The notes under the pieces were generated by a model. That model saw only the letters and a program-made list of their open reading frames with translations, ran no database searches and was not told the DNA's origin. From an archaeon (GTDB lineage: Archaea; Asgardarchaeota; Thorarchaeia; Thorarchaeales; Thorarchaeaceae), in the NCBI GenBank assembly GCA_024276825.1, contig JAJRWI010000034.1, forward strand, positions 1 through 22,978: DNA of 22,978 nucleotides, in the 5' to 3' direction. Positions 1 through 22,978 of this stretch are shown in pieces. Each line of letters opens with the position of its first letter. Positions within the stretch are counted from its first letter, which is position 1. A program made the translations under genes and the position numbers.

Positions 1-74
1 GCCACCGCGAGAACAAGCACTACCACTAAAACAGCTGCGGACAGATACACGACTCTCTGTTGTGACTTTCTCAC
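1..74 (-). CDS. 5' end of a secreted or membrane protein (partial, runs off the left edge)
   Basis: GTG start at 74 with AGGAGG (82-87) 7 nt upstream. It translates as MRKSQQRVVYLSAAVLVVVLVLAVA..., a basic n-region plus hydrophobic h-region typical of a signal peptide. Not in the ORF track. Confidence 0.75.
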   Translation of the reverse strand, partial: MRKSQQRVVYLSAAVLVVVLVLAV

Positions 75-89
75 TCTATCGCCTCCTAT

Positions 90-132
90 ATGTGTAGTGC
101 GAGGAAAGAAAGAATCCTCGCGTTCTACACAT
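90..132 (-). terminator. Intercistronic stem-loop (terminator or attenuator candidate)
   Basis: Minus strand ATGTGTAG-aac-GCGAGGA-ttctttctt-TCCTCGC-a-CTACACAT: 8 bp plus 7 bp stems with a pyrimidine loop. It includes the upstream stop codon and ends 2 nt before the next SD. Confidence 0.55.
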
Positions 133-1066
133 TCACCTTGAAGCTTGTACTAGCATCAGCCGAACCGACTGATACTGTAGCGAGAAAGTCGCTGCGGACG
201 TAGTCATAGACGCCAACTGTGATCAACGCGTCAGCGGTTGGGGTGATATCGAAGCCTACGACCTGAATGCCGTCCCCGCTCACATCATTGTCGTTCCACA
301 AACTGCTTGGATTCAAAGATACAAAGTAGTAGTAGGTCGAACCGATGTTGATTGAGCTGAGTGCACCACTCACGACTACGCTAGATGTGTTTACAGTGAT
401 CAGTCCAAATGGCCCGACGTATTCATAGTTGTCAGTCGGCAGATTTGTGTAGCCCTTGAGTGTGCCGACAGTAGTAGAAGTGTCCTGCCATCGCGGATCT
501 CCGAACCCGCTATCCGCATCACCGTTCTGGACGATCGAGCGAATTGTTGAGGTCGTACCACTTGTGGTGTTGAGCCATGCACTTGCTGAGGTGCTAAGCG
601 TGTTTCCGCTAGTGTCTTGTGCAACAACCGTCATTGAACTAGATATCTCATAGAGCTCCACAAGCCCTATAGAAACAGTAGTTTTCGATGTGTCCGCTTG
701 AGGAACCGTGAATGACTGAAGCGATGCATAGTAACTCCCTGCGGGATAGAAGACATAGAATGGACCTCCCATGCTATACTGTTGGGTTGTCGTCCACGCA
801 CCATTGCTCGGTGTCACTGGCTCCCAGTTCTGTAGATCATCAGACACGTATATAGTGTCGTTGACTTTCGTGTTGGACCCCTTTCCTATCATCACACCAG
901 ACACATAGACAGGTTCTCCGCCAGTTGTGGTGATATTATCACCACCGAACATTGAAAGGCTGACTCCGCCGAGCACAAAGCTCAGGCCGAGGATCACAAT
1001 TATTGCGCCAGCCGCAAGACCAGCGCCCTGGACAATGCTACCAGAGAATGAACTCTTTTTTCCCAT
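125..1066 (-). CDS. N-terminally anchored or exported Ser/Thr/Gly-rich protein, 313 aa (possible surface or virion structural protein)
   Basis: Start reassigned from 1129 to ATG 1066 (MGKKSS...) because GGGAGGAG lies at 1076-1083. Hydrophobic segment GLAAGAIIVILGLSFVLGG, beta-strand-like composition, no Cys, four N-x-T/S sequons (NIT, NDT, NTT, NTS). No family recognised. Confidence 0.75.
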   Translation of the reverse strand: MGKKSSFSGSIVQGAGLAAGAIIVILGLSFVLGGVSLSMFGGDNITTTGGEPVYVSGVMIGKGSNTKVNDTIYVSDDLQNWEPVTPSNGAWTTTQQYSMGGPFYVFYPAGSYYASLQSFTVPQADTSKTTVSIGLVELYEISSSMTVVAQDTSGNTLSTSASAWLNTTSGTTSTIRSIVQNGDADSGFGDPRWQDTSTTVGTLKGYTNLPTDNYEYVGPFGLITVNTSSVVVSGALSSINIGSTYYYFVSLNPSSLWNDNDVSGDGIQVVGFDITPTADALITVGVYDYVRSDFLATVSVGSADASTSFKVNV

Positions 1067-1140
1067 GTCGATCGACTCCTCCCTCGCACTCCCTCCAGCC
1101 AGTTGCCGCGAGGCGGAGGGGGACCTCACGGCTGGCTTGG
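1067..1140 (-). promoter_or_regulatory. Structured GC-rich 5' leader with an anti-SD loop
   Basis: GCCGTGAGG (1132-1124) pairs with CCTCGCGGC (1113-1105), including a G-U pair valid only on the minus strand. The stem is extended by AGCCA/TGGCT. The loop TCCCCCTCCG is complementary to the downstream GGAGG/GGAGGG tracts. Confidence 0.55.
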
Positions 1141-1144
1141 GCCC

Positions 1145-1165
1145 ACATCACTCATTGAGTGATGT
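1145..1165. promoter_or_regulatory. Perfect 10-1-10 palindrome at the predicted transcription start
   Basis: ACATCACTCA-T-TGAGTGATGT, beginning about 24 nt downstream of a minus-strand TTTAAATA box. Confidence 0.55.
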
Positions 1166-1188
1166 ATACATTATTGTATCCGAATTCC

Positions 1189-1196
1189 TATTTAAA
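1189..1196 (-). promoter_or_regulatory. Archaeal TATA box for the leftward operon
   Basis: TTTAAATA on the minus strand, upstream of the structured leader. Confidence 0.5.
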
Positions 1197-1263
1197 TTTA
1201 CCACTGAGGCGGGTGGTATTTTGAATATTTTAAAAGAACAAAACGCATGCTAACTAAGCTTTA

Positions 1264-1280
1264 ATAGCATTAAATGCTAT
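1264..1280. promoter_or_regulatory. Perfect 8-1-8 palindrome next to a TATA-like box
   Basis: ATAGCATT-A-AATGCTAT, followed by TTATATCA (1282-1289), which lies 23 nt before ATG 1313. Confidence 0.4.
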
Positions 1281-1312
1281 ATTATATCAAGCGCTATTGG
1301 GAAGTTTGGAGG

Positions 1313-1660
1313 ATGGCATTATTGTTACCTGATGAATGGGAAAGGAAAGTACGAAGAGCTATAGACAAATATCCCTCTCCGATCAGGGATCAGGTCCTTG
1401 CGATTTGGGAGGAGTGGCTCAAGTCTGAACCACATGCTCCTTTCTATATTAACTGGAACGAGTTTTCATCACGTTATGACGACCAAGAAGCATTGTATAC
1501 TGATTTGAGAGTCTATCTTAAGAAAGTCACCAATGAGCTAAAAGAGTTTGAAGTCCCTCCAACAATGCGCCAAAGAGTTTCTAAAGCACTAGCTGCTATT
1601 GTCAGTATAATTCTTGTCATTCTATTAGCATTATCAAGAGTGGCCAGAGCCAGTGAATAG
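1313..1660 (+). CDS. Hypothetical protein with a single C-terminal transmembrane helix (tail-anchored topology)
   Basis: Charged helical body and C-terminal ALAAIVSIILVILLAL. The start is more likely ATG 1313 (TATA spacing) or TTG 1322 (GGAGG 9 nt upstream) than 1274. Confidence 0.75.
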   Translation: MALLLPDEWERKVRRAIDKYPSPIRDQVLAIWEEWLKSEPHAPFYINWNEFSSRYDDQEALYTDLRVYLKKVTNELKEFEVPPTMRQRVSKALAAIVSIILVILLALSRVARASE

Positions 1661-1722
1661 GCAATCTCTCAATGAAGTCGAGTGAATAAGTTTTTACTAG
1701 TTCTTACTCGTATTCAGATACG

Positions 1723-3213
1723 ATGAGCGACTTTAGGGACCACATACCCTCTGATATGAGGGACTTTCTCGAGATTGCTTCTGATGCGGTGACTCGTTCT
1801 AAGAAAGTCTTAGCAATCTCTCACATTGATGCTGATGGAATCAGTTCTCTTGCTATTGTTGTCAATATGCTTGAAAGGCTGAATAAGAACAATACCTGGA
1901 GAAATATTCACCAGTTAAACTCAGAAACCATTTTTGAGGTCAAACAACTTGTCACAGATTTCAATCCCGATCTTGTGATATTTAGTGACCTTGGAACTGG
2001 TCAGATGCATCTTATTCAAGAGCATCTAGCAACAGAGAGTTCGGTTGAGCGAACAATCGTTCTTGATCACCACCTTTCTGGTGATGAACATGCCAGTCCC
2101 GCCGAATTGCTGGAGAGTGACTCGATCATTGAGATTAATCCCTGGCATCATCGACTGAGTGGGAGCTATGGTCTCTCTGGTGCAGGAACTGCCTTTCTTC
2201 TGGCATATGAGGTTTCGGAGGATAATGTTGACCTTACAGAGCTGGCAGTTGTCGGGGCCACAGGTGACCTTCAAGACTATTATGGAAAGGGCTTCAATTC
2301 GATAAACAAGGAAATCATTAGTCTTGGTATTGAATACGGATACTTACGAATTGACCGAGATCTGACATTCTTTGGTATTAATACGCGACCACTTCCGTAT
2401 CTTCTGCAATACGCCACTGACCCGTATCTTCCCGGAATAACTGGAAATGAAGATGCATGCTTTGAGTTCTTCAACAGGCTCGGAATTGAACTCAAACAGG
2501 GTGACACTTGGAGATTATGGGTTGATCTCTCACAGGACGAAAAGCAGAAGGTCATCCAGAATCTTATTCGAATCATTCTAGATGCCTATGATGACCCCCT
2601 CATAGCTACTGGCATTATAGGTGATGTCATAATTCTGGTTAAAAGGCCTCCCAGAACAGTCCTTCGGAGTGCTAAGGAGTTCTCCACCCTGCTGAATGCC
2701 TGCGGCAGAAATCGAAAGCCCGAGATTGGTGTAATGATATGTTTGGGTGATGAAGATGCATATCGTACAGGTCAAACACTTCTTCAACAACATAGGACAA
2801 ATCTCGCCATGGCACTGCGAAGACTGGAAAACAATTCATATCAAGAATATCCTGGAATGTATGTTGTAGACGATCCCGAAACACCCGACACAATAATTGG
2901 CATTGTCATTGGAATGGCGTTGGGATCGCGGATAATCCCAATAATTAAGCCTGTTATTGGAGTTGCAAGAAACACAACCGATGAGAGCGACACAATCAAG
3001 ATATCTGGCAGGTGCCATAAATCACTGGTTGACAAGGGTGTTAATCTCCGTGATATCTTTGTTGAAGTTTCTGAGATGTTGAATCGAAAATATGGTGGAT
3101 TAATTGCTGAAGCTGGAGGCCATCCAATGGCTGCCGGCGCTTTTGTTAAGGAAAAGCAACTGGATGAGTTCCTAAATGAAACATCATCTCAACTTGATTC
3201 AATATTGAACTAA
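1723..3213 (+). CDS. recJ: Archaeal RecJ-like DHH/DHHA1 phosphoesterase (ssDNA exonuclease, GAN/Cdc45-related family)
   Basis: Motifs HIDADG, SDLG, LDHH, VGATGD, NACGR, SGR and GGHPMAAGA. Confidence 0.9.
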   Translation: MSDFRDHIPSDMRDFLEIASDAVTRSKKVLAISHIDADGISSLAIVVNMLERLNKNNTWRNIHQLNSETIFEVKQLVTDFNPDLVIFSDLGTGQMHLIQEHLATESSVERTIVLDHHLSGDEHASPAELLESDSIIEINPWHHRLSGSYGLSGAGTAFLLAYEVSEDNVDLTELAVVGATGDLQDYYGKGFNSINKEIISLGIEYGYLRIDRDLTFFGINTRPLPYLLQYATDPYLPGITGNEDACFEFFNRLGIELKQGDTWRLWVDLSQDEKQKVIQNLIRIILDAYDDPLIATGIIGDVIILVKRPPRTVLRSAKEFSTLLNACGRNRKPEIGVMICLGDEDAYRTGQTLLQQHRTNLAMALRRLENNSYQEYPGMYVVDDPETPDTIIGIVIGMALGSRIIPIIKPVIGVARNTTDESDTIKISGRCHKSLVDKGVNLRDIFVEVSEMLNRKYGGLIAEAGGHPMAAGAFVKEKQLDEFLNETSSQLDSILN

Positions 3214-3221
3214 AAAGAGTA

Positions 3222-3240
3222 TAGGGGCTATATGCCCCTA
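3222..3240. terminator. Hairpin between convergent genes
   Basis: TAGGGGC-tatat-GCCCCTA in the 30-nt gap between two stop codons. Confidence 0.6.
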
Positions 3241-3243
3241 AAT

Positions 3244-3708
3244 TCAGTCTTCTTCTGCAGTCAACTGCGCACCAATTATACCCGGAACAAAGAGAAGTCC
3301 AAAGGCAACAGCAAGATCAATAGCAATGGCCTCTGCTGCAGCCTGAAGTGTTGGTAGGGCAATGGGTGAAGCAAGTGATAGTGCGACGTATCCAATAAAG
3401 AATACCACAAGTGAGATTATTGAGACGAAGAAGATTCTCACATGGCTCTTTGAGATTAGGCCTGCAACGAATCCAGCCACTCCAAGAGCAACAAGTGGTG
3501 AATAGCTTGGTGTTGCCTGAGTGGCTACCGTGTATGGTCTGAGAAGTTGTTGAAATAGTGCGCCTCCCCAAGCGGCAAGCTGTCCTGTTATATTTCCAGA
3601 ATCGATAAGTCCTTGAATATCACTGACTGATAATCCAACAATTTGAAATGCGCCGATAACAACTGCAGCTACCAACGCAACAAGCAATGCCATAATTGTT
3701 CTAAACAT
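3244..3708 (-). CDS. Hypothetical membrane protein (about 4 TM helices)
   Basis: Four hydrophobic segments, GGAAGTGA upstream of the ATG, fits the gene packing. Confidence 0.8.
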   Translation of the reverse strand: MFRTIMALLVALVAAVVIGAFQIVGLSVSDIQGLIDSGNITGQLAAWGGALFQQLLRPYTVATQATPSYSPLVALGVAGFVAGLISKSHVRIFFVSIISLVVFFIGYVALSLASPIALPTLQAAAEAIAIDLAVAFGLLFVPGIIGAQLTAEED

Positions 3709-3792
3709 TGAATCACTTCCTGTGGTGACTAATCATATCTTCAGTACATTATGTCTTTTATACTTCATGGATTCATTTAGAAAACCATTGCC

Positions 3793-4269
3793 TTACAATC
3801 TCATTATTTCCATAATCTCATCCTTGACCGAATAGATCAGATTTAGTACGAGTTCAGGTGTTTCAGCAATGGGCAGGTTATCGATTTCAAACCATGACAC
3901 GTCCAAGTCTGGTTTCTCCTCATGAAGATCGATGTTCATAGCTTTTGCAAGAAAGTGTATCAGAATGTAGTGAAACTCAATCTTGCCCGTACTGTCTGGA
4001 ATTATGAGATCATATGTGTCTAATAGCCTGATGACTTCACATCGTACGCCAGTTTCCTCAAGGACCTCTCGAACAATGGCCTCTCTCTGAGTTTCTCCAA
4101 CCTCGACCGCCCCGCCAGGGATACTCCACATACCGCGCCCAGGATCCTTATCTCTCCTTGTAAGCAATATCCCCTTCTTGCTGACAACGATTGCACCTAC
4201 TCCCGGTATGGGATACTTCGGATACTTTCTGTCTTTCAGCAATAGAACCACCTGATTAATATCTGGCAA
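3793..4269 (-). CDS. Nudix hydrolase (ADP-ribose pyrophosphatase-like)
   Basis: Nudix box GGAVEVGETQREAIVREVLEETG and N-terminal YPKYPIPGVG. The true start may be TTG 4242 after GGTGG. Confidence 0.9.
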   Translation of the reverse strand: MPDINQVVLLLKDRKYPKYPIPGVGAIVVSKKGILLTRRDKDPGRGMWSIPGGAVEVGETQREAIVREVLEETGVRCEVIRLLDTYDLIIPDSTGKIEFHYILIHFLAKAMNIDLHEEKPDLDVSWFEIDNLPIAETPELVLNLIYSVKDEIMEIMRL

Positions 4270-5407
4270 GATGTGTTGGAATGATTAGATGTTCATTACA
4301 TTCAGGACAGAACTGCATTTCGTTGAGGTCAAAATAATTTGGCTGATAAGAAACACGCAGGGTCTTCTTGCAGTTCGAACATTGGTACTTGACATATCCT
4401 CTTAGCTCGATGGATTTGATCCACGCAGCCAATGACTCCTCGGTATTTCCATTATTCTCATGATAGTTTGCAAGTACAATCCATGGTGTAGCAGAATTTG
4501 GGTCTTCCTTTGTTCCGTTGATAATACAATCATACATGTCATTTTCGCGATCCAATGATGAATATAGGTAATAAAGCGCCCACCACTTTCTTGGGTTGCC
4601 CTTTAATACATCGTTGGCCATCTGAATGTACTTCTGAGTTTCATCATATTTGTTTAAATGATGACTGACAACTGCCATTCTGATTATTGCCGCTGGCATG
4701 CACGGGTCATCATTAATCACAGAATCTAGAATCTTCTTGGCCTTTGCGAACTCTCCCCTCTGGATAAGAACTTCACTTCGAAGTACGCGTGGTCTGCAAT
4801 CATTGGATGAGATACTCTCGGCTCTTTCGATATATGGCAATGCTTCTGGTATATTCTCCTGAATCAGATAGATATAGGCCAAGTTTGACAGGGCCATCAT
4901 CGACTCGGGGATCTGCTCAAGAAGCCTCTTCCACTGCTCTGCCTCTGCATCGTAATCTCCCATGCGATGATAGCTGGTGGCACAAATACTTCTCAGATTG
5001 AAACTGTCTGGAAATTTATTAAGTCCCTCAATAGTGATATCCAATGCCTCTTTATATTGCTGGCTGAAATATAGGACATGTGCAAGGTCCTCCCAGGCAG
5101 GTCTTGAGTTAGAGTCCAGTCTGATAGCATTACGAAGCTCATCTTCAGCTTCCTTAAAACGTCCAACCACTCTCAATGCTCGACCCAGAAACAATGATAG
5201 AACACAGTGATCCTCAACTTGATCCTTTGCCCGTTCCAATACTTCAACAGCGTCCGCAGCACGTTCTGCCTGGACATAAGCTATTCCTAGATATACCAGT
5301 ACCTCGGGTCTGTGCTCAGAAGAAGCCATCTGTTCGAGAATTCGAATTGCATCATCAACACGGCCATCATCAATTGCCGCTACAGCTTCTTCAAGAGTTA
5401 ACCTCAT
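4256..5407 (-). CDS. TPR-repeat protein with a C-terminal CxxC...CxxC metal-binding ribbon
   Basis: Repeated TPR patterns (LGIAY...A...L, LGRAL...G...EA, NLAYIY...EA) and terminal CSNC...CPEC. Confidence 0.85.
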   Translation of the reverse strand: MRLTLEEAVAAIDDGRVDDAIRILEQMASSEHRPEVLVYLGIAYVQAERAADAVEVLERAKDQVEDHCVLSLFLGRALRVVGRFKEAEDELRNAIRLDSNSRPAWEDLAHVLYFSQQYKEALDITIEGLNKFPDSFNLRSICATSYHRMGDYDAEAEQWKRLLEQIPESMMALSNLAYIYLIQENIPEALPYIERAESISSNDCRPRVLRSEVLIQRGEFAKAKKILDSVINDDPCMPAAIIRMAVVSHHLNKYDETQKYIQMANDVLKGNPRKWWALYYLYSSLDRENDMYDCIINGTKEDPNSATPWIVLANYHENNGNTEESLAAWIKSIELRGYVKYQCSNCKKTLRVSYQPNYFDLNEMQFCPECNEHLIIPTHLARY

Positions 5408-5526
5408 TAAATTCTACCTTTTCGAAGTTTATCCACGAAACAAAGCACGAGAGTTTCAATGTCAATTCTCTGGCATTATTTCGAGAAAAATAGATTATAA
5501 GTATCTCTCGTTATGGCAATTTCACA

Positions 5527-6366
5527 ATGAGTCCAACCAGAATCGCAACTCCCTTTTCAAAACTTCATGCTGCAAGCCTTCTCAGTCATAAATCACGAAT
5601 TGCTAAGTTTAGAAGCGCTATAGAACAAGCAGTTGATAAAGACAATGTTGTGCTTGACATCGGCACTGGCACTGGTGTTCTAGCAATACTTGCAGCAAGG
5701 CAAGGTGCCAGAAGAGTAATTGCCCTTGATATTGACGAAGGATGCATTAATTATGCGCGGCAGGCTGCAAGAGCAAATGGCGTTGAGGACATAATAGAAT
5801 TCAGGCATATGCATTTTGAAGAATGCGTCCCTGACTGTCAAGTTGATGTTGTCATATGCGAGATGCTATCATCAATGCTTCTCATAGAACAACAAGTGCC
5901 CGCTGCAATTCATGCCCGTGAAAAAATACTTGCCAGGCATGGAGTCTTTGTCCCTAAGGAAGCCACAGTCTACCTTGTGCCTGTCGAGTGTGAGAGTGTC
6001 TGGAATCGATTTGAGGTTGATGGCCTTATCTTTCCACGGGTGCCTCAGACAATAGATGGCACATCAGCACGAGACCTTGCTGATGCTTCAGTTCTGGAAG
6101 TGTTTGATTTCACAAGTAATGATATCCCGAGAGAAGTAGACAGGGAACTCAAATTCAAGATTGTTGATGATGGTTCACTTCATGGTTTTGTTGGATTCTT
6201 CGAGTCACGGTTGTATGGTGACTTAATTCTGCGCATGGATGATGGCTGGAAACCTCTTTTTCTACCTCTAGACAGTCCAATTTCAGTTCATAAGGATGAA
6301 TCCATATCGGTCTATATCAAGTATGAGGCTGGAAATGTGGACTCTCTCCAACTTGGTCTGCGATAA
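5527..6366 (+). CDS. SAM-dependent methyltransferase with protein arginine methyltransferase (PRMT)-like architecture
   Basis: Motif I VLDIGTGTG, E-x8-E double-E loop (EMLSSMLLIE), GVFVPKEATVYL linker, beta-barrel signatures LHGFVGFF and GWKPLFLPL. TTATAAGT box 24 nt upstream. Confidence 0.85.
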   Translation: MSPTRIATPFSKLHAASLLSHKSRIAKFRSAIEQAVDKDNVVLDIGTGTGVLAILAARQGARRVIALDIDEGCINYARQAARANGVEDIIEFRHMHFEECVPDCQVDVVICEMLSSMLLIEQQVPAAIHAREKILARHGVFVPKEATVYLVPVECESVWNRFEVDGLIFPRVPQTIDGTSARDLADASVLEVFDFTSNDIPREVDRELKFKIVDDGSLHGFVGFFESRLYGDLILRMDDGWKPLFLPLDSPISVHKDESISVYIKYEAGNVDSLQLGLR

Positions 6367-6423
6367 GGCATCAAGACATATCTTTATTTGGTGTTTTTTC
6401 TGGAAGACAGGTGGTGACCTTGC

Positions 6424-7089
6424 ATGGAACTTAAAGGACCTCTCTGCTATGTGCTTGACTTTGATGATATCTATAATTATGCTCATCAGACAGCCAAAAA
6501 GATCAAAGAATCTGGCTGGAAGCCTGATGCAATAGTTGGTATTGCTAGGGGCGGATGGGTTCATGCGCGAATCCAATGTGACCTCCTTGGTGTAAAAAAT
6601 CTCTACAGTGTCAAAGTTGACCACTGGGGTGTCACTGCCACCCGCGATGGAAAGGCCAAACTCACGACTCCTTTGAATGCTGATTTGTCAGGAATGAAAG
6701 TATTGGTTGTTGATGACATCACGGATACTGGCGAGAGCCTTACCATGGCGGTCGAGAATGTTAAAGAGTCTGGCCCTGAGGATGTTAGGTCTGCAACATT
6801 AATGCATATCGTGGGTTCGAAATTTGTGCCCGACTATTATGGAGTTGAGATCTCTTGGGCTTGGGAGATATTTCCATGGAACTTCTATGAGGACTTGACA
6901 TCCCTGATCTTGAAGATCTTTGAGGGTGAAAATGTCAAAGAACTCAGTACACTCGAACTTCAGAAACATCTCCGTGAATACAATAATATCGTTCTTTCTG
7001 AAGACCGCCTGTCAAAAGTAAAGGCACACATGGGCTATCTTGGAAAAATCGTGTATCCTCTTGATAAGGTGTGGAAACTCAAAGAGTAG
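6424..7089 (+). CDS. Type I phosphoribosyltransferase (archaeal purine PRT-like)
   Basis: IARGG, PRPP loop VLVVDDITDTGESL, PDYY and WEIFPW. GGTGGTGA SD. Confidence 0.92.
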   Translation: MELKGPLCYVLDFDDIYNYAHQTAKKIKESGWKPDAIVGIARGGWVHARIQCDLLGVKNLYSVKVDHWGVTATRDGKAKLTTPLNADLSGMKVLVVDDITDTGESLTMAVENVKESGPEDVRSATLMHIVGSKFVPDYYGVEISWAWEIFPWNFYEDLTSLILKIFEGENVKELSTLELQKHLREYNNIVLSEDRLSKVKAHMGYLGKIVYPLDKVWKLKE

Positions 7090-7122
7090 ATCGCTTGTGC
7101 GATCCGCCCCCTCTTTCTTCCC
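7089..7122 (+). terminator. Hairpin plus pyrimidine tract after the PRT gene
   Basis: GATCGC-ttgt-GCGATC followed by CGCCCCCTCTTTCTTCCC. Confidence 0.5.
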
Positions 7123-7263
7123 ATATCCACTATGAATCTCCTCCCCATTTGCATTAATCCATTTAATCCTATATTCTGACAATATGAATGACATCATTCC
7201 TACATCATCTATAAATGGAAGATTGCTCCCCAATTGCCCGATAACAAATAGGAAGAAACGACA

Positions 7264-8127
7264 ATGGCGTTCAAGGCACATCTCTCATTTGTTCCGATCG
7301 ATCGTAGTAGGAAGGAGGATTTGGAGAACCTCCTACCTGTGGAAATTGGAATGTTTGGCGGTAGTGGGAATTATGATCCCGAAGTGATTGAGGACCCAAT
7401 AGAGGTCAAGGTATTCACGCCTTTTGGCGCAGCCTCTGACAACTACATTGTTGGAAAAGTGAAGGGGCGAAGTTTTGCATTCCTCGCAAGACATGCAAGA
7501 GGTCATCTAATACCTCCACATGCGATAAACTACAGAGCAAACATCTGGGGCATGAAGGCATTGGATGTTAAACGAATCATAAGCCCCGCTGCTTGTGGTA
7601 GTCTACAACCTGAAAAGATCAAACTAGGCGAGTTTGTTATTGCCGATCAGCTGTTTGACCGAACATTCGGTCAGAGAAAAGACACGTTCTTTGAAGGCGG
7701 ACCCATTGCACATCTGCCATTTGCTGAACCATTCTGCCCAGAACTTAGAAAGGTCGCCCTCGATACTGCAAACAAGCTTGGATACAAAGTGCATGACAAA
7801 GGGACATATGTTTGTATTAACGGCCCAAGATTCTCAACTGCTGCCGAATCAATGTTCTACCATAAACAGGGATTTGATGTAATTGGCATGACCGCATATC
7901 CTGAGGCCGCATTAGCGAGAGAAGCTGGAATTTGCTTTGTGAACATATCCATGCCCACTGACTACGATGTTCATGGAGAAGAAGGCCCAGTAACACATGA
8001 GATGGTACTTGCAACAATGGCAAAGAACATTGAGAGAGTCAAGAAGTTGACCTTTGAGATGATTGACAATATTCCCAAAGAGCCAAGTTGCACCTGCCAG
8101 ACAGCAATGGAACATGGGCTGTTTTAG
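7264..8127 (+). CDS. mtnP: 5'-methylthioadenosine phosphorylase
   Basis: GGSG, TPFG, RH...H..PPH.INYRANIW, GPRFST.AES, GMT..PEA, and the DYD motif typical of 6-aminopurine-specific MTAPs. Confidence 0.92.
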   Translation: MAFKAHLSFVPIDRSRKEDLENLLPVEIGMFGGSGNYDPEVIEDPIEVKVFTPFGAASDNYIVGKVKGRSFAFLARHARGHLIPPHAINYRANIWGMKALDVKRIISPAACGSLQPEKIKLGEFVIADQLFDRTFGQRKDTFFEGGPIAHLPFAEPFCPELRKVALDTANKLGYKVHDKGTYVCINGPRFSTAAESMFYHKQGFDVIGMTAYPEAALAREAGICFVNISMPTDYDVHGEEGPVTHEMVLATMAKNIERVKKLTFEMIDNIPKEPSCTCQTAMEHGLF

Positions 8128-8135
8128 ACGATTAT

Positions 8136-8160
8136 ACTGGGGAGGCCATGCCTCTCCAGT
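8136..8160. terminator. 11-bp hairpin between mtnP and the convergent acidic micro-ORF
   Basis: ACTGGGGAGGC-cat-GCCTCTCCAGT, with one G-T pair. Confidence 0.6.
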
Positions 8161-8169
8161 CAATGTTTC

Positions 8170-8283
8170 CTAGAAGTCGTCATCCTCACCAAGATCGTCG
8201 AGTTCATCTCCCCATTCCTCCTCATCCCAATCGACTTCATCAAGGACATCTTCTTTCTCATTATATTCTTCTTCAGTCATCAT
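8170..8283 (-). CDS. 37-aa highly acidic Trp-containing micro-protein
   Basis: MMTEEEYNEKEDVLDEVDWDEEEWGDELDDLGEDDDF*, 21 of 37 residues D/E. It fills an intergenic gap without overlap, has a TATA-like CTTATCTA 25 nt upstream and a hairpin downstream. Not in the ORF track. Confidence 0.75.
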   Translation of the reverse strand: MMTEEEYNEKEDVLDEVDWDEEEWGDELDDLGEDDDF

Positions 8284-8361
8284 CCTCAAATAATAAAACA
8301 CCCAATGATAGATAAGACTTCTCAAGAGTGAAAAATCAATGCTTTTTCGGATGGATCATTA

Positions 8362-9165
8362 ATGACAAGTTTACGAATTGCAGTGGGTCAGATTGAGCCT
8401 CGGATTGGGGATTTGCAATGGAACATTGAACAGATTCAACGCGCTCTAAATCAAGCGGCTGATAATAATGTGGATGTTCTCGTGCTTCCTGAACTGTCTA
8501 ACTCAGGCTATGCTTTTGCTAGCACCGATGAGGCTCTTGATTCCTCTGAGATTATTCCTGAAGGCGATATTTCCAGAATGCTACTTGAATGGAGCAGTGA
8601 CAACAAGATGGTAGTGGCAGGTATTTGTGAGAAGACCAATGATGGCCTATTCAATTCTGCTGCTGTAATTGCAAATGGAAAGCATATCACCACATACAGA
8701 AAGATTCACCTCTTTTACAAAGAGTTTGAATGGTTCATTCCTGGCGGTGCTGAACCTCCAGTGATCGAGTTCGAAGGACACAGGTTTGGTGTCATGATAT
8801 GCTTCGATTGGGCATTTCCTGAAATCGCACGGATTCTCGCATTAAAGGGTGCTCAAGTGATTCTTCATCCTGCCAACCTTGTGCTTCCGTATTGCTTCGA
8901 TGCAATGATCACGCGATCCATCGAGAATCGAGTATTCACAGCAACTGCTAATCGTATTGGTGTTGAACGAGATTTGAATTTCACTGGTCGCTCGCAGATC
9001 ACAAGTCCTGAGGGTAAACGCCTGCTCTCTCTCTCCAAAGAGGATGCCGGGATGGGAATGTTAGAGATTGACCCGAGCATTGCAGATGATAAAATGATAA
9101 CGGAGAGAAATGATGTCCTTGCAGACAGGCGGCCTGAACTCTACCGTCGGCTTGTTGAAAAATGA
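8362..9165 (+). CDS. Carbon-nitrogen hydrolase (nitrilase superfamily)
   Basis: Glu-Lys-Cys triad motifs LPEL, YRKIHL and ICFDW, plus RSIEN, ANRIG and C-terminal DRRPELY. Confidence 0.93.
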   Translation: MTSLRIAVGQIEPRIGDLQWNIEQIQRALNQAADNNVDVLVLPELSNSGYAFASTDEALDSSEIIPEGDISRMLLEWSSDNKMVVAGICEKTNDGLFNSAAVIANGKHITTYRKIHLFYKEFEWFIPGGAEPPVIEFEGHRFGVMICFDWAFPEIARILALKGAQVILHPANLVLPYCFDAMITRSIENRVFTATANRIGVERDLNFTGRSQITSPEGKRLLSLSKEDAGMGMLEIDPSIADDKMITERNDVLADRRPELYRRLVEK

Positions 9166-9169
9166 ATGA

Positions 9170-9535
9170 CTACCTCTCTCCTGTCTTATCAGGAATCCTT
9201 CCCGACCATCCCTCTGCGGGATACTTCTCTTCATTCAACTGCATCTTTTCGATTATTGCCTGAGCTGGGTCGATACCGGTCACATCTGCCAGTCTAAGAA
9301 TATAGATCAACACATCAGCAATCTCATGTGATAATGACTCTCTATAATTCTCATTATTCAAAAGTTCTTGAATATTTTTATCCGATTGCCATTGGAACAA
9401 TTCCAACAATTCACCAACTTCAATGGCAGCCGAAACCGCAAGTGCTGATGGCTTGTGAAACTGTTCCCAATCACGTTCTCTTACAAATGATCGAATGAGG
9501 GCCATTAGTTCCTCTAAATCACCGCCCTCATTCAT
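9170..9535 (-). CDS. MazG-like (dCTP pyrophosphatase 1-type) nucleotide pyrophosphohydrolase
   Basis: ERDWEQFH.P, EVGELLELFQW, EIADVLIY and K...NEEKYP. Confidence 0.92.
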   Translation of the reverse strand: MNEGGDLEELMALIRSFVRERDWEQFHKPSALAVSAAIEVGELLELFQWQSDKNIQELLNNENYRESLSHEIADVLIYILRLADVTGIDPAQAIIEKMQLNEEKYPAEGWSGRIPDKTGER

Positions 9536-9550
9536 CTATGGCACACCTTA

Positions 9551-10090
9551 CTATTCTGCTGATGTGATGACTCGCTGAATCAACCAGAGTGTGTAAAAAC
9601 AGAAGATGATTATCATAAGTAATGATGGGATGAGCGACACTGCAAATCCTGGAATGAATGAAGCATTCACTGTGATCCATGATATGGTGTCCAAAGTTGC
9701 AACTGCAGCACATGCAAGCATCAATATCATGTTTGTAGGACCACCAAATCGAAGGTTTGAGTTTCCACCCTCTCTCCAGATTTTCAGCCCGAATATTGTG
9801 CCCACAGCGGCAAACACGATGACTATGTAATTCCCAACAATCAGATATCTCCATGGATTCCAGATTTCTGGAGGCGTGAATATGACAATGATGAGCCCGA
9901 TAATCGCAAGGAAGAATGCCATCTTTAGCCATGGGTCCTCCATGAATCCAGCCAGTTTGCTCTCCGTAATTGGACTTGGTAATTCATCAAGTCGAGTTTT
10001 CTCTTCCGGTTCCTCATCGGGAAATGCATCATCCTCTTCAGTATTATAGTCATCTTCAGTGCGGTTCATCTCAATCATCTCTTCATCCAA
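9551..10090 (-). CDS. Hypothetical membrane protein with an acidic N-terminal tail and about 4 TM helices
   Basis: D/E-rich first ~35 aa followed by four hydrophobic segments. Start uncertain (TTG 10090 or a later ATG). Confidence 0.8.
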   Translation of the reverse strand: MDEEMIEMNRTEDDYNTEEDDAFPDEEPEEKTRLDELPSPITESKLAGFMEDPWLKMAFFLAIIGLIIVIFTPPEIWNPWRYLIVGNYIVIVFAAVGTIFGLKIWREGGNSNLRFGGPTNMILMLACAAVATLDTISWITVNASFIPGFAVSLIPSLLMIIIFCFYTLWLIQRVITSAE

Positions 10091-10198
10091 GACATAGTGA
10101 AGGTCAAGTATCCTCGTTAAAATTGTTATGCTCAGACCTGCGACTGGCCTGTGTTCCTTAGAATAACTGTTAATAATATGTATCCATTAAGATAAAGC

Positions 10199-10789
10199 AT
10201 GGCAATAGATAAGCAGTCTTTCGATAAACTCGTGTCTGAAGCTAGGACACTTAAGATGAGGGGGATTAATAAGAAGGCCATTGAGAAATTTAAAATGGCG
10301 CTTGATATCGACCCCAATAATCTAGACATAATAAACGAGGTCGGGTTGGCACTGATTCATATTGGTGAACAGCAAGAGGCCATTCAGTTTTTTAACAGAG
10401 CAATCACAATTGACCCCAAAGATCCACGAGGATATGCCAATAAAGCACAAGCATACCTTACCATGGGCGCATTTGAGGAGGCACTAGCTGTCACTAATGA
10501 TGCTCTCAAACATGTCATTGATAATTCTGATATCTGGGTAAAGAGAGCTAGGGCGCTAGAGAGTATGCTTCGGATTGACGAGGCAATAGATGCGTATAAT
10601 GAAGCTCTGAAATATAACTCTGAAGATCCAGAGATATGGAAGTCACTGGCACTATGTCTTGATGCTAAGGAAAAATGGACTGAAGTTGCAAGAGCCTATC
10701 GAATCGCCGCAAGTCTTCATAAAAAACGTGGCGAGAACCAAGATGCAGACTACTGTCTGAAATTCGCAGAAATGGCAGAACGATCATAA
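10199..10789 (+). CDS. TPR-repeat protein
   Basis: About five TPR motifs (AIEKFKMALDIDPNN, AIQFFNRAITIDPKD, AIDAYNEALKYNSED). Confidence 0.9.
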   Translation: MAIDKQSFDKLVSEARTLKMRGINKKAIEKFKMALDIDPNNLDIINEVGLALIHIGEQQEAIQFFNRAITIDPKDPRGYANKAQAYLTMGAFEEALAVTNDALKHVIDNSDIWVKRARALESMLRIDEAIDAYNEALKYNSEDPEIWKSLALCLDAKEKWTEVARAYRIAASLHKKRGENQDADYCLKFAEMAERS

Positions 10790-10795
10790 GAAGAA

Positions 10796-10821
10796 AAGAG
10801 AAGGCAATAATTGCCTCTCTT
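10796..10821. terminator. Hairpin between the convergent TPR and PLD genes
   Basis: AAGAGA-a-GGCAA-taa-TTGCC-TCTCTT. On the minus strand it is followed by TTCTTCTT. Confidence 0.5.
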
Positions 10822-10861
10822 AGATATTATGTTTCCTGATTGAGGAGAGTTCTCTTGAATA

Positions 10862-12508
10862 CTATCGCTTTTTCATGATAAATCTGCTGCTGCCAACAAT
10901 CACAACAATGACTCCTATAATGATATATGGGAGATTTGCCATGATCACATCCATAATTGATTGTGTCGTTGTCGTTGGGGTTGGAGTTGCTGTAGTTGGC
11001 ACTATTGCGGAACCAATAGAATCCCTTACACGAATGACCATTGGAAAGCCAGTGTGCCATGTTGATGCAGCACGTATTCTTGCAATAGCAGTGATGTTTG
11101 TCCCATCAGGCTGAGGACTAATCTCAAGGAAGTAATTCTCAGGGTCTCCTTCAGCGGAGTCAAACACATTGTCAGTTATTGTGTAGTTGGTCCATGCACC
11201 ATCTCCAATCTTGACACCAAGCATTACCTCTTCAACATCGGCGTAAAGATTGTGTGCATAAACTGTGACATTGATCACTGAGGAACTCTTTGGAATGTTA
11301 GGGCTCCAATACAAATTGACATCATCCATGACATCATTATCACCAATGGCCCAGTCAAAATCGTATACCTCTTGATACCACTGAGCGACCTGTTGATTCT
11401 CAATGATCACCCCCGCTTCGCGGTTAGAACTGATGCTACCCTCGCTAAAGTTGATGCTGCATATTAACACAATTCTTCCATCAACGATTATTCCCTTGTT
11501 ATGGTTGGCAGTGAACCAACGAGTGTCCTGCCAGACAACAGGGATGTCATGCTCTGAGAAAATATCTGCAATCTCGAGGTAGTCCTTCTCCTCTTCTGTG
11601 ATTATGCGTACTGTGACTCCTCTGGCCTTTGCCGCGAGAATCGCATCAATTATCTGATCGACTTCTCCACCATCTCCTACATTTGTGAAGTAGGGGATCT
11701 GGATGTCCAAGGTTGCTTGAGCACTATTGATACAATAGAGAATTCCCTGAAGACTCGTGTCAGGACTGAATATGGGGGTGACATTCATTGCCCCACTGAA
11801 ATGTCCAGGTGCTGCAAACGGCCTAGGATAGGTACTACTTGTTTCTGAATATGACAATGGGTCACCCGTACCATCCGCCACTGGGTCATAATCGCGACCC
11901 CTGCTCCAGTCGTAATCAAAGACATTACGATAATACTCTGTGACAACTTCATCGGTCATGGCAATATTCCACTCTCGATTTGCTTTATTCCCCTCTTCTG
12001 GAAATGATGTCTTTGCCCAGTTTCCAGCATGAATCACAGTTGTCTTATTATCGATGATCACAAACTTCTGATGAGCATAAGTAAAGTCCCCTGAACTTGT
12101 CCATCTCACTGGAAAACCAAGCTGAGTGAGATTGTTTGCAACATATTTATTGGGACTTGGGTAACCCAGACTGTTCCATCCAATGAGGAACTTCATCTCA
12201 AGGGATGGCTTTTCAGAATGAATCTGATGAATCAGATCTAGAATGTATGGATTGTTTATTCCGTATATTTCAACATAGATGCTTTCCTTTGCACTCTGTA
12301 GAAGACTCCATAGGGCATCCCTACTGCCATCGGGCGATACAAAAGTAGTTACATTCATGTTTCGATTAAAAGTCTGCCAAGTGAACTCAGCTGGTATGAA
12401 CTCGTTTGGCTGTGCTTGAGCTGCAGGCATAAAGAGAAATGAAATATAGCCTGAGAGCATTATGGCGGCAACCAGCATTGCAACCGCCTTATTATGATCA
12501 ATTAGCAT
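10862..12508 (-). CDS. Exported, C-terminally membrane-anchored phospholipase D superfamily protein (two HKD motifs)
   Basis: HQKFVIID...NRE and HNKGIIVD...NRE, signal peptide ending AAQA, beta-rich domain, PTTATPTPTTTT linker, TM helix and basic tail. Confidence 0.9.
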   Translation of the reverse strand: MLIDHNKAVAMLVAAIMLSGYISFLFMPAAQAQPNEFIPAEFTWQTFNRNMNVTTFVSPDGSRDALWSLLQSAKESIYVEIYGINNPYILDLIHQIHSEKPSLEMKFLIGWNSLGYPSPNKYVANNLTQLGFPVRWTSSGDFTYAHQKFVIIDNKTTVIHAGNWAKTSFPEEGNKANREWNIAMTDEVVTEYYRNVFDYDWSRGRDYDPVADGTGDPLSYSETSSTYPRPFAAPGHFSGAMNVTPIFSPDTSLQGILYCINSAQATLDIQIPYFTNVGDGGEVDQIIDAILAAKARGVTVRIITEEEKDYLEIADIFSEHDIPVVWQDTRWFTANHNKGIIVDGRIVLICSINFSEGSISSNREAGVIIENQQVAQWYQEVYDFDWAIGDNDVMDDVNLYWSPNIPKSSSVINVTVYAHNLYADVEEVMLGVKIGDGAWTNYTITDNVFDSAEGDPENYFLEISPQPDGTNITAIARIRAASTWHTGFPMVIRVRDSIGSAIVPTTATPTPTTTTQSIMDVIMANLPYIIIGVIVVIVGSSRFIMKKR

Positions 12509-12596
12509 ATTCTACGCCTCTAATTGTAGATTAGGTCGCTAACCTCACAATTGAACTTATAACTTTCTAAGGCGGCTGGGAATCATGGTGAATTAA

Positions 12597-12854
12597 TTGA
12601 AGCTCTTTTACAAAGTGGACCCTACAATCTATCGTGAATGTCTGGACAGAATAAGAGAAGAATTTGGCATGCATGAGGACATTGATGAGGACAAGACCAT
12701 ATTAACACTTGACGATGACTTGCGGATTGAACAGGTCAGAGCGAGCTACGACCCAGCAGAAGACGAGTTTGTCCATGTGCGAGTAGTATTAAATGACAAG
12801 TCCCTAAGGTCATTCTTTGACTCTGTACTAGGGGAGCCTTACAGGGTGAAATAA
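12597..12854 (+). CDS. Hypothetical acidic protein, 85 aa
   Basis: TTG start with GGTGA SD, CTTATAAC box upstream, protein-like composition, no overlaps. Confidence 0.8.
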   Translation: MKLFYKVDPTIYRECLDRIREEFGMHEDIDEDKTILTLDDDLRIEQVRASYDPAEDEFVHVRVVLNDKSLRSFFDSVLGEPYRVK

Positions 12855-12893
12855 AAAAGCAAAGAAAGTGACGGACGCCATTGCTGACGTCCG
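12850..12893 (-). terminator. Intrinsic terminator of the ferredoxin gene
   Basis: Minus strand CGGACGTCA-GCAA-TGGCGTCCG (GNRA loop, one G-U), then TCACTTTCTTTGCTTTTTTATT. Confidence 0.7.
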
Positions 12894-12916
12894 GCTGATG
12901 TGTTGATTCGAAGTTT

Positions 12917-13099
12917 TTAGGCCTCTTCGATAGCACCCTCAGGGCAGCTATCAACACATGCGTAGCACTCAGTGCACTCATCTGCACGATCAGCTTGGTA
13001 GACTGCTTTATCCTCAATCACGTACAAAGCAGGTTCAACTGGACAGACATCGGCACATGTGCCACAGGCAGTACAATTATCATTGACTTTCCACATCAT
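12917..13099 (-). CDS. fdx: 2[4Fe-4S] ferredoxin
   Basis: CTACGTCADVCP and CTECYACVDSCP. GGTGA SD 6 nt upstream. Confidence 0.95.
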   Translation of the reverse strand: MMWKVNDNCTACGTCADVCPVEPALYVIEDKAVYQADRADECTECYACVDSCPEGAIEEA

Positions 13100-13112
13100 G
13101 ATGTATCACCAA

Positions 13113-13129
13113 TGAACTTCAGAAGTTCA
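13113..13129. promoter_or_regulatory. Perfect 8-1-8 palindrome in the ferredoxin leader
   Basis: TGAACTTC-A-GAAGTTCA, between a minus-strand CTTAAATG box (13155-13162) and the SD. Confidence 0.5.
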
Positions 13130-13325
13130 CGACTATCGTTGCCATCGTTTTTCTCATTTAAGTTAATGGGTTGGACAATTCAGCGCTTCCAATTATAAGA
13201 AAACGTGATATACGCATTTCTGAGATGTTAGGCGGTCGAATTTTGGTGCATACAAAACTTTCAAAAAGATGACACAAAGCGTTAGCTCATATTTACGAAC
13301 AAAATGAATGAAACACCCTCTATAA

Positions 13326-14693
13326 GTGATGAACATGCCGTACGAGACTTTTGGTGAGGCCCCCGAGAAAAGCAAGTTTGCTCGCCGTCTAGGTCTCATT
13401 GGAGCTACAAACATCGGACTCGGAGCAATGCTTGGAGGTGGGATCTATGTTATTTCAGGCACTGCAGCTGGCATGATTGGCCCAGCTCTGGTTGTTGCAT
13501 ACTTGGTCACAGGCCTCCTGACTGTGTTTACAGCAGTTAATTATGCTGAACTTGCAAGTTCCATTCCAAAGCAGGGTGGAGGTTATACTTTTGCCCATGA
13601 CACATTTGGAGGATTTCCTGGATTCCTGACCGGCTGGTTCTTACTTATTGGAAACATTGTGGCCTGCGGTCTCTATGCATTAGCGGTTGCTCACACATTA
13701 GCAGTCTTTGTCCCTCTTCCAGTCAGCGTCATTGCAATTGTAATAATTCTAATCACTTGGATTACTAATATCATCAGCATTAAGGGTGTTTCAGGAGTCC
13801 TCGGATTTCTTAATATTGCTCAATCAATGGTTCTTCTTTCATTTGTTGTTGTTGGACTCATGTTCGTGAATCCCCAGAATCTTGACCCATGGGTTCGATT
13901 TGGTCCAGAATTCAACACTGCTTTTGATGCTTTCATGGCAACCGTGGCCTTCGTTTACATCTCATTTGTTGGTTTCGAACTCATTACAACTGCATCTGAG
14001 GAGATCAAAGAGCCCGCCAAGAACATTCCGCGGGCAATCATGCTGACTCTTGCAATCGCCACCATTATTTATATGGGTGCAGCACTTGTCATCGTTGGGA
14101 TTGTGCCTTCAGGACCAGGATCAGCTATTTCACAGTCGCACACCCCAATCTCTGATGTCTTTGGAATCATGCTAGGCAATTGGGCTTTCTACTTTGGTCT
14201 TGCAGGCATGGCTGCTTCCAATTACGCCGCTCTGAATGCTACATTTCTGGCTACAGCAAGAGTTGCTTATTCAATGGGTCGAGACCGCTATCTCCCGTCC
14301 TTTCTAGACAGAGTGAATAGGAGAACAAAGACTCCAATTCCTGCTCTGATTGTGACCCTAGTTGCTGTGAGCGCCTTTGCAGCCACAGGCAACGTGACCC
14401 TTGTTGCATCGCTTGCTGATTTCGGATACCTTGTGGGACTTTCTATCGTCAATGCTTCAGTAATCAAGCTTCGCAGAAGTGGCCTTAGTGTTCCAGGGAC
14501 CTTTAAGTCCCCCCTATACCCACTGGTTCCAATCTTGGGCGTGGTGACTTGTCTTCTGCTTGTTCCCCATATTCATTTTGAGTATCTGGTGCTGGGCTTT
14601 GCTCTGTCTATTGTTGGCTTTGTGATATACTTGGGATATGGACGTAGCAGGAATGAGCGACATAAGCAGATGCTCATGAGTCGTCATCGATAA
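13326..14693 (+). CDS. APC-family amino acid permease
   Basis: GAMLGGGIY, YAELASSIPKQGGGY, FVGFE, SEEIKEPAKNIPRAI, ARVAYSMGRD..LP and about 12 TM helices. Confidence 0.93.
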   Translation: MMNMPYETFGEAPEKSKFARRLGLIGATNIGLGAMLGGGIYVISGTAAGMIGPALVVAYLVTGLLTVFTAVNYAELASSIPKQGGGYTFAHDTFGGFPGFLTGWFLLIGNIVACGLYALAVAHTLAVFVPLPVSVIAIVIILITWITNIISIKGVSGVLGFLNIAQSMVLLSFVVVGLMFVNPQNLDPWVRFGPEFNTAFDAFMATVAFVYISFVGFELITTASEEIKEPAKNIPRAIMLTLAIATIIYMGAALVIVGIVPSGPGSAISQSHTPISDVFGIMLGNWAFYFGLAGMAASNYAALNATFLATARVAYSMGRDRYLPSFLDRVNRRTKTPIPALIVTLVAVSAFAATGNVTLVASLADFGYLVGLSIVNASVIKLRRSGLSVPGTFKSPLYPLVPILGVVTCLLLVPHIHFEYLVLGFALSIVGFVIYLGYGRSRNERHKQMLMSRHR

Positions 14694-14928
14694 AAGTAGC
14701 GACAAGGAATGATACAAAGTCTGTGATGCCATCAATATTGCCAATCTGATTAATTGCAAACACTCGATACCTATCAAGTGAATGTACCTTTATTGCAGCA
14801 ATGATGTCGTATTGGCCCTTGGTCACAATATACGCCTCTGAAACCTCACGAAACTTCCTGAGTTTTCTGCAGATCTCCTTTACTCTTTCAGGCCGCGTCT
14901 TTATTGCAAGGAATATCTTAATTGGCAA
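14674..14928 (-). CDS. Stand-alone Lrp/AsnC ligand-binding (RAM) domain protein
   Basis: EVSEAYIVTKGQYDII and IGNIDGI patterns, no HTH domain. Confidence 0.85.
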   Translation of the reverse strand: MPIKIFLAIKTRPERVKEICRKLRKFREVSEAYIVTKGQYDIIAAIKVHSLDRYRVFAINQIGNIDGITDFVSFLVATFIDDDS

Positions 14929-15016
14929 GTCTGCTCACATGAGGAATTCATCGCATTCTCTAAATAAACTGAGGGATAGCGCAGTCTTACGGATCAATGA
15001 AGTCGGGGCCTAATCG

Positions 15017-16822
15017 TTATGTTTCTGAATTCAGCCATGCATGCAGTTTTTTTGCGGCGGAGATTGTCATTCCATCAACCTCTGCAAGTTCTTCTATTGA
15101 TGCCTTCCTAACACCTTCTATACTTCCAAACTGCTTTAACAATGCGGCACGACGTTTGGGGCCAATCCCTGGGGCTTCTTCAAGTATTGACCCTGTAATT
15201 CGTTTCTCTCTCAGTTTATGGTGATATCTCTGGGCAAATCTGTGTGCTTCATCTCTAATATGCTGAACAAGTGAGAGTGCTTTAGATCCACTGTTGAGAA
15301 ATATTCCATCCATTTTTTCTCGGGTGTATAATATCTCCTCACGCTTTGCTATTGCGGCAACATTAAGATTATCGAGACTTAACTCTTCCAGTGCTCTGCA
15401 TGTTATATTCAGATGACCCTTCCCACCATCGATGAGAATCAAGTCGGGCAATGAGTCACCCCGTTGAAGCACTCCCTTATATCTGCGATAAACAACTTCA
15501 TGCATCATGGCATAATCATCTGGAGTTGACTTTGAACGGACTCTGAACATTCGATAGTTTCTCTTATCTGGTACTCCATTCTTGAAGACGACGCATGAGC
15601 CTGTTGGGTCTGTTCCCTGCACATTGGATATATCAAACCCCTCAATATGAATTGGCGCATGCTTCAGACCCAATACTTCTCGCAGGTCCTTGACTCCCTC
15701 ATTGATAATCAGGTCATCATGGCCTTCAAGCATAAGCATCTTTCTTAGAGCGCGATGAGCATTCCTGTTTGCCATCTTCATCAAATCGCGCTCTTCATCA
15801 GTTCTAGGCGTATGCAATATGACTGTTCGTCCTGCCCTCTCAGAGAGCCATTCAGACATCTTTTCAATCTCTGGAAAATCTATGCATACCATAATGAGGC
15901 CAGGCAATCGTGGAAGTGAAAAGTAGTATTGTTCGACAAATGCTCTGACTATTTCGGCGTCCGAGGTTTCAAGGGAGACTTCAAAATAGAAATTATCATG
16001 ACCAAGCAGACGACCCCCCCTGATTATTAGCAGCTCAATTAATGTGGCATCTTCAGTCCTCGCAATTCCAACTACATCACTGTCCACTTTCTTCTTTAAG
16101 ACAACTCTGCGTTTTTGAAGAATTATGCTGATATCAAGAAGTCTGTCCCGTAATACCGCCGCTCTTTCAAAGTTGAGTTCATCTGATGCAATCCTCATCT
16201 GCTCATTGATCAACTCTGTGAGTCGACCCAATCGACCATCAAGATACAATGTCATCTGCTCTACCAGAGACCTATAGTCCTCCTCGGAAACCTTGCCAAC
16301 GCAGGGCGCAGAACAACGCCCGACATGATGGTCAAGACATGCTCGCTTCTCTTTGGATGGATCAATACACATTGCAACAGGAATGTATTTTCGGACAGTG
16401 TCGAAGACACGATTTAGCCTCTTTGAGCTGCCATAAGGTCCAAAATAATCAACATTTGTAACTGATGTGTCGCGAGTGATCTCAAAAGTTGGAAATCTGG
16501 CCGATCTGTCGACCCTGACCCATGTCTGTACTCTGTCATCCTTGAGTGCAATGTTGTAGGGGGGTTGATGCTTCTTGATGAGCGTTGCTTCCAGTAAGAG
16601 AGCTTCTTGTTCAGTGTTTGTAAGAATGACTTCAATATCACGTGCCTTTTGCATCATCTCCCAGATACGAAGCTCAAGGCCACTAGTTCGCAGATATGAT
16701 GCAGTCCGTTTTCTTAGAGACTTGGCCTTGCCAATGTAGAGGATGTTGCCTGACTCATCTTTCCAGAGATAAACTCCAGGTTGGTCAGGCAGGTCTCGAA
16801 CAAGCCTCTTTAATTCGATCAT
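15017..16822 (-). CDS. uvrC: Excinuclease ABC subunit C
   Basis: GIY-YIG (GVYL...YIGKAKSLRKR), Cys cluster, UVR domain (LNFERAAVLRD), RNase H-like IEGFDISN, DDYAMM, IDGGKG and RDEAHRFA, then HhH. Confidence 0.97.
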   Translation of the reverse strand: MIELKRLVRDLPDQPGVYLWKDESGNILYIGKAKSLRKRTASYLRTSGLELRIWEMMQKARDIEVILTNTEQEALLLEATLIKKHQPPYNIALKDDRVQTWVRVDRSARFPTFEITRDTSVTNVDYFGPYGSSKRLNRVFDTVRKYIPVAMCIDPSKEKRACLDHHVGRCSAPCVGKVSEEDYRSLVEQMTLYLDGRLGRLTELINEQMRIASDELNFERAAVLRDRLLDISIILQKRRVVLKKKVDSDVVGIARTEDATLIELLIIRGGRLLGHDNFYFEVSLETSDAEIVRAFVEQYYFSLPRLPGLIMVCIDFPEIEKMSEWLSERAGRTVILHTPRTDEERDLMKMANRNAHRALRKMLMLEGHDDLIINEGVKDLREVLGLKHAPIHIEGFDISNVQGTDPTGSCVVFKNGVPDKRNYRMFRVRSKSTPDDYAMMHEVVYRRYKGVLQRGDSLPDLILIDGGKGHLNITCRALEELSLDNLNVAAIAKREEILYTREKMDGIFLNSGSKALSLVQHIRDEAHRFAQRYHHKLREKRITGSILEEAPGIGPKRRAALLKQFGSIEGVRKASIEELAEVDGMTISAAKKLHAWLNSET

Positions 16823-16833
16823 TCTTTCACACT

Positions 16834-19665
16834 CTACTCGATAACTTCTCTTAGGTACCTTCCTGTGTAAGATTTTTTCACATGTGCAATATCCTCAGGA
16901 GTTCCAACTGCAACTACCCTTCCCCCTCCATCACCGCCTTCGGGCCCGAGGTCAATCACCCAGTCTGCAGTCTTGATCACTTCCAGATTATGTTCAATCA
17001 TGATGATTGTATTTCCTGCATTAACAAGCCTATTAAGGGCATTCAGAAGGACATGAATGTCGTAAGATGAGAGGCCAGTTGTTGGTTCATCCAAGATATA
17101 CAGTGTGTTCTCCACGTTTTTCTTCCATAGTTCTGCAGCAATCTTCATCCTCTGAGCCTCTCCTCCTGATAGCTGCGTTGCTGGTTGTCCCAGCTTGAGA
17201 TAACCCAGTCCAACATCGATTAGCGTGGATAGTTTGTCAGTAATCCGCGAAATTCCAGAAAAGAACTCATGAGCCTCTTCAATTGTCAAGTCTAGCACTT
17301 CTGCAATATTCTTGCCCTTATATCGTATCTCAAGCGTTTCTCTGTCAAATCTGTCCCCCTTGCACACATCGCAGGTGATGTATACATCTGACATGAAGTG
17401 CATCTCGACGCGAATCACTCCACTGCCTTGACACTTCGCACATCTTCCCTCTGGTGTGTTGAAACTGAATCGTCCTGGTCTGTAGCCTCTCGCACGAGCC
17501 TCGGGAAGTCTTGCAAAGAGGTCTCTGATATGTCCAAAGGTCTGAGTATACGTGGCCGGATTTGACCGTGGAGTTCGACCTATTGGTGATTGATCCACAA
17601 GAACAACTCGTCCAATGTTCTCTAGCCCTTCTAGCGTGTCATGATCACCAGGTTTTATATCACTGCCATTGATAGCTCCTGCAAGCGTTTTGTACAGGGT
17701 TTCATGGACAAGTGTGCTCTTTCCAGAGCCGCTGACTCCGGTCACACAGATGAATGTGCCCAGAGGAAATCGGACATCAATGTTCTTTAGATTGTGCTGT
17801 CTGCATCCTCTCAGGGTCAGAAACTTTCCATTTCCCCCTCTTCGTTTTTGTGGGATTGGTATTCTTTTATTTCCAACAAGATATTGAGCAGTAAGAGACT
17901 CTGATTTTGAGAGGACTTCCGATGGTGACCCAGATGCGACAACTTTGCCTCCATGTGTACCCGCCTTTGGCCCGAGGTCAATAATGTAATCAGCAGCCAT
18001 GATTGTGTCTCTGTCATGCTCAATTACAATAACTGTGTTTCCAAGAGTCCGAAGGTCCTTGAAGGTCTTGATCAATCGATTGATATCTCTTGGATGCAGC
18101 CCTATGCTTGGCTCATCAAGACAATATAGGACGCCCGTCAATGCTGACCCAATCTGTGTTGCCAGTCTAATCCTCTGACTCTCGCCTCCTGAGAGCGTCA
18201 TTGAGAGTCTATCCAGATTTAGATATTCAAGACCAACTGATATTAGGAACTTCAATCTAGTCCTTATCTCCTTGAGTATGAGTTCAGCAATCTTCTGCTC
18301 CCTCTCAGTCAACTCCAGATTCTCAAAAAATTCCAGCGCCTCATCAATCTTCATTGCAGACACTTGATCAATCGACAAACCGCCAACTGTCACAGCAAGG
18401 CTTTCAGGTTTAAGCTTCTTTCCATTACATAATGAACAGGTGGTCTTCCTTGCAAACTGCTCACCAATCACCTGCGCGCGCCATTGATGCCATCGCTTGT
18501 CGCTGTGCAAGCCCTCTTCAAAGACCCTCTTCATCCATGGGATTAGCCCAAGCCATTTTCTTGAGACCTCCCATCTTGACTGATACTCTTCTGAACCAAT
18601 AGTGTAGTTCAATATTACTTCGGGCTTTCCCCATAGCAGAATACTTCTCTGGGTCTCATCAAGTTCTTTGATCGGCCTATCAAGCGAAAAGCCAACAGTA
18701 TTAGCAAGAGCCTCAATACGCTTAACGTACGAAGTGGTCTTGCCCATGGCCCTTGAAACAATCTCTCGGACAGTTCGAGAATCATCGGGGACCACTAAAT
18801 CAGGATCGATGTTCATCGTCATTCCAAGACCATTGCACATCGGGCATGCACCGTCTGGTCTGTTGTATGAGAATGCCTTGGGGCTTAACTTCTCATATTG
18901 TATTCCGCAATATGGACACATGAGTTGTTCAGCAAAGATTAGATCATCCATGCCTTCACGACTAACAATCGCCACTCCTTCGCTGATCTCAAGTGCGGTT
19001 TTAAGGGAGCCAATAAGGCGTTCTCGATTCCTAGTGCTTAACTCTAATCTGTCTACAATCACTTCGATTGTGTGCTTTAGGCGGCCATCTATCTCAACGT
19101 CCTCAATGTCATAGATCTCACCATCAACTCTCACGCGTGCAAATCCATTCTTCAAAAGATGATCCATGATCTCTCTGTGCTTGCCTGCCTTGTCTTTAAC
19201 AACTGGCGATAAAATATGAATCTTCTGACCTCTGTTCTCGTTAAACAGAAGGCTTGCAGCAGCCTCAGGAGTGAGGTGCTCCATTTGTCTTCCACATTTA
19301 ATACAATGAGGTATTCCAATATTTGAATAAAGCAATCTAAAATAGTCATGAATCTCGGTCGATGTCGCAACTGTGCTTCGAGGGTTTCGAGTCCTGCCCC
19401 TTTGCTCGATGGAGATTGCTGGTGGAATGCCCGTTATGCTCTCAACACGAGGCTTGTCTAACCTGCCCAGAAACCTCCTTGCATAGGACGACAAAGACTC
19501 GACATAGCGTCTCTGACCTTCAGCAAAGATTGTGTCAAACACTAGCGTTGATTTACCGGAGCCCGATGGTCCAGTGATAATAACAAGGCGATTTCTGGGA
19601 ATGTCCACTGATATATCTTTAAGGTTGTGCTCTGATGCCCTCTTAATGGAGATATGCCCCTTCAT
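16834..19665 (-). CDS. uvrA: Excinuclease ABC subunit A, paralog 2
   Basis: Two ABC ATPase modules ([21 protein letters not shown] twice, DEP twice), [26 protein letters not shown] and all zinc-binding CxxC pairs. Confidence 0.96.
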   Translation of the reverse strand: MKGHISIKRASEHNLKDISVDIPRNRLVIITGPSGSGKSTLVFDTIFAEGQRRYVESLSSYARRFLGRLDKPRVESITGIPPAISIEQRGRTRNPRSTVATSTEIHDYFRLLYSNIGIPHCIKCGRQMEHLTPEAAASLLFNENRGQKIHILSPVVKDKAGKHREIMDHLLKNGFARVRVDGEIYDIEDVEIDGRLKHTIEVIVDRLELSTRNRERLIGSLKTALEISEGVAIVSREGMDDLIFAEQLMCPYCGIQYEKLSPKAFSYNRPDGACPMCNGLGMTMNIDPDLVVPDDSRTVREIVSRAMGKTTSYVKRIEALANTVGFSLDRPIKELDETQRSILLWGKPEVILNYTIGSEEYQSRWEVSRKWLGLIPWMKRVFEEGLHSDKRWHQWRAQVIGEQFARKTTCSLCNGKKLKPESLAVTVGGLSIDQVSAMKIDEALEFFENLELTEREQKIAELILKEIRTRLKFLISVGLEYLNLDRLSMTLSGGESQRIRLATQIGSALTGVLYCLDEPSIGLHPRDINRLIKTFKDLRTLGNTVIVIEHDRDTIMAADYIIDLGPKAGTHGGKVVASGSPSEVLSKSESLTAQYLVGNKRIPIPQKRRGGNGKFLTLRGCRQHNLKNIDVRFPLGTFICVTGVSGSGKSTLVHETLYKTLAGAINGSDIKPGDHDTLEGLENIGRVVLVDQSPIGRTPRSNPATYTQTFGHIRDLFARLPEARARGYRPGRFSFNTPEGRCAKCQGSGVIRVEMHFMSDVYITCDVCKGDRFDRETLEIRYKGKNIAEVLDLTIEEAHEFFSGISRITDKLSTLIDVGLGYLKLGQPATQLSGGEAQRMKIAAELWKKNVENTLYILDEPTTGLSSYDIHVLLNALNRLVNAGNTIIMIEHNLEVIKTADWVIDLGPEGGDGGGRVVAVGTPEDIAHVKKSYTGRYLREVIE

Positions 19666-22577
19666 CTCATATTCCCCCGAATTGAACTAATAGGCAGCTT
19701 CTGTCTGAGAAACTGACCTGTGTACGACTTATCGCATTGTGCAATTACTTCTGGAGGACCTTCTGCCACAATGAATCCTCCCTCATCTCCGCCTTCGGGC
19801 CCAAGATCAATTATCCAGTCTGCAGTCTTTATCACATCCATCTGGTGTTCTATAATCAACACTGTATTGCCAAGGTCCACAAGTCTATGAAGAACTTCCA
19901 ACAGTTTCTTTATGTCTGCAAAATGAAGCCCCGTGGTTGGCTCGTCAAGCAGGATCAATGTCTGACCAGTTGCAGGTCTAGATAGGAACTTGCTGAGTTT
20001 GACCCTCTGGGCCTCACCGCCAGAGAGTGTGGTCGCGGGCTGTCCAAGCTTCACATAACCCATACCAACCTCGCACAGAGTATCAAGTCTGCGCTTAATT
20101 GATGGTATTTCCTCAAAGAACTCCCGCGCCTCATCAATCCGCATCTCCAATATGTCAGCAATGTTCTTTCCCTTGTATCTGACCTGAAGAGTTTCTCGAT
20201 TATATCGTCTACCATTACACTCATTACAGGTCACCTGTACTGGGGGAAGAAACTGCATCTCAATGATCTCAACTCCGGCGCCCTTGCACTTTTCACATCT
20301 ACCTCCCTTGACATTGAAGCTGAACCTGCCTGGTTTGTATCCTCGAATCTTTGATTCTGGCAGACTGGCGAAGAGTTCTCGAAGGGGCCCCCACAGTCCG
20401 GTATAGGTTGCGGGGTTTGATCTTGGAGTCCTTCCAATTGGACTCTGATCTATGACAATGACCTTGTCCAGCTCCTCAATACCGACAATCTCATCATGGT
20501 CGCCGGGAATCCTCTCGGCACGATGAAATACTCGTGCGAGAGCTCTCTGAAGAGTGTCAACAATCAGACTTGACTTTCCACTTCCGCTTACTCCCGTCAC
20601 ACAGACAAAAAGTCCCAATGGAATCTTTACATCTATGTTCTTCAAATTATTATGTCGCGCGCCCTTTATCTCAATGAAGCGACCATTTGGTACTCGCCTT
20701 CTCTCAGGAACAGGAATGTTATCATCTCCTCTGAGGAATCTACCTGTCACTGAGCGGTCGCATTCAAGCACCTTCTTTAGTGTGCCAGCGACCACTATTT
20801 CGCCCCCTTCTGCACCAGCACCAATTCCAAGATCAACAATATAGTCTGCCCAGAGCATGGTCTCCTCATCATGCTCCACAACAATGACTGTGTTCCCGAG
20901 ATCTCTGAGTTTTATCAGTGAACTTAGAAGTCTGGTGTTGTCACGGGCATGAAGGCCAATGGACGGTTCATCGCATACATAAGTGATCCCAACGAGATTT
21001 GATCCTATTTGACTGGCAAGGCGAATCCTCTGGGCCTCTCCGCCGCTCAGGCCAGGTGCCCTTCTGTCCAATGTCAGATAATCAAGACCCACCTCGACAA
21101 GATAGTCCAAGCGACTTCTGATTTCTTTTAGAATTGGCTCTGCAACAGGGCGAAGCCTCTTTTCTATTTTGGCTGCATTGAAGAACTCATGAAGTGCTTT
21201 GATTGACATATTGTTAAGATCAGTGATTGACTTTCCATTGAACAGCACTGCTCTTGCTTCTGGCCTTAATCGAGTCCCTTTGCAAGTCGGGCAGACCTGT
21301 TGCGACATGAACTTGCCAAGCTGCTTTCTTCTCATCTCAGACTTGGTCTGCATGTATAGGCGTCTTGTGTTGGGAATGATGCCCTCAAAGGGTTCATTCC
21401 AATAGCCCTTCCATTGCACCTCCCATTTTGAACTTCCACTCTCATGCGAGAATTGAAACTTGGTGTTTCCCGACCCATAGAGAATGACCCTCTTTTGCTC
21501 TTCTGTGAGGTCTTTCCATAGAGTATCTGGACTGAACCCATAGTGCTTACTTAGGGTCTCACGCCATCTGGTTGCTATCTTGCCATCCCCAGAAAACCAT
21601 TGCAGGTCCTTAAAACGAATATTGGGGTCAGGGATGAACAGGTCAGGATCAAACTCGTTGATGAACCCAAGTCCCGTGCATTGTGGGCATGCACCATAGG
21701 GCGTGTTCCATGAGAACACTCTTGGCTCCATTTCTGGAAGACTGATCCCACAATCAACACAAGCAAACTGTTCTGAGAGTGTGATCTCCCCCTCATCACT
21801 TAGAATAGTGACAACTCCCTCTGCCATCTTAAGAGATGTTTCAATCCCTTCTGCTATCCGACCGCGCTCTGAATCACTTACTCTAATGCGATCAACGACC
21901 ACCTCAATAGTGTGTTCATAGTATCTGTCCAGAGAGAGACCCTCCTCTATCTCTCTTATCTCGCCATCTATTCTTGCACGGACAAAGCCCTTCCTAAGCA
22001 GATCATTGAACTCCTTGCGGTACTCTCCCTTTCGGCCCCTCACGATAGGTGCTAGAATCACTATCTTGGTGCCTTCTTCAAGTTGCAGAACCCGATCTAC
22101 AATCTGTTGTGCAGTCTGTGGCTCAATCTGTTTTCCGCAGTTTGGACAGTGTGGCACACCAACACGAGCAAACAGCAGTCTCAAGTAGTCGTAAATCTCT
22201 GTAATTGTGCCCACTGTGCTACGTGGATTTCTTCCGACGCTCTTCTGATCAATGGAAATCGATGGCGATAGCCCTGAGATGAACTCTACCTTTGGCTTTT
22301 CAAGCATTCCAAGAAACTGCCTTGCATATGGCGATAATGACTCGATGAATCTACGTTGCCCTTCTGCATAGATAGTATCAAAGACAAGACTTGATTTTCC
22401 TGAGCCTGAAACTCCGGTCACAACGGTCAACGAGTCCCGAGGAATCTCAACAGAAACGTGCTTGAGGTTGTGTTCAAAGGCTCCAACAACAGAAATTGTT
22501 CTGGGCCCGTCGAAATCCTGATCATCCATGAACTGGGCTGAGTCCGTCACTTTGCGCTTTCCTCGAGTCTGTACCAT
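19662..22577 (-). CDS. uvrA: Excinuclease ABC subunit A, paralog 1
   Basis: GVSGSGKS twice, LSGGEAQR twice, DEPSIGLH and DEPTTGLH, UvrB-binding and insertion domains, zinc modules. The start could be the later ATG (MDDQD). Confidence 0.97.
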
Positions 22578-22586
22578 ACAATCACA

Positions 22587-22627
22587 CCGGAAATCGGCTC
22601 AATCTAATCTCCACTGAGCCCTCCCGG
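22587..22627 (-). promoter_or_regulatory. Stem-loop in the uvrB-uvrA spacer overlapping the putative SD
   Basis: CCGGGAG-GGCTCAGT-ggagattag-ATTGAGCC-ga-TTTCCGG, with three G-U pairs valid only on the coding strand. Confidence 0.5.
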
Positions 22628-22703
22628 AACTGCATTAAACAAAGATAGTAGAATAACATCCCAACTTGGTTAAGAATTCTTCGCAATAACCATGTCTTCA
22701 AGA

Positions 22704-22978
22704 CTACTCATCTGGCAATCTACTCCTTAACTCAACTATCTCATCACGTAAAGCAGCAGCCTTCTCAAACTCAAGATTATTCGCAGCCTCTTTCATTAAG
22801 GCCTCGAGTTCAACAATTCGCTCAGCAATGTCAGTCCAGTCCTCAAGACCCAAATCGTCCAGTTTTGCCTGCTCTACTTCTCGATGCATGCTCTGGGCAA
22901 TATCCTGAATCGTCTTCTCAATGGATCGAGGAGTTATTCCATGCTCCTCGTTGTAACTCAACTGATAACGTCGTCGCC
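22704..22978 (-). CDS. uvrB: Excinuclease ABC subunit B, C-terminal part (partial)
   Basis: The frame is open to the window edge: RRRYQLSYNEEHGITPRSIEK...LEALMKEAANNLEFEKAAALRDEI, the UvrB tail and UVR domain. Confidence 0.93.
   Translation of the reverse strand, partial: RRRYQLSYNEEHGITPRSIEKTIQDIAQSMHREVEQAKLDDLGLEDWTDIAERIVELEALMKEAANNLEFEKAAALRDEIVELRSRLPDE

Follow-up and report, generated by a model that had tools for sequence, protein, structure and literature searches.

The window analysed here is a 22,978-nt stretch of contig JAJRWI010000034.1, from a 2.9-Mb Thorarchaeota genome that is 98% complete (G000). On the minus strand of this window a micro-ORF, here termed P0001, lies between a gene for a PNP_UDP_1 phosphorylase (MTAP-like) and a gene for a CN_hydrolase (nitrilase-type), the same flanking genes that an earlier note on this DNA had named. 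The features of the locus are as follows.

8283..8170, minus strand: P0001 micro-protein gene, 37 codons and a TAG stop (8172..8170); the type A orthologue of this genome
8283 and 8280, minus strand: the two tandem ATGs of P0001, read from the sequence
8203..8235, minus strand: core motif V-D-W-D-E-E-E-W-G-D-E, residues 17-27 of P0001, from alignment A1
8173..8187, minus strand: acidic C-terminus E-D-D-D-F of P0001, with the stop codon directly after F37
8315..8308, minus strand: TATA-like box TTATCTAT, a consensus match ending 24 nt before the first ATG
8287..8284, minus strand: GAGG, Shine-Dalgarno-like, abutting the tandem ATGs at an atypically short spacing
8131..8164, unstranded: GC-rich hairpin within the 42-nt spacer that separates the convergent stops of MTAP (8125-8127) and the micro-ORF

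The product had been described in the earlier note as a hyper-acidic 37-residue polypeptide with spaced Tyr, Trp and Phe residues, and this description was confirmed. P0001 contains 21 Asp or Glu residues and one Lys, its aromatic residues are Y7, W19, W24 and F37, and its net charge is approximately -20. Across the whole genome it is the sole case of at least 45% D/E among 24,671 ATG-started ORFs of 20-90 aa, and in six-frame translation the only 20-residue segment that combines 12 or more D/E with two or more W lies inside it. The identical 37-aa sequence is held, without a name, in a protein collection sourced from NCBI. The genes around P0001, encoding MTAP, a phosphoribosyltransferase and the nitrilase-type hydrolase, are those of salvage enzymes. 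A function implied by the MTAP or nitrilase neighbourhood was considered and rejected, as at about half of the Thorarchaeota loci the two genes are likewise adjacent, 50-110 bp apart and with no peptide between them, and the adjacency is equally conserved in genera that are without the peptide.

The TATA-like box TTATCTAT is situated in a 78-bp divergent region common to P0001 and the nitrilase gene. Comparable A/T boxes, at much the same distance, precede the genes at 1723 and 5527, where no Shine-Dalgarno site is seen; this bears out the earlier observation of a box ahead of the ATG at a spacing similar to that at other genes of the window. By its match to the consensus, TTATCTAT is a candidate promoter of a leaderless P0001 transcript. 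The GAGG element occupies positions -4/-7 relative to the start, and the genome-wide peak of Shine-Dalgarno-like sequences starts at -12. At the other end of the gene, the hairpin that had been proposed between the two convergent stops is present and folds at -16 kcal/mol (z = -3.46 against shuffled sequences). Several orthologous loci carry GC hairpins at the equivalent place, and the element is possibly a shared terminator or an RNA-stability element.

Relatives of P0001 were found by combining synteny with a family profile; a single-sequence six-frame search of the related genomes gave almost nothing. Orthologues occupy the same MTAP-nitrilase interval in 9 of the 16 sampled Thorarchaeaceae genera, and the profile detects the family in 21/81 Thorarchaeaceae genomes, clustered by genus and nearly always in single copy. 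These sequences, including P0001, are here called type A: they share the core V-[DE]-W-x-E-E-x-W-[GD]-D and an acidic tail ending in W or F, measure 30-50 aa and lie in the MTAP-nitrilase interval. In alignment A1, residues W24, E22 and D26 are invariant and W19 and E21 nearly so, and these Trp columns lend support to the earlier suggestion that the aromatic residues are conserved anchors. In 34 of 36 family ORFs the codon just before the stop encodes W, F or Y, and 29 of the 36, those with GTG and TTG starts included, are preceded by a GAGGTGA-like Shine-Dalgarno sequence at -15..-9, in agreement with the genome-wide peak. More widely, the pattern [DE]4-W-stop is found in 63 of 76 Thorarchaeaceae genomes, compared with ~15% in most other Asgard families.

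The family profile scores the P0001 site at E = 1.1e-8 (8173-8280). When searched against 1.84 billion proteins it returned only seven matches, all unnamed and no longer than 91 aa, with the motif at the very C-terminus; P0001 itself was recovered at E = 4.6e-5. The shortness of all these matches, with the motif at their extreme C-terminus, shows that P0001 is not the tail of some longer gene, and the decayed remnant that the earlier note had allowed for is not what was found. P0001 has no Pfam match and no PDB-sequence match (profile search, E <= 10). An ESM Atlas feature search gave at best 0.78-0.81, below the useful range, to unnamed clusters of 32-55 aa, and no description of the type A family was found in the literature on Asgard DSS1, Thorarchaeota TBP and small acidic Trp proteins.

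The integrity of the ORF is by itself weak evidence, because GAN codons readily leave a frame open. The coding case rests on the codon-position, motif and Shine-Dalgarno evidence. Differences between orthologues fall at codon positions 1, 2 and 3 at rates of 0.25, 0.29 and 0.59, respectively, so that the third position varies about twice as much as the first and second. The G, V, E and D columns that are conserved draw on several synonymous codons. For unsaturated pairs within one genus dN/dS is 0.12-0.31, and pooled pN/pS is 0.25-0.35. Inspection of the MTAP-nitrilase gap in related genomes, as had been proposed, thus revealed an intact frame, a conserved Trp core and synonymous-biased change. 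Together with the ribosome-binding sites in the relatives, this upholds the claim of a genuine free-standing gene: on comparative sequence evidence, P0001 is a real gene and is kept by selection.

A sister group of peptides, termed type B, consists of DDDW repeats and is linked in Thorarchaeota and Hodarchaeota to a very basic orphan protein that resembles ChrB_N/PaaX_M; the adjoining protein has a pI of 10.2-11.3 in both lineages. The called-gene lists omit the sister micro-ORFs at every locus looked up. Type B resembles type A in composition, Trp periodicity, a terminal D-D-D-W, Shine-Dalgarno signals and lineage, in some genomes the two types lie on either side of one basic gene, and the same-genus genome G002 has a type B-like sequence at the position of P0001. 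The two differ in that type B, made of near-pure (D/E)n-W repeats, opens with hydrophobic-F-D-D and has a link to the basic gene, whereas type A has the V-x-W-x-E-E-x-W-G-D core and persists without that gene. Type A is kept in genera g4, g5 and g16 and in G000; the basic protein was found in none of them (0/7 in g4, 0/5 in g5), and type B was likewise not found in G000. The basic protein was therefore rejected as a necessary partner of P0001. Since type A persists under selection in genera that are without it, the partner need not be a ChrB_N/PaaX_M-like protein.

For the basic orphan protein, NCBIfam, Pfam and PDB-sequence searches were empty or returned noise, and a Foldseek search against the PDB found no match at E <= 1e-3, the weak ones being ferredoxin-like, PaaX and Cas2. 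With VIA-align only the C-terminal three-helix bundle matched spectrin-like repeats, which is a generic match. A complex prediction that paired this protein with a type A peptide, run without controls, gave no verdict (score 0.00) and counts neither for nor against an interaction.

The structure model of P0001 (pTM 0.32) has no compact fold: the motif region is coil, and no C-terminal helix is predicted beyond residues 28-31. This supports the earlier proposal that the protein lacks a globular fold. Taken jointly, the best reading, to which we give roughly even chances, is that P0001 is a real, probably translated, single-copy gene of a Thorarchaeaceae-specific family whose product would act as a free-standing polyanionic docking or competitor peptide. 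The family is inherited vertically inside the MTAP-nitrilase interval, and the product is a ~35-residue polyanion with no globular fold. Selection acts on a short linear motif (a hydrophobic residue, then V-[DE]-W-x-E-E-x-W-G-D-x followed by a hydrophobic residue), and also on acidity and on an acidic C-terminus closed by an aromatic residue whose carboxylate is free. The most probable mode of action is docking on a basic partner protein. Side-chains of Trp, Val and Phe may plug into hydrophobic pockets on the basic surface of that partner, with the acidic residues supplying long-range electrostatics, and the peptide may so mimic or compete with nucleic acid, a polycationic ligand or the acidic-Trp tails of TBP and a Zn-ribbon protein. 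A role as nucleic-acid mimic or hub is a reasonable inference. Cation or polyamine buffering, or a function as the precursor of a modified peptide, would also fit the acidity and the Trp conservation.

That the locus is not protein-coding at all, but a purine-rich low-complexity tract, an antisense or terminator element of MTAP or a Trp-codon-rich regulatory mini-ORF, is improbable in the extreme. GAN repeats do keep frames open on both strands (a 75-codon plus-strand frame is open here), transcription of the minus strand would proceed into the MTAP 3' end in antisense, and the multiple Trp codons resemble attenuator leaders. However, variation is concentrated at third positions of the minus frame (in the plus-strand frame that is open, these are second positions), and no gene lies downstream on the minus strand to be attenuated. 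A non-coding element would also have to be squared with the synonymous codon use, the dN/dS well below 1, the correctly spaced Shine-Dalgarno sites and the stop fixed after the terminal aromatic residue, and the sole match in Rfam 15 was sR2 at 14.9 bits (E = 0.98; gathering score 42). It is unlikely that P0001 is a decaying or orphaned non-functional copy of a real family. It is the most divergent type A copy, with the largest dN (0.39-0.66 to all other members), and it has two Trp residues where most orthologues have 4-6: two of the usual four or five Trp are Leu and the terminal Trp is Phe. The displaced Shine-Dalgarno sequence and the failure to find the type B and basic genes in G000 point the same way. 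On account of the Trp losses, the terminal Phe and the abutting Shine-Dalgarno sequence, P0001 could be weakly expressed or under relaxed constraint. Nevertheless, the core residues W19, E21, E22, W24 and D26 are intact, as are the frame, the start and the stop right after an aromatic residue; the Leu residues stand at positions where other lineages hold I, V or F; the TATA-like box, a consensus match at leaderless spacing, offers an alternative route of initiation; and in entire genera that are without the basic protein, type A is maintained by purifying selection. Also unlikely is a polycation buffer or chaperone that binds by charge only, in the manner of prothymosin-α, possibly tied to the MTA/polyamine salvage neighbours. 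Prothymosin-α and the tail of histone H1 form a disordered polyelectrolyte pair, and prothymosin-α is without conserved aromatic anchors. P0001 resembles it in its extreme negative charge, which suits buffering, and in having no fold; type B genes lie beside very basic proteins or peptides, in one genus being followed by a K-rich micro-ORF, and the salvage enzymes would suit a link to polyamine by-products. P0001 differs in its conserved aromatic anchors and has no basic neighbour: no K-rich micro-ORF lies near it, nor was one found as a small ORF anywhere in G000. Charge-only binding would leave the invariant W...W-G-D core and the terminal aromatic residue unexplained, and the link to polyamines is weakened by genera without the peptide, where MTAP and nitrilase are just as firmly adjacent.

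The docking reading of P0001 can be extended to other proteins of these organisms. In G000 both TBP and a Cys-rich Zn-ribbon protein end in acidic-Trp tails similar to the family motif. It is conceivable, if quite unlikely, that types A and B and these tails together make up an 'acidic/aromatic docking code' peculiar to Asgard archaea, with one basic surface or a small number of them as its reader. The peptide could then, for instance, regulate TBP or chromatin proteins in a TAND-like or DNA-mimicking fashion. Such a code, if true, would be a prokaryotic forerunner of eukaryotic interactions of the acidic activation-domain, DSS1 and TAND type. The acidic-Trp linear motif is the sole information content of the peptide. 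Elements of this kind are in broad use among eukaryotes (DSS1, acidic activation domains, SSB-like tails, W-acidic cargo motifs), and as a stand-alone gene the element is scarcely documented in prokaryotes. The identity of the partner would show whether motif-based, disorder-mediated regulation already operated in Asgard archaea, and would also explain the similar tail on the TBP of these organisms. Should the partner prove trivial, the family would still be a clean test case for the detection and validation of sub-50-aa genes by comparative genomics, as archaeal annotation mostly misses micro-proteins of fewer than 50 aa.

Among known systems, eukaryotic Sem1/DSS1 had been suggested as a relative. 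It is likewise a small, free-standing, acidic and disordered protein with Trp/Phe anchors, and P0001, from an Asgard host, shares the order V, W, gap, W, acidic run, E-D-D-F. In DSS1 an acidic run comes after a W-x3-W core and leads to E-D-D-F and then to a helix at the C-terminus. P0001 differs in its W-x4-W-G-D core and in stopping at F37, where DSS1 continues into the helix, and its family is confined to Thorarchaeaceae. At up to E <= 10 neither P0001 nor 11 relatives matched the DSS1_SEM1 profile (PF05160), and the genome in six-frame translation had no match either, with the proviso that HMMER bias filters may suppress weak matches, and the PDB-sequence profile search was empty at the same threshold. 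Moreover, the seven small proteins retrieved by the family profile include no intermediates toward eukaryotic proteins, and the weak winged-helix matches of the PCI profile in G000 are also given by bacterial controls. No kinship of the Sem1 type was thus detected. Since the DSS1_SEM1 profile fails and no Pfam, PDB-sequence or Rfam match was found, the resemblance stays an analogy, and it is very unlikely that P0001 is a homologue, an analogue by descent or a precursor of Sem1/DSS1, with anchors for PCI or OB-fold partners and ssDNA mimicry.

Bacterial SSB-Ct (D-D-D-I-P-F) and the phage T7 gp2.5 tail combine an acidic run with a terminal aromatic residue and its free carboxylate; they bind in a hydrophobic pocket flanked by basic residues, in competition with DNA. 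The C-terminus of P0001, E-D-D-D-F and then the stop, is alike in each of these respects of sequence. Those elements are tails on OB-fold proteins, whereas P0001 is a whole protein of 37 aa with an internal W-x4-W-G-D core; no OB-fold attachment was found, in that P0001 is free-standing and the matches to the family profile carry no domain.

Eukaryote-type Trp-acidic short linear motifs read by a specific domain (ATG8/UFM1-type, Arp2/3, TPR or mu-homology) offer a further comparison. That P0001 is an archaeal version of one is decidedly unlikely, less so than descent from Sem1/DSS1. The DDW and EDW sequences that abound in family members recall the acidic DDW motif by which WASP and cortactin bind Arp2/3; no WH2-like or central region fits in the 37 residues of P0001. 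The ARPC4 profile was unmatched in G000 and in every control genome. Ufm1, ATG8, ubiquitin, UFL1 and mu-homology Pfam profiles also had no match in G000, and because several control profiles matched nowhere, the absence of these families from the genome is not established. A DDRGK/PCI-like winged helix is found below threshold at C49:16452-16610 in G000, with the E3_UFM1_ligase profile unmatched and the same reservation about controls. A 196-aa TPR protein (10199-10789) is conserved five genes from P0001, but genera that lack the peptide conserve its gene just as well. The nearest likeness is to C53/CDK5RAP3, in which a shuffled AIM of consensus I-D-W-G/D is repeated, as hydrophobic-D-W-[GD] units, in an acidic disordered stretch (PMC10183829). 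P0001 has V-D-W-D (residues 17-20) and E-W-G-D (residues 23-26), a match that spans 4-5 residues of low-complexity sequence. Unlike the 37-aa P0001, C53 is a large receptor of eukaryotes.

The earlier note had placed an acidic, aromatic-containing ORF within positions 8136-8316, and the residue counts read from the 37-aa P0001 ORF match its description: 21 Asp/Glu, one Lys, Tyr7, Trp19, Trp24 and Phe37. The ORF is housed in a 234 bp gap between the genes for an MTAP-like phosphorylase and a nitrilase.

8283..8170, minus strand: P0001 micro-ORF, 37 codons, tandem ATG starts, TAG stop
7264-8127, plus strand: PNP_UDP_1 phosphorylase, MTAP-like; 3' end borders the P0001 gap
8131-8164, strand not given: GC-rich hairpin (-16 kcal/mol, z = -3.5) occupying the convergent spacer
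8362-9165, plus strand: CN_hydrolase (nitrilase); 5' end borders the P0001 gap

The hairpin claimed between the micro-ORF and MTAP stops is indeed present, and a TATA-like box, reported 25 nt before the ATG, was located 24 nt upstream of the start as a match to the consensus only, with similar boxes at genes 1723 and 5527. The position of the P0001 box would suit leaderless transcription. P0001 stands out in the host genome (2.94 Mb, 98% complete): of 24,671 ORFs of 20-90 aa with an ATG start, no other reaches 45% acidic residues, and nowhere else in the six-frame translation do 20 residues include 12 or more D/E together with two or more W. No Rfam family matched, and no tRNA was found in the 22,978-bp window, which is an entire contig.

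Elsewhere in the window, the gene at 1723-3213 (+) encodes a DHH/DHH-CID/DHHA1 protein (RecJ/GAN, Cdc45-like) and looks leaderless: a TATA-like box lies ∼26 nt before it, and a Shine-Dalgarno site is missing. The 279-aa methyltransferase at 5527-6366 (+), which matches the PRMT5_C oligomerisation domain (E = 1.8e-10) and is possibly a protein arginine methyltransferase-like enzyme, is conserved as the leading gene of the salvage cluster. Positions 15017-22577 (-) encode a pair of UvrA paralogues in tandem (943 and 971 aa) and, after them, a 601-aa UvrC, a bacterial-type nucleotide-excision-repair set, with UvrA duplicated, in an Asgard genome.

MTAP neighbourhoods were taken from relatives; proteins related to the host MTAP carry the label Candidatus Thorarchaeota. 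The family-wide gene order is phosphoribosyltransferase, MTAP, the gap, nitrilase, MazG-like, membrane protein, TPR, PLD-like and permease. Wherever more than ∼190 bp separates MTAP from the nitrilase gene, the opposite strand carries a small, very acidic ORF dotted with Trp, or a pair of them; roughly half of 45 Thorarchaeota loci have a gap of just 50-110 bp with no such ORF. The ORFs resembling P0001 (type A) share the core W-x-D-[DE]-V-[DE]-W-x-E-E-x-W-G-D-[DE]-W...D-D-W, in which W24, E22 and D26 never vary and W19 and E21 almost never do. Pairwise differences at codon positions 1/2/3 are 0.25/0.29/0.59, and conserved columns (Gly, Val, Glu, Asp) draw on several synonymous codons. Unsaturated pairs within one genus, g4, have a Nei-Gojobori dN/dS of 0.12-0.31, and pooled pN/pS is 0.25-0.35 in four groupings. 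Variable sites fall on second codon positions of the open plus-strand frame, so the strand opposite P0001 is not the coding one. Inspection of this gap in relatives, proposed in the earlier note, has revealed both a conserved Trp motif and synonymous-biased change, and the frame, whose disruption in relatives that note would have taken as a refutation, is intact in aligned orthologous ORFs.

The Shine-Dalgarno peak of long genes in the host genome is sharp and begins at -12. A GAGGTGA-like site lies at -15..-9 from the inferred start in 29/36 acidic micro-ORFs, GTG and TTG starts included, and in 34 of the 36 the stop codon directly follows a terminal W, F or Y. Together, the synteny, motif, codon, Shine-Dalgarno and stop-position evidence, with no alternative identity, shows that these acidic micro-ORFs code for protein and are under selection on their amino-acid sequence.

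A search of 1.84 billion representative proteins with the type A profile gave seven matches at E <= 1e-3, P0001 included. All are 37-91 aa long with the motif at the extreme C-terminus, none is a fused form and none bears a name beyond 'hypothetical protein'; P0001 as the remnant of a longer gene is ruled out by their lengths and motif position. By six-frame profile search, 21/81 Thorarchaeaceae genomes have a type A match, nearly always one per genome. The matches cluster by genus (g1, g4 (5/7), g5 (3/5), g7, g9, g10, g12, g15 and g16), with few or none in g3 (0/17), g6 (1/23) and g8 (0/7), a spread that points to vertical inheritance combined with loss or divergence in particular lineages.

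Sister micro-ORFs (type B), 25-32 aa long, consist almost purely of (D/E)n-W repeats, with a hydrophobic-Phe-Asp-Asp start and a D-D-D-W end. The DNA pattern [DE]4-W-stop occurs in 63/76 Thorarchaeaceae genomes, in 18/19 genomes of a second Asgard family (one member labelled Candidatus Hodarchaeota by NCBI) and in roughly 15% of genomes in most other Asgard families; the reversed-pattern control gave 0-2 per genome. Twenty of the sites were retrieved for gene context. Type B ORFs, absent from called-gene lists at these loci, adjoin a ∼280-aa, very basic protein (pI 10.2-11.3) with no Pfam match, divergently in Thorarchaeota and co-directionally, ∼420 nt downstream, in the second family.

L043:2005-3301: type B/basic-protein module; also at loci L038, L039, L044, L052, L053, L141, L143-L145 and Hodarchaeota-labelled L169-L172

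The predicted model of the basic protein (pLDDT 83, pTM 0.79) combines a ChrB_N/PaaX_M-like fold with a bundle of three helices. In structural comparison it comes closest to unnamed proteins of Thorarchaeota and Bathyarchaeota (TM 0.74-0.83), followed by ChrB_N/PaaX_M families (TM 0.43-0.49); PDB searches returned nothing specific. In one genus a lysine-rich micro-ORF (L141:2498-2626 (+)) lies directly downstream of the type B ORF; in the host genome no small K-rich ORF was found.

The basic protein is present in 56/80 Thorarchaeaceae genomes, plus the second family, and in several genomes types B and A lie on either side of its gene within the MTAP-nitrilase gap. It was rejected as an explanation of P0001: tblastn and profile searches did not find it in the host genome, and it is present in none of g4 (0/7), g5 (0/5) and g16. 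Because these three genera retain type A, with the dN/dS values stemming from g4, type A has a role independent of the basic protein. The MTAP/nitrilase neighbourhood was likewise rejected as a functional clue, since it is equally conserved where the peptide is lacking.

Other [DE]4-W-stop sites mark the C-terminus of TBP (Pfam TBP, E = 9e-61) or of a ∼110-aa Cys-rich Zn-ribbon protein with no Pfam match, the Trp being at or near the end. In the host genome, the acidic C-terminal tail of TBP contains two Trp; that of the Zn-ribbon protein is long and contains F and W.

C19:24630-25205 (minus strand) and C33:15956-16150 (plus strand), host-genome contigs: TBP/Zn-ribbon proteins with acidic-Trp tails
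L137:2500-3117 and L139:2492-2845, loci from relatives: the same

A 179-aa membrane protein of the conserved cluster (9551-10090 (-)), encoded three genes away from P0001, begins with a strongly acidic tail that includes Tyr and Phe; the tail of its L042 orthologue is longer still (D/E/Y/F/W). Such recurring Trp-punctuated acidic stretches suggest a shared kind of binding surface in this lineage.

The type A gene and its motif are real. Most likely, P0001 works as a polyanionic docking or competitor peptide standing on its own, in which the invariant Trp pair, Val, Gly-Asp turn and terminal aromatic carboxylate would confer specificity for a basic, pocketed surface, and the acidic residues would supply affinity and mimicry of nucleic acid or a similar tail; we infer this binding, the target class and expression of the host-genome copy. 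Relaxed constraint on that copy is a live rival, because P0001 has diverged furthest among the type A members: two of its Trp have become Leu, its terminal residue is Phe and its Shine-Dalgarno site abuts the ATG. Against this rival, the upstream TATA-like box would suit leaderless transcription, as it does for genes 1723 and 5527.

The type A motif, with its codon-level and Shine-Dalgarno support and genus-level distribution, is new, as are the independence of type A from the basic protein, the reach of the type B module into Hodarchaeota and the matching tails on TBP and the Zn-ribbon protein.

Among known systems, kinship with Sem1/DSS1, raised in the earlier note, was not borne out: the PF05160 profile matched nothing in P0001, 11 relatives or the six-frame host genome at E <= 10, the Trp spacing differs, and P0001 stops where DSS1 continues. 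What stood of that interpretation is a real, free-standing acidic gene whose product is predicted to lack a compact fold, the AlphaFold model (pTM 0.32) having an N-terminal helix (residues 4-16) and coil over the Trp motif. A PDB-sequence profile search was empty. ARPC4 and mu-homology profiles had no match in the host genome and were silent in every control genome; Ufm1, ATG8, ubiquitin and UFL1 profiles also found no match there. An Asgard origin has been reported for UFL1/DDRGK1 (PMC10183829), and a 157-aa ORF at C49:16452-16631 (+) of the host genome has weak overlapping PCI and DDRGK matches of winged-helix type. Within P0001, V-D-W-D and E-W-G-D are similar to I-D-W-G/D, the shuffled ATG8/UFM1-interacting motif of C53 (PMC10183829). 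Bacterial SSB and phage ssDNA-binding proteins have tails with a comparable acidic-aromatic terminus, but SSB-type tails accompany an OB domain, which P0001 lacks. Overall, type A is a micro-protein family that had not been described and is confined to one lineage; it would belong with the acidic disordered docking peptides, and for it DSS1, judged by sequence, is an analogy rather than a family assignment.
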